Positions 1-64,000 of a stretch of DNA of 64,000 bases are shown here, piece by piece. Each line of letters starts with the position of its first letter. The first letter of the stretch is position 1. A program made the translations under genes and the position numbers. A model generated the notes under the pieces. The model searched no databases and was not told the origin of the DNA. It saw only the letters and a program-made list of their open reading frames with translations. Source of the DNA: Candidatus Cloacimonadota bacterium (GTDB lineage: Bacteria > Cloacimonadota > Cloacimonadia > Cloacimonadales > JAJBBL01); the NCBI GenBank assembly GCA_019429305.1, contig JAHYIR010000004.1, forward strand, positions 79,781-143,780, in the 5' to 3' direction.

Positions 1-1
1 A

Positions 2-1201
2 GTAAATAAAGTAGCAGTTTTCAATATAGACCACATGGCTCAGATCAGAGTGCGGGGCAGAGATGCAGCTAAATTGCTGCAGAGAGTTTTACCTGCCGAT
101 ATAGAGCAGATGAATGTCGGACAGTGTAAATATACTTTGCTCCTAACACCTAATGGAACAGTAATAGATGATATGATCATAATGAGATTAGGAGATAATG
201 AGTTTATTCTCGTGATCAATGCCGGGCATGATATTACTGATCAGGTTATTATTGACGGTAAAGAGGTCGTAATGGTCTCTGATGCCGATTATATCTATTC
301 TTTTCTGCACGATGGGGAAGAGGTTGATATTACTGATATCTCCGACCAATTAGTAAAGATCGACATTCAGGGTATGTATTCCTATAAAGTTATTTCTCAA
401 TTATATGGGCAAGAGGTATTAAGAAATCGTCATAACCCGGAAAAGAATATGAGTTTCTTTACTTTTAACGAGTTTGAGTATCAAAATCAACGTTGCCTGT
501 TAAGCAGAACCGGATATACCAATCGCTGGGGATGGGAGATGTATTTCCCTAAAGCTATTGCAGAACAGGAGTTTAAGCGTATCGTGGAGATTGTATATCC
601 TTTAGGTGGTTTGGTAGTAGGTTTAGGTGGCAGAGATGAAAATAGAATATCAGCCGGAAACTTCGGGCTACCTCTCTACGGACATGAATATGATAAATAT
701 CATACACCAACTAATGCTCCCCTCTTTAAGGCGGCTATAGATATGCATAAAACCGATTTTATCGGCAAATCGGCTTTAGATAGGGATTTATCAAACCGAG
801 TTGATAAACGGCTTGTACTCTTCATTTCTGAAGGGATCGTAACCGGCAGAGGTATCTATAAGGATGGAGTCCGATTGGGTTCAGTTACTTCGAGTATCAA
901 TTCTCCCAATATTCCATTGGATAAACGACTCTTTATAGAATCAGAACGACGCGGAGTCAGTGAAGAGAATGGTATTGCCGCTATTGGTCTGGGTTGGTTA
1001 TATCATAATCCATTCGATACAGATCAAGAAGGGAATGACATCTTGGAAAAAGATGGGAAGGAAGTAAAAATTAAGGTTGAATTTTATAGGGAAGACAATG
1101 ACCGAAAACCTGTTGGAAATCCTGTTAAGGGGTATATATCAGGGAATGGAGTCAATCCTGCTACAGCTCCACGTGCTTTGAAAGCTATCGAGAAGCTATA
1201 A
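2..1201 (+). CDS. aminomethyltransferase (GcvT / glycine-cleavage T) family folate-binding protein, 5' end outside window
   Basis: The frame is open from base 2. The translation VNKVAVFNIDHMAQIRVRGRDAAKLL... resembles the GcvT N-terminal 'FDVSHM..V.G.DA..FL' region, so the ORF-track Met at 35 is internal and the gene starts left of the window. Confidence 0.6.
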   Translation, partial: VNKVAVFNIDHMAQIRVRGRDAAKLLQRVLPADIEQMNVGQCKYTLLLTPNGTVIDDMIIMRLGDNEFILVINAGHDITDQVIIDGKEVVMVSDADYIYSFLHDGEEVDITDISDQLVKIDIQGMYSYKVISQLYGQEVLRNRHNPEKNMSFFTFNEFEYQNQRCLLSRTGYTNRWGWEMYFPKAIAEQEFKRIVEIVYPLGGLVVGLGGRDENRISAGNFGLPLYGHEYDKYHTPTNAPLFKAAIDMHKTDFIGKSALDRDLSNRVDKRLVLFISEGIVTGRGIYKDGVRLGSVTSSINSPNIPLDKRLFIESERRGVSEENGIAAIGLGWLYHNPFDTDQEGNDILEKDGKEVKIKVEFYREDNDRKPVGNPVKGYISGNGVNPATAPRALKAIEKL

Positions 1202-1226
1202 AGTTAAAGAGAGAAATTAAGTATAT

Positions 1227-2246
1227 ATGACAAATAATAAACGAGTTTTGGTAACCGGTGGTGCCGGTTTTGTCGGCTCTAATCTTGTCCGCTATCTGTT
1301 GAAAAAGTATCCTCATTATCAGATAGTTAACTTTGATAAATTAACCGAATCAGGCTCTCTAAGCAGATTAAGTGCTGAGAATAATAATCCCAATTATCTG
1401 TTTGTAAATGGCGACATCTCTTCAGAAAGAGACGTCCAATATGTCTTTGAAGAGTATAAGCCCGATTATATAATCCATTTAGCGTCACAATCATATATTG
1501 ACCGTAATATTCATCAACCTGGGATATTTATCCAAACTAATGTTATTGGTACACAAAATATATTATTGAATGCACGAACTACAAAGACCGGTAAAATTGT
1601 GCAGGTTTCAACCAGCAAGGTTTACGGAAGTACAAGATTTGGCACTGGAAAGGTTAACGAAAATACTCCGATGAGACCATGTGATCCCTACTCAGCAAGT
1701 AAAGCAGCAGCAGATCTATTTGTTCAGGCAGCTTATCGGGCACACAATCTGGATATTAACATAATCAGACCGACTAATATATATGGTCCCTTTCAATTTC
1801 CGGAAAAGCTTATTCCGACAGTTATTGGTAATATTCTGAATGAAAAAGATGTCCCCGTTTTTGGTGATGGTCAGAATTTGAGGGACTGGATATATATTGA
1901 TGACTATTGTAATGCTATTGATCTGGTTTTGCATAAAGGTACTCCCGGAGAGATATATAACATCAGTTCTGGTGATGAGAGAAAAAATATTGATTTGATT
2001 AGAATGATCATGAAGATGATGACAGCCGAAGAGACAAGATTGGAATTCTTGAAAGACCGATTGGGTGATGAATCATATCCCTGTATCAATTCGGATCATT
2101 TCCGGGCTGAATTAGACTGGAAACCTAAATTTTCTTTGGAGAAGGGGCTGGCAAAAACAATTGATTGGTATAAAACTCATACTGATTGGACTGATGAGAT
2201 CTATTCAGGAGATTATCAGAAACAAAATCAAGAACTACAAGAATAA
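1227..2246 (+). CDS. NAD-dependent epimerase/dehydratase, dTDP-glucose 4,6-dehydratase (RmlB)-like
   Basis: It has a Rossmann GGAGFVGS motif, the YSASK catalytic pair, and PEKLIP and GDGxNxRDW motifs typical of RmlB-type extended SDRs. The usual STDE box reads STSK here (see findings). Confidence 0.7.
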   Translation: MTNNKRVLVTGGAGFVGSNLVRYLLKKYPHYQIVNFDKLTESGSLSRLSAENNNPNYLFVNGDISSERDVQYVFEEYKPDYIIHLASQSYIDRNIHQPGIFIQTNVIGTQNILLNARTTKTGKIVQVSTSKVYGSTRFGTGKVNENTPMRPCDPYSASKAAADLFVQAAYRAHNLDINIIRPTNIYGPFQFPEKLIPTVIGNILNEKDVPVFGDGQNLRDWIYIDDYCNAIDLVLHKGTPGEIYNISSGDERKNIDLIRMIMKMMTAEETRLEFLKDRLGDESYPCINSDHFRAELDWKPKFSLEKGLAKTIDWYKTHTDWTDEIYSGDYQKQNQELQE

Positions 2247-2265
2247 GGAGAATTGTTATAACAAT

Positions 2266-3816
2266 ATGAAGTTTCGTCTTACATGCCTGATTTTCATAAT
2301 ACTAATAACAGCTTTTTTGAGCGGATGTTCAACTATACTGAACTATTTTCCTCAAAGGGAGATTGAAAAAGAGACAACAATTATTGAAGAACCTGTCAGT
2401 CAGGTAGCACAAGATCTTTCCGACTATGCTTATCTGAAGAGCATCTATTCGGATGATGTCAACGAGCTGCTTAATCTTGTTTATTATAAGGATAAGAAGA
2501 TCGATTCTCTTTATACACTGATAGAATACCTCTATTTCAAAACCGATTCGCTCTATCAGGATTTGGATTATTTCAACGGCAGGGTCATGATCAATACGGA
2601 TTTCGAAATACCAAAATCTTTCGTTTTTGCAGGTAGGGTATTCGATATAAGTAACGATAGAATATATCATAAATTCAGTGAGATCTTTGACCAAGAACTA
2701 AAGGCAGCTCATCGTTTCATACCCCGTAGTAGTATTTATTTTCCGCTATTTGATGAAGTTTTTACCTCTCATGGTGTACCTCTCGATGTAAAGTACTTAG
2801 CAATAGCAGAAAGCGGTTTAAGTTCTATGGCGACTTCATCGGTAGGAGCCGGTGGAATCTGGCAGTTTATGCCTTCAACTGCAAGGCAGTATGATCTGAG
2901 AATAGATAACTTCATTGATGAAAGACGTAACATCTTTAAAGCTACCGATGCAGCTGCGAGATATTTGATCAATAGCTATCAATTCATGCAAAATCTGGGA
3001 AGTGATGACTGGCTGCTGGCTATGTGTGCCTATAATGCCGGTAATAATGGTGTAGCAAGAGTGATGAGAGAACAACAGGCAAATGACTTCTTTGATCTGA
3101 TAATGAGGGTGGACGAAACAAACCGCTATGTTTGGCGTGCTGCAGCAATAAAGCTTATCTTCGAAAATGAAGAGTTACTTTTTGGTAAGAGATTCAAGAG
3201 AGAACCTTCCTTGTTGGAAGTGACGAGAATAGAAACACTTAACTTGAACGGTTATTACCAGCTAAATGATTGGGTACAGGCACAGGGAACTGTTTTAAGA
3301 CGAATTTGGGAACTCAATCCTTGGATCAATCTCTCTCAAAGACAGAGACAGAGATATTCGGCTATCAATGATATGGTTTTACCCCCCGGTGAATATGAAA
3401 TCCTTGTCCCTAAAGAAAGTGATAAGAATGAAGAGCAACTGGCAAGAATCGAAAGGGGTTTTTTAGACCGTAATGCCGGATATTTTACTCACCATACTGT
3501 TCAGAGAGGAGATACTCTCTATGATATTGCTCGTCGTTATAATACAACCGTTGCCAATATCAGATCAATTAACAATCTGCAAGGTAATACAATATATCCC
3601 GGGCAGAGATTGCAAATATTGGGTTCTCCTTCAGCCGGAGGTAGTGGATCAGGAAGCAATATTTATGTCGTTCAGAGTGGAGATTCTCTTGATTCAATCG
3701 CTCGAAAACTTAATGTATCACTTAGTCATCTTCTAACCCGTAACAATTTGTCAGTTCAGGAACGTAACGGAAGAAGGATCGTCATAATTCATCCCGGACA
3801 AAGAATACACTATTAA
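2266..3816 (+). CDS. mltD: MltD-like lytic transglycosylase lipoprotein (SLT domain + two LysM repeats)
   Basis: An aaggag RBS precedes ATG 2266 and the signal peptide has lipobox LSGC. The SLT motif is AESGLSS..GAGGIWQFMPSTA, followed by two LysM repeats (HTVQRGDTLYDIARRY.. and YVVQSGDSLDSIARKL..). The ORF-track start at 2161 overlaps the upstream gene. Confidence 0.85.
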   Translation: MKFRLTCLIFIILITAFLSGCSTILNYFPQREIEKETTIIEEPVSQVAQDLSDYAYLKSIYSDDVNELLNLVYYKDKKIDSLYTLIEYLYFKTDSLYQDLDYFNGRVMINTDFEIPKSFVFAGRVFDISNDRIYHKFSEIFDQELKAAHRFIPRSSIYFPLFDEVFTSHGVPLDVKYLAIAESGLSSMATSSVGAGGIWQFMPSTARQYDLRIDNFIDERRNIFKATDAAARYLINSYQFMQNLGSDDWLLAMCAYNAGNNGVARVMREQQANDFFDLIMRVDETNRYVWRAAAIKLIFENEELLFGKRFKREPSLLEVTRIETLNLNGYYQLNDWVQAQGTVLRRIWELNPWINLSQRQRQRYSAINDMVLPPGEYEILVPKESDKNEEQLARIERGFLDRNAGYFTHHTVQRGDTLYDIARRYNTTVANIRSINNLQGNTIYPGQRLQILGSPSAGGSGSGSNIYVVQSGDSLDSIARKLNVSLSHLLTRNNLSVQERNGRRIVIIHPGQRIHY

Positions 3817-3832
3817 GTTCAGAGACTTGTAC

Positions 3833-4312
3833 ATGAAAGAAACTGTTATCAGATTAATGAAAAGCGATGATTTATCGGAGGTATTAATAATTGAAGAAGA
3901 GGTCTTTACCGATCCTTGGCTTAAGGACATGTTTATTCAGGAAATAGAACAAGATAGTGCATTTGTTTTGGAAACCAAAGATGATAAAGAGCTAATTGGA
4001 TATATATGCGGTTTGAAAGTGCTTGACGAGTATATGATAACCAATATAGCAATTACAAAATCTGAGCAGCATAAAGGATATGGTAAATTATTGTTACGTT
4101 ACTTGTTCCGCGAGTTGATTAAAGAGGGTTGCAAAAAGTGTTTTTTAGAGGTTAGAGCATCTAATAAGCAGGCGATCACTTTCTATACCAGTCACGGATT
4201 TGATACCATAGGTAAGCGTAAAGAGTATTATCAAAATCCTATAGAAGATGCATTGATTATGAAACTCGATTTTGCTGAACCTATTCAGCGATGGAGTGAT
4301 ACAAAGATATAA
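3833..4312 (+). CDS. rimI: GNAT N-acetyltransferase, RimI-like (ribosomal-protein-alanine acetyltransferase)
   Basis: The size is about 160 aa. The GNAT core (ITNIAITKSEQHKGYGKLLL, CFLEVRASNKQAITFY) resembles RimI. The first ATG is at 3833 and the ORF-track start at 3827 is TTG. Confidence 0.65.
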   Translation: MKETVIRLMKSDDLSEVLIIEEEVFTDPWLKDMFIQEIEQDSAFVLETKDDKELIGYICGLKVLDEYMITNIAITKSEQHKGYGKLLLRYLFRELIKEGCKKCFLEVRASNKQAITFYTSHGFDTIGKRKEYYQNPIEDALIMKLDFAEPIQRWSDTKI

Positions 4313-4325
4313 ACAGAGAAGAAAA

Positions 4326-5924
4326 ATGATCAAAACAGATTTCTTAGTTATCGGTAGTGGAGTAGCTGGTTTAGTTTATGCTTTGGAAGTGGCGAAGATC
4401 GGTAAGGTTATTGTTATTTCCAAAACAGAAGCGAATGACTGTAATACAAATCACGCACAGGGTGGTGTTGCAGCGGTACTCAGCGAAACGGACAGTTTTG
4501 AAAACCACGTAGATGATAGCTTTAAAGCGGGATGTGAATTAGGAAAGTATCCGGTAATTGAGACGATAGTTCGTCAAGGACCTGAACGGATAAAGTATTT
4601 GATCAGTATAGGAGCAAAATTCTCCAAAGTCCGAAATGATACTTCGCAGAATATAGAAACCCTTTCTCTTACTAAGGAGGGTGGACATACACGTAATCGT
4701 GTGGTCTATTCTGCAGATTCTACCGGTCAGGAGATAATGAAGGTCTTGTTGGAACAAGTTAAGAACAATCCTAACATTGCTATATATGAGAATCATATTG
4801 CAATTGATCTGATAACTCAACATCATATCTCTGAACAAAATGGTTTTATACCTTACATAACCTGTTGGGGTGCTTATGTCTTGAACACAGAAAATGGAGT
4901 AGTGGAAATATTCCGAGCCAAGAAAACTATGTTAGCTACCGGTGGAGTAGGGCAAGTTTATGAACATAGCACCAATTCTTCTGTATCAACAGGTGATGGG
5001 ATTGCTATGGCATATCTTGCCGGAGCTAGAGTCGTTAATATGGAGTTCATCCAGTTTCATCCTACAGCATTCTATTCACCGGGGGGAAACTCCTTCTTGG
5101 TAACAGAAGCATTGAGGGGAGAAGGGGCAGTTCTTACTTTGCCAGATGGCTCAAGTTTCATGGAGAAGTACCATCCACAAGGTTCTCTGGCACCTAGAGA
5201 TATTGTTTCCAGAGCAATAGACCATGAAATGAAGACAAAGGGGTACTCTCATCTATATCTGGATGCAACCAGCATTGATAAAAACATCCTCAAAGAACAT
5301 TTCCCATTTATAGATCAGATGTGCCGGGAAAGAGGAATAGATTTCACAACTCAACCTATACCTATAGTCCCTTCGGCACACTATCTCTGTGGCGGGATAT
5401 TGGCTACTGTCGATGGGGTCACAGATATAACGAATCTCTTTGCTGCCGGTGAAGTTGCCTGTACCGGTTTTCACGGTGCTAACCGTTTAGCATCTAATTC
5501 AATTTTAGAAGCACTGGTAGTTGCCTATAGAGCAGCACAGCATTCTTCAAACAAAGAGGAAGTGGATTTTCCGGAGATCCCTTTATGGCAGAATACCGGT
5601 GCTTTCAATGAAGCGGAATGGGTCATCATATCTCATAATTATGCTATTATCAAAAAGATCATGCAGGGTTATGCAGGCATAGTACGTTCCAGAAGACTTC
5701 TCAAATATGCTAATTCCCGTATAAACGGTATATATGAAGAAGTTAATAAATTTTACAATAACAACCCTGTAAAGAAAGAGGTTATCGAAACCAGAAATCT
5801 GGCTATAGTTGCTAATATCATCATCAGATCAGCATTATCACGTAAAGAGAGCCGTGGTGTTCATTATGTGATTGATTACCCCGAGATGGATGATAAATAT
5901 AAAAGGGATACAGTTATATACTAA
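4326..5924 (+). CDS. nadB: L-aspartate oxidase
   Basis: It has the FAD dinucleotide fold DFLVIGSGVAGL, the succinate dehydrogenase/fumarate reductase flavoprotein-like motifs HAQGG and HPTA, and a C-terminal ESRGVHY. The length of about 530 aa fits NadB. The start was chosen at MIKTDFLVIG. Confidence 0.9.
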   Translation: MIKTDFLVIGSGVAGLVYALEVAKIGKVIVISKTEANDCNTNHAQGGVAAVLSETDSFENHVDDSFKAGCELGKYPVIETIVRQGPERIKYLISIGAKFSKVRNDTSQNIETLSLTKEGGHTRNRVVYSADSTGQEIMKVLLEQVKNNPNIAIYENHIAIDLITQHHISEQNGFIPYITCWGAYVLNTENGVVEIFRAKKTMLATGGVGQVYEHSTNSSVSTGDGIAMAYLAGARVVNMEFIQFHPTAFYSPGGNSFLVTEALRGEGAVLTLPDGSSFMEKYHPQGSLAPRDIVSRAIDHEMKTKGYSHLYLDATSIDKNILKEHFPFIDQMCRERGIDFTTQPIPIVPSAHYLCGGILATVDGVTDITNLFAAGEVACTGFHGANRLASNSILEALVVAYRAAQHSSNKEEVDFPEIPLWQNTGAFNEAEWVIISHNYAIIKKIMQGYAGIVRSRRLLKYANSRINGIYEEVNKFYNNNPVKKEVIETRNLAIVANIIIRSALSRKESRGVHYVIDYPEMDDKYKRDTVIY

Positions 5925-6535
5925 TGAGCTATTTTATAACTTTTGAAGGAATTGAAGGTTGCGGAAAGAGCACCCACTCGATCTTATTGGCAGAATATCT
6001 TCATTCGATTAACTATGATGTTCTTTTAACAAGAGAACCGGGTGGTCCTCCGATATCAGAGAAAATAAGGGCTATATTATTGGATAGGAATCATTCAGAA
6101 ATGTTGCCACAAACTGAGTTGTTACTCTATATGGCTAGTCGTTCTCAACATACAGGAGAATGGATCAAACCTGCCTTAAAAGAGGGGAAGATCGTTATAT
6201 GTGATCGCTATTATGATTCCTCTTTAGCCTATCAGGGTGGAGGCCGTGATCTTGATCTAAAGGTTATCCGTTCTATAACCAAATTTGCCACTTTTGGTTT
6301 AGTTCCTGATTGCACAATTCTGATTGATATACCTGTCGAGATAGGGATTGAGAGAATAAAGCAAAAAACTCCAGATCGGATAGAATCTGAGTCAATACAT
6401 TTTCATGAAAAAGTAAGGAATTTGTTTCTTGATGTTGCAAAAGAGGAGTCCAAGCGTTACATTATTATAAATGGGAATAAAAACATAGAAGATATTCAGG
6501 CACAAATAAGAGAGTTAGTTTTAAGAAGAATATAA
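5924..6535 (+). CDS. tmk: dTMP (thymidylate) kinase
   Basis: It has the P-loop FEGIEGCGKSTH, the REPGG motif and DRYYDSSLAYQG. Its ATG overlaps the nadB stop. Confidence 0.9.
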   Translation: MSYFITFEGIEGCGKSTHSILLAEYLHSINYDVLLTREPGGPPISEKIRAILLDRNHSEMLPQTELLLYMASRSQHTGEWIKPALKEGKIVICDRYYDSSLAYQGGGRDLDLKVIRSITKFATFGLVPDCTILIDIPVEIGIERIKQKTPDRIESESIHFHEKVRNLFLDVAKEESKRYIIINGNKNIEDIQAQIRELVLRRI

Positions 6536-6547
6536 GGATGGTATGTA

Positions 6548-8155
6548 ATGAAAATTACTAAAACAAACAAAACAATCTTATCAGTTTTCTTGGTTTTATG
6601 GTTGTTTGTCGGTCTATCAGTGATAAATTATGCTTTCGCACAAACTACCCAACAGACCGATTCTGTTGATACATACAGAAAACTACGACTATTTACCGAA
6701 GTCTTTAATCGTTTAAGACAGAATTATATCTACGACATTGATGTTGATAAAGTAATAGATGCCGCTATTGAAGGGATGTTGGATGAGTTTGATGTTCATA
6801 CTCATTTTTTTCTACCCGATGATTTTGATGATTTTCGTACAGGAACACAAGGAAAATTTGGTGGCTTAGGTATATCCATTGATAAACAGGGAGATTTTAT
6901 AACTGTGATTTCACCTATTGAAGGAACTCCTGCATATGAAATGGGTATCTTAGCCGGTGATAAGATCATCAAAGTAGATGATGAAAGTATCGTTGGAATG
7001 AATACTAACGATGCCATTAAGCTCATGCGAGGCGATGTCGGAACTAGAGTTAAGATCACTATCAGCCGTCCCGGCGTAGAGAACGATCTGGAATTCAATA
7101 TTATCAGAGACTTGATTGAGATCAAATCGGTACCTTATACCTTCAAGCTCGATAACGGAATTGGCTATATCAGAATAAGACAATTCAATGCCAATACATC
7201 AAAAGAATTGAGAGACGCTTTGGATGATCTGGAAAGTCAGGGTATTAGAGGTCTTTTGATCGATCTCCGTTTCAATCCGGGTGGATTGCTTAACGAAGCA
7301 ATTGATACTGTAAATGAGTTTGTCGGAAAAGATAAAAAGGTTGTCTTTACGAGAGGAAGATTACCTCAAGCTAATCAAGAGTTCTATACGAGATACGATC
7401 GTATCAGAACAGGATATCCGATTATTGTTTTGATTAATGAAGCTTCTGCCAGTGCATCAGAAATTTTTGCCGGTTCTATGCAGGACTGGGATAAAGGTTT
7501 GGTAGTCGGAAAAACCAGTTTCGGTAAAGGTTCTGTTCAACAACTTTTCCCACTGCAGGACGGATATGGGATCAAGATCACTACTTCAAAATACTTTATT
7601 CATTCCGGCAGAGGAATACATAAAGATGTTAACGATAGAATCTTAAGAGGGGAAGAGCTCTCCGAAAGTGATTTACAAGCAATTGAAGAAGAGATCCAGA
7701 GAGATATATATTATACTGAAAATGGTCGTGTAGTTTATGGTGGTGGTGGTATTACTCCTGATATTGAGATTACTGCTGAACGAATGAATCCATTCCAAAC
7801 TGAAGTCAGAAGAAAAAATCTCTTTTTCCCCTACTCAATTGATTTCATGTTAGAACATGAAGATCAAGTCACAGAGCGGTTTGAGATCACTGATGAAATT
7901 TTTCAAGATTTTTTGAAATATTTAGATGACAATGGAGTTACATATATAAATGAGGATATTGAACAGTCGGAATCATGGCTCAAGATATCGCTGCAAAGTA
8001 ACATTATCGGACGTAAGTTCGGAGAAAATGCAGGATACATAGTTGGGTTGGGATTAGATGATCAGTTACAGGAAGCTCTCTCCCTGTTTGATAGATTCGA
8101 AACACTTGACGAGATGTTTGCCTATGCAGAATCTCTCAAAGTAGCCAACAAGTAA
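6548..8155 (+). CDS. carboxy-terminal processing protease (peptidase S41A) with PDZ domain
   Basis: An N-terminal signal/TM segment is followed by a PDZ region (GGLGISI..GDKIIKVDD). The S41 motifs are LIDLRFNPGGLL, ASASASEIFAG and TSFGKGSVQ. Confidence 0.9.
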   Translation: MKITKTNKTILSVFLVLWLFVGLSVINYAFAQTTQQTDSVDTYRKLRLFTEVFNRLRQNYIYDIDVDKVIDAAIEGMLDEFDVHTHFFLPDDFDDFRTGTQGKFGGLGISIDKQGDFITVISPIEGTPAYEMGILAGDKIIKVDDESIVGMNTNDAIKLMRGDVGTRVKITISRPGVENDLEFNIIRDLIEIKSVPYTFKLDNGIGYIRIRQFNANTSKELRDALDDLESQGIRGLLIDLRFNPGGLLNEAIDTVNEFVGKDKKVVFTRGRLPQANQEFYTRYDRIRTGYPIIVLINEASASASEIFAGSMQDWDKGLVVGKTSFGKGSVQQLFPLQDGYGIKITTSKYFIHSGRGIHKDVNDRILRGEELSESDLQAIEEEIQRDIYYTENGRVVYGGGGITPDIEITAERMNPFQTEVRRKNLFFPYSIDFMLEHEDQVTERFEITDEIFQDFLKYLDDNGVTYINEDIEQSESWLKISLQSNIIGRKFGENAGYIVGLGLDDQLQEALSLFDRFETLDEMFAYAESLKVANK

Positions 8156-8183
8156 AGCAACATAGTAAATCTCCTAAGACAAG

Positions 8184-8216
8184 AGGGGGGGTGATTAAGT
8201 TCACTCCCCTTTTTGG
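8184..8216 (+). terminator. rho-independent terminator after ctp (possibly bidirectional with hslU)
   Basis: An 11-bp G/C-rich stem, agggggggtga / tcactcccctt (two G-T wobbles), carries a 6-nt loop ttaagt and is followed by a T run (ttttt). It lies 29 nt after the ctp stop, between convergent genes. Confidence 0.75.
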
Positions 8217-8357
8217 TTTATATTTACCTCTTAAATAGCTAAATTAATCGTATGAATCTAAGAGATCACTTTATATTAATGCGTGTAACTATAAGAAAAA
8301 AGGTAAAATAAATAGTATATCATTATGTAGCTTAAAGATTTTGTCTATCTTTAGATA

Positions 8358-9728
8358 TTAGAGAATGTATTTTGCGAGGTCTTCGTCTTCGATGATCTTG
8401 TTCAGTTTTTCTCTAACTGCCTTACCATCGATAATTATTTTCGAGATCTTCTTTTCTGGTAGATCAAAGAGATACTCTTCGAGAAGAGTGGTCATGATAG
8501 TATGTAATCTGCGTGCACCGATATCTTCCATTTTTTCATTTGCTTTAGTAGCGAATTCGGCAATTTCTTCTATAGCTTCCTGATTGAATTCCAGCACTGC
8601 TTTTTCAGCATTGAAGAGGGCAGTATATTGTTTAATTAGTGAGTTTTTCGGGAATTGCAGTATCTTGATAAAGTCATCTTTTGATAAGCTTTTCAATTCC
8701 TCTCTTAAGGGAAAACGCCCTTGTAGTTCAGGGATCAGATCAGAAGGTTTAGCCGTATTAAAAGCACCAGCAGCAATGAATAGTATATGTCTGGTATTAA
8801 TCATCCCATATTTTGTAGGTACATTTGATCCTTCCACAATAGGGAGCAGGTCTCTCTGCACTCCGGATCGAGAAACATCAATGCCCGGCTTTTTATCAGA
8901 AGTAGCTATTTTGTCTATTTCATCGATAAAGATAATGCCGTTATTTTCGACACGTAGTTTAGCTTCAGAAATAACTATATCCATTTTAACCAATCTATGT
9001 TGTTCAATGGAAGCGAGATATTTAATAGCTTCCGGAACTTTCATCTTCTTTTTTTGTGACTCACCTTTTGCCGGGAAAAAAGAGCCAAAAATTTCACCTA
9101 GATTTAAGTCGACATTGTCCATCCCAATATTAGAAAGCACTTCTATATGGGGAGCTCTTGGCTGTTCAAGTGTAATTTCCAATTCTCGATCATCTAATTT
9201 TTTACTCTCTAACATTACCCTCATCTTTTCGCGAGTTCTTTGTTGTCTTTCCTGTTGCTCTTTATAAGTATCTGTGTCTTCGATGTTAGTATAATCACTT
9301 TTCGGTAAAGGTACCAAAAGATCCAGTACCTTTTCTTTAGCATTTAGCAGAGCTTGTTTCTGAACCTTAACAGTCATCTCATAACGGACGTCATTTACTG
9401 CAACATCCATTAACTCCCTAACCATTGATTCCACATCACGTCCGACATAACCAACTTCTGTGAATTTGGATGCTTCTACTTTGACAAAAGGAGCATTAGT
9501 TAAATTAGCAATTCTTCTGGCTATCTCTGTTTTCCCTACACCGGTAGGTCCGATAAGAATAATATTATTGGGAACGATCTCCTGTTGTAATTCACCTTTG
9601 ACCTTAAGTCGTCGCCATCGGTTTCTAAGAGCAATTGCCACACTTCTCTTAGCTTTGTCCTGTGAGATGATATACTTATCGAGTTCTTTTACTATCTTTG
9701 TTGGTGTCAGTTTATCGAGATTATTCAT
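8358..9728 (-). CDS. hslU: ATP-dependent protease ATPase subunit HslU
   Basis: The N-terminus [33 protein letters not shown], Walker [14 protein letters not shown] and [10 protein letters not shown] are present. The gene overlaps the hslV stop. Confidence 0.95.
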
Positions 9729-10266
9729 TTATCTTCAGTACCTCTACGCTGATATTCAGGTTAGTGTATATACAAATATCACCAGCTATCTCCAGAGCTT
9801 GACGCACTATATCTTCTGCTGTCATATCGGTATGTTTAGCTAAAGCTCGTGCAGCAGAAAGGGCATAACTTCCACCTGAACCAATGGCAATGACATCATC
9901 ATCAGGTTCCAGTACATCTCCTATGCCGGTAAGAATTAGTAAATTATCACGATCAGCTACGATTATCATTGCCTCTAAACGTCTTAAGATCTTATCAGAA
10001 CGCCAATCTTTAGCCAATTCTACGGCTGCTTTTTTAAGATTACCTTTGTATTCCTTCAGTTTATTCTCAAATTTCTCGAAGAGAGTAAATGAATCGGCAG
10101 TAGAACCGGCAAAACCGGCGAGAACAGTGTCATTGTATAATCTTCGGATCTTATTGGCCTTACTTTTAATAACCGTATTACCGAGAGTTACTTGTCCATC
10201 ACCACCGAGAGCGATCTGATTACCCTTTCTGACACCGATTATGGTTGTTCCTTCAATTCTCTCCAT
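9721..10266 (-). CDS. hslV: ATP-dependent protease peptidase subunit HslV
   Basis: The [11 protein letters not shown]-terminal Thr protease motif and GDGQVTLG and GSGG motifs are present. The protein is 181 aa. Confidence 0.95.
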
Positions 10267-12343
10267 CTTGATCCTCTTTCTTAGCTCTCTTCTTTTCTTC
10301 AGGATTTTTGTTAGCTACTTTTTTGGTTGTCTTATTCTCAGTTGCAGTATTATTCTCTTTCTTAGTCCTACTTTTTTTGGGAGCAGCTTTCTTTTCCTTC
10401 TCCGGCGGTGTTTTAAGATGAGAAGAGGAATCTATTTTGATCTCTTTAGCTTTTTCGTATTGTTCGTTTACAAATTCTTTATCTGAGTCCGGAACTTGGG
10501 CAAGAATAAGGTCATAGATGTCATCGACATTGAGGATTTCCTTTTCTAATAACTCTTCAGCCATAACCTTGAGTAGTTCTTTCTTATCTTTAAGTATACT
10601 GAGAGATCTATTATGAGCATCATGAATCAGTTGCCGTATCTCAGCATCAACCAATCTGGCTGTCTCTTCACTATAAAAGTCACGTTGCTGAATATTTCTT
10701 CCTAAGAAGGGATTTTCTTCATCTTTTCCTACAGTCATTGGTCCGACTTTTTCACTCATACCCCATTGACAAACCATCTTTTTAGCCAGATCGGTAGCTC
10801 TTTCAATGTCCATGCCAGCACCAGTTGAAAGTTCATTGAATATCAATTCTTCTGCTGATCTGCCACCTAAGAGTTCTATCAGTTTCTGCTGCAGATAACT
10901 TTTCGAATAATTAGATTTTTCTGTCTGTAGGAAGTGAGTAGCTCCACCGGTAAAACCACGCGGAATAATAGTAACTTTATGAACCGGTTCTGTTTTATCG
11001 AGGAAGATGGAGCAGAGAACGTGTCCAATCTCATGATAGGCAGTGATCTTCTTCTCTTCTTCACTGATAGCTTTGCTCTTGCGCTCTTTACCCATAGTGA
11101 CTTTATCTTTTGCCTCTTCAAAGTCGTCCATTTCAATATGTTTTTTCTCTTTTCGGGCTGCAAGCAGAGCAGCTTCATTGACCAGATTTGCCAGATCTGC
11201 ACCACTGAAACCAGGTGTAGAGCGAGCAATAACAGATAGGTTAACGTTTGGTGAGAGGGGTAATACCTTGCAATGAACCTTTAGTATCTCAATTCTACCG
11301 TTTATATCGGGCATATCAACAATGACCTGCCGGTCAAATCTTCCGGGTCGCAAGAGAGCCGGATCTAAGACATCAGGGCGGTTTGTTGCAGCAATAATGA
11401 TCACAGAATCATTCTTTTCGAAACCATCCATTTCAACCAGAAGCTGATTCAGTGTCTGTTCTCTTTCATCATGTCCACCACCCAAACCGGTACCACGATG
11501 CCTTCCTACAGCATCAATCTCGTCAATAAAGGCGATACAAGGAGCTGAACGTTTTGCCTGATCAAAGAGATCTCTAACACGGGAAGCTCCAACACCGACA
11601 AACATCTCCACAAAATCAGAACCACTGATACTATAGAAGGGAACTCCCGCCTCTCCTGCTACTGCTTTTGCTAACAGGGTCTTACCTGTTCCGGGTCTTC
11701 CTAATAACAGAACACCACGGGGGATTCTACCACCCAGTCTCTGAAACTTGCTCGGTGCTTTGAGAAAATCTACGATCTCTTCCAACTCTTCCTTTGCTTC
11801 TTGCACACCGGCAACATCTTTGAAAGTAACGTTAGTTCTGCCACCTACAAAGAGCCGAGCCCGACTTTTTCCAAAACTGAAGACCTTGCCACCACCTGCT
11901 TGCATAGAACGCATAATAAATATCCAGAGACCAATAAAAATCAGAAACGGTAACCAACCCAACAAGACAGAGAGAAATCTGGATGGTTTCTGTGATTTGA
12001 TCGTTATATTCATCTCATTAAGGGTTTTAACCAATTCCGGGTCACGATAGGGGAGATGCGTTGTATAACTCTGGTTTTCTACATCTACTGCAGTAATGTT
12101 CTGATCGTCGAAAGTGACTTCCCTCAACTGCCCTTGCTCTGCTTTTGTCATAAATTCGGAAAAAGATATCTCTTCTACTCTTCTGCCGCTTGAGACCAGA
12201 ACTTGGTAAACCAATATTACTAACAAAGCTAAAATAATCCAGAGTGTTATTGACTGAGGAGTTTTCATCTTGGAAGGTTGTTTGTCGTTTTTCTTTCCTT
12301 CGCCTCTTTTATCAGGATATCTATCTTTCTGTTGATCGTTCAT
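10253..12343 (-). CDS. ftsH: ATP-dependent zinc metalloprotease FtsH (with Lys-rich C-terminal tail)
   Basis: It has two N-terminal TM segments, Walker [14 protein letters not shown], the SRH motif and the zinc motif HEIGH. Confidence 0.95.
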
Positions 12344-12882
12344 TTATATACTTCCTCCTTGAGGATTGCCACGTAGGGCAGATTGCGGTATTTTTCGGCA
12401 AAGTCCAAACCATAACCGACCACAAAATCGTTTCCTATATCAAAACCTTTATAATCGATTTTTATTTCATCTTGATGAGCAGAAGGTTTATCAAGCAATA
12501 CACAGGTTTTGACAGAGGAAGCATGATGCTTTTCGATATAATCAACAATATATTTCAATGAGAGTCCTGAATCGACAATATCTTCCACAATGATCACATC
12601 TCGTTCGGAGACATCTATATCGAGGTCTTTTTTAATGCTTACAACTCCGGAAGAAACGGTACTCGAACCATAACTTGAAATAGCCAAAAAATCTATTTCT
12701 ACAGGAATAGTAAAACTACGAACGAGATCTGCTAAAAAGATAAAACTTCCCTTAAGAACACTGATTATGACAGGGCTCTTATCTTCATAATCTTTTGAGA
12801 TACAGGCAGCCAGTTCGCTGATCCTTTTTTGAATCGTCTCTTCATCCAGTAATATTGCTGAAATATCGTTACTCATTTTCAC
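12340..12882 (-). CDS. hpt: hypoxanthine phosphoribosyltransferase
   Basis: The PRPP-binding motif VIIVEDIVDSGLSL is present. The protein is 180 aa and sits in the conserved tilS-hpt-ftsH order. Confidence 0.9.
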   Translation of the reverse strand: MKMSNDISAILLDEETIQKRISELAACISKDYEDKSPVIISVLKGSFIFLADLVRSFTIPVEIDFLAISSYGSSTVSSGVVSIKKDLDIDVSERDVIIVEDIVDSGLSLKYIVDYIEKHHASSVKTCVLLDKPSAHQDEIKIDYKGFDIGNDFVVGYGLDFAEKYRNLPYVAILKEEVYK

Positions 12883-12891
12883 ATCCTTATG

Positions 12892-14334
12892 TTATTTTTT
12901 CTTTTTTGGTACGTTCTTCCTGCTTCTGATACGGATATTTTCCATCTTTAGCAGTAATAGACTCTGAGTTGAGTCATTAATCTTAACACGGTCGTCTATT
13001 CTTAATCCGGCTATCCAGACAATTTTTTCACTGTCTCGAAAGATTAATACCTTATCTCTTTCAAATTTACTGATCTTTTCGTCAATGAAAAAGTCTTTTA
13101 GCTTCTTGGTTCCTTTCATACCCATTGGGATAAACTTGTCTCCATTCTTTCGGAAACCTACACTAATAGGTAAAGTTAGCTTATCAATATCTAATAAAGC
13201 TATATTATCATCTTCGTAGTAAGTTCGTTTTATATCACTGCGGTTGATTCTCTTACTCAGAATTCTCTTATTACCAAAGACATGGTACTTCTTCGAAATA
13301 TCAATTGTCAATGATAATGTTTCTTCCACTCTCATTAATTTATCCGGTTTTTCTTCATTTACGAAGGTGAGTTGATCATATTCCTTTCTGACGGTCAAAT
13401 TACCAGTGAGGTGAATCATTTTCGATCCTTTTGCTGAAAGAATCGAGCAGATCTCCTTAAAATGACTATGATAAAAATTGGTTTCGCTGCCGCTTATTAT
13501 ACCGATTGCTTCTCTAAAGAGGTAGAATAGGATAATCGTATTTTTGTGCTCGATCTTTGTCAGATCAAGACGTAACTCAAAGTAATTATGATTGAGAATA
13601 GCTTTCTTCAAGATCTTTCCAGCTACATCCCTCAGATAATCATCAGTCTCTCTAAAAATTAACGAATTGTCGTAAAGAATATCGGTTAACTTGTGATTGA
13701 TGTTCTCTTCCAGCCACGGAACCATATTATTACGCAGCTTGTTACGAGTGTAAACAGTTTCGATATTTGAACTATCCTGACACCAGTTAGTGATCTTTTG
13801 CGATTCGAGATATCCGATAATCTCTTCTCTCTTGAAACAGAGCAAAGGACGGATAATATTATCATTAGAGGGGACAATTCCTCTCATACCAGTTATTCCT
13901 GATCCTCGGAAAAGATGCAATAGCATTGTCTCAATAACATCATTTTTATTGTGTCCTATAGCTATCTTATCAACTTTATAGATTTTAGTGAGTGAGTTGA
14001 AAAAATCGAAGCGGATCTTGCGAGCTTCATTTTCCAGATTTGCTCCCTGTGTCAGTTTGACATCCTTGATCACCAATGAGATATTATGTTGGAAACAAAA
14101 CTCCTTCACGAAATTCATATCGGAAATAGATTCAGCTCCTCGTAAATTATAGTTCACATGGGCTGCTAATAGATTAAGATGATAGTTAACCTTCAAAGTC
14201 ATTAGAGAATGTATCAGAGCAGTAGAATCTGCTCCACCTGAAAAGGCGATTAAGATCTTATCTCCTCTCTTGATCAGCTTGTTTTCCTTAATAAACTCTT
14301 TCATTCTGTTAAGGAACTGACTTCCCAAATCCAT
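12892..14334 (-). CDS. tilS: tRNA(Ile)-lysidine synthase
   Basis: The PP-loop motif AFSGGADSTAL is present, and the gene lies directly upstream of hpt-ftsH. Confidence 0.9.
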   Translation of the reverse strand: MDLGSQFLNRMKEFIKENKLIKRGDKILIAFSGGADSTALIHSLMTLKVNYHLNLLAAHVNYNLRGAESISDMNFVKEFCFQHNISLVIKDVKLTQGANLENEARKIRFDFFNSLTKIYKVDKIAIGHNKNDVIETMLLHLFRGSGITGMRGIVPSNDNIIRPLLCFKREEIIGYLESQKITNWCQDSSNIETVYTRNKLRNNMVPWLEENINHKLTDILYDNSLIFRETDDYLRDVAGKILKKAILNHNYFELRLDLTKIEHKNTIILFYLFREAIGIISGSETNFYHSHFKEICSILSAKGSKMIHLTGNLTVRKEYDQLTFVNEEKPDKLMRVEETLSLTIDISKKYHVFGNKRILSKRINRSDIKRTYYEDDNIALLDIDKLTLPISVGFRKNGDKFIPMGMKGTKKLKDFFIDEKISKFERDKVLIFRDSEKIVWIAGLRIDDRVKINDSTQSLLLLKMENIRIRSRKNVPKKKK

Positions 14335-14598
14335 CTACTAACTCCGTCTAATTTCTTGTATTTTAAGCTCCTGAAATCTCTCTTAAACTGTAAAGGTTTT
14401 TTTATATGTAGTACTTATGATAACTATAAATCTTTAGATTTAACCAGCATAAACTCATAAATATCTGAAAGTTAGCGAACAATAATGTATAGGTGCTGAT
14501 GCTTTTTGTTCCGTTTATTGTTTTTATTGATTGTTTAACGGGTTGCTTTTCAAAAAAAGATTTACAAAAAACGAGCTCTTTTTTTCCTGTTCAGAAAC

Positions 14599-14692
14599 GG
14601 AGATGTGTCCGAGCTGGCTGAAGGAGCACGATTGGAAATCGTGTATACGTTTAAAAAGCGTATCTAGGGTTCGAATCCCTACATCTCCGCCA
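14599..14692 (+). tRNA. tRNA-Ser (anticodon GGA), class II with long variable arm, CCA encoded
   Basis: The cloverleaf reads directly: acceptor GGAGATG/CATCTCC, anticodon stem CACGA/TCGTG with loop TTGGAAA, long variable arm TATACGTTTAAAAAGCGTATC, T arm TAGGG-TTCGAAT-CCCTA, and discriminator G + CCA. Confidence 0.9.
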
Positions 14693-14794
14693 TTTCTTCA
14701 TAAGAGGGATGAGAACCGTTTGACCACGAAGTCATTACCACAGGTATTGATGTAGTAGCGACGAGCAATGCAGCTTTGCTGCCATTGCGCAGTC

Positions 14795-14809
14795 AATCCC
14801 TACATCTCC
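14795..14809 (+). repeat. direct repeat of the tRNA-Ser 3' end (att-like)
   Basis: 'aatccctacatctcc' repeats tRNA bases 14674-14688 exactly. With flanks the match is gtcaatccctacatctcc versus ttcgaatccctacatctcc. Confidence 0.7.
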
Positions 14810-14818
14810 TGAGTATTT

Positions 14819-14860
14819 TATCCACGAATGAACACGAATAAAACATAAATCAACACTAAC
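14819..14860 (+). repeat. repeat module G
   Basis: 'tatccacgaatgaacacgaataaaacataaatcaacactaac' has related copies at 38206, 59765 and 61804 (atccac[tg][ga]at..acac.gat.a.aaa). Confidence 0.6.
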
Positions 14861-14872
14861 TTTTTAAACAAT

Positions 14873-15004
14873 TGTCACCCTGAGTGACCCTTCACCAAAT
14901 TTGTAAGCACAACTGACTTCGTCGAGCTCGGAAGCAGCCACAAAGAAGTGTTTTCTTCGGTTCTTGTAGCTATAAGATTTGGTGAAGGATTGTATCGAAG
15001 GGGA
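14873..15004 (+). repeat. repeat module B carrying a nested module C (14915-14963)
   Basis: The B frame 'tgtcaccctgagtga ... ttgtatcgaagggga' encloses inner stem ccttcaccaaat/atttggtgaagg. The loop contains 'gacttcgtcgagctcggaagcagccacaaagaagtgttttcttcggttc', which is module C. Confidence 0.75.
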
Positions 15005-15045
15005 CGAAAATCTAAAACAGAGTCAGTGAATATAATCCTTGTTTT

Positions 15046-15079
15046 TGTCATGTCGAGCGAGGTCGAGACATCTCATCAC
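15046..15079 (+). repeat. repeat module A'
   Basis: 'tgtcatgtcgagcgaggtcgagacatctcatcac' has ATGTC/GACAT pairing. An inverted variant lies at 29249-29282. Confidence 0.6.
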
Positions 15080-15123
15080 TAATGTTGGTATAGCAAGCAT
15101 GCATTTATGTTTATTGTAAGTCT

Positions 15124-15187
15124 GTGATGAGATCTCTCCATTCCAAACGACTCACTACCGTGATTCTTTCTCCAGTCGAGATGACAA
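15124..15187 (-). repeat. repeat module A (long form, inverted)
   Basis: The reverse complement is 'tgtcatctcgactggagaaagaatcacggtagtgagtcgtttggaatggagagatctcatcac'. About 105 bp, including 40 bp upstream (15083-15187), matches 33853-33957. Confidence 0.8.
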
Positions 15188-15251
15188 AGGAAAGGTCTTC
15201 ACTCAGGATGACATTAAGTCAGGCAACTATTCTGTTCAAGGTATCAGTAAT

Positions 15252-15311
15252 CTACCTTCTAGGGAGTCCTATAGTCGGCACCCAACCGACTATAGGGTTC
15301 CCTAAGGGTAG
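15252..15311. repeat. long hairpin repeat module I
   Basis: A perfect 11-bp inner stem cctatagtcgg/ccgactatagg (loop cacccaa) sits inside an imperfect outer stem ctaccttctaggg/ccctaagggtag. A related copy lies at 39934-39994. Confidence 0.7.
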
Positions 15312-15392
15312 AGAAGAGTTAAATTGTTATTAATAGGTAAAATAAGCTGACAAGTTTCAGATTCCGGAAGAATATAACTGGAACAAGATATG

Positions 15393-17750
15393 TTATCTTT
15401 TAGTCATAAATCCGACTTCATTAACCAGGATATGTCCTTTGGGTGTTATATCAAAGACCAATTCGATTATTGAGACACGCCTGAGATCAAAGTCAGGGTT
15501 CAGAGCATGCTGTTCTGCTAAATTAAAAACAAACAGCTGCTTAATGCTCTCGCCGTAAGGAGTAGGGTGGATCAGGTCGAGCTTTCCGAGTTTAGCTTCT
15601 ATCATCGGTTGTAGCGGAGAAAAATCACTGAGCGGGAAAGAGATTATATTATTACGATGATCGGTCAATCTGATAGTGAAATCGATCAATTTGGGCTCTT
15701 CAGCTTCTGAATCCTCATCATCTTCTTCCTTTGGGGTCTGATCTATGTTATTAGAATCATGGTCGTTATCATTCTGGTTATCTTCTTCATTGTTTTCGAT
15801 ATCATTCTTCTCCTTGGCGGTGGGTTGATTACCAGTATCGGCAAGAGTTAAATAGAGAAACTGTTGTGAGTTATAATAAGAGGGGAGTTCGATGTTGTAG
15901 GAGGCGATGAGGGTATCTTCTTCAGCGTTCCAACCGAGATAAACGGCTTTAGAGTCCATGCTATAACCCTTGAGACGGATCCGTCTTTCATACCAATCAG
16001 TAAGATTATCCCCTCTGATGGTTCCATCGGCGATAGTAGTTGTAGTCAGATCGAGATCCTCGTCGAAGTTAGCGATTGGGTACATACCTGCTCTCTTGTA
16101 TTGTTGCAGATAAATAGTTTCGGGTAACCAAGCTTGCGGAGCAGAGCGGTAATCGAGGAAGAGTTCTTCATATTCGGGAGCAAACATCAAAGTTCTTTCC
16201 AGAAAGGCAGTCATAAAGACCTTACCGATCCTCCGCTGATCTTCTCCACTGATCAGTTGTCCTAGGTTATAGTGATTGATATGCGGAGATGAGCTGTCTT
16301 TTCTACCCCAGACTGTGTTGAACTGACCATGATTAGCCCCATAAATGTAAAGAGTAGCTGCAAATCCTTCGAAATCGGGTGAAAAAGTGATCCGTTCAAA
16401 CTGTCTTTGTCCGGAAAATGAAGTCACATCTGCATCATGAGAGCCGTGCAGAGCAAGATAATTGATGTCTCTGAGCGGAGTTCTGACGACAGATGGTTGA
16501 TATTGGGCATCACAGGGGGCTATAGCAATTAAGGAAACGATAGAAAAATTATAATCGAATGCCAGAGATGCATCATCGGGGTAATAGGGGAGAGTGTTAA
16601 AGAGAGCAGCGTGAGCAATAGCTTCGCCTCCGCGGGAATGACCTATCAAGGCAATGTAGTCTAAATCAACCCGACGATAGAAAGGATTATCCGGTTTCTC
16701 TTCCCATTCCTTCCACTGTCTGATATGTTCCAGAAGCAACCAGCCTCGAGCATCGTTTTCATCGCTAAGACCACCAAAGATATCTGTAATAGAGCCGTTT
16801 ATGAAGTTCTGATCGACAGAAACTGTGATCATACCGCGACTTGCCCACAATTCGCCTAGATAAGCATAACCGGGATCTGAGTATTCCTGAGCCAAATGAT
16901 TACCGTGAACTATCAAGATCAAGGGAAAAGGTCCAACTCCATCAGGATACCAAACCCTACCATTGAGAGGTAATTCTTTGGCATCAAACCCAAAATATTT
17001 TGTGCGGAGATTACCGCTGAATCCCTTCCAGCTCGAAAGCATTTTTGAGCCGTCAACAGGTTGAGTTATCAATTCTGTATTTTCTCCAAATTCAGGGCGG
17101 TGCAGGTCTTTTCCACTCCCATAAGTCGTATAAACTACAGGGTAGTGACCATATTCCGCAGGATTGGGTAGTTCAATAAGAGCTGGTCGGTAATCGGTCT
17201 CTAAAGAAGCAATAAGCGGCATTTCGACTTCTCTGCCGGGATGAATGAGCCAATAAGCCCAAGCGATTATTGCTGCTAATCCGATCACAAGAAGCAGGTA
17301 ATTAGCTATCCGATGGATAGTCTTCTTTCCAGCTTTTTTTTGTTTGATGATGATGTAGAGAGATATGCCAACCAAAGAAACAGAGGTAGCCAAATAGAGA
17401 AAAGTAAGTAACATCACCCCTGTATTGACAGAGAAGAGAAAGAGAGTGAAAATCAGCAGAGCTACCAGAGTAGTCCGGAAAAACTCCGGGATCTTGATGA
17501 GCAAAGAGATGATCAGATTAAAGAGCAATCCCGATAGTAGAGAGATCAGAAAGATCGTTATTATGAATGCTGCTGTAAAGAGTAAGCCGATGGGCTTAAA
17601 ATATGGTGTTGCAACAACTATTATCACCAGAGCAATGAAGATAAAAATCAGTTTGGAAGCCCATTTTAAAGAGGGTAGTGAAGGGGTTAGAAATGATAGC
17701 ACCTTGAGAATAAAGGTAAACAGAGCATAAAAGATCTTTTTAAACAACAT
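15393..17750 (-). CDS. polytopic membrane-anchored alpha/beta-fold hydrolase (function unknown)
   Basis: Roughly 170 N-terminal residues form hydrophobic helices. The hydrolase core has LILIVHGNH and the nucleophile elbow GHSRGG. An acidic low-complexity linker (NNEEDNQNDNDHDSNN..EEDDEDSEAEE) precedes a C-terminal domain. Confidence 0.6.
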   Translation of the reverse strand: MLFKKIFYALFTFILKVLSFLTPSLPSLKWASKLIFIFIALVIIVVATPYFKPIGLLFTAAFIITIFLISLLSGLLFNLIISLLIKIPEFFRTTLVALLIFTLFLFSVNTGVMLLTFLYLATSVSLVGISLYIIIKQKKAGKKTIHRIANYLLLVIGLAAIIAWAYWLIHPGREVEMPLIASLETDYRPALIELPNPAEYGHYPVVYTTYGSGKDLHRPEFGENTELITQPVDGSKMLSSWKGFSGNLRTKYFGFDAKELPLNGRVWYPDGVGPFPLILIVHGNHLAQEYSDPGYAYLGELWASRGMITVSVDQNFINGSITDIFGGLSDENDARGWLLLEHIRQWKEWEEKPDNPFYRRVDLDYIALIGHSRGGEAIAHAALFNTLPYYPDDASLAFDYNFSIVSLIAIAPCDAQYQPSVVRTPLRDINYLALHGSHDADVTSFSGQRQFERITFSPDFEGFAATLYIYGANHGQFNTVWGRKDSSSPHINHYNLGQLISGEDQRRIGKVFMTAFLERTLMFAPEYEELFLDYRSAPQAWLPETIYLQQYKRAGMYPIANFDEDLDLTTTTIADGTIRGDNLTDWYERRIRLKGYSMDSKAVYLGWNAEEDTLIASYNIELPSYYNSQQFLYLTLADTGNQPTAKEKNDIENNEEDNQNDNDHDSNNIDQTPKEEDDEDSEAEEPKLIDFTIRLTDHRNNIISFPLSDFSPLQPMIEAKLGKLDLIHPTPYGESIKQLFVFNLAEQHALNPDFDLRRVSIIELVFDITPKGHILVNEVGFMTKR

Positions 17751-17955
17751 AGTAACTCCTTTTATCCTATAGTAACCTTTTAGAATTAGTGCTTAAATGA
17801 ATCAAGAGAAAAAATTTAGATTCCGAGATATTGCCAATAATCAGTTAGAGAATAACATCATAAAGATTAAAAGCTTGACGTTTAGGAGAAAAGAACTTAT
17901 AATATCTATATATGTGTAAACTAACAAGTTATAGCAATATCCCGGAGGAAACTGT

Positions 17956-18906
17956 ATGAAATCAAGGAGATATATCAAGAAATTTATTACACCTATCCTA
18001 CTGGTTTTAGTAGCTTTTATGATCAGATATCTGATAGAGATGCAATATCTTTTTCCGGAGAGTATGCTAAATATATTGGCGAAATTAAGTTCTGTTCTTT
18101 TCATAGCAGGTATTGCCTGGGCGATAAATGTTTTTGTTAATATAGCCAAAATAAATCTTCTCAGTAAGTACGATATAGGAGAAGCAGACAATCTTAGGGC
18201 TCGTAAACTCTATACCCAATACAATATATTAGAAAAAATCATCTTCTTTATTGTTATTCTTATTGCGGTCGGGACTATCCTAATGCTTTTTGACGGTGTA
18301 AGAAATATCGGGGTCAGTCTCTTTGCTTCTGCCGGTATTGCAGGTTTGATCATAGGTTTGGCAGCTCAAAAGGCGTTAGGAACTATTTTAGCCGGCTTAC
18401 AAATAGCGATCACGCAGCCGATCAGATTAGATGATGTAGTAATTGTGGAAAATGAATGGGGCTGGATAGAAGAGATAAATCTGACCTATGTTGTAGTCAG
18501 GATATGGGACAAACGGCGATTAATTGTACCATCAACCTACTTTATGGAAAAAACCTTTCAGAATTGGACAAGAACCACTGCGGAAATTCTTGGTACTGTC
18601 TTTATCTATACTGATTATACTATCCCCTTTGATTCCATAAGGAACGAATTAACGAAACTTTTAGAAGGGAATCCTAATTGGGACGGTAAAGTAAATGTCT
18701 TGCAGGTAACCAATGCGAAAGAGGATGTAATTGAACTGAGAGCATTGATGAGTGCTGATAGTTCTCCTAAAGCCTGGGATCTGCGTGTCTATGTGCGTGA
18801 AAAACTTATTGAATATATCCAGAGAGAACATCCTCAGTGTCTCCCCAGAACGAGAATAGTTATTGAAGAAAAGAAGTCGCAAACTGACTCTGTGACAAAA
18901 AGTTAA
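17956..18906 (+). CDS. mechanosensitive ion channel, MscS family
   Basis: A GGAGG RBS precedes the ATG. TM helices are followed by the MscS signature GLIIGLAAQKALGTILAGLQIAITQPIRLDDVV..EIN.TYVVVRIWDKRRLIVP. Confidence 0.85.
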   Translation: MKSRRYIKKFITPILLVLVAFMIRYLIEMQYLFPESMLNILAKLSSVLFIAGIAWAINVFVNIAKINLLSKYDIGEADNLRARKLYTQYNILEKIIFFIVILIAVGTILMLFDGVRNIGVSLFASAGIAGLIIGLAAQKALGTILAGLQIAITQPIRLDDVVIVENEWGWIEEINLTYVVVRIWDKRRLIVPSTYFMEKTFQNWTRTTAEILGTVFIYTDYTIPFDSIRNELTKLLEGNPNWDGKVNVLQVTNAKEDVIELRALMSADSSPKAWDLRVYVREKLIEYIQREHPQCLPRTRIVIEEKKSQTDSVTKS

Positions 18907-18914
18907 GGGGGATC

Positions 18915-21107
18915 TTATGTTTTAGTCAAGCACTCTAAAAGTTTTATAGCATCAGCTTGGGTTTTAAGCATATATCTGGCATCGGTATAGATCTTGCCTA
19001 CTTTTATGGAGTAGGTATTATCAGGCAGCACTTTGAACAACTCTTCATCAGACCAATCATCACCGATAACCATAATAAAGTCATACTTCTTCTTTTCCAA
19101 CCAGAACATCATCAATTCACTCTTATCGATCCCCGAATGAAATACCTCTACGACCTTATTCCCATGAGAAACTTGGATATTGAGATTGAGAGTTATAGAC
19201 AATAGATTATCAACGAGCTCTTTCGATATATAAGATGCCTGTTCGATATCAGCTTTATGATAGTGCCAACTGACCGATAATTCCTTTTCTTCTATCATGG
19301 AACCAGGTAATCTGTCAGTATAGGTCTCCAAAACCGGAATGATCTCTTCTTTCCACTCGGTTGAAAAAGGTTTATGTAGCATCCATTCTGCTTCGTTTGC
19401 CTCTTTGATCCATGTTCCATGCTCTGCTGTAAGGTGTAACGGTATCTTCGCCAGATACTTATCCATGTATTCTTTGCTACGTCCGCTGTTGATTATTACA
19501 TCAGTTTTCCCTTTAGCTGCCAGAGCTCTCAGAAGTATTTTTATTTCCGGAGTTGGTATTGCGTCCCGATAGTCTTTTGTCATAGGGATCAATATTCCGT
19601 CATAATTGAGAGCAATGAATCTTTTTTGGGCTTGCTGGTAGTCTGCCAATATCTTATTCTTTATCTTAGGAATGAATCTCTTTTTGTTGAATGAGGTGAC
19701 GGATAATTGATGTATTTCCTGTAATCTGTCAATGAAGTCAGTAGCCCATCGGGTTACATTGTATCGTTTTAAACGTTCCTGCATGATGGAATTATAACGA
19801 ACTTGTTTCTTTATAGGGATCTCAAGTGCTTCTGCAATTGCGTCGGCAATTTCTTCTATATTGTTGGGATTGATGATAATACTTTCACTCAACTCTTTAG
19901 CTGCTCCCGTGAACTCACTCAGTACCAAAACCCCCTTCTTATCAGTCAATGAAGCCACATATTCTTTAGCGACCAGATTCATCCCATCCCTTAGTGGTGT
20001 TAGTAATGAAACATTGCTCATCCTGTATTGTGCAATGAGCTCTTTATGAGGTAGCGAAGTATATTGATAGATAATAGGCGTCCAGTCAATACTACCATAA
20101 TCACCGTTGATCTTTCCAACTAATTCGTCCAGGTTACTCTTGATCTTTTGGTATGATTGAACTCCGGTACGAGAAGGTACAACGATCATATTCATATAGA
20201 CCTTTTTATGCCATTGAGGATTTTTTTTCAGAAAGAGTTCAAAACCTTCCAAACGGTTAACGATCCCTTTGGAGTAATCTAAACGATCTACCGAAAGCAC
20301 GATCTTCATTTCATTCTTTCTTGGTTTCGAGGAACGAAATGGAGTGACATCCATATCGTGAAACTTCTCATAATCAATACCCATAGGAAAAGTACCGACT
20401 TTTACAATTCGATCATGGAATGAAATTTCTCCCATATAGCTTTCATAACCGAGGATACGGAGTACACACCGCAAGAAGTACTGCGTATAGTCGTGTGTAT
20501 GAAAACCGATAAGGTCAGAACCGAGAAGCCCTTTCAGGATCTCACTTCGTGGCTCTTTGGGAAGAGTACGATAAACTTCGAAGGCGGGGAAGGGGATATG
20601 CAGGAAAAAGCCGATGGGATTATCGATTTTCTTTCTTAAAAGAGCCGGCAGCAACATCAGATGATAATCATGAACCCAAATTATATCATCGGGCTGAATA
20701 GCTTTTAAAAGTTCTTCACAGAAGATCTCATTCATCTTTTTATAAGAATCCCAGAATTCCATATCGAACTTGGTATAGTTGAGAAAATAGTGGAACAGCG
20801 GCCAAATAGTTTTATTGCAGAAACCGAGATAGACCTTATCCATCAAAGATTGAGAGAAAAAGACCGGTGCTGCCTTAAAGATCTCTTTGACTTTTTTACT
20901 GATCAGCTCTTCATCTGATCTATCTATCGACATGCCGGGCCAACCCATCCAGAGAAAATCATCTATTGTTGACTTTGTTCTCTCTAACGAGTTGAGATAA
21001 TCAGTCAAACCAGAGACCAAACCACCGGCACTTTTTGTTAATTCATAACGGTTATTCTTTTTACTTACTGCTACAGGTAAACGGTTAGATACTATGAGTA
21101 ACCTCAT
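18915..21107 (-). CDS. otsA: trehalose-6-phosphate synthase (GT20) fused to a trehalose-phosphatase-like domain
   Basis: The N-terminus RLLIVSNRLPV...GGLVSGL and the GT20 core (VHDYHLMLLP, LSVDRLDYSKG) are present. The C-terminal HAD-IIB-like domain has IALNYDGILIP, INSGRS and GDDWSDEELF. Confidence 0.85.
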   Translation of the reverse strand: MRLLIVSNRLPVAVSKKNNRYELTKSAGGLVSGLTDYLNSLERTKSTIDDFLWMGWPGMSIDRSDEELISKKVKEIFKAAPVFFSQSLMDKVYLGFCNKTIWPLFHYFLNYTKFDMEFWDSYKKMNEIFCEELLKAIQPDDIIWVHDYHLMLLPALLRKKIDNPIGFFLHIPFPAFEVYRTLPKEPRSEILKGLLGSDLIGFHTHDYTQYFLRCVLRILGYESYMGEISFHDRIVKVGTFPMGIDYEKFHDMDVTPFRSSKPRKNEMKIVLSVDRLDYSKGIVNRLEGFELFLKKNPQWHKKVYMNMIVVPSRTGVQSYQKIKSNLDELVGKINGDYGSIDWTPIIYQYTSLPHKELIAQYRMSNVSLLTPLRDGMNLVAKEYVASLTDKKGVLVLSEFTGAAKELSESIIINPNNIEEIADAIAEALEIPIKKQVRYNSIMQERLKRYNVTRWATDFIDRLQEIHQLSVTSFNKKRFIPKIKNKILADYQQAQKRFIALNYDGILIPMTKDYRDAIPTPEIKILLRALAAKGKTDVIINSGRSKEYMDKYLAKIPLHLTAEHGTWIKEANEAEWMLHKPFSTEWKEEIIPVLETYTDRLPGSMIEEKELSVSWHYHKADIEQASYISKELVDNLLSITLNLNIQVSHGNKVVEVFHSGIDKSELMMFWLEKKKYDFIMVIGDDWSDEELFKVLPDNTYSIKVGKIYTDARYMLKTQADAIKLLECLTKT

Positions 21108-21119
21108 GAGAATTACCTC

Positions 21120-23513
21120 CTATAGTTTAAACTCCTTTGTATCGTCCTTCTTTAAGAGAAATACTTTATCTCTGAATCCGATCTTTACAGGGTTAGACCA
21201 GCCCTTATCAAATTCGAGTCTAAGTTTTTTATGATTGATAGTGAGATTGATCCAGTGTCCACGGTAATGGACATGAAATTTCATCGATTTGATATCATCC
21301 GGTAATGTCGGTTCTAACCAGAGAATGTTATCTCTGATATCGAGACCCGAATAACAACGTTGGATCAGATCCATCGTACCTGCCATAGCTCCCAGATGAA
21401 TACCCTCATGGGTTGTGCCACCCTGAACATCCTTAAAATCACTCATCAAGGCACTCTTGAAACTCTTCCAAGACTGTTCCCGATGAGAACGGGCATAGAC
21501 CCAAGAATGAATGACCTGACTCAGCGTAGAACCGTGTGCTGTTCGTTTCTCATAATATTCGATATTTTTTGGTATCGATTGTGGATCAAAATCATAGTTC
21601 AATTTCTTGAGTATCTTTTCTAATTCGGAAGAGGAGAAAATGTAAAAGAGCATCAGAACATCTGCCTGTTTAGAAGCTTTGTAATGGTTAGGTGAATCAC
21701 CTTCGCTTTCCAGAATACGGTCGAGCCGGAGATGTTCGCCATATTTCTTATGATAATGATCCCAATCGAGTTCTTTGAGTTTTTCGAAACCCTCGAATTG
21801 CATGATTATATCACCATCATAAAAGGGAACATACATCTTCTGCGTTATATCTTGCCATCTCTGTAGATCACTGTGAGTAAATCCTATCTTCTCCGCCAAG
21901 TCATTAGCACAGGTATCATCAAGGATATTGAGCAGCTCTAAAGCGTGTTGTAAAACCCAAACAGCCATGATATTGGTATAAGCATTGTTATTCAGACCCG
22001 GCTCTTTAGTACCCGGATAATGGGTATGATACTCATCCGGACCCATCACATTATGAATTTCATAACGGTCTCTTTGGGGATTATAATGAGCTAAACTTGA
22101 CCAAAAGAGGGCAGTAGCAATGATAATTTCAGCACCGTGAGCAACGAGGAAATCCATGTCGTCGCTACATTGGTAATAATGCCAAACATTCAAGGGAACT
22201 GCAGCATTGATATGATACTGCAGATGAGAAACATCGGGTAACCATCTACCTGATTTGGGATTGAGATGCATCTTTTGAGTCTCTTCACGACCGTTACTGC
22301 CGCTCTGCCAAGGGAAGAGAGCACCTCGACACCCGATCTCTTTTGCCATCTCATAAGCTTCCGTTAATCGGCGATAACGATACATGAGGAGTGATTTAGC
22401 TAATTCTGGTTGATGCAGATTGATAAAGGGTAAGATATAGATCTCATCCCAGAAGATATGACCACGATATGCTTCACCATGCCAGCCACGGGCGGGAATG
22501 CCAATATCATAACCTATACTGTTCTTGGAAACCGTCTGATAGAGGTGGAAGATATGAAGGCGTAGAACAAATTGATCTTCAAAATCAGCATTTATCTTGA
22601 TATCATTATACTTCCAGATCTGTGACCAGGAAATACAATGCTTAGCAGCGATACTTGAAAAGGTAGTCAGACGCTGAATTTTTGTTTTTGCTTCTGTTAA
22701 CGGGTCACTGATGGCGAAATCTCTCGAAGTATAAAGAGATACGAGTTTCTCTATCCTTATCGGTTGCTGTCTTGAGCATTTGATCTGAAAATCACCAGCA
22801 ATGAATCCTTTTTTGTTGATTACTTTATGCTTTGTGGACTGCTTTTTTTCCTTGATATAGATATTGGTTTTTGCTGCTTGTGTCATGAGTATTTTTGATT
22901 GTTTCGTTCTGCTGATAAGGTAGATACTGTTGTCGAAGAAGGCATCCTTTTCTAACACCTCGATATGACCCTGATTGAGTTCCCGATAACGTGCAACATT
23001 ATTATTAATGATATCACCATCGATACCTGAACGAATAGTTATCTTACCAGACCAGTTTTCCGGGATGATCTGCCATTCTATAGCAGCTACATGATAATCA
23101 TTCATACTGACTATTCGTTTACTGATTAGGGTTGTCTCTCTTTTTTTGCTGTCACGAAAACGTATTTTTCGTAATAGATATCCTGCCTCCAGATCGAGAG
23201 TTGTAGTATATTCAAGAATCTCAACGTCAACAAGATCAAGCCACTTACCATCGCCGATCTTGAAGGTTAAGAAGAGCCAATTTGGCCAGTTTACAAGATC
23301 TTCATTTTCGATCTCTTTCTTCTGGATGACAGATTTCAATCGATTATAACCTCCGGCAAGATAAGTACCCGGGTAGTTGAAATCGTTATCCCGATAAAAC
23401 TCCAGAGCAGCTCGTGTTGCGAAATACCCGTTACCTAATGTACATAATGCCTCTTGCAGAGGATGATCTTTCTTATTCCATTCTTCGTACTCTATTGTCC
23501 AACCTTTCTTCAT
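21120..23513 (-). CDS. glycoside hydrolase family 65 disaccharide phosphorylase (trehalose / trehalose-6-P / kojibiose / maltose phosphorylase type)
   Basis: The protein is about 800 aa with GH65-like motifs YRGHIFWDEIYILPF and FPWQSGSNGREETQ. It lies 3 nt downstream of a beta-PGM-like gene, the classical GH65 partner. Confidence 0.85.
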   Translation of the reverse strand: MKKGWTIEYEEWNKKDHPLQEALCTLGNGYFATRAALEFYRDNDFNYPGTYLAGGYNRLKSVIQKKEIENEDLVNWPNWLFLTFKIGDGKWLDLVDVEILEYTTTLDLEAGYLLRKIRFRDSKKRETTLISKRIVSMNDYHVAAIEWQIIPENWSGKITIRSGIDGDIINNNVARYRELNQGHIEVLEKDAFFDNSIYLISRTKQSKILMTQAAKTNIYIKEKKQSTKHKVINKKGFIAGDFQIKCSRQQPIRIEKLVSLYTSRDFAISDPLTEAKTKIQRLTTFSSIAAKHCISWSQIWKYNDIKINADFEDQFVLRLHIFHLYQTVSKNSIGYDIGIPARGWHGEAYRGHIFWDEIYILPFINLHQPELAKSLLMYRYRRLTEAYEMAKEIGCRGALFPWQSGSNGREETQKMHLNPKSGRWLPDVSHLQYHINAAVPLNVWHYYQCSDDMDFLVAHGAEIIIATALFWSSLAHYNPQRDRYEIHNVMGPDEYHTHYPGTKEPGLNNNAYTNIMAVWVLQHALELLNILDDTCANDLAEKIGFTHSDLQRWQDITQKMYVPFYDGDIIMQFEGFEKLKELDWDHYHKKYGEHLRLDRILESEGDSPNHYKASKQADVLMLFYIFSSSELEKILKKLNYDFDPQSIPKNIEYYEKRTAHGSTLSQVIHSWVYARSHREQSWKSFKSALMSDFKDVQGGTTHEGIHLGAMAGTMDLIQRCYSGLDIRDNILWLEPTLPDDIKSMKFHVHYRGHWINLTINHKKLRLEFDKGWSNPVKIGFRDKVFLLKKDDTKEFKL

Positions 23514-23516
23514 AAT

Positions 23517-25103
23517 TTATTCATTCCCTTTCTTGTTTTTATGTATCTCAACTATCTTTTCAAAAAACTCTTTGACCTGAAAGACATTTTTTAGCGAATA
23601 ATTGGCAGCAGTTTCTTGTCCATGGCTTCCGACCATAATACCTATTCCTTTGTCTTTGAGTGCTTTAAAAGCATCTTCATCCGTTATATCGTCACCGATA
23701 AAGATAGGTAAATACTTGCTAGAGTCATCTAATCCGAGTTCTTCTAAAATCCAGAAGACAGCTTTGCCCTTATGCCAGTCCAGATCTGGTTTTATCTCTA
23801 CCACCTTCTTGCCTTCTCCCTTTTTCAAGCCCTTGTTGTTCTTAATGATCTTATCTACTACTTCGTAAATATAAGGGATATCTGATTCTCGGGCATTACG
23901 ATAATGATTCGCAATGGCGTAGCGCTTTCTTTCTACCTGGACACCTTCTGTTTTATCTTTGAATCTATCAACTAGTTCTTGTTCTATCTTATCGAGTAAC
24001 TGAACTATCTCACCGGCTTTCTCATGTTCTTTCTTCATACCATCAGGACCAATTATATCGTAACCGTGACTACCAGCATAGATAAGATTATCGAGTTGCA
24101 CTAAATTCTGTATGTCTTTGGTATCTCTTCCTGTAATAATGGCTACAGTAAAGTTGTCTGCCAGTTCTTTCAAGGTCTGTTTCATTTCTGGAGATATCTT
24201 GGCATCTTCCGGTCTGCTAACAATGGGTGTTAGCGTACCGTCATAATCGAGAAAAAAAACAGGTTTGCTGGCAGAAATACTCTTAAATATATCGGTCTTT
24301 TGGGTGAATATCAACGGCTTGGGAATATCAAAGTACTCAGCTATCATGGGATTATCGAAAAGGTCTAAATCAGCGAAGTTATTGATAATTATGTCAGCTC
24401 CGTTAGCTAAGAGAGCATCACCATTGTTGAATCTATTTACTCCTACCACTAATCCGAAATGACCTCTTTGACCCGCTTCTACGCCCGAAATAGCATCTTC
24501 AAAGACAACCCCGTTTTCCGGAGAAATATTTAGATACTTAGCTGCTTCTATAAATATATCCGGATTTGGTTTACCCTTTAAATGACGCTGTTCGGCTACT
24601 ACTCCATCTATTCTAACATCGAATAGTTTGTCTATTCCAACCCGTTTGATGATCTTTTCACAATTTTTGCTGGATGATACTATTGCTGTTTTTAATCCTA
24701 AATCTCGCCATTGTTTTAGCTTTTTGACAGCATTACGATATGTTTCGACTCCGTTCTTCTCTATCATCTCATTAAATATTTGATTCTTTCTGTTACCTAG
24801 TCCGCAGATAGTTAATTTATCGGATGGATCCTTCTTATCCCCATACGGGAGTTCTATATTTCTCGATTTTAAGAAACTCCTAATACCTTCATAGCGTGGT
24901 TTCCCATCAATATAGATTTTATAATCCATGTCGGTCATTGAAGTGGTATCAAATTTCTTATCATCTACGGTAAGTAGATATTCATCAAACAACAATTTCC
25001 AGGCAGATTTATGAACTTCCTGCGTCTGGGTTAGCACTCCGTCTAAGTCAAAGATCAAACCTTTGATTCGTTTTGTTAACAATTCTCTGATATTCTCTTT
25101 CAT
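23517..25103 (-). CDS. fusion protein: beta-phosphoglucomutase-like HAD domain + trehalose-6-phosphate phosphatase domain
   Basis: The N-terminal half has LIFDLDGVLTQT, VSSSKN and FEDAISGVEAG (beta-PGM-type HAD-IA). The C-terminal half has FFLDYDGTLTPIVSRPEDA, ITGR and GDDITDEDAF (OtsB-type HAD-IIB). Confidence 0.8.
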   Translation of the reverse strand: MKENIRELLTKRIKGLIFDLDGVLTQTQEVHKSAWKLLFDEYLLTVDDKKFDTTSMTDMDYKIYIDGKPRYEGIRSFLKSRNIELPYGDKKDPSDKLTICGLGNRKNQIFNEMIEKNGVETYRNAVKKLKQWRDLGLKTAIVSSSKNCEKIIKRVGIDKLFDVRIDGVVAEQRHLKGKPNPDIFIEAAKYLNISPENGVVFEDAISGVEAGQRGHFGLVVGVNRFNNGDALLANGADIIINNFADLDLFDNPMIAEYFDIPKPLIFTQKTDIFKSISASKPVFFLDYDGTLTPIVSRPEDAKISPEMKQTLKELADNFTVAIITGRDTKDIQNLVQLDNLIYAGSHGYDIIGPDGMKKEHEKAGEIVQLLDKIEQELVDRFKDKTEGVQVERKRYAIANHYRNARESDIPYIYEVVDKIIKNNKGLKKGEGKKVVEIKPDLDWHKGKAVFWILEELGLDDSSKYLPIFIGDDITDEDAFKALKDKGIGIMVGSHGQETAANYSLKNVFQVKEFFEKIVEIHKNKKGNE

Positions 25104-25485
25104 GATACTTTTTTAGACACCTGCCCGTGCCCATTATAACCTCCGTTTTCTTTTTTTTAGGTTGTTTGTGGACTACTTAGAAGTTAGTGTTCTTGCCACA
25201 ACATAGAATCAAATTTTTAACTCGTTTAGAATTTTTTCTCTTTAACAACATAAGTGATATAACTTTACCGACAGGTTTCTGATGTGTCAAGAACTTATTT
25301 ATTTTTATATATAATGTCTGTTTGAATAAAATCTTGCTTAACAAAAAAAAATCATAGAGGATGAAAGCACTATTTTTTATCAACAAGTTATTGTAAGACA
25401 AACTGAATGAAGTCTTGCTGTTATGAAAGAAAAAAGTTAGAATTCTATACAGAATAAGTAATAAAGAATGAATTTAAAAAAGGGC

Positions 25486-26265
25486 TTATCTGCTTTGATT
25501 TCTTGCAGATCGATATTCTTGTTTATAGGTTCTACCGATTATTAGTACTTTGTGACCTATCCGGGCATCCTGAAATACTCTGTACATATCGTCCCTTTCC
25601 AGAGCTATGCAACCATGAGTCCAGTTTCTGCGAGTAGCCGGTCTGTTATCATGAGCACCACGGGTATGAATACCGATGGCATCACCTAAATTCGTACCTC
25701 TGATACCACCGTCAAATGTCTCCAATCCCTGTAATATTCTTCTCTCTTCAGCCGGAGTTATCAAGCCATCACTTAAACCCCTTTCCACATCGAGATGATT
25801 GGGATAACTAATCTCCAAGAAGTATTTGTAGTTAGCTGAAGCGTGTTTATCATAGATAAAGTATTCACCTTCCGGTGTTCTCCCGTCACCTCTTCTCTCT
25901 TTTCTATTTACCGGGTCGAAGCCGAGAGCGACATGTACCGGAAACCCTTCTTTCATTTCTCCGTTTTCGTAAAGGTATAAATTTCTGATGGTCTTATCGA
26001 TCACTATGAGCCTTTCTTCAGGATTTGTAGCAACAAAGTTGTTGATTATCTCTTGGGAGAGACTACTCGCATAGAGCTTGGTTGAACGAGGGTATCTGAC
26101 TAAAAAGTAGTTATATACTCTGCGGGCAAAAGCTCTGGGGAGAGACAGAAGACGATTATTATTATTGAAAGTGATAATAGCTGTCAGTAAAGTAATTGTT
26201 AGAAATAACAAGAGAAAGAGAGTGAAGATAATGACCTTTCTTTTCTGTGATCTTCTTGCTTTCAT
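25486..26265 (-). CDS. L,D-transpeptidase (YkuD domain), membrane anchored
   Basis: An N-terminal TM segment is followed by the YkuD catalytic region IGIHTRG...THGCIALERDDM. Confidence 0.8.
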   Translation of the reverse strand: MKARRSQKRKVIIFTLFLLLFLTITLLTAIITFNNNNRLLSLPRAFARRVYNYFLVRYPRSTKLYASSLSQEIINNFVATNPEERLIVIDKTIRNLYLYENGEMKEGFPVHVALGFDPVNRKERRGDGRTPEGEYFIYDKHASANYKYFLEISYPNHLDVERGLSDGLITPAEERRILQGLETFDGGIRGTNLGDAIGIHTRGAHDNRPATRRNWTHGCIALERDDMYRVFQDARIGHKVLIIGRTYKQEYRSARNQSR

Positions 26266-26268
26266 AGC

Positions 26269-26424
26269 TTAGTTTTTTGCCTTGAAGATTGCCCTGATAA
26301 TCGATACTAATCCCTGGATCAAGAACAATCCTGCTATCCAGTAGTAAAGAAACTCTTGGTAAGTTAGAACTAAAACACCAACTAATACATAAGCTAATCC
26401 TGTGAAAAGAAAGCTGAGTCTCAC
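26269..26424 (-). CDS. possible small two-TM membrane protein (51 aa, GTG start), not in ORF track
   Basis: My translation is VRLSFLFTGLAYVLVGVLVLTYQEFLYYWIAGLFLIQGLVSIIRAIFKAKN. It resembles the C-terminus of the upstream protein (GLIFTGLLYIFVAIVIFFYPQTLRYWISIIFFIQGIEYV). The GTG lies 1 nt after that gene's TAA. Confidence 0.35.
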   Translation of the reverse strand: MRLSFLFTGLAYVLVGVLVLTYQEFLYYWIAGLFLIQGLVSIIRAIFKAKN

Positions 26425-26425
26425 A

Positions 26426-27166
26426 TTAACCTTCATCTTCTTGATCCCCCTTATAGGTTATAAAAATGGTGACGTATTCAATACCCTGTATGAAGAAGAT
26501 TATCGATATCCAGTATCTTAAAGTTTGCGGGTAGAAGAAAATAACGATAGCAACAAAGATGTATAACAGACCGGTAAAGATCAAACCGGTTTTTTCTGGT
26601 TTACCTGTTTTTTGGCTTATATAATCAGCTAAATTAAGAAATGTATTGTGCTTCAGTACTGAACTCCAGAAAAACGATTGGGTCTTTGACCGGACAACAT
26701 TATCCCTCACACTCAACCAAAAATCGTGGAAGAAGACGATATTGAGAAAGATCCCGGCTAATAGAAGGGTCAGCAGATATGATAGTTGACTAAAATAATC
26801 TCCCCAAGTTAAAAGCAGTCCGATCTCATCAAAGAAGAGTCCTAACCCGACACCGTACATCATCGCCAGATGCTTTTTTGATAAACTATTTGTCCCAACC
26901 AGAGATAACCAACCAGCCAGAGCTATCAAGGCAAAACCGATGTAAAAATGGTGGATATGATACCCGAATAAGATAATATTCCTGCCGATATAGAAATCTA
27001 CTCCCGGCATTTCACCCATCTTGGCTGCCTGAGCAAATTCAGTATTAGCTGCACCGGCTAAAAATACACTCAAACGGATAAAGATAAATCCGGCTAAGTA
27101 GGAAAGTGTTATAATAAAGGGGATCTCTTTTGATTTCTTAACCATACTCTTCTTCTCAGATATCAT
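26426..27166 (-). CDS. hypothetical polytopic membrane protein
   Basis: It contains at least 6 hydrophobic helices and no motif I recognise. Its ATG overlaps the MATE gene stop, consistent with an operon. Confidence 0.6.
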   Translation of the reverse strand: MISEKKSMVKKSKEIPFIITLSYLAGFIFIRLSVFLAGAANTEFAQAAKMGEMPGVDFYIGRNIILFGYHIHHFYIGFALIALAGWLSLVGTNSLSKKHLAMMYGVGLGLFFDEIGLLLTWGDYFSQLSYLLTLLLAGIFLNIVFFHDFWLSVRDNVVRSKTQSFFWSSVLKHNTFLNLADYISQKTGKPEKTGLIFTGLLYIFVAIVIFFYPQTLRYWISIIFFIQGIEYVTIFITYKGDQEDEG

Positions 27167-28629
27167 TTATCGATTTTTGCCTTTTCCCATTTACCTTGTT
27201 TATATATGATCAGAGCAAGTGTAGCTGCTAATATATTACTAAACAACATTGACCACCAAAGTGCATCATAGGGATTATCTGCCAGTGGGCTTGATAGCTT
27301 ATTGAGAAAATCTTTAAAGAATCCTCTCTGAAGAAAAGGTAATTCCATTAATTTACCTGAGAGCAGATAGACCATTGGTACTCTTAACGCCCAGAAGCGA
27401 ACTAAATTAAACATCATTGCTGACATGGTCTGTCCTGAGCCGTTAAATACCCCCATCAGTACAAAAAGCACTCCGAAGAAATTGGAAGCTACAGCAATGA
27501 TCCTAAACATACGACGACCTACCTCGATAACCTCCGGGTCATTAATAAAGAATCTCGTTAATTCAGCTCCGAAGAGAAACATCAAAATACCACCACTGAT
27601 CATGATCATCATAACAAGAGAGAAAGTATGCTTGATACTTCGATAAACCCGTTTGATATTATTGGCACCCAGGTTCTGTCCTACTATAGCAGCCAAACCA
27701 TGACTTAACCCCATTGCAGGCATCATGAACATGCTGACCATTCTGTTGCCTATAGCATTGACACTAATAACTACAGTTCCGTAAGAATTAACGAAACCTT
27801 GTAAGATAAGAAAACCAAAGCTGATCAATGATTGGGATATCGAAGCGGGAAGGCCTATCTTGAGAATTGCTCTGATATAATCAAAATTGGGGATAAGCTC
27901 TCTTCTATGAGGGATGAATTGTGGTGTTTTCTTGGTGAAATAGATGATACATAGGAGGGCTGTTAAGAGGCGACAGAAGAATGTAGCGTATGCCGCTCCC
28001 ATAGCTCCATAACTTGGGAAGATCCACCAACCGAAAATAAGAAAGGGATCTATGATAACATTGAGTGTCAGTGTGATGATCTGTATCTTCATCGGTGTTA
28101 CCGTATCTCCCAATCCATGATTAAAGCTCTGATAGGCGAGGAAAAAGAACATGAAGAAGATACCAATGATCGTTACTTGCATATAGTTACGGGCTAACTC
28201 GAAAACTTCTGGTGGTGTTTGCAATAGTTCTAAAAGAAAATTTAGCGAAGAAAGACTTATCAAGATAAAGAGGAGAGAAATAACGGAAAAAACAAGCATG
28301 AATTGTCCGGTTACTTCTCTGATCTTAGTATGTTCCCCTGCTCCTCGAAATCGGGAGATCATAGCTACACCGGCAATAGATAAACCCATGCCGAATGAGG
28401 CGAAGAAGAAAACTATCGGGAAGGCAATACCGGCGATAGAAACAGCATTTCTTGCTCCTTCTCCCAGCTTACCTAACCAGAAAGTATCAGCCAGATTATA
28501 AAAGGTCTGCATGAAATTGGAGATCATGATCGGAACAGATAGTTTTAAAAGGTTTTTGATATGACTACCTTGTGTCAGATCAAGTCCGGCAGTTATTTCC
28601 TCCATGTCGCTTCCCAAATTATTTTGCAC
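27163..28629 (-). CDS. MATE family efflux transporter
   Basis: A 12-TM profile with an N-terminal region typical of NorM/DinF-type MATE proteins (LSVPIMISNFMQTFYNLADTFWLGKLG). Confidence 0.9.
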   Translation of the reverse strand: MQNNLGSDMEEITAGLDLTQGSHIKNLLKLSVPIMISNFMQTFYNLADTFWLGKLGEGARNAVSIAGIAFPIVFFFASFGMGLSIAGVAMISRFRGAGEHTKIREVTGQFMLVFSVISLLFILISLSSLNFLLELLQTPPEVFELARNYMQVTIIGIFFMFFFLAYQSFNHGLGDTVTPMKIQIITLTLNVIIDPFLIFGWWIFPSYGAMGAAYATFFCRLLTALLCIIYFTKKTPQFIPHRRELIPNFDYIRAILKIGLPASISQSLISFGFLILQGFVNSYGTVVISVNAIGNRMVSMFMMPAMGLSHGLAAIVGQNLGANNIKRVYRSIKHTFSLVMMIMISGGILMFLFGAELTRFFINDPEVIEVGRRMFRIIAVASNFFGVLFVLMGVFNGSGQTMSAMMFNLVRFWALRVPMVYLLSGKLMELPFLQRGFFKDFLNKLSSPLADNPYDALWWSMLFSNILAATLALIIYKQGKWEKAKIDK

Positions 28630-28750
28630 TACAAATATTTTCTTTCACTGATTATGTCAAAGAGTAATCTAAAAATTGATCAATCTGTTGCTGATTCTTT
28701 AACATATACTTCAGTCTGTGCCTTATGTCATCCTGAGTAACAATATACTG

Positions 28751-28846
28751 TGTCATCTCGACTGAAGAAAGGATCACGGAAGTGGATCTTTACTAACACC
28801 ACATTTGTCATCTCGACTGGAACGAAGTGAAATGGAGAGATCTCAT
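28751..28846 (+). repeat. 96-bp direct repeat, copy 1 (A-variant + A short form)
   Basis: It is identical to 29106-29201 except for 2 mismatches (cacgGaag/cacgAaag and aacaCcac/aacaGcac). Confidence 0.9.
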
Positions 28847-28916
28847 CGGAGACTAACTTATGATTATTATGTTCTTTCTTTTGTGTCGACAAAAGAAACG
28901 AACCAAAGAAAAACTC

Positions 28917-29050
28917 CCGGCTCTACAATTAACGGTTAAAAACCTTCTCGACTCTGCATCTTTCGCTAAACTTCTCGCTTCACTTGTCAAACAGTAGCTG
29001 CGAAGCAGATTCTCGTACAGTTTTCTTAACACCGTTATTTGTAATGCCGG
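28917..29050. repeat. 134-bp element with 20-bp terminal inverted repeats (MITE-like or long hairpin)
   Basis: The left end 'ccggctctacaattaacggt' matches the reverse complement of the right end, 'ccggcattacaaataacggt', at 17/20 positions. The interior is partly self-complementary (gcttc...gaagc). Confidence 0.6.
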
Positions 29051-29105
29051 ATGATCTATTCCCACCCGCCACCCAAATGGAGCGAAGCTCCATAAAAATA
29101 TAAGT

Positions 29106-29201
29106 TGTCATCTCGACTGAAGAAAGGATCACGAAAGTGGATCTTTACTAACAGCACATTTGTCATCTCGACTGGAACGAAGTGAAATGGAGAGATCTCA
29201 T
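29106..29201 (+). repeat. 96-bp direct repeat, copy 2
   Basis: See copy 1 at 28751-28846 (94/96 identical). Confidence 0.9.
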
Positions 29202-29312
29202 TACCGACCCACTTCAAATATGAAATCAAACTCGCTATTCCAATATTAGTGATGAGATATATCGATTACAATCGAATTGACAAAAAAAAAGAAAAGAGCA
29301 AGCAAAGATGAG

Positions 29313-29383
29313 ACATATACTTCAGTCTCTGACTTATGTCATCCTGAGTGATTCAGCTCTTTTGCTGAATTGTATCGAAGGAT
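29313..29383 (+). repeat. repeat modules H + B (compact B copy)
   Basis: 'acatatacttcagtctctgacttatgtcatcctgagtgattcagctcttttgctgaattgtatcgaaggatg'. The first 39 bp repeat 28702-28740. Confidence 0.8.
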
Positions 29384-29538
29384 GAATGATCTGAAAAGGT
29401 TTTCTTTTTACCTTCACCCTTTTTTATTGAATCCTATAACTTATCATGCAATTGAGCCCGACTATACAAACCGAATATGTTATCATGTCTTACAATCCCC
29501 AATTACCTTTTCAAAGACAAAAAAAGAAAAAGTAAAAG

Positions 29539-30888
29539 TTAAGGGGAAATCCTACTGACTCGGAACCCTAAGTTGTTATCAATGTAAGTAGCATTAAGTT
29601 CGATACCACGATAAGTAACGGTGCAATAGTAGCCACTACTCCTCCAACAGCCGCCACGTTTCATACGTCTGAGACCACTAACGGGACCTGTTGGATTAGT
29701 ATAAGCTCCTGATGGATAATTTTCCTGTGATATATCCCAACACAATTCCCAAACATTACCACTCATATCATAAGTCAACAATTCATTAGGAGCTTTAGTT
29801 CCTACATCGTGAGTTCGATTACTGGAGTTATTTAAATGCCAGGCAACTTCATTAAGATTATCACTACCACTGTAGAAATAACCTTGTGTTTGATTACCTC
29901 CCATAGCGGCAAACATCCATTCCATCTCTGTTGGTAATCTATAACCGTTAGCTGTCCAGTTGCAGGATACATTAATATGATTGGCATTGCTTGTATCCCA
30001 AACTGAAGGCCAGTTATCGGGATCTGTACCATAGGTACTGTAACTGTATGCAGGAGTTAGTCCTTCCAGCATGCTGAGACGGTTACAATACTCTATCGCA
30101 TTGAACCAAGAAACTCTTTCCACTGGACGGTCGGGATTATACCCCCAGTAGGAAGGATTGGTACCCATGACAGAAGCATACTCTGCTACGGTAACCTCAT
30201 ATTTTCCAATATAATATGATGACAGGGTTACAAGATAATTACCTCCGTCAGGACTGAAGCTTCCACCTTCGACAAATACAAGATTGTCTGCTATTGTTTG
30301 AATAATATAATCGGCTACAGCTATATCACTTTCCAGCCAGCCCGTCTTATATGCCCTCGCTTTGATAGTAGTGTTTCCGTCTATCATTATCGGATCTGAA
30401 TATACGGGTGATATCTCGTTAGGATCGGTGCCATCGGTTGTATATCTTATAGTTGCTCCCTCCGTAGTGCAGGTAATTGTTACCGTCTGCGGTGCATCGT
30501 ATGTCCCACCAGGCGGATCAAATGTCGGGGTTGCTACAGTTTCAGATGGTAGATCTTCTTCTATGGTATAGACTGCAGTTGCTATCTGACTTGCATCCCA
30601 ACCATTTTTAAACCCTTTGGCAATTAAGGTAGTATTCGTAGACACAATGATCGGAGTGACATATACTAATGATGATTCTGTTGGTTCAGTACCGTCTGTT
30701 GTGTATTTGATTACTGCTCCCTCAGTCTGACAAGTTATAGTTACTTCCTGAGTTTCTGTATATGTACCCCCAGCAGGACTGAATATTGGTGTTGCTACCT
30801 GTTTCTTCGGTTCTGTAGAATCTGAACACGAATTGATTACAATCAAGACTATTAGACAGGCTAAAATAAATACTAAACTCTTCTTCAT
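29539..30888 (-). CDS. surface lipoprotein: two tandem Ig-like (chitobiase/FN3-associated type) domains + C-terminal FGE-sulfatase (SUMF1/C-type-lectin fold) domain
   Basis: An aaggagg RBS precedes the ATG and the lipobox is INSC. The internal duplication is ATPIFSPAGGTYTETQEVTITCQTEGAVIKYTTDGTEP / ATPTFDPPGGTYDAPQTVTITCTTEGATIRYTTDGTDP. The FGE motifs are YYIGKYEVT, RVSWFNAIEYCN, YRLPTEMEW, GNVWE, RGGCW and LGFRVSR. Confidence 0.8.
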   Translation of the reverse strand: MKKSLVFILACLIVLIVINSCSDSTEPKKQVATPIFSPAGGTYTETQEVTITCQTEGAVIKYTTDGTEPTESSLVYVTPIIVSTNTTLIAKGFKNGWDASQIATAVYTIEEDLPSETVATPTFDPPGGTYDAPQTVTITCTTEGATIRYTTDGTDPNEISPVYSDPIMIDGNTTIKARAYKTGWLESDIAVADYIIQTIADNLVFVEGGSFSPDGGNYLVTLSSYYIGKYEVTVAEYASVMGTNPSYWGYNPDRPVERVSWFNAIEYCNRLSMLEGLTPAYSYSTYGTDPDNWPSVWDTSNANHINVSCNWTANGYRLPTEMEWMFAAMGGNQTQGYFYSGSDNLNEVAWHLNNSSNRTHDVGTKAPNELLTYDMSGNVWELCWDISQENYPSGAYTNPTGPVSGLRRMKRGGCWRSSGYYCTVTYRGIELNATYIDNNLGFRVSRISP

Positions 30889-31218
30889 CCTTTCCTCCTT
30901 TATTTGATTTGTTAAAATCGATTTTTTACTTTACCAAGACCTCAACATGACTTGTCGGAGTAAGTTCTCGGCTTGTACTATCATTATCTAAGCAAGCACG
31001 AATTTTTCTATCCCCTCGGAGAAGAGGAGAACAGTAGAGCAAAGCAAAACTAAAAATACTAGGTTTTTCATAAAACCTCCTATCGATTCTAACCTATTCT
31101 CCGATATGTAATAACGTCAATTTTTTTTTGATCTTGCTTATTTTTCTGAGATAAATCTGAGGAATTGGCTTTTTTATGGTCGCTATAAAGTACTATTAAG
31201 TCAATAAAGAATGCCTCA

Positions 31219-31371
31219 GACATACTCGGTTTTTGCAAGTTCTGTCCCCTACGATACAATTCTTGGTAGGAAAAGCAAGGAGCCACTCCAAGAATCACTC
31301 AGGGTGACAGCAGTCTATGTTATGAAAGGTGTGTCATCTCGACTGGAACAAAGTGGAATGGAGAGATCTCA
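31219..31371. repeat. left arm of an inverted-repeat pair (modules B inverted + A forward)
   Basis: It aligns end to end with the reverse complement of 33898-34065, including the linker between modules. Confidence 0.85.
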
Positions 31372-31408
31372 ACAGAGACTAACATCAAACACAAAAACAC
31401 ATTTCACC

Positions 31409-32188
31409 TTAAAGATTCTGAGGGATGTATTTGTTATAAAATCGCTCACAGATATCCCATAATTCAGGGGTCAGGATCTCCTGTATCTTATCTACTATGG
31501 CTTGATCAATTTTACCGTAATATGCTTCGGCAATACCACCGGCTATACAAGCCAGAGTATCACTATCACCACCCAATGATATGGCATTTCGAATAGTATC
31601 TTCATAAGAGTCGGCATCGAGGAAAGAGATTATCGCTTCCGGAACTGTTCCCTGGCAAGATTCATTAAAACTATAATAGGGTCTGATCTCATCGACAGTC
31701 CGAGTCAGGTCGTAATCAAAACGTTCTGTGATTTCTTTTCTGATAACTTCCTTATCATGAGTATTTCTTGCTAAGAAGATGCTTAAGGCAGTTGCTTGTG
31801 CACCCTTGATCCCTTCAGGATGGTTATGTGAGAATTCGGCAGATCTGGCTGCTTCTCTCAATACTTCGTCAATATCGTTATAAGCAAAGCCAACGGGACT
31901 GACTCGCATTGCTGAGCCGTTACCCCAACTGTTATATGGTTGCGGATCAGCAGAAGCGAGCCAATGAATAAATGAACCACCATAACCGGAGTTAGGATAT
32001 TTTCTGCCAATTTCTAATACAGCTCTCTTATAGTCACCATCACTCAAGATAGCTTGAGCAATGGCAACAGTAAGGACTGTATCGTCTGTAAAAAAACATG
32101 TAGAATGGAACAGAGGGAAATCTTTTGTTTTGATCGGATCAAACTCATAAACAGAACCAATAATATCACCGGCGATAGCACCGAGCAT
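31409..32188 (-). CDS. ADP-ribosylglycohydrolase family protein
   Basis: The motifs are GAIAGDIIGSVYEF, GNGSAMRVSPVG and GGDSDTLACIAGGIAEAYYG. The start was chosen at the second ATG (32188), preceded by GGAGGT. The ORF-track start is 32200. Confidence 0.85.
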   Translation of the reverse strand: MLGAIAGDIIGSVYEFDPIKTKDFPLFHSTCFFTDDTVLTVAIAQAILSDGDYKRAVLEIGRKYPNSGYGGSFIHWLASADPQPYNSWGNGSAMRVSPVGFAYNDIDEVLREAARSAEFSHNHPEGIKGAQATALSIFLARNTHDKEVIRKEITERFDYDLTRTVDEIRPYYSFNESCQGTVPEAIISFLDADSYEDTIRNAISLGGDSDTLACIAGGIAEAYYGKIDQAIVDKIQEILTPELWDICERFYNKYIPQNL

Positions 32189-32225
32189 CTTTACCTCCAT
32201 CTTTTATTATTAACAAACAGAGTAA

Positions 32226-33659
32226 TTATTCTAAATCTGATCTGATCAGATCGAGAGTGAAATTTAGGACAGTGTCCTTACCGGAAGCTAAATCTTCAGA
32301 AGTTTGTTCTACATGATAATGGGGTTTAACACCTTGGTAGAGGTTTTCCTCATGGTTTGTTCCGATGAATGCTTTATGAGATACGAAATATTGCAGACCG
32401 GTATTGGGGAGCGAAAAAATGTATAGATCACCAAAACACTTGATCATACCTCCCGTCTCTTCCCCTATTATAACGGCAATATCATAGTATTTAATTGCTG
32501 CGGCAAAGTCTGAAGCACTCGAGAAAGTAAATGGTCCCGTCAGGAGATAAACCTTCCCTTCGTATCGGAAAGGATTAGGTTCGGGAGTTTTCTCTTCTAT
32601 TGGAAAGGTATAAAGTGTTCCTATAGGTGCTTTTAATACTTCATCCCATTCTTTATAGATCTCTTTGATCTGTTTACTGATCTTGATCTCTACTGCAGAA
32701 TATAGGGTAAAAGGTTCGGAGGTGAGATAGTTAAGAAATGCATCCCCTAAGAGCGAATTACCTCCGCCATTATTTCTTATATCAATGATCAGATGTGAAA
32801 TATCTTTTTCTTGAATTTGACGGAAAGTATCTGCTAAAAACTCATTGAACTTCTCTAATTCGATAAAAGAACAGAAATCTATAAAGCCGACATTCAGGTC
32901 CTCTATGATCTTGAAACTGTAAGGTTTTTCTTGCGTATGAGAGATAGCCGGTGTATCTTCGAGAGTTATTCCCTCAATTGTTGCCGATCTTAGATCATTT
33001 TTTTTAACACACAGAAATTCGATCATAAAATCATTTTTTAAGTTATATATAGTCCAAAGCAATATATGAAATACAGTTTCGAGTCTCTTTTCTCGAAATG
33101 ATATTCTCTCTCCACTGGAATAATCGAGCATTCTAGTGATAATTTCATCCATTCTGAGACCATTGATCGAGAGGATTTCTGATCCTGCTATGATCTCCAG
33201 ATCATTAAATGTATGATCAGTAATCAGTATTGCTCTCTTATCACGGATGTTAACTTTCAGCGGGAAAAATTTGCCACCCTTTTCCAAGAATTGATTCCAC
33301 CCATCTCTAGGTATTCCACCACCTGTATGCCCATCTCCCAGCATAGTAATGATAGGAGTCGCTTTCAGGAAAAAATCTAACCGGGTGGTTGGTTCTTGTA
33401 AATCTGATTTGACTTTTTCCAGCTCTGCTCTGACTGTTTTTTCTGGAGTAAAAGCGAACAGATCAGGATGTACTTCTTCCATAGTTTGGAAAAGGAAATT
33501 CAGGTCTTCGAGCAACTCTGTAGGTGAATAGAGTTTACCAATCTCATCTTCGGGAATACCAGTCTGAATTATTGAGCTAGTACTGCACCCTGTGGTTAAA
33601 AGTAATATGATAAAACAAAAGACTAACAAAGAGAAAATGATGGATCTCTTTCTTAACAT
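32226..33659 (-). CDS. peptidase S41 family lipoprotein
   Basis: The lipobox is LTTGCS. The S41 motifs are IIDIRNNGGGNS and TGPFTFSSASDFA. Confidence 0.8.
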   Translation of the reverse strand: MLRKRSIIFSLLVFCFIILLLTTGCSTSSIIQTGIPEDEIGKLYSPTELLEDLNFLFQTMEEVHPDLFAFTPEKTVRAELEKVKSDLQEPTTRLDFFLKATPIITMLGDGHTGGGIPRDGWNQFLEKGGKFFPLKVNIRDKRAILITDHTFNDLEIIAGSEILSINGLRMDEIITRMLDYSSGERISFREKRLETVFHILLWTIYNLKNDFMIEFLCVKKNDLRSATIEGITLEDTPAISHTQEKPYSFKIIEDLNVGFIDFCSFIELEKFNEFLADTFRQIQEKDISHLIIDIRNNGGGNSLLGDAFLNYLTSEPFTLYSAVEIKISKQIKEIYKEWDEVLKAPIGTLYTFPIEEKTPEPNPFRYEGKVYLLTGPFTFSSASDFAAAIKYYDIAVIIGEETGGMIKCFGDLYIFSLPNTGLQYFVSHKAFIGTNHEENLYQGVKPHYHVEQTSEDLASGKDTVLNFTLDLIRSDLE

Positions 33660-33897
33660 CAGAACACCTCAATCTTTTTCTTCTTTAAAATGCTCTTTTA
33701 GAGAGTCGATTCTATTAGTTTTGAGTAGTTCAGAGGTGTCAAATATTTTTGTAGTTTCTTATCTATTACATTTTAATGTTGAAACATGTTATGGCTTAAA
33801 GAATATGATGTTATCCATGTTCCAGAATGTAGTCGAGGTATCTCAGAACTGATGTTGGGAAAGCAAGTATGATCTTAGGTTTATTGTTGGTCGGTTA

Positions 33898-34065
33898 TGA
33901 GGTCTCTCCATTGCGAAAGACTCACTTTCGTGATTCTTTCTCCAGTCGAGATGACAAACTTTTTATAATATAGACTACTGTCACCCTGAGTGATTCTTGG
34001 AGTGGCTTCTTGTTTTGGCTTTCCAAGAATTGTATCGAAGGGGACAGAACTTGCAAATCCGAGTC
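33898..34065. repeat. right arm of the inverted-repeat pair (modules A inverted + B forward)
   Basis: Its reverse complement matches 31219-31371 at roughly 85-90% by eye. There is one 21-nt indel, because this arm has the long form of A. Confidence 0.85.
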
Positions 34066-34075
34066 TGTACAATGT

Positions 34076-34138
34076 ATCCTTCGATACATTCTGTCCTATG
34101 CAGAGCAAGAAGAATAGGCCAGAACACTCAGGATGACA
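34076..34138 (-). repeat. repeat module B (inverted)
   Basis: The reverse complement is 'tgtcatcctgagtgttctggcctattcttcttgctctgcataggacagaatgtatcgaaggat'. It resembles 62161-62223. Confidence 0.75.
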
Positions 34139-34219
34139 TATGATAGTAGTTTAAAGTCGTCAATACTGTCCTGAGCTTGAAGAAGGCTCGGAAGCAGCCA
34201 CGAAGCCAACGAGGATGTT

Positions 34220-34308
34220 GACTTCGTCGAACTCGGAAGCAGCCACGAAGAAGTGTTTTCCTCGGTTCGATACAATTCGGAAAAAGAGCCGAATCACTCA
34301 AGATGACA
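34220..34308. repeat. module C (forward) abutting module B (inverted); a partial C core lies at 34185-34205
   Basis: 'gacttcgtcgaactcggaagcagccacgaagaagtgttttcctcggttc' is followed by 'gatacaattcggaaaaagagccgaatcactcaagatgaca'. Confidence 0.75.
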
Positions 34309-34399
34309 ATTTATGGTTGTTTAGACTCAGGAATGCGTGGAGATTTATACTACTTGACAATAAGATACGTGCAATTAATGATAAAAAAAGGAGGTTGCT

Positions 34400-35194
34400 A
34401 TGAAAAAGAACTTATTACTATTATGCGGTCTACTCACTATTACTTGTTTCTTAATGCTTTTTGTCGGTTGTTCAAGCAGCGACGGAGATTCTTTCTCACT
34501 TGACGATATGATAGGTCCTGAGGGTCCTGACTTGGCAGATTTTGATTATTTTATCAGTATTGAATACTGGGACTTCATAGGTGACTTCACAAAACAAGCT
34601 GTATATTCTGTATATATCGAAACTACAAATCCTGAAGGTTTCCTTGAAGAGATAAATCTCATGATCGATGGAGAAGAAGTTGCTCTCATTTACAATGAAT
34701 TCCATGAAGATTATTCAGCAAATATTACTCTTGAGCAAGGAGTGACTTATGATTTCGTTTTAGTGACTGAATCAAAGAGCTATTCAGCGACTTTAATGAC
34801 ACCATTTATCCCATCTGTTGTGACATTTCCCGATGAACTAGACTATGAAGTCGATCAAACTATTAGCTGGGTCTTGCAAGAAGACAACAAATATCAGTTA
34901 GTTTCTTTCACTTCAATTTTCTGGGATGAAGATGTTATTGATACCTCATCCTACATAAAGGTTATTGAACCATCTGACAGACAACATACTATTCCTGCCA
35001 ATTCAATAGTGTCTTTAGGAGTGGAATCTAATTTAGCGATGTCATTAGCTCAGATAGATTTTGTAGCTAATAACCGATTATTAGTAGCTGCCAGAGCAAT
35101 TAATCAGAAGGATAATTTTGAAGATTATGCTATAGAAAAGATGATCAAGCAATCAAGAGAAGAACTTATCGAGCTTATTAAAAGCTTACAGTAG
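34400..35194 (+). CDS. hypothetical lipoprotein
   Basis: An aaggagg RBS lies 5 nt before the ATG. The signal peptide has lipobox FVGCSS. I recognise no domain. Confidence 0.6.
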   Translation: MKKNLLLLCGLLTITCFLMLFVGCSSSDGDSFSLDDMIGPEGPDLADFDYFISIEYWDFIGDFTKQAVYSVYIETTNPEGFLEEINLMIDGEEVALIYNEFHEDYSANITLEQGVTYDFVLVTESKSYSATLMTPFIPSVVTFPDELDYEVDQTISWVLQEDNKYQLVSFTSIFWDEDVIDTSSYIKVIEPSDRQHTIPANSIVSLGVESNLAMSLAQIDFVANNRLLVAARAINQKDNFEDYAIEKMIKQSREELIELIKSLQ

Positions 35195-35210
35195 CTTTAG
35201 ACCTTTTTTT

Positions 35211-35355
35211 CCCAGACACTAAGTGTCTGGCTATCTTATACCATACCCCTGTGTGGCATTAAAAATACCCGGAGCGTAAGCGATGGGTGATATATGATTA
35301 CCTGAGGTTTTTTAACCTCAGGCATGGGGCATAGTGCCATTTGGAGGAGGGTAGG
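35211..35355 (+). repeat. repeat modules E, E2 and F in that order
   Basis: E is cccagacactaagtgtctggctatcttataccatacccctgtgtggcat. E2 is acccggagcgtaagcgatgggtg. F is cctgaggttttttaacctcaggcatggggcatagtgccatttggaggagggtagg. The same modules occur at 61972-62119 in the order E2, F, E. Confidence 0.75.
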
Positions 35356-35446
35356 CTTGTAACAATTAATTAAAGTCATTTATCTTGACAGTTAAATCTC
35401 AGAACCGAATCTACTTTTCATAAAAAACTATACCTAAGGAGTTCTT

Positions 35447-36889
35447 ATGAAGTTTCTCGACATAGCAATGGAGAAAGCAAGATCTTTAGGTGCCGATTAT
35501 GCTGATATCCGCATCCAAAAAACTCAAACAGAGATCATCTATTTGCGCAACATGAGTCTCAAGAATACCTCTCTGCATGAGCTTTACGGATACGGGATCA
35601 GAGTATTCAAAAACGGTGCCTGGGGATTTGCTCACAGTAATGTTTTTAATGAAGATGCTGTCGTTAAGACGGTTGAAAGGGCTTATGCTTTAGCAACCCA
35701 ATCTGGCAGATTAAAGTATGGAGACGGCTTGAAATTGGCAACAGAAAGGGCTTATATCGATACCTATCGTACACCTTGGTGTATTGATCCCTTCACAGTT
35801 CCATTATCTGAAAAGGTTGAAATGATGCTGGAGGTCAATAAGACGCTACTTGGTTATGAGGCAATCAAAAGGGCAATGTTCATGCTGGAGTGCACTAAAG
35901 ACGAAAAGCTCTTTGCTTCTACATTAGGTTCCCGCTTAGATCTAACTAATCTCTATATTGAACCTGCTTTTACGGCTACTGCAGTCACTGGTGATGATAG
36001 TCAATCCCGCAGTTTCAGAGATGGGGGAGTAGCTGCCGGCTGGGAATATATCAATAATCTGAATTTAATAGAGAAAGCTGAAAAGGTTGCCGAAGAAGCC
36101 ATCATGAAAGTCAATGCCGATAGTTTAGGGGCTGAAGAGAGAAGAACCCTTGTTCTTGATCCTATTCACATGTCTCTGACTATGCATGAATCGGTAGGAC
36201 ATCCCACTGAATTAGACAGAGTATTGGGCTGGGAAGCAGATTTTGCGGGGATCAGTTTTGCAACTCCGGAAAAGCTCAGTAACTTCCAATACGGCAGCAA
36301 AATAGTCAATTTTGTCGCTGACAATACCCTCCCCTGCGGGTTAGCTACGGCAGGTTATGATGATGATGGAGTACCCAACCAGAAATGGTATATCGTTAAG
36401 GATGGTATCTTAAGAGAATACGGAACTACTCGTGATACAGCTCCTCTTCTCAATTTAGGAATGAGTCGTGGATGTAACAGAGCGACCTACTACTTTGATT
36501 TCCCTATCAATCGCATTCCCAATTTATATCTGGAACCGGGGAAAGTGGAACTGTCTCCTAATGAACTAATAGCTGACTGTGATGATGCCATCTATATTGA
36601 AGGACAGGGAAGTTTTTCCATTGATCAGCATAGAGTGAATTTCCAGTTTGGTGGTGATATGTTCTGGGAGATCAAGAAAGGGAAGAAAGTCAGACCGTTA
36701 AAGAAGCTCATCTACAAATCAAATAATCCAGAATTTTGGAACAGTGTCGATGCTATCTGTGATCAACGATACTTCAGGACATTCGGTGTCACCAATTGCG
36801 GAAAAGGACAACCGGGTCAAAGAGGAAGAATGACTCACGGAGGTGCTACAGCACGCTTTCGTAACATCCGGGTAGGAGGTTCACAATGA
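35447..36889 (+). CDS. tldD: TldD family metalloprotease
   Basis: The HESVGHPTELDR (HExxxH) motif and the GxC region TNCGKGQPGQ are present. It is paired with a PmbA-like gene through an ATGA overlap. Confidence 0.85.
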   Translation: MKFLDIAMEKARSLGADYADIRIQKTQTEIIYLRNMSLKNTSLHELYGYGIRVFKNGAWGFAHSNVFNEDAVVKTVERAYALATQSGRLKYGDGLKLATERAYIDTYRTPWCIDPFTVPLSEKVEMMLEVNKTLLGYEAIKRAMFMLECTKDEKLFASTLGSRLDLTNLYIEPAFTATAVTGDDSQSRSFRDGGVAAGWEYINNLNLIEKAEKVAEEAIMKVNADSLGAEERRTLVLDPIHMSLTMHESVGHPTELDRVLGWEADFAGISFATPEKLSNFQYGSKIVNFVADNTLPCGLATAGYDDDGVPNQKWYIVKDGILREYGTTRDTAPLLNLGMSRGCNRATYYFDFPINRIPNLYLEPGKVELSPNELIADCDDAIYIEGQGSFSIDQHRVNFQFGGDMFWEIKKGKKVRPLKKLIYKSNNPEFWNSVDAICDQRYFRTFGVTNCGKGQPGQRGRMTHGGATARFRNIRVGGSQ

Positions 36890-38166
36890 GAGATGAATTG
36901 AAAAAAACCGGCGAGATCATCCAGAAGCTATGTAAAGCAGATGACTTTACTTTAATTGTTTCTCATAATCAAGATATTCACACCCGTTTTGCTCAAAATG
37001 GAATCACTCAACATATAGACGGGAAAAATCTCCAGATTCAACTCGAAGTTGCATTTGACAACAAGACCGGATCAGCTTCTGTTAATCAGCTTGATGAAGA
37101 TAGTTTAAAGAATTTGGTCGAAAAAGCTGAACATATTGCTCTGTTAAATAAACCCGATCCCGAATATGTTCCTTCAGAAAAGGCACATCCGTTAAGAGAT
37201 TTGATCAAACCTTCAGCAGCCACTTTAGAGTTACAAGTGGAGCAATTGGTCGATGGCATAGAAAAGTGTATTAAAAATGCCCAAGCAAAAGAAGCAAGGG
37301 CATCGGGTATCTCAGAACGGAGCATAGTAAAGAAATATATGCTTACCAAAAATGGATTCGAAGGTTATGACGAGAATGCTTCCTTTGCCCATTCCATGAC
37401 TATCAAAAAAGAGGGGATCGAAACAAAGGTTTCCGGTTCTGTCACCGATTATGCTCAGTTCTCGATGGAGCAGATGATTGAGCAGTTAAATAATCAATTT
37501 GATTCTCTGAAAGAACCGCAGACTATGGAAAAGGGTAAGCTAGCTGTTATTATGAGACCGCAAGCCGTTGTCCAGTGGCTCTATTATCTGATCTGGACAT
37601 TTCAAATGCGGGAAGCAGATGAAGGAACTAATCCCTATACTGATCAGATGGGTAAACAATTTTTCGGTGAGAATTTCAGTCTCAGATCGGTAGTCAGTAA
37701 CCCCAAGATATCTGCTCCTCTGTTCAATAATAACGGCATTCCCACGAAAGATATTACTTGGATTGAGAATGGTATTATCAAGAATATGCAAGCGGATCGT
37801 TATTATGCTCGTCAGAAAGAGATTGAACCCGCTTCGATATTCAATATCTATATCGAAGGTGGCAATACAAGTGAAGAAGAGATGTTGCAAAAGGCAGGAC
37901 GGGGAGTTATTCTCAATAATCTCTGGTACATCAGACCTATCGATATGAAAAAGGGTGAATGGACCGGCTTGACTCGTGACGGAGTACTCTATTTCGAAAA
38001 CGGTAAGATCCAACATGCTGTCACTAATTTCCGCTGGAATGAGATCTTGCACGATGCTACTAAACGGATCTTAGCACTCGGTCCGATGGAACAGGTCGAA
38101 CACAACGCCTTTGTACCCTCGATGCTGATCGATAATTTCAACTTCGTTGATGTAACGACATTTTAA
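36886..38166 (+). CDS. pmbA: PmbA/TldE family protein (TldD partner)
   Basis: It is translationally coupled to tldD, has the size and overall pattern of the PmbA_TldD family, and lacks the HExxxH motif, as TldE does. Confidence 0.75.
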   Translation: MRDELKKTGEIIQKLCKADDFTLIVSHNQDIHTRFAQNGITQHIDGKNLQIQLEVAFDNKTGSASVNQLDEDSLKNLVEKAEHIALLNKPDPEYVPSEKAHPLRDLIKPSAATLELQVEQLVDGIEKCIKNAQAKEARASGISERSIVKKYMLTKNGFEGYDENASFAHSMTIKKEGIETKVSGSVTDYAQFSMEQMIEQLNNQFDSLKEPQTMEKGKLAVIMRPQAVVQWLYYLIWTFQMREADEGTNPYTDQMGKQFFGENFSLRSVVSNPKISAPLFNNNGIPTKDITWIENGIIKNMQADRYYARQKEIEPASIFNIYIEGGNTSEEEMLQKAGRGVILNNLWYIRPIDMKKGEWTGLTRDGVLYFENGKIQHAVTNFRWNEILHDATKRILALGPMEQVEHNAFVPSMLIDNFNFVDVTTF

Positions 38167-38205
38167 CTTCAAGGATGAAAGCATATATCAGAAGCAAGAA
38201 AAAAA

Positions 38206-38250
38206 ACATCCACTGATGTACACAGATTAAAAAACAATCAACACTGATAA
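38206..38250 (+). repeat. repeat module G
   Basis: 'catccactgatgtacacagattaaaaaacaatcaacactgataaa'. Confidence 0.6.
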
Positions 38251-38256
38251 ATTCAT

Positions 38257-38285
38257 TGTAGGGGCGGTTCATGAACCGCCCTTTT
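38257..38285 (+). terminator. repeat module D acting as a probable rho-independent terminator after tldD-pmbA
   Basis: The perfect 20-bp palindrome gggcggttcatgaaccgccc is followed by tttt, about 95 nt after the pmbA stop. Confidence 0.6.
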
Positions 38286-38571
38286 AAATAGAACACGGAT
38301 CTGACGGAAAAATTGGATTGAAAAGGATTTGTTATCATATAGAACTTTTCTGTGTCATAAACAATAGTAATGTCAAAAGCATGAAGGATATGAAGGGGAT
38401 ATTTCTGAATGTAGAGATTTCATAACGGACTGTTTCGAAAAAAAGCGAGCAAAGAAAAGATTATTACTAACAGATAATTATAACGAATGATTGACAGGCA
38501 TTGAGAGTAAAAGAAAAGTAAAAAAACACGAGATAGAACAGAATTGAATAGGGAAGAGGTTTGAATAGACT

Positions 38572-39762
38572 ATGAAAGATTATGCCGAATTGTTCAGTAT
38601 AGAAGAGGGGTATATAGCCCTCAATCATGGTAGTTTTGGAGCTTGTACGAAAGAGGTGATGCAATATTACATCGATCTGCAAAGGCGCATGGAGAGTCTG
38701 ACTACCAGGTTTTTCTCGATAGAACTAAAACCTTTGATCATAGATTCTTTGAACACTTTAGCTAAATTCGTTAACGCTTCTCCCGATAATCTCGTTTTTG
38801 TCAGGAACGCTACAACTGCTGCCAATTCGGTGATCAATTCATTACCTTGGGAGAAGGGTGATGAGATCGTATCTGTCAATCTCATTTATGAAGCATGCAG
38901 ACATCTATTGAACTATCTCTCTGAGAGCAAAGGGGTCGTGCAAAGAATAGTTCAGCTTCCTTTTCCAGTGAGCAATGAAGAGGAGATAGTAAACGGTATC
39001 ATGAGTCTGGTTAATAATAAAACCAAACTCGTCTTTCTCGATCATGTAACGAGTGAAACGGCAACGATCTTACCGATAGAGAGGATCATTAAGCAATTAA
39101 AAGTCCATAATATCCCGGTTTTTATTGATGGTGCTCATGCTCCGGGCATGATTCCACTTGATCTGGAAAAATTAGCTCCTGATTTCTATACGGGGAATTG
39201 TCATAAATGGCTCTGTGCCCCTAAAGGGTCGGCTTTCTTATATGTCTCTTCTGAAAGACAGCAAGATATGATCCCCACCGTTATCAGTTTCTTTTTCCGC
39301 AGAGGGGATACTCCGCAAGAACAGTTCTTCAATTCTTTTTTCTGGACAGGTACTGCAACCGATTATCTGGCCTGCTGTTCAGTAAAACCGGCTATCGAGT
39401 ATCTTGATAGTATAATAGATGGTGGCTGGCAGAAAATTATGGAACGCAATCGACAACTTGTTAAAAAGGGGAGAGAGATCATTAAAGAAGTTCTTAAACT
39501 CGATCAATATACACCCGATGAGATGACCGGTTCAATGGTAACATTCAAACTCAATTCCAAAGCTGACAAAGATCCCAACACCAATGCAGATAAACTGCTT
39601 ATCAAACTGCTCGATGAATGCCGGATAGAGTCTTTTATCGCCACTCTCTATCAAACCGATGAAAGAATCTTAAGAATAAGTGCTCATCTCTACAACAAAG
39701 AGAGTGAATATAGCAAGTTAGCCGACTGTTTGCTTAAACTCGGCTACGGCTCCCATAGATGA
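38572..39762 (+). CDS. class V aminotransferase-fold PLP enzyme (isopenicillin-N epimerase / cysteine desulfurase-like)
   Basis: LNHGSFGACTKEV and DGAHAPG are present, with the PLP lysine in GNCHKWLCAPKGSAFLYV. Confidence 0.8.
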   Translation: MKDYAELFSIEEGYIALNHGSFGACTKEVMQYYIDLQRRMESLTTRFFSIELKPLIIDSLNTLAKFVNASPDNLVFVRNATTAANSVINSLPWEKGDEIVSVNLIYEACRHLLNYLSESKGVVQRIVQLPFPVSNEEEIVNGIMSLVNNKTKLVFLDHVTSETATILPIERIIKQLKVHNIPVFIDGAHAPGMIPLDLEKLAPDFYTGNCHKWLCAPKGSAFLYVSSERQQDMIPTVISFFFRRGDTPQEQFFNSFFWTGTATDYLACCSVKPAIEYLDSIIDGGWQKIMERNRQLVKKGREIIKEVLKLDQYTPDEMTGSMVTFKLNSKADKDPNTNADKLLIKLLDECRIESFIATLYQTDERILRISAHLYNKESEYSKLADCLLKLGYGSHR

Positions 39763-39933
39763 TCAAGTTGTTTCAAGCCTATTCTTGAATCGTTACGATA
39801 GTAATGGATTGAAAAAAGACTTTCTTTCTCTAATCGACTATATACTATTCAATTGAGGGATTTACTTTGTTAAACGACTATCCCATAACTGCTAAATCTA
39901 AAAAATCCTGATTTGATGAGGGTTTCCTATCAT

Positions 39934-39994
39934 CTACTTCTAGGAAGGAGCGTAGTCGGCTAAAGCTGACAACGCTACTCCCTAAAAGTAGAAG
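39934..39994. repeat. long hairpin repeat module I (second copy)
   Basis: 'ctacttctaggaaggagcgtagtcggctaaagctgacaacgctactccctaaaagtagaag'. The outer stem ctacttctagg/cctaaaagtag and the 'tagtcggc' core are shared with 15252-15311. Confidence 0.6.
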
Positions 39995-40114
39995 AAAATT
40001 TTATTGATCAGTGAGCAATTTTACTAACATTGCTCTCATCTTTCTCTTCAAAACTATTTTATAAAACCTTATATACTGAATAATGAATGATTCTGGTTCT
40101 TGTAGTAAAGGTAA

Positions 40115-42163
40115 CTATTCAGTAGAAGCTACTACTCTATAAAATTTCTTTTGCTCGGTTAGCATCTGCGAATAAGCCGGTTCACCAACAACAGCGATCT
40201 CTTGCCAATCCTCAACGTAAGGATCATCAGATGCATAGATGATGTATGTGTTAACTCCTACAATAGCTTCCCAGCTTAAGTTGACCATGTTATCTGTTAT
40301 CGAGATCTCCACATTATGTGGAGGAAGAGGATTAAAATAAGCGATCGCAAGGTCTATATCGGCATTAAACACGAAACATATTTCAGCATCATAGAATTCT
40401 TCACTATCTAATGTCCAATTGTGAAATACCCAATCCTCAGCGGGTACGGCGAGAAGTTCAACATACTCTCCCAGGCCATAAAGAATAAATGCGGGATATT
40501 CATCTAACTCATAACTGTTCAGATGTACAGTTCCTTGACCAATAACATCAACCGAAAATCCATAATCGACAGCAATAAACATTAAACTGATTTCAATATC
40601 ATCTATGCACCAATAATTGATATTAGCTGAGTCACCTTCAAAAACCCAAGCCAAATAGATAGTCTCTGATCTTACCTGTTCTAAATAGATAAAACTCGAT
40701 ACTATTTCTGGTCCCAGATTACTATCCTGATCAATAACTGACCAGGTATCAGTCCATTCTAATCCATCAGTTGAATATTGCAGTTTAAGAGTATAAAGTC
40801 CACTATTATGATCTACATAATGCCTAAACTGAATTTCTAACCATACTTCCATATAGTCTGAGTTTTCGATGCTTTCATAGACAAGTGGTGGAGTAACAAG
40901 TTGAAATTCACCTGTTATAGACGGAGTTCCTGTAAAACTCATCTCTGGTGATATGCCACCGGCATAATTTGTGTTAGTTACACCCCAGTTAGATACATCA
41001 CTTGTCCAACCTAATGGTATTTGACCGGTTGGTGTGTTATCAAATGATTGAGAATATGGAAGTAGTGATTCTCCCAGTTCTTGCCATAAGAAATAAGGAT
41101 AGCCATCATTAATACTATAATCAATATCAGCTGACCATAAATCATCAAAATCCCAATCAACATAAGTATTTAAGGCATATGGGTAAGTCATTTCTTCCGT
41201 AATTCTACCAATACCCCCAGAACTTGATGATTGTCCGGATGTTTCTGTGTTCCAATAGCTGTTAGTTACGGTGGAACCCCATTGATATCCTACCAAACCA
41301 CCGACATATCCTTCCTCTCCACTCACAATTCCCGTGCTATAGCTGTTATGAACAGTGGCATTTCCAGATTGTCCTCCCACCAGACCACCGACATCCCAAA
41401 CTCCGCTCACATTACCTGTGCTATAACAGTTACTGATGGTAGGATACCAATATTGATACCCCACGAGCCCCCCGACATAATATACTTCAAATCCACCGCT
41501 CACATTACCCGTACTGTAACTGTTCATTACGGTGGAATAAGCACCTGCTTGGGCTCCAACAAGACCGCCGAGTTTGTAACCTGTTCCACTTATATTAGCT
41601 GTACTATAACTGTTGCTAACGGTAGCCATACTCTGCTCACCCACAAGACCACCTATACACATATAACCTGAGATATTTCCAGTGGTGTAGCAGTTGTCGA
41701 TGTAAGTAGAAGCAAATTGATATCCTGTAATGCCACCGACGTAAGAATACCCGGTTATATTAATGTTCGTCAAACGAAGGTTCTGTATATATACTCCGGC
41801 ATTCATGTAACCAAATAGTCCTATATAATTTGTTGTTGGTCGATTGATAAAAAGACCGTCAATTTTGTAGCCCAGTCCGTTATATGATGCACCAGTAAGA
41901 TAATTATCGCCATCTGTTCCTATTGGTATCCATCCTTGTCCATTAAACCAAGTAACTGTTTCCGAGGCATCAATGTCGGCTGTCTGGATAAAGTAGCTTG
42001 ACCAGTGAGAAGGGTTAACAGCTATCCAATAGAGGTTTCCCAATGAAGATATTTGATAAGGATTTGTTTCTGTTCCATCTCCTATTGACGGTGGTACTGC
42101 TGTCTGAGATAAGAGTAATGATGAAAGTAAAAGTAAAATGAAAAGCACTAATAAACGTTTCAT
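40115..42163 (-). CDS. secreted GLUG-motif repeat protein with C-terminal FN3-like domain
   Basis: A GGAGGT RBS precedes the second ATG (MKRLLVLFILLLL signal peptide). At least six ~29-aa repeats follow the pattern GGLVG.Q....V.NSYSTGNVSG. The C-terminal region is FN3-like (VNLSWEAIVGVNTYIIY..FYRVVA). Confidence 0.75.
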   Translation of the reverse strand: MKRLLVLFILLLLSSLLLSQTAVPPSIGDGTETNPYQISSLGNLYWIAVNPSHWSSYFIQTADIDASETVTWFNGQGWIPIGTDGDNYLTGASYNGLGYKIDGLFINRPTTNYIGLFGYMNAGVYIQNLRLTNINITGYSYVGGITGYQFASTYIDNCYTTGNISGYMCIGGLVGEQSMATVSNSYSTANISGTGYKLGGLVGAQAGAYSTVMNSYSTGNVSGGFEVYYVGGLVGYQYWYPTISNCYSTGNVSGVWDVGGLVGGQSGNATVHNSYSTGIVSGEEGYVGGLVGYQWGSTVTNSYWNTETSGQSSSSGGIGRITEEMTYPYALNTYVDWDFDDLWSADIDYSINDGYPYFLWQELGESLLPYSQSFDNTPTGQIPLGWTSDVSNWGVTNTNYAGGISPEMSFTGTPSITGEFQLVTPPLVYESIENSDYMEVWLEIQFRHYVDHNSGLYTLKLQYSTDGLEWTDTWSVIDQDSNLGPEIVSSFIYLEQVRSETIYLAWVFEGDSANINYWCIDDIEISLMFIAVDYGFSVDVIGQGTVHLNSYELDEYPAFILYGLGEYVELLAVPAEDWVFHNWTLDSEEFYDAEICFVFNADIDLAIAYFNPLPPHNVEISITDNMVNLSWEAIVGVNTYIIYASDDPYVEDWQEIAVVGEPAYSQMLTEQKKFYRVVASTE

Positions 42164-42365
42164 AGTAACCTCCATATATTAGATATAAAGTATATCAATA
42201 AGACTGAAAAAGTTCATTGAATTGTCAAGAAAATTTGATAAGATTAGGTTTTTTTATTATGATGTCAGTCACAGCTTAATAATTTAAATCAGATAAGCAA
42301 ATTCTCTACAAAGTCCAAAAAATCCACTTCTTGATTTTTACTTGCCCCAAAGCATCCTACTAGAC

Positions 42366-42437
42366 ACTTTCCTCGGTTCTTTAGAATTGATAACGTCGAG
42401 CTCAGAAGCAGAGAGTAAGAAGTAGTTCCCTCGGTTC
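42366..42437. repeat. degenerate module C-related repeat
   Basis: 'actttcctcggttc...cgtcgagctcagaagcag...agttccctcggttc' shares the cgtcgagctc.gaagcag and cctcggttc blocks with module C. Confidence 0.5.
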
Positions 42438-42541
42438 TGCAAAAAGCCATCATGCAATTTAGTACATAAATAAAATCTTTGCGGAAACCATATAAGTGGT
42501 TGAAATCATAGTTGATATACTGGTATTAAGAACCAATCATT

Positions 42542-42571
42542 ATGAAAAAGTCCATCGTGATGATGGACTTT
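42542..42571 (-). terminator. rho-independent terminator closing the long minus-strand array (after the PP2C gene)
   Basis: The minus strand reads AAAGTCCATC-atcac-GATGGACTTT followed by TT (a run of 5 T including the stem). It lies about 35 nt after the PP2C stop. Confidence 0.6.
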
Positions 42572-42602
42572 GTTGTAATTTTAAACTCTATAGGATATTT
42601 TA

Positions 42603-43331
42603 TCAACTCATGTAATTAGATAGGAGAATAATGGAGATATCATCATCCGAATCTTCATTCAAAGCAGCTTCTATGATCTTTTGACTGTTCTCTTCCAATG
42701 TGGTTTTCATATCGATCAAAGAATGGATCTTCTCGTCAGTCAAATAATCGGTAATACCATCGGAACAGAGAAGAAAGAGCTGTTTCTTGGCAATACTGAT
42801 CTCAAAAGGTTTTAGATCAATATCTCTTCCCATCGCTATATGCTTGGTGATCAAGTGACTTGAAGGGTGTCTGATCATCTCATCCTTTTTCAGTTTTCCC
42901 TTTCGGAATTGCTCCCAGACAAGCGAATCATCTTCGGTGATCTGCACTAATTGATCTTTCTCATAGCTGTACAATCTACTGTCACCAACGTTGGCAACAA
43001 TGCCCTTATCGTTATTGATCAGTAGAGCAACCATTGTAGTTCCCATACCGTTGCATTTTGAATGAATGACAGAATAGTCATAAAGGAAACGGTTTGCCTC
43101 TTTAACGATCTCTATCATCCACTCTTTAGTATAGGGGGGATTGTATTCTTCAAGAAAGCTGTCAGCGATAGATTTGACACATAATCTACTGGCGACCTCT
43201 CCACTTGGAGCACCACCTAAACCATCGCAAACAATAGCTAATAGTTTATCTTCTCTTTCATTAACTTCCTGATAATCTTGATTCTTACGGGTCTTCTTAC
43301 CCTGTATCGATTCTATAAAATATTTCCACAT
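42603..43331 (-). CDS. PP2C-family Ser/Thr protein phosphatase
   Basis: The motifs are AIVCDGLGG, GTTMVALL, NVGDSRLY, LLCSDGITD and DDISIILL. Confidence 0.85.
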   Translation of the reverse strand: MWKYFIESIQGKKTRKNQDYQEVNEREDKLLAIVCDGLGGAPSGEVASRLCVKSIADSFLEEYNPPYTKEWMIEIVKEANRFLYDYSVIHSKCNGMGTTMVALLINNDKGIVANVGDSRLYSYEKDQLVQITEDDSLVWEQFRKGKLKKDEMIRHPSSHLITKHIAMGRDIDLKPFEISIAKKQLFLLCSDGITDYLTDEKIHSLIDMKTTLEENSQKIIEAALNEDSDDDISIILLSNYMS

Positions 43332-43413
43332 ATCATTCTCTTTCGGTTATAAAAAAGTTATAAAGATGCTATCTCTTGAATTAGATCAGAGATATTCTAA
43401 GCGAAATGCAAAT

Positions 43414-43962
43414 CTATTGCTGTTGTTCAAGGAGATGGTCTAATTCTTGAAACGCCTGAGAAGCTTTGAATTGATTATAAAGTGCCTCTTCATTTCTGAT
43501 CTGATTGCGCAGGTTGCGATTGATCTCGTCTTTAGGTATACTGACTCTGATAAATGTTTGATATCTACCATCTTCTTTAATATAAGATTCTCTTTTTGAT
43601 ATCTGGGTACCGGAGAATTTAGCATTGGAAATAACTCTGGCTACACTGCTTGTTAAAGCTAAAACCTGCGGGTCTTTAACACCGGCTTCTTCGGTATAGT
43701 TCTTAATCAAACTCTGAACGTGTGCTTCTACATAGTTAGCAGCTTCCTGCATGGCATTAGCATAGGCAGCTTGTTCAGAAGCATTTTGGCTTACTTTCTC
43801 TGCTTGTCCATAGGTATAGACGTATTCAGGATTATCCTGTAGATCATACCAATCAGGATGAAATGCTTGTGTTAACTTAGCTTTTGATGATTTACCGGAA
43901 GAACATGCTGTCAAAATTAATAGACCAATTACTGCTAATACTATTAAATTCTTAAATTTCAT
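43414..43962 (-). CDS. hypothetical lipoprotein (LPP20-like?)
   Basis: A GGGAGGT RBS precedes ATG 43962. The signal peptide has lipobox LTACSS. The ORF-track start at 44019 adds 19 residues with no RBS. Confidence 0.6.
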   Translation of the reverse strand: MKFKNLIVLAVIGLLILTACSSGKSSKAKLTQAFHPDWYDLQDNPEYVYTYGQAEKVSQNASEQAAYANAMQEAANYVEAHVQSLIKNYTEEAGVKDPQVLALTSSVARVISNAKFSGTQISKRESYIKEDGRYQTFIRVSIPKDEINRNLRNQIRNEEALYNQFKASQAFQELDHLLEQQQ

Positions 43963-44113
43963 CGTAACCTCCCTGTTCCGAGATATTATAGTTGATTTAT
44001 TATCGTTTTGATTTATCATTAAATTTCATTATCGATTTCATTAAGCTATTGTCAATGATTTTTTATTTTTCTTTAATCTCCCTTGATAAATTGAAAACCT
44101 AACTGAAAAAGTA

Positions 44114-44890
44114 CTAAACCTCTATATGAACTCTTTGAAATGTGTCATTTCGGATCCAACCTATGATACCTGATGGTAGGGTTATCTGACTCCAGCCGTT
44201 TTGTGTCATATTTATTCTGAAGATCATTCCTTCGTGGATGCGGAAAATGCTTTCATAATCATCTGCAGGTCCGCTGAATCCGGTTGTGGAAGATGCAGTC
44301 AGAACAGCTTCCGAATCATTATGCAAGTGTTGCCAACGATAGTAGGTTATCCCTCCGCTGATAAGCAACAGGAAAATAATGATAGTGAGGATAAATAAGG
44401 GTATAGTCTTCTCTTTTCCGGAAAATAAGATTATTATTACATTGATAATCAAGACAACCAGAATGAAAAGGGCTAAGATTATAATAAAAAGCGTGTTTAA
44501 GGGTAAAGTAAACACTATTTGATCGACAATCCTTAAAATTGGATTGGTTTCTTCTATTACTTGTCTGTCCTGAGTCAGAGATAATGAATACCTAAGATTA
44601 TTTTGCAACGTTTGATTATATGGCTCAAGACGTAACCCTTTTTTATAATAGAGGATAGCGTGACCAATGTTATCTAAACGGAAATAGGTATTACCGATAT
44701 TATAATACAGTTTGGCATTTACAACCCCCTCCTCTGTTAGATGAAGAAATGACTGGAGAGCTAATTCGTAATTTCGTTCTTGATAGGCGTTGACTCCCCT
44801 CTGAAAGATCTCGTCATTATCAAAGATCGCCGATAATTGTAGTGTTACTGCTAACAGTACCAGAGTTAACAAACAAATTTTCCAGAACAT
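44114..44890 (-). CDS. batE: BatE-like protein (TPR + TM + C-terminal SH3b-like domain)
   Basis: It holds the last position of the Bat operon. TPR repeats (YNIGNTYFRLDN..AILYYKKGL) and an SH3-like end (GWSQITLPSGIIGWIRND) are present. Confidence 0.7.
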   Translation of the reverse strand: MFWKICLLTLVLLAVTLQLSAIFDNDEIFQRGVNAYQERNYELALQSFLHLTEEGVVNAKLYYNIGNTYFRLDNIGHAILYYKKGLRLEPYNQTLQNNLRYSLSLTQDRQVIEETNPILRIVDQIVFTLPLNTLFIIILALFILVVLIINVIIILFSGKEKTIPLFILTIIIFLLLISGGITYYRWQHLHNDSEAVLTASSTTGFSGPADDYESIFRIHEGMIFRINMTQNGWSQITLPSGIIGWIRNDTFQRVHIEV

Positions 44891-46725
44891 TATTTTCCTT
44901 TCTCTACTATCTCATTTTGTTTTTTGCTGTTTTTCTTCTGACGGCTGATCAGTGCCACAGTATCTTGTAATTCACGATAATCTTCTGCTATCTTGTCTTT
45001 AATAAAACCACCAGGCATAAACCGGGCTTCCAAGCAGCGATTGATGATCTTTCTGATCTTATCTATCATTTCAGGTGAATATAGTTGTCGTTGTAATTCA
45101 ATGATAATCGTTTCAGTAGTGCTACCCCGCGGTATTTTAAGATTATCTGTCAGGTAATTGGCTAACCCGGTGTTGACAAAAGTATAGAAATCGAGGTTAC
45201 CATCTTTAGCTGCTTTGGTAGCTTTATGCATATATTTATGTAGGATCTTACGAGCTTGTTTTTGCCTGACATAATTGACATCGGATGCCAATTTTGCTCT
45301 TTCTTTTCTATAAACGAAGGCGAGAGGAATAGTCAATGAGAACAACAACCAGGTTAGCCAATAGAATAATGAGCGGTTTAAATAACCGTTCTGATCTAGG
45401 TTAACAGCACTATAGATGTAATAAATATCTGCTCCCTCTGCTATTACATCCTGTTGCGCTACCGTCAAAGGGATAGTTCTCATTTCGGAGGGGTTGACGG
45501 ATATTGGGTATGATGAAGTCTGTAGAGTTTGATAACTATTCCGTTCGGGATTATAAAAGGCAAAAGTTAATGCCGGAATATTAAAATTTCCTTCTTCGGT
45601 CAGGATAACTGGGTAACGAATTGTTTTACTGCCGGCTACACGTTCACCTTCGAGTTTGGAATCGGTTGTTACTTCAGGATCTATATGACGCAGATAAGTC
45701 GTTTGTGGGAATGGAGGCGGATCAAAGTGTTTGAAATTACCGTTTCCAGTGATCCGGAGAGTATAGGTGAAGGTATCTCCCACATTGAATTCCTGCTCAC
45801 GGATCTCAGAGCGTATTTGGAAGTTACCGACAGCGCCAGTGAAGCTATCCGGTCTTCCCTCCAGCGGTAATTCTCTCACACTAATAGAGACAGGTTTACT
45901 GGCTACTCTGAGCTTGCGAGTTGAATCAAAATCAAAGAAAGTTCTCGGACGGACAATAATATCAGTATCGATCTCTAATGATGGTATTATCAAAGTTCCG
46001 CTTTGATTAGGGTAGAGGACTAAAGTACGGAGTCTCATGACATTAAAAAGTGAACCGCGATAATTTGTCCTCTGAAAGTTCATACGGTTAGCAAAGAAGA
46101 TATCATCTTTCCAGAAACCGATGAAGTTTGGTTCATTAACATAGGTCAGGTTAGCAAGATCGTATCTACTATAAAGGTTGTAATGAACTACCAGCGGTTC
46201 TCCTCTCATGACTGTTGTCTTTGAGGGTTCAGCTAAGATGAAGATATTGTCGGCAATTTGTTCGGGTTCAACTGCTTGATCTCTAAACTGTCTGGACAGA
46301 GGAGGGGGTTGAGTAGTACCTTCTACTACGGTAATACGAATAGGATTAGTCGCTAAGGTTTGTTGGTCAGTTTGGATCGAGATAGGGGGGATGAGGAATT
46401 GCCCGGTTGTCTGAGGTCGGAGAGAATAGATATAGCTTCTGGAAACGGTACTGGTCATACGACCATTAACTATGGAAACAGATGATGAGGAGGATGTTGA
46501 AGTTCCGATATTAGTGAATCCGGAGATCTCCGGTAATTCCGGTTGTCCTACTTTGCCTGCATCTACGCCGGAAATCTCGATAGTGAACCGTAGGACATCA
46601 TCCAAGCCAATTCTCGTTTGATCAACATAGGAATTAACAGAGAGCTCTGAAGCCAATAAAGGGATCAGAACCATAGATAAGATGATCAATGACCAAACTG
46701 TTCTTCTTCTCATACTGTTCCTCAA
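44890..46725 (-). CDS. batD: BatD-like oxygen-tolerance protein
   Basis: The protein is about 600 aa with a signal peptide, repeated beta-rich BatD-type modules, and a late TM segment followed by a cytoplasmic tail. It lies between the BatC-like and BatE-like genes. Confidence 0.75.
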   Translation of the reverse strand: MRNSMRRRTVWSLIILSMVLIPLLASELSVNSYVDQTRIGLDDVLRFTIEISGVDAGKVGQPELPEISGFTNIGTSTSSSSSVSIVNGRMTSTVSRSYIYSLRPQTTGQFLIPPISIQTDQQTLATNPIRITVVEGTTQPPPLSRQFRDQAVEPEQIADNIFILAEPSKTTVMRGEPLVVHYNLYSRYDLANLTYVNEPNFIGFWKDDIFFANRMNFQRTNYRGSLFNVMRLRTLVLYPNQSGTLIIPSLEIDTDIIVRPRTFFDFDSTRKLRVASKPVSISVRELPLEGRPDSFTGAVGNFQIRSEIREQEFNVGDTFTYTLRITGNGNFKHFDPPPFPQTTYLRHIDPEVTTDSKLEGERVAGSKTIRYPVILTEEGNFNIPALTFAFYNPERNSYQTLQTSSYPISVNPSEMRTIPLTVAQQDVIAEGADIYYIYSAVNLDQNGYLNRSLFYWLTWLLFSLTIPLAFVYRKERAKLASDVNYVRQKQARKILHKYMHKATKAAKDGNLDFYTFVNTGLANYLTDNLKIPRGSTTETIIIELQRQLYSPEMIDKIRKIINRCLEARFMPGGFIKDKIAEDYRELQDTVALISRQKKNSKKQNEIVEKGK

Positions 46726-46755
46726 GTTATACTATACCACGATCTGTAATAAACA

Positions 46756-47490
46756 CTACCAAAATCTTCCTCGTAAGTTTTGTTGTTCTCTTTCGCGTTC
46801 CCGTTGTTCTTCCAAGAATTCTCGCTCTCTGGACATAAGTGTTCGGAGAATATTTTCTGCTTCTTCTAATTGACGTTCTCTGTCAGGGTCACTCTCTTCT
46901 GGCTGATCTCCCTCTCCTTCCTGTCTTTCTACTACCTCTGCCTCTTCTCCCTCTTCTGAATCATCAGGTTGGGCATCAGCTTGCTGTTGTTGATCCTGCT
47001 CATCTTCGTCTTCTCCTTCACCCGACTCCGGTTGCTTTTGAGTTTCTTCACCCATCTCTTGTAACAGTAATCTCGTCAACTCATAATTATAACGGGCATC
47101 GAAATTATCCGGGTCTGTCAAGATGGCATTTCGATAACTCTCCAGCGCTTCTTTATAGTTCTGTTGCTCAAAAAGAGCATTGCCTATATTGTGATAAATA
47201 TTGGATTTAAGAGGAAACTCTTCATCTCTTAATGCTCTGCCGTATTCAGATAAAGCAGCATCCAAATTTCCTTCCCGGAAATGACTGTTACCTAAATTGA
47301 AGTGTAAAGCACCCTCACCGGGATGATTGAGCACATTTTCTTCAAAGTTCTGGCGTGCTTCTTCATAACTCTGATTTTCATAGGATCTAATACCGCGTAA
47401 ATTACGTAAAACTTTATCATAAGTTAAATTGACAGCAGAAATATAAGTAAAAGTACTAAGACAAATCAATATGGTGATTAGCTTTAGCAT
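46756..47490 (-). CDS. batC: BatC-like TPR protein with acidic C-terminal tail
   Basis: A signal peptide and TPR repeats (HFNLGNSHFREGN, YHNIGNALFEQQN) are followed by an E/D/Q-rich tail. It sits immediately downstream of batB in the transcription order batA-batB-batC-batD. Confidence 0.7.
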   Translation of the reverse strand: MLKLITILICLSTFTYISAVNLTYDKVLRNLRGIRSYENQSYEEARQNFEENVLNHPGEGALHFNLGNSHFREGNLDAALSEYGRALRDEEFPLKSNIYHNIGNALFEQQNYKEALESYRNAILTDPDNFDARYNYELTRLLLQEMGEETQKQPESGEGEDEDEQDQQQQADAQPDDSEEGEEAEVVERQEGEGDQPEESDPDRERQLEEAENILRTLMSREREFLEEQREREREQQNLRGRFW

Positions 47491-47545
47491 ATAATACTCC
47501 TGATCTTATCTGCATCATATCTTCTATATAAAACAATCATTCGGA

Positions 47546-48559
47546 TCATAAATTTCTCTCCTGGGGTATATTTTTTTTATAGAGAATAAGTACTTCCAAG
47601 AAGAGTAGAAAAAGAGCAAAAAAAGCGAAATAATGATATCGTTCTCTATAACGTACATATTCGCGAGCTTCATATTTTTCTCGCTCCAGAGCTTCAATAT
47701 CACGTAAAATTTCGAATATCTCTGCCCGATGCGGTGTGACGTGATAGAATCTGCCACCGGTTACCTGTGCTATTCTATTGAGTGTTGTGGCGTCGAGTTT
47801 AGAGATGACTACATTGCCAGCACCATCTTTGGCATATTCGATGTTTCCTTGGGCTGTTCTGATAGGAATAGGGCTTCCCTCTGTCGAACCTACACCCAAA
47901 GCATGAATCACTATACCTTGATCGGCTATCTTCTCTGCTTGGGAAATACCTTGACCCTCTAAATCCTCTCCATCGCTAATCAAGATTATTATCCTCTCTT
48001 TATCGGGTTCTTGGAAGAGATTACTCGCCGTTTCCAAAGCATAGGCAATGTTTGTTCCAGAAACAGGGATAGTATCAGTATCTAATAAACTAAGAAACAT
48101 CTTAGCTGCTGCATAATCATCGGTCAAAGGTAATTGTACAAAGCTCTCTCCAGCAAAAGGCACCAAAGCAATGCGATCTCCTCTTAACTGATCTATAAAT
48201 AACGAGATGTGATCTTTTGCCCGTTGTAAGCGGTTTGGGCGTATATCGGTCGCTTCCATTGATTTAGAGACATCAATGCAAATCACAATATCCAGACCCT
48301 CTTTAGTTACTATCTGCATCTCTTGTCCCCAGCGTGGTCTGGCTGCTGCTAAGATCAAGAAAAGGGAAGCTATGATGATCAATAGGTTCTTCAGTGACCA
48401 ATGAAAATGTGAAAACTGAGCAAGATAAAATTTAAAGAACCGTTGATCCGCAAATTTCGAAAAGCGCTTCTTCTGCCATACTTTGGCTGAACTGAGTAAG
48501 ATCAGCATTAAAGGTATCACTAAGAGTAACAGAAGGTAATTCGGTGCTGCCCAATTCAT
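47546..48559 (-). CDS. batB: BatB-like von Willebrand factor A domain membrane protein
   Basis: An N-terminal TM segment is followed by a VWA MIDAS motif (ICIDVSKSM) and a C-terminal TM segment. Confidence 0.8.
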   Translation of the reverse strand: MNWAAPNYLLLLLVIPLMLILLSSAKVWQKKRFSKFADQRFFKFYLAQFSHFHWSLKNLLIIIASLFLILAAARPRWGQEMQIVTKEGLDIVICIDVSKSMEATDIRPNRLQRAKDHISLFIDQLRGDRIALVPFAGESFVQLPLTDDYAAAKMFLSLLDTDTIPVSGTNIAYALETASNLFQEPDKERIIILISDGEDLEGQGISQAEKIADQGIVIHALGVGSTEGSPIPIRTAQGNIEYAKDGAGNVVISKLDATTLNRIAQVTGGRFYHVTPHRAEIFEILRDIEALEREKYEAREYVRYRERYHYFAFFALFLLFLEVLILYKKNIPQERNL

Positions 48560-48725
48560 TACACAACCTCCAAAACTCGGACAGATTTATCGGTTACGCT
48601 GATATAAGACAGTCGTTCGTCTTGAGATATATCATAGTTAATACCCATATTATGCAATAAATTAGCAACCATTATACTATAAATTAGTTTAAGTATATCA
48701 TTCTTTATCATTGTATATCAACCAA

Positions 48726-49721
48726 TTATGGGAAATCAATCTGTAACAAAGTTCGGTAAATATATTCCAAGAATAAGAGTATCAGTGCCACTAATAGTAA
48801 CCAGTAGAATATCTCAGTATAACGATAGTAGTGTTCGATCTCATATTCAGTTTGTTCCAGAGCATCAATTTCACGTAAAACTCTTGCGAATTCATTTGTA
48901 TCAGTAGCTTCCCAAGCTCCGTCAACACCAGTAATTCGGGCTATTTGATGCAGGGTATTCATATCATAATCTATCTGTACTCTTCTGTACTGAGTACCAT
49001 AGATCGGGTGATGAAATGGAAAGTCAACAAGTCCGTGACTTCCAATACCGACCGCATAGATCTTAATATCGAAAGTAGCAGCGAGATGAGCAGCGGTAAT
49101 AGGGTCAATTTCACCGGAGTTGTTCACTCCATCAGTAATCAAGACAATGACTTTTGATTCAGCATCGGAATCTTTTAATCTAGCGACAGCAGTGGCAATA
49201 CCCATGCCAATAGCAGTACCTGACGCATCTTCCGGGAAATCTATATTCTCAATAATATGACGTAAGAGATTGTAATCATTGGTCAACGGACAGAGGGTAA
49301 AGGCATGGGGTGCGAAAACTACAACACCAATCCGGTCATTTACTCTCTGATCAATGAAATCTAAAGCAACTCTCTTAGCAGCTTCCAGCCGGTTTTTTGG
49401 TTTGAAGTCCAATGCTTGCATACTGCCGCTGACATCAATTGACAGCATGATATCTATCCCTCGTCCTCTGATGATCTCCTGCCTGTCTTTCAATCTTGGT
49501 TGAGCAAGGGCAAAGATGAGAGCAGTGATCATTAAACTACGAATGATCAAGGGGATATAGCTTAAAAAGCTGTTATGACGAGCTGTTTCTTTAAGGATAT
49601 CCAAACGGCTATAACTTATCCTTACTCGCTTCTTATTCTTGATGAACAACTCATATAACCAGAGAAATGGTATGATAAACAATAACCATAGAAGATAGGG
49701 ATAGACGAATTCAAATATCAT
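48726..49721 (-). CDS. batA: BatA-like von Willebrand factor A domain membrane protein
   Basis: N-terminal TM segments are followed by a VWA MIDAS motif (LSIDVSGSM, ITDGVNN) and a C-terminal TM segment. Confidence 0.8.
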   Translation of the reverse strand: MIFEFVYPYLLWLLFIIPFLWLYELFIKNKKRVRISYSRLDILKETARHNSFLSYIPLIIRSLMITALIFALAQPRLKDRQEIIRGRGIDIMLSIDVSGSMQALDFKPKNRLEAAKRVALDFIDQRVNDRIGVVVFAPHAFTLCPLTNDYNLLRHIIENIDFPEDASGTAIGMGIATAVARLKDSDAESKVIVLITDGVNNSGEIDPITAAHLAATFDIKIYAVGIGSHGLVDFPFHHPIYGTQYRRVQIDYDMNTLHQIARITGVDGAWEATDTNEFARVLREIDALEQTEYEIEHYYRYTEIFYWLLLVALILLFLEYIYRTLLQIDFP

Positions 49722-50695
49722 TTTTCCTCAGGGACTGCATTATCAATAACTGCTCTCTTCTTATAGGACTTTAAATAGTTCTCCAACCACTCAGTATGCT
49801 CAAGAGCATTGTTTACGTAGGGGACTTGTTTAGCAAATTTGACCAGATCGGTTTCATTGAGGAACTTATTCAAGTCGGTTCTCTCCTTTAGAGGGAAGCC
49901 GTTAATTTGCTGCTTGATCTCACTGCTGGTCATCTCTACGGCATTGAACTTATAGTTAAGCTCTAAAAAGAAACGCAAGATAAAGGAAAGCTGGAAATAA
50001 TACTCCAAATAGTTACCTTTTTCCAGTAATCTCTTCTGCTTGAGATCTTCCAACAGTTCCAAAGCTATCTGATATGCCGGTCTGGTTTCTTGCTCTTTGG
50101 CTGTCTCGATTAACTCTTTTTTCTGGAAGATCTTTTTCCAGAACATGATCACTATTCCTACTAAAATGATCAATGATACCAGTGGTACTAGATAATCCCA
50201 AAAACCCAATCTAAGCCGCAGAGGACCAGCAATATCCTTTATAACAGCACTTGTATCGGCTAATACAGAAGTAACCTTTAGTTCGACCGGGGAAGTCCTT
50301 AAGTTGATAATTTCGCTCGTTTCTGTATCAAAGACTTCAAAGTTAAGTGAAGGTAATCTTAATTCACCTGTTTCAAAAGCGGAAAACCTATAATTGAAGC
50401 TAGAAATCTGCTTATTATCTATCGTTGACAATTCTTTCTTGATGTCATTGATCACAAAAACATCTATCGTATCTTTAATGGGATGATAAACCTCTTGAGT
50501 CACGGCTGTCATTATCTGGACATGTAAATGGAAAGGGGTGCCAATATATAACTCGTCAGGTTGCATGATACGTTGTTCTAACGTAGGTTCAATACTCTCT
50601 TTCTGCAACAAGTCGGGATAAACTAAGAGAGTTCCAAATAATAGGATGAATGAAATAATAAAAAATCGCAAACGATCTCTATTGACTATGCTCAT
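49718..50695 (-). CDS. DUF4381-like membrane protein of the Bat operon
   Basis: It lies between the DUF58 and batA genes. A single central TM segment is followed by a helical region (PAYQIALELLEDLKQKRLLEKGNY). Confidence 0.55.
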   Translation of the reverse strand: MSIVNRDRLRFFIISFILLFGTLLVYPDLLQKESIEPTLEQRIMQPDELYIGTPFHLHVQIMTAVTQEVYHPIKDTIDVFVINDIKKELSTIDNKQISSFNYRFSAFETGELRLPSLNFEVFDTETSEIINLRTSPVELKVTSVLADTSAVIKDIAGPLRLRLGFWDYLVPLVSLIILVGIVIMFWKKIFQKKELIETAKEQETRPAYQIALELLEDLKQKRLLEKGNYLEYYFQLSFILRFFLELNYKFNAVEMTSSEIKQQINGFPLKERTDLNKFLNETDLVKFAKQVPYVNNALEHTEWLENYLKSYKKRAVIDNAVPEEK

Positions 50696-50700
50696 GTAAT

Positions 50701-51582
50701 TTACCGGTTCCTTCTTCTGATACGAGATTTGAAGAATTTCATTAATTCCTTTATGTAGTTATCCCCTGTCTCCAAGGTTATTAGATCAACCCGCATTTTT
50801 TTGAATCTGTTGATTATCTCTGCTTGATGGGCGAGTGTCTTTTCTCTGAATTCTTTTCTTACCTTCATGTTCATGGTATTCACAGTGAACTTCGAATCAG
50901 TCTCAGGATCATAAATATGCAACAAACCGACTTGGGGAAGGTCCAATTCGGCTGAATCTATCACCTGTATAGCAACTACATCGTGTTTTTTAGCTAAAAT
51001 CTTTAGATCATTATCGTAATCTTTATCAAAAAAGTCGGAAAGAATAAAAATAATGCTCCTCTTATTTAGTAATCGATACAGATAGCGAACAGCATTTGCT
51101 AGATTCGTTCCCTTTGACTCTGGTTGATGATAGAGCACTTCCCGTAAGATGCGTAAAGCAGTTTTCTTCCCTTTACGTGGTGGAATATATTGCTCGATCT
51201 GGTCTGAGAAGAGGAGCAAACCTACTTTATCATTATTAGTGATAGCTGAAAAGGCAAGAACTGCAGTGATCTCAGTCACAAATTCCGACTTGAGGTATTG
51301 ATTGGTACCGAATAGAGTAGAGGCACTACAATCAACAACAAAGATAACATTCAGCTCTCTCGTTTCGGAGAATATCTTGATGTAAGGATGTCCCATACGA
51401 GCAGAGACGTTCCAGTCGATCTGCCGGTAACTATCACCGGGCTGGTAATCTCTTACTTCCGAGAACTCCAGACCTTGTCCTTTGAAGAGACTATGATACT
51501 CACCTGAAAAGATCTCGTTAACGATATTACGAGTCGTGATCTCGATCTTTCTTATTCTTTGTAGTATTTCTGCCGTATCCAT
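50701..51582 (-). CDS. DUF58 domain protein (MoxR partner)
   Basis: The DUF58 signature FKGQGLEFSEVRDYQPGDSYRQIDWNVSAR is present, and the gene is immediately downstream of the MoxR ATPase. Confidence 0.85.
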   Translation of the reverse strand: MDTAEILQRIRKIEITTRNIVNEIFSGEYHSLFKGQGLEFSEVRDYQPGDSYRQIDWNVSARMGHPYIKIFSETRELNVIFVVDCSASTLFGTNQYLKSEFVTEITAVLAFSAITNNDKVGLLLFSDQIEQYIPPRKGKKTALRILREVLYHQPESKGTNLANAVRYLYRLLNKRSIIFILSDFFDKDYDNDLKILAKKHDVVAIQVIDSAELDLPQVGLLHIYDPETDSKFTVNTMNMKVRKEFREKTLAHQAEIINRFKKMRVDLITLETGDNYIKELMKFFKSRIRRRNR

Positions 51583-51620
51583 AGTATATGAAGTTTTTGT
51601 TATCAGATGATACTTAAAGT

Positions 51621-52607
51621 TTAGGGAACTTCGATCTCATCAAACAGCCGATCAACTATGTTGTCCTGATTGATCTGTTCTGCTTCGGCTTCGTAGGTTA
51701 GTATAATTCTGTGACGGAGAATATCTTTTCCGATTGCTTTGATATCATCTGGTGTTACGTAACCCCGTCTTTCTAGAAAGGCATTTGCCTTGGCAGCTTG
51801 AGCAAGATAGATAGAGGCACGCGGAGAGGCACCATATTCGATCAGATCTTTCAATTCTTTTAAGCGCGGATATGTTTCAGGTTCACGAGTAGCAAAGACC
51901 AGATCAAGGATATAATCCTTAATTTTTTCTTCCATGTATATTTGTTTAACATCTTCTCTTAGAGAGATGATCTCTTCTGGAGTAATGACATGATTAACCT
52001 CAATTGGTTGGTCTGGTATCATTCTCTCCATGATCATCTTCTCTTCTGGTTTAGTGGGGTATTGGATGATCAGTTTGAGCATAAAACGATCTACTTGGGC
52101 TTCTGGTAAAGGATACGTTCCTTCCTGTTCCAACGGGTTTTGAGTAGCCATAACCAGAAATGGTTTAGGCAGTTCATAAGTATGATCGCTGATAGTAACT
52201 GTCTTTTCCTGCATTGCTTCTAAGAGAGCCGATTGTACCTTTGCAGGAGCTCTATTAATCTCATCAGCTAAGATAAAATTAGCAAAGATAGGTCCCTTTT
52301 TCGGGTAAAATTCGGAAGTCTTTTGATTGTAGATCAACGTTCCGGTCAGATCTGCCGGTAGCAGGTCTGGAGTAAACTGAATTCTTTTAAATGTAGCGTT
52401 GAAAGTTCGAGAAACTGTATTAACTGCTAACGTTTTTGCCAGACCGGGAACACCTTCCAATAATAGGTGTCCATTAGCGAGTAATCCTATCAGAAGGCGA
52501 CGGATCATGTATTCCTGTCCGACAATAACCTTCTTGATCTCTTTTTGAATCTCCTCAATAACCTGGCTCTTGGCATATATCAATTCATTCAACTGTTCGA
52601 TGTTCAT
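51621..52607 (-). CDS. moxR: MoxR-family AAA+ ATPase
   Basis: Walker A GVPGLAKT, Walker B ILADEINRA and VMATQNP are present. The protein is about 330 aa. Confidence 0.9.
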   Translation of the reverse strand: MNIEQLNELIYAKSQVIEEIQKEIKKVIVGQEYMIRRLLIGLLANGHLLLEGVPGLAKTLAVNTVSRTFNATFKRIQFTPDLLPADLTGTLIYNQKTSEFYPKKGPIFANFILADEINRAPAKVQSALLEAMQEKTVTISDHTYELPKPFLVMATQNPLEQEGTYPLPEAQVDRFMLKLIIQYPTKPEEKMIMERMIPDQPIEVNHVITPEEIISLREDVKQIYMEEKIKDYILDLVFATREPETYPRLKELKDLIEYGASPRASIYLAQAAKANAFLERRGYVTPDDIKAIGKDILRHRIILTYEAEAEQINQDNIVDRLFDEIEVP

Positions 52608-52780
52608 TAAAACCTCCGCATAAAATTTTCTATCTTCATTTATTAGCTTGAATTCGATTATTGGTCATATCATTGCCTAACCCATCAGGGAATGGTCCGG
52701 ATAGTTAGGTGGGATTTCGTTTTATGTAACTCTACAGATTTTGTTATGTTTCAATAAGACGATAAGAAGGTAGAAGATCT

Positions 52781-53290
52781 TTATTGATCATAACGGTCAA
52801 TTATGTGTTTTTGGATAACTACGCCACTCTTATCCTTGAATTCAATAACGATCTTATCTATCTCGACATCAAGAATTACATAGGAAGCTGGTCTGTCTTT
52901 GTCCCATTCATCCTTTAAATGTCCCGGATTGAGGAAATAGTGTCCATCGATTTTTTTCAGCTCTAACCGATGAGTATGACCATAGCAGAAGATATGATGA
53001 TTAGGCAGGATCTCAGGGATATCATCTATGTTGTGAACCAGCATAAAAGACCAATTTAGAACTTTGACGATCTGCCCAGCAGGTAGGGAACCGTCTAAAT
53101 ATCTCGGGTGAAATATCCCGGGAACTCTTGTAACTTTTTTACCGATAAGTAGATCTTCATTTTCATCTAAATCTTCGTAATTATCACCGAGATGGAAAAC
53201 ATAATTGCATTGCTCAATCTCATTTTGCAGAACCTTTCTCAAGAGAGATTGATTTTTATGCGTATCTGAAAGAACTATTATTCTAATCAT
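52781..53290 (-). CDS. YfcE/MJ0936-type metallophosphoesterase
   Basis: The motifs are VLSDTH, HLGDN and GHTH. The protein is 169 aa. Confidence 0.8.
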   Translation of the reverse strand: MIRIIVLSDTHKNQSLLRKVLQNEIEQCNYVFHLGDNYEDLDENEDLLIGKKVTRVPGIFHPRYLDGSLPAGQIVKVLNWSFMLVHNIDDIPEILPNHHIFCYGHTHRLELKKIDGHYFLNPGHLKDEWDKDRPASYVILDVEIDKIVIEFKDKSGVVIQKHIIDRYDQ

Positions 53291-53294
53291 ACAA

Positions 53295-55433
53295 TCAGCT
53301 CTTTTTCTTCTTAGGTTGTATTTTCGTTATCTTTCTTTTTGCTGGTTCCTTCTTAGCAAGAAGTACCTTTTTTTTATCAACTTTTGCTACATGTTCTTTG
53401 GGTTTTGAGTTCTGCTTTTTAGCTTCTTTCGCTATATCCTTTTTCTCAATTTTCGAGACAGTCCTCTTGCTTGAAGTTTTAGTTTCTGTTTTCGTTTTGA
53501 TATCTTTATCTTTATACTTATCTTTTACCAATGGTGTCTTCTTCTCAAGGGATTTTTCAACTTTTTCAATCTTCTTGCTTTTATCCTCTGGTTTGGGTTT
53601 GGGTGCTGCTATTTTCTTCGGTTTCTCTATTGGTGGAGAAGTAGGTTTTTCTTTTTGGGGTGATATTTTGCCTTTCTTCTTAGCAACGTCTTCAAGGATT
53701 TTTGCCGTCGAATCTGATACCTCTTTTTCTTTGGGAGCTGCTTTCTTTTTACCTTTGCCTTTGTCAGAAGTATCTTTTTTGGTCATACTTTCCGGAGCCG
53801 AGATACCCATTAATTGGAAAGAGATTGCTAATACATCTTTAATAGCCGAGATCAAGTATAATCTTGCTCGCGAAAGTTCCAGATTATTGCTATCAACGAT
53901 CTGATATTTTTGGTAGTATTTATGGAAGAGAGCAGCTAAGTCATAAACATAGAAAGCTAATCTGTGGGGCTCTCTGAATTCTGCAATAGCGGCTATCAGA
54001 TCGGGAAAATCTAACAACTTCTTAATTATTACCATTTCTTCATCTTGCTTCAACTTCTTTAACTCATTCTCATCGAATTTCTTCAGAGAGATCTTCTCTT
54101 TTTTGGCTTTTCTCAGTACACTACAGATACGAGCATGGGCATATTGGCAATAATAAACAGGATTTTCACTTGTCTTTTTCTTTGCCAATTCCAGATCAAA
54201 GTTCAAATGCGCACTAGGTTTTTTCTCTAAGAAAAAGAAACGGGCTGCATCTACACCGACTTCTTCTACCAATTCGTCCATCGTAACGATATTTCCGGTT
54301 CTTTTAGACATTTTGATCTTTTCGCCACTCTCGTATAGGTTGACTTGCTGCAGAAACACTATCTCAAGTTTGCTCTCGTCAAAATTCAAAGCTCTGATGG
54401 CAGCTCTTAATCTTGGAACATAACCATGATGGTCTGGACCTAAGACATCGATCATATAATCGAAACCACGATGATATTTTGTTAGGTGATAAGCCAGATC
54501 AGGAACGAAGTAAGTTATTTCACCATCCGATTTCATTAGTACTCTATCTTTCTCATCACCAAATTTTGATGAGGCAAACCAGATGGCATCCTCACTTTCA
54601 TAAGTACAATCAGCTTCGGCAAGGTAACTCAAGACCTCTTCAATTACTCCTTGTGAACGGAGAATCTTTTCCGATACCCAACTGTCAAATTCAACACCGA
54701 AACGTTCCAAGCTATCCCTCTGCATTTGATGGATCTCTTCCAAAGCGAACTCTTTCATCTTTTCCAATTTGTCTGCTTCAGAATAGTGCATGATCTTAGA
54801 GCCCTCTTTGGCTTTAAGTTTCAGAGCCAGATCTATAATATAAGTTCCCTGGTAAGTGCCCGGAGGTAATTCTTCTATCTGCTCACCAATAACTTCTCGA
54901 TACCGCATCTCTAAAGATTCTGCCAGCACATCTACCTGATTACCGGCATCATTGATATAGAATTCTCGTTTTGCTTGAAATCCAGCATAATTCATGATAC
55001 GAAAAAGAACGTCACCAAAAGCGGCAGCCCGAGCATTAACAACATTGAGAGGTCCTGTTGGGTTGGCACTAACGAACTCAATGAGAGCTTTTCTGCCATC
55101 GCCAAAATTACTTGCTCCATAGCTCTTACCTTGAGAAGAGATCTCTTTTAGTGCCTTGTAATAAAGATTATTCGCTATCTCGAAGTTGATGAAGCCGTTA
55201 CCTGCTACTTTTACCGATTTGTAATGCTTCTTTTTAGCGAGATAGTTCGCTATCTGCTTCGCCATATCTTTGGAATTGATAGAATTATTACGAGCATTAA
55301 CTAATGCTGCATTGGTAGAAAAGTCTCCATATTCCTGATTTTTAGGTACTTCTACGTAGTATTTATCAGAATATTCAAAACCTAATTTCTTCCATGTTTC
55401 TTTTAGATCCTTGATTATTATCTCTTTTATCAT
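53295..55433 (-). CDS. argS: arginine--tRNA ligase with 162-aa Lys-rich C-terminal extension
   Basis: The class I HIGH-region equivalent ANPTGPLNVVNARAAAFGD, the MSKRTGN (KMSK) loop, and a DALR anticodon-binding region ending ..ISAPESM are present. A K/P/E-rich tail then continues in frame. Confidence 0.9.
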   Translation of the reverse strand: MIKEIIIKDLKETWKKLGFEYSDKYYVEVPKNQEYGDFSTNAALVNARNNSINSKDMAKQIANYLAKKKHYKSVKVAGNGFINFEIANNLYYKALKEISSQGKSYGASNFGDGRKALIEFVSANPTGPLNVVNARAAAFGDVLFRIMNYAGFQAKREFYINDAGNQVDVLAESLEMRYREVIGEQIEELPPGTYQGTYIIDLALKLKAKEGSKIMHYSEADKLEKMKEFALEEIHQMQRDSLERFGVEFDSWVSEKILRSQGVIEEVLSYLAEADCTYESEDAIWFASSKFGDEKDRVLMKSDGEITYFVPDLAYHLTKYHRGFDYMIDVLGPDHHGYVPRLRAAIRALNFDESKLEIVFLQQVNLYESGEKIKMSKRTGNIVTMDELVEEVGVDAARFFFLEKKPSAHLNFDLELAKKKTSENPVYYCQYAHARICSVLRKAKKEKISLKKFDENELKKLKQDEEMVIIKKLLDFPDLIAAIAEFREPHRLAFYVYDLAALFHKYYQKYQIVDSNNLELSRARLYLISAIKDVLAISFQLMGISAPESMTKKDTSDKGKGKKKAAPKEKEVSDSTAKILEDVAKKKGKISPQKEKPTSPPIEKPKKIAAPKPKPEDKSKKIEKVEKSLEKKTPLVKDKYKDKDIKTKTETKTSSKRTVSKIEKKDIAKEAKKQNSKPKEHVAKVDKKKVLLAKKEPAKRKITKIQPKKKKS

Positions 55434-55449
55434 CTTGAGTATCCAACCT

Positions 55450-55794
55450 TTACATGTTCTTTCTTTCAGGCATTTTATGCCAGAGATCTTCTAATTGATA
55501 AAAATCTCTTACCGGGACATCAAAGATATGGACGATGACATCAACAAAGTCGATCAGTATCCACTTGCCATTATCCATTCCTTCGGCTCCCATTAAAAAG
55601 ATTTTATTCTCTTTTGCTTTATCTATGATATGATTAGCAATTGCCTTAGTATGAATTTCACCATTGCCGCTACAAATTACAAAATAATCGGTAAACGAAG
55701 ATTTATCCTGGACATCTAGTTCGACAATATCTTCACCTTTTTTTGCTTGTATCCACTCGATTAACTGGGATACCCTTTCTTTCAATTCTTCCAT
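55450..55794 (-). CDS. rsfS: ribosome silencing factor RsfS (iojap)
   Basis: It is 114 aa and contains DIVELDV..SSFTDYFVICSGNGEIHTKAIANHI and WILIDFVDVIVHIF. Confidence 0.9.
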   Translation of the reverse strand: MEELKERVSQLIEWIQAKKGEDIVELDVQDKSSFTDYFVICSGNGEIHTKAIANHIIDKAKENKIFLMGAEGMDNGKWILIDFVDVIVHIFDVPVRDFYQLEDLWHKMPERKNM

Positions 55795-55834
55795 AACTCT
55801 CCTTGCTTCATCATTAATTATACTTGCTTTATTT

Positions 55835-56260
55835 TTAGTTCCTCATATATTCCCGAAAGTCTCTACCAGCTATGATCTGGAAACTTTCTACGGCATGGTC
55901 GTCAAGAGCAAAAACACGACGGGTTATTCCCGTATATTTCATCAAACGTTTCAGGTCTTGTGGGTCATCATGCTTAACTACAATAATACTCTTATCGTAG
56001 ATAAACTTATCTACATTTCCTACTCCGATCACATCGATATTATACCTGATAAGATAATTACCGAAATCAGAAGCAGCATTACGATATCCACAACCATTAA
56101 GAACTCTAACTCTAATAGCCGGCGACAGATCTCGAAAGTCACTATCTTGCTCTTTACATGCAATGAGCATGATCCCTATAAAGAATAACAGAACACCATA
56201 ACGGTATAAAAAATGATCTGTTGATCTTATAACCCGATAAAGACTATTCTTCATTAACAC
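55835..56260 (-). CDS. LytR_C (LytR cell-envelope-related C-terminal) domain membrane protein
   Basis: A TM anchor is followed by IRVRVLNGCGYRNAASDFGNYL..IDVIGVGN, which is typical of LytR_C. Confidence 0.65.
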   Translation of the reverse strand: MLMKNSLYRVIRSTDHFLYRYGVLLFFIGIMLIACKEQDSDFRDLSPAIRVRVLNGCGYRNAASDFGNYLIRYNIDVIGVGNVDKFIYDKSIIVVKHDDPQDLKRLMKYTGITRRVFALDDHAVESFQIIAGRDFREYMRN

Positions 56261-56735
56261 ATTCTATAAAACACTCTTTAAGCATCTGATATGCCTGTTC
56301 AAAATCTTCCGGGATAACTCTTATCTCTGCGACAATAGACATGAAATTTGCATCTCCGAACCATCGTGGAACGATATGTATATGCAGATGATCATCAACA
56401 CCGGCGCCTGCCGCTTTACCAATATTGATCCCAACATTCAATCCGTCTGCATTGTATCTTTTTTGCAACACTCTTTCACAGAGTTGTACAGTAGAGAACA
56501 TATCATGTAATTCTTCAGGTTGCAGATCAGTGAGATTAGATACGTGTCTCTGCGCTACGACCATTATATGTCCATTGTTATAGGGATATAGATTCATAAT
56601 CACGAAAGAATGCTTACTACGGTGTAAGACGAGTCTTTTTTCGTCCTCTTCCTTATTAAAACAGAAAATGCAGCCATCCGGTTTCTCTGAGATCAGGTAT
56701 TCATAACGCCACGGTGAATAAAGGTTTTTAGTCAT
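56244..56735 (-). CDS. HIT family protein (Ap4A phosphorylase-like)
   Basis: The histidine triad HLHIHIVPR and NLYPYNNGHIMV are present. Confidence 0.85.
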   Translation of the reverse strand: MTKNLYSPWRYEYLISEKPDGCIFCFNKEEDEKRLVLHRSKHSFVIMNLYPYNNGHIMVVAQRHVSNLTDLQPEELHDMFSTVQLCERVLQKRYNADGLNVGINIGKAAGAGVDDHLHIHIVPRWFGDANFMSIVAEIRVIPEDFEQAYQMLKECFIECVNEE

Positions 56736-57747
56736 TTATCCTTATCTCCTGAAAGCTAAGCAGTTCATTTTCACTAATCTGAGTATTTTTGAGTATGTTA
56801 TATCCTTCTAATACTATATCACTTCCCAGTAGAACATTTTCCAGATAACAATAAGCGCCGATCTTTGTTCTCTTTTTTATGATACTCTTGCCTTTTATAA
56901 CTGTTCCTATATCTATTTCAACATCTGGCTCAATTATTACATCTTCACCGATAATCACAGATTCGGGATTTTCGATACTAACACCATTATTGAGCCAGTG
57001 GTTCTTTATTCTTCGGTAAAACTCAGTTTCCAGTTCGGCGAGTTCTTTTTGAGAATTTATTCCGGTTATCTCTGATTGTTTGTCGGTAACTAAGCCAATA
57101 ACTTTTTTCTGCCTTCTGTTAAGAACTTCCAAAGTATCTGTCAGGTAGTATTCACTCTGCTTGTTATCATTATTGATCTCTTTTAGAGCTTGAAACAGTA
57201 ATCTGCAATCAAAACAATAAATGCCGGTATTGATTTCATTGATCTTTCTCTCTGTTTCAGTAGCGTCTTTGTACTCTACTATCTTAATTATTTGATCTTC
57301 ACTGTTTCTAACTATGCGACCATAAGCTGCCGGATCGGGTAGTTTGATAGTCAGTACCGTACAAGCGGCGTTATTATCTTGATGAGTTTTTAATAAATTC
57401 ATTAACGTTTCTTTGCTGAGTAAAGGAATATCACCACAGAGAATAAACATATCACCTTCGAAGTCTTGAAACAGCTCAGCTGTAACCATAACTGCATGCC
57501 CGGTTCCCTGTTGTTCGATTTGCTCGATAAAGGAGACCTTATCATTATGAGGGATAGCCGCAATAACTTCATCTTTTTGATAACCGACAACGATACCGAT
57601 GGGATCACAATCTAATTGTAGAGCTCTCTCAGTAACACGTCGTACCATCTCTTTCTCTGCCAGTTTGAAGATGACTTTTGCCCTATCTGATTTCATCCTC
57701 GTTCCTTTACCGGCAGCAAGGATCAGAGCTCCGCATTTTCGTTTCAT
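56728..57747 (-). CDS. GlmU-like sugar-1-phosphate nucleotidyltransferase with short left-handed beta-helix tail
   Basis: LILAAGKGTRMKS, GTGHAV and ILCGDIPLL are present, followed by only a few hexapeptide repeats. At 339 aa it is well short of the ~455 aa of full GlmU. Confidence 0.75.
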   Translation of the reverse strand: MKRKCGALILAAGKGTRMKSDRAKVIFKLAEKEMVRRVTERALQLDCDPIGIVVGYQKDEVIAAIPHNDKVSFIEQIEQQGTGHAVMVTAELFQDFEGDMFILCGDIPLLSKETLMNLLKTHQDNNAACTVLTIKLPDPAAYGRIVRNSEDQIIKIVEYKDATETERKINEINTGIYCFDCRLLFQALKEINNDNKQSEYYLTDTLEVLNRRQKKVIGLVTDKQSEITGINSQKELAELETEFYRRIKNHWLNNGVSIENPESVIIGEDVIIEPDVEIDIGTVIKGKSIIKKRTKIGAYCYLENVLLGSDIVLEGYNILKNTQISENELLSFQEIRIND

Positions 57748-57831
57748 TAACTTCTCCTTACGGTTTTTACATTTTGAACCATAATTTTCACACCCTTTAC
57801 TATTTCAAGCAAAAAATGTTATTGCTCTTTT

Positions 57832-58311
57832 TTATCTATGACTCAATGTAACGTTATCAGTTAAATTTTCCAGAAGTGTTCTTACAGTTTTATGCAAAAC
57901 AGGATGCACCAAATCTGGACACAATTCATGCAAAGGTTGTAGAATAAAAGCTCTTTTGTGAATTTGCGGGTGAGGGATTATCAAGTCAGGTTCCTGAATA
58001 ACCTGATTACCAAAGAAGAGGATATCGATATCGAGTGTTCGGGCACCCCATCTGATCTCTCTCCTTCTTCCAAAATCCTTTTCAATGATATTTATCTCCT
58101 GTAAGATATCACGTGCCGATAATACAGTTTCAATTCTGACAGCACAGTTGATGAAATCGGGTTGTTTTGCCAAACCGTATGGCTCTGTAAGGTACATTCT
58201 GCTTGCTTTTAGATCAAAGATCTTCGGATGTTTTTGCAGTTCTTCTATAGCAGAGATGATTGTTTGAAGACGATCGCCGACATTAGAGCCGAGCGATAAA
58301 TAGACTTCCAT
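57832..58311 (-). CDS. folK: 2-amino-4-hydroxy-6-hydroxymethyldihydropteridine diphosphokinase
   Basis: LSLGSNVGDR, the RWGARTLDIDILFFG motif and PHPQIHKRAFIL are present. Confidence 0.9.
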   Translation of the reverse strand: MEVYLSLGSNVGDRLQTIISAIEELQKHPKIFDLKASRMYLTEPYGLAKQPDFINCAVRIETVLSARDILQEINIIEKDFGRRREIRWGARTLDIDILFFGNQVIQEPDLIIPHPQIHKRAFILQPLHELCPDLVHPVLHKTVRTLLENLTDNVTLSHR

Positions 58312-58667
58312 TATCTTCTCCTGTTCATCTCAATTTCCACAGAACCCAATGAACCGTTAATCGGAACAGAAGGTTTTTTGATTTTTACTTCTGCTGCAAC
58401 AACTTTATCAAAGTTGTTGAAGATCGCATCTAAGATCTCATTAGCACAGTCTTCCAGCAGATGAAACTGCTTCTTCTCCATTGTATGTTTTACTTCATCG
58501 TATATCCTTGTATAGTCAACTGTATCGTGCAAATGATGGATTTGACTATCAGTCTCCGAAGCTGTCTCGATTATCAAATTGACTATAAAGCGCTGCCCTA
58601 AGACTCGCTCTTCATGCTTTACTCCATGATAACCGTAAAATACCATTTCATTTAAATATATTTTCAT
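58311..58667 (-). CDS. folB: dihydroneopterin aldolase
   Basis: It is 118 aa with YGYHGVKHEERVLGQRF and TVDYTRIY. Its stop overlaps the folK start. Confidence 0.85.
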   Translation of the reverse strand: MKIYLNEMVFYGYHGVKHEERVLGQRFIVNLIIETASETDSQIHHLHDTVDYTRIYDEVKHTMEKKQFHLLEDCANEILDAIFNNFDKVVAAEVKIKKPSVPINGSLGSVEIEMNRRR

Positions 58668-58669
58668 CG

Positions 58670-59092
58670 TTAGACCTTCTCTAAAATTTCGACTCTGATC
58701 TTGTCAGCACTTTTTCTGTCGGCATAGATAATAATTATTCCACTAACCAGCAAACCTAAAAATGAGCTCAAGATCGATAGGTTTTCTGATAATCCGAGCA
58801 AATATCGGGCTGTTAGAAAAAAGAGCAGCATCATTATGATGGGGAAGATAAAGATCAGGAAAGAAGATATCATGCGTGATGCTGGACTGATATGCAGTTT
58901 AACGCGATCTCCCACTTTTAACGATAACTTGCTGGGTACTCGGAATTCTGCTTTGTTTTCCCGCCCCATACAGAGCATATTCATACTACATGAACGACAG
59001 GTACCTTTTCTCTCTATCTGAATAAGCACCTCATCATCATAAACCTCTTTGACTATTGCAATTTCATCTTCTAATGCTTCTATCTTTGACAT
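58670..59092 (-). CDS. RseC/MucC family protein
   Basis: An N-terminal OB-like region with a C..CxxC cysteine cluster (GTCRSCSMNMLC) is followed by two C-terminal TM helices. Confidence 0.65.
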   Translation of the reverse strand: MSKIEALEDEIAIVKEVYDDEVLIQIERKGTCRSCSMNMLCMGRENKAEFRVPSKLSLKVGDRVKLHISPASRMISSFLIFIFPIIMMLLFFLTARYLLGLSENLSILSSFLGLLVSGIIIIYADRKSADKIRVEILEKV

Positions 59093-59120
59093 TTACCACC
59101 TTACCTAACAGTTCAACGTC

Positions 59121-59606
59121 CTATATTTTAAGCTTTTTTAATATATTAGTTGTTGAATGTCCCTCATAATAGGGGAGACTCTTCACCTCACCCCCTGAAG
59201 CTAAAACGATTTCTGATCCGACAATATCTTTGACTAACCAGTCACCACCCTTTACTAAAACATTTGGAGAGAGTTTCTTGATCAATTCGTAAGGTGTATC
59301 TTCCTCAAAGATCACTATATAATCAACTACCTCTAAAGCCGCTAAGACAAGGGCACGATCTGTTTCTTTATTGATCGGTCGTTCTTCCCCTTTTATACGA
59401 CGTACTGAAGCATCACTGTTTAAACCAATGATTAGTACATCTCCAAAACTCTTTGCTTGATAAAGATATTTGATATGACCGGCATGTATGATATCAAAAC
59501 AACCATTAGTAAAAACAATTTTTTTATTCCACTTTTGGAGTTTACGAACCATCTCCTCGAGTACATCGACGGTTCTTAATTTTTCTCTAGTTAGCTCCAT
59601 TCCCAT
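59121..59606 (-). CDS. D-glycero-beta-D-manno-heptose-1-phosphate adenylyltransferase-like cytidylyltransferase (RfaE domain II type)
   Basis: FTNGCFDIIHAGHIKYL is the nucleotidyltransferase HxGH motif. The start was chosen at ATG 59606, 6 nt after GAGGTG. The ORF-track start at 59615 is GTG. Confidence 0.8.
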   Translation of the reverse strand: MGMELTREKLRTVDVLEEMVRKLQKWNKKIVFTNGCFDIIHAGHIKYLYQAKSFGDVLIIGLNSDASVRRIKGEERPINKETDRALVLAALEVVDYIVIFEEDTPYELIKKLSPNVLVKGGDWLVKDIVGSEIVLASGGEVKSLPYYEGHSTTNILKKLKI

Positions 59607-59764
59607 AACATACACCTCTACACAAGTTTTTCACCACTTTGTTTTTTGTGAAGTCTTTTTATTTTGATCCGTGAAGGATAAAAGGACAATCAGTCAGTGA
59701 GACTCAGAGAAAAAATAGATGGAGTTTTAGGTGTTAGGGAAAAATCTGCGGAAGCAAAACAAGG

Positions 59765-59810
59765 ATTATCCACTGATACACACAGATGAAAAAAAGATAA
59801 ACAGATATAA
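59765..59810 (+). repeat. repeat module G
   Basis: 'attatccactgatacacacagatgaaaaaaagataaacagatataa'. Confidence 0.55.
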
Positions 59811-59852
59811 AAGAGTGGAACGGTGAAAAGGTGATAAGGTAAAGAAATACAG

Positions 59853-59925
59853 TGTAGGGGCGGTTGACTTCGTCGAGCTTGGAAGCAGCCACGAGGAAGC
59901 ACTTTCCTCGGTTCATGAACCGCCC
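59853..59925 (+). repeat. repeat module D split by a 48-bp module C insertion (59866-59913)
   Basis: The sequence 'tgtaggggcggtt' + C + 'catgaaccgccc' compares with the uninterrupted 'tgtaggggcggttcatgaaccgccc' at 38257-38281. Confidence 0.85.
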
Positions 59926-60332
59926 ATTTTTAGTTTAATTTTAACGGGGGGAAAAGGTTGAGATTTCCTGAAAAAGTGCACTAGAATAGGACTGTTATCC
60001 TGACAAGATCTCTGATGAAAGGAATTATTATGCGTTACAGTAACTCATTCAAATTGGTGGTTGCGAAAGCTTGTTTTCAGGGGTGTTCAGACAGTTGTAT
60101 TATCAACCTTAATGGTTAAAAAAGAATAATGATCATAAGTTATGCTACAAGTTGATCGAAAACCATCCGCTACTATATTTATTGAAAACTGTAAATAATA
60201 GTCAATTTTGAGAGCCTACACGAAATCTAATACAACATAATAATGCGAAAAAAATATTGCCTAATCACTATGAAAATGATCAATGGAACCAAACTATTTT
60301 CAAGGAATTAAGAAACCCTAAGGGAGATTAGA

Positions 60333-61778
60333 ATGATGAAAGATCCAAACAATATTCGAGGACATTGGAAGACCACTATCGGTTTTTTATTAGCAGCAGC
60401 GGGTTCTGCCATAGGTTTAGGTAATATCTGGCGTTTTCCCTATGTAGTTGGAACCAATGGTGGTGCTGCTTTCGTTCTATTGTATCTGTTTGCTGTTGTC
60501 TTGATAGGTTATCCTTTGATGGTGACAGAATTGACGTTGGGAAGAGAGAGCCAGCGTAATCCTGTCGGAACTTTTAAGAAACTTGCCCCTAATACACCTT
60601 GGTGGCTGGTCGGTGCTTTAGGTGTATTAGCCGGATTTGTCATCTTATCATTTTATTCTGTTGTATCCGGTTGGGCTCTCTCTTATTTCTTCAAAGCGCT
60701 TGTCGGGCATATTACAGAAGAAAAGTGCTTTGTCGATATGTTTATTTATCATGTATCACATCCGGTAACACCTATCATCTGGCATGGAGTTTTTATGGGT
60801 TTGACGGTAGCTGTTATTGCTTTAGGTGTTGTCAAAGGGATCGAGCGTTTTGTTAAGATCCTCATGCCTCTCCTCTTAGGTCTCTTATTTATTCTTGTTA
60901 TCAGGTCGGTAACACTTCCCGGTGCGGGTGCCGGACTAATCTTTTATTTGAAGCCCGATTTTTCTGCCATAACGGCTCAAACAATTCTTAGTGCTCTTGG
61001 TCAATCATTCTTCTCACTCAGTCTGGGAATGGGAGCGATATTGACTTATGGCAGTTATCTGAGTCCCAAGCATAAAGTAAACGATAATGCAGTTTGGATA
61101 ATGGGACTTGATACTTTTATTGCCCTAATTGCTGGATTTGCAATACTTCCCGCTGTCTTTGCCCTTGGTTTTGATCCGGCAGCTGGTGGTGGACTGGCTT
61201 TTATTACACTACCCGGCGTTTTTGCTACTATGCCCGGGGGTACTTTTTTTGGTGCTCTGTTCTTTTTGCTTCTTAGTATAGCAGCCCTGACATCTGCCTT
61301 CTCACTCTTGGAAGTTGTTGTCTCTTGGCTGGTTGATGAACATAAATGGAAGAGACCTAAAGCTGCAATAGTTTTAGGAGTCTTGATCTTTGTTCTCGGT
61401 GTACCGGCAAGTTTAAGTTTTGGGGTTTTAGAACACATCAAGATAGGCGATATGATCTTCTTTGACTTCCTCGATTTCTTGCAGGAAAGCTTCATCCTTC
61501 CTTTAGGAGCTTTATTGACAGCAATTTTTGCCGCTTATATCTGGAAAGCTAAAAGGACAAGGGAAGCTGCTAATAGTTCGGTGGGATTGATCAAACTCGG
61601 TAAGATGTTCGATATCCTGATAAAGTTTATCGTTCCACTCGCCATCATCATCGTCATGGTATTCGGGTTAATAGACAAGTTTAGCAAAGAACCAGCTGTT
61701 GAAACATATATGGAAGAAGATTGCATCGAAGAAACAGCAGATTATGGTGAAATGGAAGTTATTATTGACGAGAGATAG
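60333..61778 (+). CDS. sodium-dependent transporter, neurotransmitter:sodium symporter (NSS/SNF) family
   Basis: The NSS signature AAAGSAIGLGNIWRFPY is present with about 11-12 TM helices. Confidence 0.9.
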   Translation: MMKDPNNIRGHWKTTIGFLLAAAGSAIGLGNIWRFPYVVGTNGGAAFVLLYLFAVVLIGYPLMVTELTLGRESQRNPVGTFKKLAPNTPWWLVGALGVLAGFVILSFYSVVSGWALSYFFKALVGHITEEKCFVDMFIYHVSHPVTPIIWHGVFMGLTVAVIALGVVKGIERFVKILMPLLLGLLFILVIRSVTLPGAGAGLIFYLKPDFSAITAQTILSALGQSFFSLSLGMGAILTYGSYLSPKHKVNDNAVWIMGLDTFIALIAGFAILPAVFALGFDPAAGGGLAFITLPGVFATMPGGTFFGALFFLLLSIAALTSAFSLLEVVVSWLVDEHKWKRPKAAIVLGVLIFVLGVPASLSFGVLEHIKIGDMIFFDFLDFLQESFILPLGALLTAIFAAYIWKAKRTREAANSSVGLIKLGKMFDILIKFIVPLAIIIVMVFGLIDKFSKEPAVETYMEEDCIEETADYGEMEVIIDER

Positions 61779-61803
61779 CAAGTCCATTGGAAGGATAACA
61801 AGC

Positions 61804-61850
61804 ATTATCCACGGATGGACACAGATTATAAAAGATTAACACGAATTAAC
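61804..61850 (+). repeat. repeat module G
   Basis: 'attatccacggatggacacagattataaaagattaacacgaattaac'. Confidence 0.55.
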
Positions 61851-61971
61851 TAAAGACCCACCAGCGGAAGGATAGCAAAGATGTAAAAAGGGCAATTTTT
61901 CTAACATAGACTTCAGTCTGTATATTTGTATCCTAACTTTTCATCCAATAGAGTTACATTGTTTTTTTCAA

Positions 61972-62119
61972 ACCCGGAGCGTAGTTATGGGTGTAATAAT
62001 ATAGCCTGCGATTTTAGTCGCTGATAATGGAGCACCGCTCCATTTGGGTGGGTGGTAAAAGATCATTCAAATCCAGACAATAGTGTCTGGCTATCTTATG
62101 CCATACCCCTGCGGGGCGT
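61972..62119 (+). repeat. repeat modules E2, F and E in that order
   Basis: E2 is acccggagcgtagttatgggtg. F is cctgcgattttagtcgctgataatggagcaccgctccatttgggtgggtgg. E is ccagacaatagtgtctggctatcttatgccatacccctgcggggcgt. Confidence 0.75.
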
Positions 62120-62160
62120 GGTGTTTGATGCCTTGCTATGATAAGGTTTCTGCAAAGATT

Positions 62161-62247
62161 ATCCTATGATACATTCTGCCTAAAGCAGAGCAAGAAGCAA
62201 AGGTCAAAGCACTCAGGATGACAAAAAGATAAGACTGAAGTCTATGT
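62161..62247 (-). repeat. repeat modules B and H (both inverted)
   Basis: The reverse complement reads 'acatagacttcagtcttatctttttgtcatcctgagtg...gaatgtatcataggat'. The H-then-B order matches 28702-28740 and 29313-29383. Confidence 0.7.
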
Positions 62248-62321
62248 TACGGAAACAGCCATGAGCTCTGAAATACAAATGATACTTGACATAAATCAAT
62301 TTTATTAAAAGTCTTACCCTC

Positions 62322-62849
62322 ATGAGTATAAAAGAGCAGAGCTATCAGGGAGTTAATTTCTGTCTTCGTTGTGGAAATAAACTGCAGTTTATTCGGGACT
62401 CTGAAGATAAGCTTCGTAAGAAATGTGAACATTGCGGTTGGACTTATTACAAGAATCCGATCCCTGCTGTTGCTTGTGTTGTCTTTAATGAAGCCGGAGA
62501 GATCCTGATCATTAAACGCTTAATTGAGCCGAAAGCGGGTGAATGGGCTTTGCCGAGCGGTTATATTGAAATAGATCAGAGTCCTGAACAAGCTGCTTTA
62601 GATGAGTTGTTAGAAGAGACAGGATTAGAAGGGCGAATTAAGAAGTTTCTCGGTTATTATGACGGAACTTCGCCGTTCTATGAAAAGGTTCTATCTCTCG
62701 GTTTTCTCATGAAGAAGACTGGAGGTAAGTTAGAAGCGGGAGACGATGCCGGTGAAGCCAAATTTGTCTCGCTGGATAAACTGCCTAAACTCGCCTTTTT
62801 GGCCCATGAACAATTTGTCAAGGTAGCTCAAGCAGAAGTATTCAAATAG
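62322..62849 (+). CDS. NUDIX hydrolase with N-terminal zinc ribbon
   Basis: The CxxC...CxxC ribbon is CLRCGNK..CEHCGW. The Nudix box is GEWALPSGYIEIDQSPEQAALDELLEETGL. Confidence 0.85.
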   Translation: MSIKEQSYQGVNFCLRCGNKLQFIRDSEDKLRKKCEHCGWTYYKNPIPAVACVVFNEAGEILIIKRLIEPKAGEWALPSGYIEIDQSPEQAALDELLEETGLEGRIKKFLGYYDGTSPFYEKVLSLGFLMKKTGGKLEAGDDAGEAKFVSLDKLPKLAFLAHEQFVKVAQAEVFK

Positions 62850-62905
62850 ATTACCCCGGTGGGATTCAAAAAATAATAGATAAAGTTAGGGAGTAACAGA
62901 AGAGG

Positions 62906-64000
62906 ATGGAGATGGAAATCAGCAAGTTGTACAACCCACAAGAAGTTGAGAAAAAATGGTATGAATATTGGTTTAAAGAGGGATTTTTTACTCCGAAAAT
63001 TGATAAAGATCGTCAACCATATGCTATATTGATGCCACCCCCGAATGTAACAGGTATTCTGCATATCGGGCATGTTCTAAACAATACTTTGCAAGATATA
63101 GCAGTCAGATATAAAAGAATGACCGGAGTACCGACACTTTGGTTACCGGGCGTAGATCATGCCGGTATAGCAACCCAAAACATGGTGGAGAAGGACCTGA
63201 AGAAACAGGGATTAGACCGTCATATTGTAGGTAGAGAGAGATTGATAGAACTACTCTGGGAATGGAAAAATGAGAAGGGATGCACTATCCTCGAGCAGTT
63301 AAAACAGTTAGGGGCTTCCTGCGATTGGACAAGAGAACGTTTCACAATGGATGAGATGCTCTCCAGAGCTGTTAAAGAGGTCTTTATCCGTCTCTATGAA
63401 AAGGGTTTGATCTATAAAGGTGAGTATATAATCAATTGGTGTCCGCGTTGTATCAGTGCTCTCTCTAACGATGAAGTTGAACATGAAGAGGGTTCCGGCT
63501 TCTTATGGCATATCCGCTATCCTTTCGTTGATGGTGAGGGTTACATAACGGTTGCTACAACCAGACCCGAAACGATGCTGGGTGATGTTGCTGTAGCTAT
63601 TAATCCTGCTGATGACAGATACAAGGATCTGGTTGGGAAAAAGCTTCTGCTCCCCTTTGTAAATCGGGAAATACCAATTATTACCGATGAATATGTCGAA
63701 AAGGATTTTGGTAGCGGTTTTGTTAAGATCACCCCTGCTCATGATCCTAATGATTTCGAGATCGGAAGACGTCATGATCTACCCTTAGTTGTGGTAATGG
63801 ACGAACAGGGTCAGATGAATGAAAACGCCGGCACTGAATTTGCCGGAATGGATAGATTTGCCTGTCGTGACAAGCTCGTGAAACTTCTACAGGAAAAGGA
63901 TCTCTTAGAGAAGATCGAACCGCATGAACTCGCTATCGGTAAATGCTACCGTTGTGATTCGATTATCGAACCTTATGTTTCCGAGCAATGGTTCGTTAAG
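62906..64000 (+). CDS. valS: valine--tRNA ligase, 3' end outside window (absent from ORF track because there is no stop)
   Basis: The frame is open from ATG 62906 to base 64000 (365 codons). The translation MEMEISKLYNPQEVEKKWYEYW...PPPNVTGILHIGHVLNNTLQD...INWCPRCISALSNDEV...TTRPETMLGD...EQWFVK is a ValRS N-terminus with its HIGH motif. Confidence 0.95.
   Translation, partial: MEMEISKLYNPQEVEKKWYEYWFKEGFFTPKIDKDRQPYAILMPPPNVTGILHIGHVLNNTLQDIAVRYKRMTGVPTLWLPGVDHAGIATQNMVEKDLKKQGLDRHIVGRERLIELLWEWKNEKGCTILEQLKQLGASCDWTRERFTMDEMLSRAVKEVFIRLYEKGLIYKGEYIINWCPRCISALSNDEVEHEEGSGFLWHIRYPFVDGEGYITVATTRPETMLGDVAVAINPADDRYKDLVGKKLLLPFVNREIPIITDEYVEKDFGSGFVKITPAHDPNDFEIGRRHDLPLVVVMDEQGQMNENAGTEFAGMDRFACRDKLVKLLQEKDLLEKIEPHELAIGKCYRCDSIIEPYVSEQWFVK

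What the first reader, a model, noticed from the sequence alone, without database searches (positions are those of the whole stretch)
59853..59925. Repeat module C is inserted into the hairpin loops of two other repeat families (nested elements)
At 38257-38281, module D is an uninterrupted perfect palindrome (tgtaggggcggttcatgaaccgccc). At 59853-59925 the same D sequence is split between 'ggggcggtt' and 'catgaaccgccc' by a 48-bp block. That block is 'gacttcgtcgagcttggaagcagccacgaggaagcactttcctcggtt'. The same block occurs at 14915-14963, inside the loop of a B module whose inner stem ccttcaccaaat/atttggtgaagg is intact on both sides, and free-standing at 34220-34268. The D insertion point is at the apex of the hairpin, and 'cggtt' occurs on both sides of the insert. 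One repeat type has therefore twice landed in the loop of another hairpin repeat, which argues that C is or was mobile and targets hairpin apices. Hairpin-targeted ssDNA transposition is known for IS200/IS605 TnpA and for REP-associated tyrosine transposases. That link is inference only, and no such gene is present in this window.
Basis: partly seen in the sequence, partly recalled or inferred. Interest (0 to 1): 0.65.

Follow-up and report, generated by a model that had tools for sequence, protein, structure and literature searches.

The report
Tiny insertion module nested in repeats
A 48-base repeat in an uncultured Cloacimonadota genome has been inserted into other intergenic repeats, often next to a hairpin loop, so it behaves like a very small parasitic mobile element whose enzyme is still unknown.

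Summary
D is intact at 38257-38281. At 59853-59925 the same sequence is split by a 48-nt block (59866-59913) that recurs at 14915-14962, 34220-34267 and, degraded, 42389-42436.

Scans of public genomes and metagenomes found the block only in Cloacimonadota-type contigs. There it interrupts at least four further repeat families that also exist uninterrupted, and it forms head-to-tail arrays with no spacer.

The unit is sharply bounded (GRCTTCG...CCTCGGTT). It has no terminal inverted repeats and no unambiguous target duplication. It follows a T in 11 of 12 contexts, TT in 8 and often GGTT, and it ends in CGGTT itself.

C is therefore best read as a miniature non-autonomous insertion module. "Targets hairpin apices" is only partly right: D and B are hit at the apex, other hosts in a stem arm, and two window copies are in no hairpin. 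Nesting is also reciprocal, because B-like modules sit inside C elsewhere.

No transposase lies in the window, and no HUH-type (Y1) transposase was detected in the related contigs, so the IS200/IS605-RAYT link stays an inference. This is a new member of a known kind (nested, mosaic small bacterial repeats) and of moderate interest.

The parts
59866..59913 (+). C copy (48 nt, GACTTCG...CCTCGGTT) inserted in D
   Evidence: Exact coordinates; nhmmer E=8e-16. The flanks rebuild D.
59853..59865 (+). 5' half of split D (tgtaggggcggtt)
   Evidence: Identical to 38257-38269.
59914..59925 (+). 3' half of split D (catgaaccgccc), followed by a T-run
   Evidence: 38265-38281 = 59909-59925, 100%. The terminal CGGTT of C plus this half re-forms a small hairpin.
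38257..38281 (+). Intact D: GTAG-prefixed 20-nt perfect palindrome followed by TTTT (the empty site)
   Evidence: DNA fold -9.7 kcal/mol, z = -5.4.
14915..14962 (+). C copy inside the inner hairpin of B
   Evidence: nhmmer E=1.9e-16.
14873..15005 (+). B module: tgtcaccctgagtga + inner hairpin (stem 14889-14900 / 14977-14988) + attgtatcgaaggggac
   Evidence: Alignment with the C-less B copies at 33979-34045 and 31309-31240 rc. Fold z = -3.4, with C in the apical region.
34220..34267 (+). C copy nested between a truncated C-type core and an inverted B-like module (not free-standing)
34167..34215 (+). tgtcctgag + truncated C-type core (GGAAGCAGCCACGAAG) of a 'C-long' composite
   Evidence: nhmmer partial hit at 34175-34205.
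34266..34308 (-). Inverted B-like module abutting the 3' end of C
   Evidence: blastn match 29337-29379 = 34308-34266, 91%.
42389..42436 (+). Degraded C copy (35-36 of 48 positions), preceded by a C 3'-end fragment at 42365-42378
33979..34045 (+). B copy without C, with a different inner hairpin
28905..29050 (-). F element (long hairpin), empty form of a host repeat that carries C in L001/L009
   Evidence: Alignment A3; fold z = -3.4.

Best explanation
C is a 48-nt non-autonomous insertion module of Cloacimonadota genomes. Its consensus is GRCTTCGYCGARCTCGGAAGCAGCCACRARGAAGnnnnTTCCTCGGTT.

Shown:
- C has sharp boundaries that are the same in many unrelated flanks.
- C interrupts other intergenic repeats that also exist uninterrupted.
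- C sits directly 3' of a T or TT, often GGTT.
- C ends in CGGTT, so one copy offers a site for the next and head-to-tail arrays build up.
- Composites such as C in hairpin G, or B inside C, are then amplified as units, which gives the mosaic intergenic regions.

Inferred:
- Movement is catalysed in trans by an enzyme encoded elsewhere in the genome.
- The small size, the lack of terminal inverted repeats, the lack of a clear target duplication, the fixed orientation relative to a short 5' target motif and the hairpin-rich hosts fit a single-strand cut-and-paste or copy mechanism best (HUH-type, as in IS200/IS605, RAYT or IS91).
- The enzyme family itself is a guess.
For: - Window, D site: D is empty at 38257-38281 and filled at 59853-59925, and the flanks rebuild a perfect 20-nt palindrome.
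- Window, B site: C lies inside B at 14915-14962 with the 12-bp inner stem intact.
- Other genomes: the C core occurs only in Cloacimonadota MAGs and related metagenome contigs.
- Empty and filled pairs elsewhere:
  - E: gtggcaagcgggaggtt|gccac (L003 empty; L003, L007 and L011 filled).
  - F: exactly 48 nt inserted after ACTGTTT in L001.
  - H: in L021.
  - G: in L019 and related contigs.
- Tandem copies with no spacer in L018 and L011 fix the unit at 48 nt.
- Left flank: T in 11 of 12 distinct contexts (binomial P=1.8e-5) and TT in 8 of 12 (P=4e-6) against intergenic composition. A 13th context, L018:2441, also follows GGTT.
- One conserved 7-bp hairpin lies near the 3' end. It is fully paired in 21 of 25 copies on the minus strand if G.T is allowed, against 3 of 25 on the plus strand.
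- There is no Rfam family for any module.
Against:
- No longer element bounded by C ends was found.
- Only one robust hairpin is present, whereas IS608-type ends carry one at each end (PMC2775950).
- The D insertion is flanked by a 5-nt direct repeat (CGGTT), which also fits microhomology-mediated template switching or deletion.
- Many 'copies' in other contigs share flanks. They are amplified composites, so the number of independent insertion events is smaller than the copy count.
- B-like modules inside C show that the direction of nesting is not always C into host.
- Window copies differ at 3-7 of 48 positions, so there is no sign of recent activity.
Confidence: 0.6

Rival explanations
1. 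No dedicated transposase is involved. The modules are shuffled by replication template switching and recombination at short homologies. Palindromes stall forks. A nascent strand ending in ...CGGTT re-primes on the CGGTT that precedes a C unit in a tandem array, copies one 48-nt unit and switches back.
For: The D insertion is bounded by CGGTT on both sides. Tandem C arrays that could serve as donors exist. Chimeras between C types and reciprocal nesting of B and C point to recombination between shared cores. No transposase was found.
Against: Most other contexts lack the 5-nt homology. Their left flanks are ...caact...gatgtt...cacatt...ctgttt and ...aggat, yet the inserted unit has the same 48-nt boundaries. 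The same unit has entered at least six unrelated host sequences in several genomes.
Confidence: 0.22
2. The split D (arms + C + CATG) is the original form. The 25-nt D at 38257 is a deletion derivative produced by slippage between the two CGGTT repeats.
For: Only two D copies are known, both in the window. A deletion between the 5-nt repeats would give exactly the short form.
Against: C occurs in at least 12 other contexts without the GGGCGGTT/AACCGCCC arms. In hosts E, F, G and H the empty forms are commoner or more widespread than the filled ones. Even a precise deletion would amount to seamless excision of the same 48-nt unit.
Confidence: 0.08
3. C is mainly a functional RNA or regulatory module, for example a structured UTR element, kept in hairpin loops because it works there rather than because it moves.
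For: The 3' hairpin is maintained through G.U-compatible changes on one strand. IS605 stem-loops retained at the RNA level behave similarly in Borrelia (PMC2775950).
Against: There is no consistent position or orientation relative to genes. The window sites lie between convergent, divergent and tandem genes. There is no Rfam match. The wobble pattern can also arise from G-to-A transitions in an unconstrained arm next to a conserved 3' end. Tandem arrays and degraded copies look parasitic.
Confidence: 0.08
4. Assembly artefact: repeats were mis-joined in a metagenome assembly and created false nesting.
For: The window comes from an uncultured organism, and repeats are hard to assemble.
Against: The same unit with the same boundaries is seen in independent assemblies from ENA MAGs, JGI metagenomes and another ENA record. 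Nested forms are shorter than a sequencing read.
Confidence: 0.02

Closest known systems
Small dispersed repeats SDR4/5/6 of Nostoc punctiforme (Elhai et al. 2008, Genome Res 18:1484; cited in PMC3116915; content recalled from my own knowledge because the paper is not held)
   Same: Very small (under 50 nt) intergenic repeats with sharp boundaries. They are found inserted inside other repeats and hairpins. They have no encoded enzyme and no classical inverted ends, and mobility is inferred from filled and empty sites.
   Different: Different phylum and unrelated sequence. SDRs are 21-27 nt and C is 48 nt. The preference of C for a 5' T/TT (GGTT) and its spacer-less tandem arrays are, as far as I know, not described for SDRs.
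IS200/IS605 ends and their miniature derivatives; REP/REPIN with RAYT (PMC3116915, PMC2775950)
   Same: No terminal inverted repeats. A hairpin lies close to an end. Insertion is oriented relative to a short 5' motif, with no clear target duplication. Hosts are hairpin-rich and therefore prone to being single-stranded. Free-standing stem-loops persist with G.U-type changes. D itself has the REP-like GTAG + palindrome layout.
   Different: Only one robust hairpin instead of one at each end. No Y1 transposase or RAYT was found nearby. C is not arranged as inverted doublets, apart from one inverted pair in L001. No sequence link to any known IS end was shown.
Insertion sequences that target REP or other palindromes: IS1397/ISKpn1, ISPpu9/ISPpu10, IS621 (Clement 1999 and Tobes & Pareja 2006, cited in PMC3116915; PMC12288879)
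   Same: A mobile element lands specifically inside another repeat family that forms hairpins.
   Different: Those are full insertion sequences of 1-2 kb that encode their own recombinase. C is 48 nt, too short for a double-stranded circle intermediate, and codes for nothing.
Bacterial interspersed mosaic elements (BIMEs), pneumococcal BOX modules and ERIC variants with internal insertions (own knowledge; PMC3049150 for pneumococcal repeats)
   Same: Intergenic regions are built from a small vocabulary of modules in variable order, and some modules are interrupted by others.
   Different: Those mosaics are described mainly as juxtaposed modules. Here exact filled and empty pairs show insertion of one unit into others, in a different phylum and with unrelated sequences.

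Membership tests
IS200/IS605-derived miniature element | Subterminal imperfect hairpins at both the left and right ends, recognised on one strand | tested here: not met
   Only the 3' hairpin (cols 27-33/39-45) is robust. The 5' half folds weakly and inconsistently.
IS200/IS605-derived miniature element | Insertion 3' of a specific tetra- or pentanucleotide, with no target duplication and a fixed orientation | tested here: inconclusive
   T at -1 in 11 of 12 contexts, TT in 8 of 12, and GGTT in 6 of the 12 plus a 13th context. Because C ends in CGGTT, a 1-5 nt duplication cannot be told apart from no duplication.
IS200/IS605-derived miniature element | A cognate Y1 HUH transposase in the same genome, in an element with the same ends | not testable with these tools
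   None in the window (Pfam on 50 ORFs). No tblastn match in the window or the fetched contigs. No split C ends around a gene. The rest of the genome is not available.
REP/REPIN-RAYT | GTAG tetranucleotide next to a short palindrome, present at high copy number | tested here: inconclusive
   D has GTAG + a 20-nt palindrome, but only 2 copies were seen and none in the related loci. C lacks this layout.
REP/REPIN-RAYT | Inverted doublets (REPINs) and a single-copy RAYT gene flanked by the repeats | tested here: not met
   C copies are single or in direct tandem. There is one inverted pair, in L001/L009. No RAYT match.
Classical MITE | Terminal inverted repeats and a fixed-length target site duplication | tested here: not met
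   The ends GACTTCGTCG... and ...TTCCTCGGTT are not inverted repeats. The flanks show no constant duplication.
Integron attC site or cassette | R'' (RYYYAAC) and R' (GTTRRRY) core sites bounding an imperfect palindrome, with recombination at G^TT | tested here: not met
   The junctions contain G^TT, but the left junction GTTGACT / GTTGGCT does not fit GTTRRRY and the + strand of C has no RYYYAAC (read directly from the sequences).
Known structured RNA family (Rfam 15) | Match to a covariance model | tested here: not met
   No hit at gathering score over the window. No hit at E<=1 around the C, B or D sites.
Intrinsic terminator (for D) | G+C-rich stem-loop followed by a T-run, downstream of a gene on the same strand | tested here: inconclusive
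   38262-38281 is an 8-bp G+C-rich stem followed by TTTT, 95 nt after the stop of 36886-38166 (+). The consensus scan did not call it. At 59909-59922 it called only the small hairpin re-formed by the end of C, and that copy follows no + strand gene.

The most novel reading that the evidence does not exclude
C is the substrate of a single-strand DNA transposition system in Cloacimonadota that moves a unit of only 48 nt, among the smallest mobile DNA units known. It recognises a T/TT (GGTT) site exposed in the folded strands of other repeats, so whole 'ecosystems' of repeats colonise one another, and C and B invade each other in both directions. Finding its enzyme could explain how repeats far below MITE size spread in bacteria, a question left open since the cyanobacterial SDRs and REPs.
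Probability: 0.25. Interest if true: 0.65.

Novelty: new member of a known kind. Interest (0 to 1): 0.4.

Why it matters
How very short repeats (tens of bases, no inverted ends, no gene) spread through bacterial genomes is only partly understood. REPINs with RAYT are the one reasonably supported case.

This lineage offers clean filled and empty pairs in several host repeats. It also offers a defined 48-nt unit, a simple flank rule and self-targeting tandem arrays, and together these narrow the search for the responsible enzyme.

The finding is also a practical warning. Intergenic regions of Cloacimonadota MAGs are mosaics of nested modules that can confuse assembly, gene calling and RNA-motif discovery. 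The organism is uncultured, which limits direct testing.

Tried and rejected
- Orthologous empty sites in close relatives. The window's proteins are not retrievable. The nearest SNF-transporter relatives (76-85% aa identity; P0002 and P0005 fetched) have a different upstream gene and no repeats, so no strain-level comparison was possible.
- Viral contigs: no C copy.
- Rfam at gathering and permissive thresholds: nothing for C, B, D or F.
- Transposase search. Pfam on all 50 window ORFs of 100 aa or more and NCBIfam on the unannotated ones. The end-of-window ORF was only read by eye and looks like a valyl-tRNA synthetase. Nothing was found.
- A longer autonomous element bounded by C halves: none.
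- CRISPR array in L021: repeats flank a C-like unit, but the tandem repeat finder found no array. They are copies of host repeat H.
- Integron attC, classical MITE and hammerhead-like readings of B and C were rejected on sequence (see the membership rows).
- Coding potential of C: substitutions between variants do not fall on third codon positions in any frame (inspection).
- Elhai 2008 and Barabas 2008 are not in the held library.

Full report
**What is in the window**

The window is a chromosomal stretch with about 38% G+C that carries housekeeping genes: FtsH, HslUV, TilS, trehalose metabolism, a BatA-D operon, ArgRS, folate genes and an SNF transporter. It also has a tRNA-Ser and, at its end, an ORF that reads like ValRS (by eye). 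Its roughly 8.6 kb of intergenic DNA is largely built from repeated modules.

- D (tgtag + the perfect 20-nt palindrome GGGCGGTTCATGAACCGCCC) is intact at 38257-38281.
- At 59853-59925 it is split after ...GGGGCGGTT by a 48-nt block, 59866-59913.
- The block recurs at 14915-14962 inside B, whose 12-bp inner stem (14889-14900 / 14977-14988) is intact, and at 34220-34267.

A profile search adds a degraded copy at 42389-42436 and fragments at 34175-34205 and 42365-42378. All lie on the + strand. The good copies match at 41-45 of 48 positions.

One correction is needed. The 34220 copy is not free-standing. It sits between a truncated C-type core that follows tgtcctgag (34167-34205) and an inverted B-like module (34266-34308).

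**Where else C occurs**

- A 23-nt C pattern hit only two 'uncultured Candidatus Cloacimonadota' MAGs among 185,579 species genomes.
- A degenerate core pattern hit 18 metagenome stretches.
- The same pattern hit no viral contig.

The window genome itself is not in those collections. Its nearest relatives (76-85% aa identity for the SNF transporter, P0002-P0005) are not syntenic upstream of that gene and carry no repeats there. A strain-level comparison of filled and empty sites was therefore impossible.

**Anatomy of C**

Thirty-one distinct copies with flanks and a 25-row alignment give a unit with the same two boundaries in unrelated contexts:

GRCTTCGYCGARCTC-GGAAGCAGCCAC-RARGAAG-nnnn-TTCCTCGGTT

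- In L018, two full units and a third, shorter (44-nt) C-type unit follow one another with no spacer. In L011 a full unit abuts a C-type core in the same way. The full-length repeats fix the unit at 48 nt.
- C has no terminal inverted repeats.
- The only robust structure is a 7-bp hairpin near the 3' end.
- That hairpin is fully paired in 21 of 25 copies on the minus strand if G.T is allowed, but in only 3 of 25 on the plus strand. This hints at selection on one single strand. It could equally reflect G-to-A transitions in an unconstrained arm beside a conserved 3' end.
- No Rfam family matches C, B, D or F.

**Evidence that C is an insertion**

Besides D, four other host repeats occur both empty and filled.

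| Host | Empty form | Filled form |
|---|---|---|
| E, hairpin gtggcaagcgggaggtt\|gccac | L003 | L003, L007, L011 |
| F, conserved ~140-nt long hairpin (fold z = -5.1 and -3.4) | L019 and window 28905-29050 | L001/L009, exactly 48 nt after ACTGTTT |
| H, repeat ...attcgcgtaatt\|tgcggtaaaaa | L021 | L021 |
| G, hairpin cttctttcttttgNNNNcaaaagaaagaag | L019 and relatives | L019 and relatives, many copies with identical flanks |

For G, the identical flanks mean one composite (C in G) was amplified as a unit.

Across 12 distinct contexts, the base before C is T in 11 (P=1.8e-5) and TT in 8 (P=4e-6) against intergenic composition. It is often GGTT, and a 13th context also follows GGTT. C itself ends in CGGTT, which explains the tandem arrays as self-targeting. 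It also makes the exact junction ambiguous by 1-5 nt, so 'no target duplication' and a 'T/TT duplication' cannot be told apart.

**Hairpin apex targeting**

- D is hit at the 5' edge of its 4-nt loop.
- B is hit in its apical region, and F in its apical part.
- E is hit two bases into the 3' arm, G in the middle of the 5' arm, and H in a 3' arm.
- The window copies at 34220 and 42389 lie in no predicted hairpin.

Hosts are thus mostly hairpin-forming repeats, but the geometry varies. The short 5' motif is the more constant feature. Survivorship, meaning that insertions in loops do least damage, could also enrich apical sites.

**Reciprocal nesting**

In L018 (520-640), L003, L008, L010 and L012, a B-like module lies between the first 9 nt of C (GACTTCGTC) and its 3' 33 nt. 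That module is tgtcAYcctgagtg, with or without an inner hairpin, followed by ttgtatcgaaggatc. Chimeras of the two C types also exist.

The system is therefore a mosaic in which modules invade or recombine with one another, not a one-way story.

**Mechanism**

It is shown that C is a discrete 48-nt unit that has entered many sequences after T/TT. It is inferred that an enzyme acting in trans moves it.

- No transposase is present among 50 window ORFs.
- No Y1 HUH match was found in the window or in about 165 kb of fetched contigs, L001-L026.
- No gene-bearing element with C ends was found.

Several features fit a single-strand HUH-type mechanism better than a double-strand one: the size (too short for a double-stranded circle or a bent synapse), the absence of inverted ends, the oriented insertion next to a short motif, and the foldable hosts. 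IS608 uses stem-loops at both ends and single-stranded DNA at the fork (PMC3116915, PMC2775950).

This remains a resemblance. The two-hairpin criterion is not met and the enzyme criterion is untestable here.

The main rival is template switching or recombination at the CGGTT microhomology. That fits the D site, but it does not fit the majority of contexts, which lack such homology.

**Comparison and verdict**

Several kinds of behaviour seen here are already known.
- Nested or mosaic small repeats: cyanobacterial SDRs, BIMEs, BOX and ERIC variants.
- Elements that target palindromic repeats: IS1397, ISPpu9 and IS621.

C is an undescribed family in an uncultured phylum. It has a clean unit, a simple flank rule and several filled and empty pairs. 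I rate it a new member of a known kind, of moderate interest (0.4). There is about a one-in-four chance that it marks a genuinely small single-strand mobile system worth biochemical pursuit.

Noticed in passing
window 14674-14688 and 14795-14809: The last 15 nt of tRNA-Ser(GGA) (aatccctacatctcc) are repeated exactly 106 nt downstream. This looks like an att-type scar of an element that once integrated at the tRNA.
   Followed up: no
window 28905-29050 (-); L019 3625-3762, 7020-7130; L001 1225-1560: F is a ~140-nt long imperfect hairpin conserved at about 70-80% identity between the window and contigs from other, apparently different, genomes (not verified). It is multi-copy there and has no Rfam match (fold z = -5.1 and -3.4). 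It is either an unknown structured RNA or a larger miniature element, and it hosts C in L001.
   Followed up: partly
window 14873-15005, 33979-34045, 31240-31309 (-), 29337-29381, 34266-34308 (-); L018 552-598: B family: conserved ends (tgtcaYcctgagtga ... ttgtatcgaagg) around an inner hairpin. The hairpin sequence differs from copy to copy but always pairs, which looks like compensatory change or cassette-like replacement.
   Followed up: partly
window 38208-38234, 59768-59794, 61807-61833 (variant 14820-14840): Module A (atccactgatRYacacagat + A-rich tail) precedes both D copies and occurs elsewhere. D therefore looks like the 3' part of an A-D composite.
   Followed up: no
window 28751-28846 and 29106-29201: A 96-nt direct duplication at 98% identity lies in a 900-nt mosaic intergenic region. 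Related pieces occur at 15109-15188, 31332-31383 and 33879-33958 (gtcatctcgactgg...gagagatctc modules).
   Followed up: no
window 40115-42175 (-): A GLUG-motif protein whose gene shows 81-93 nt internal periodic repeats (families D2 and D6; Pfam hit).
   Followed up: no
window 61779-62321 vs L022 3335-4156: The downstream synteny SNF-NUDIX-ValRS is shared with an 85%-identical relative. Where that relative has a DUF3795 gene, the window has 540 nt of repeat modules.
   Followed up: no
L001 1270-1395 (= L009, L004 2086-2200): A second, ~135-nt insertion in F consists of a 5'-variant C (ATTGTCGTCGAGCTC...CGGTG) joined to a ~90-nt segment with its own hairpin. It may be a larger relative of C.
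   Followed up: no
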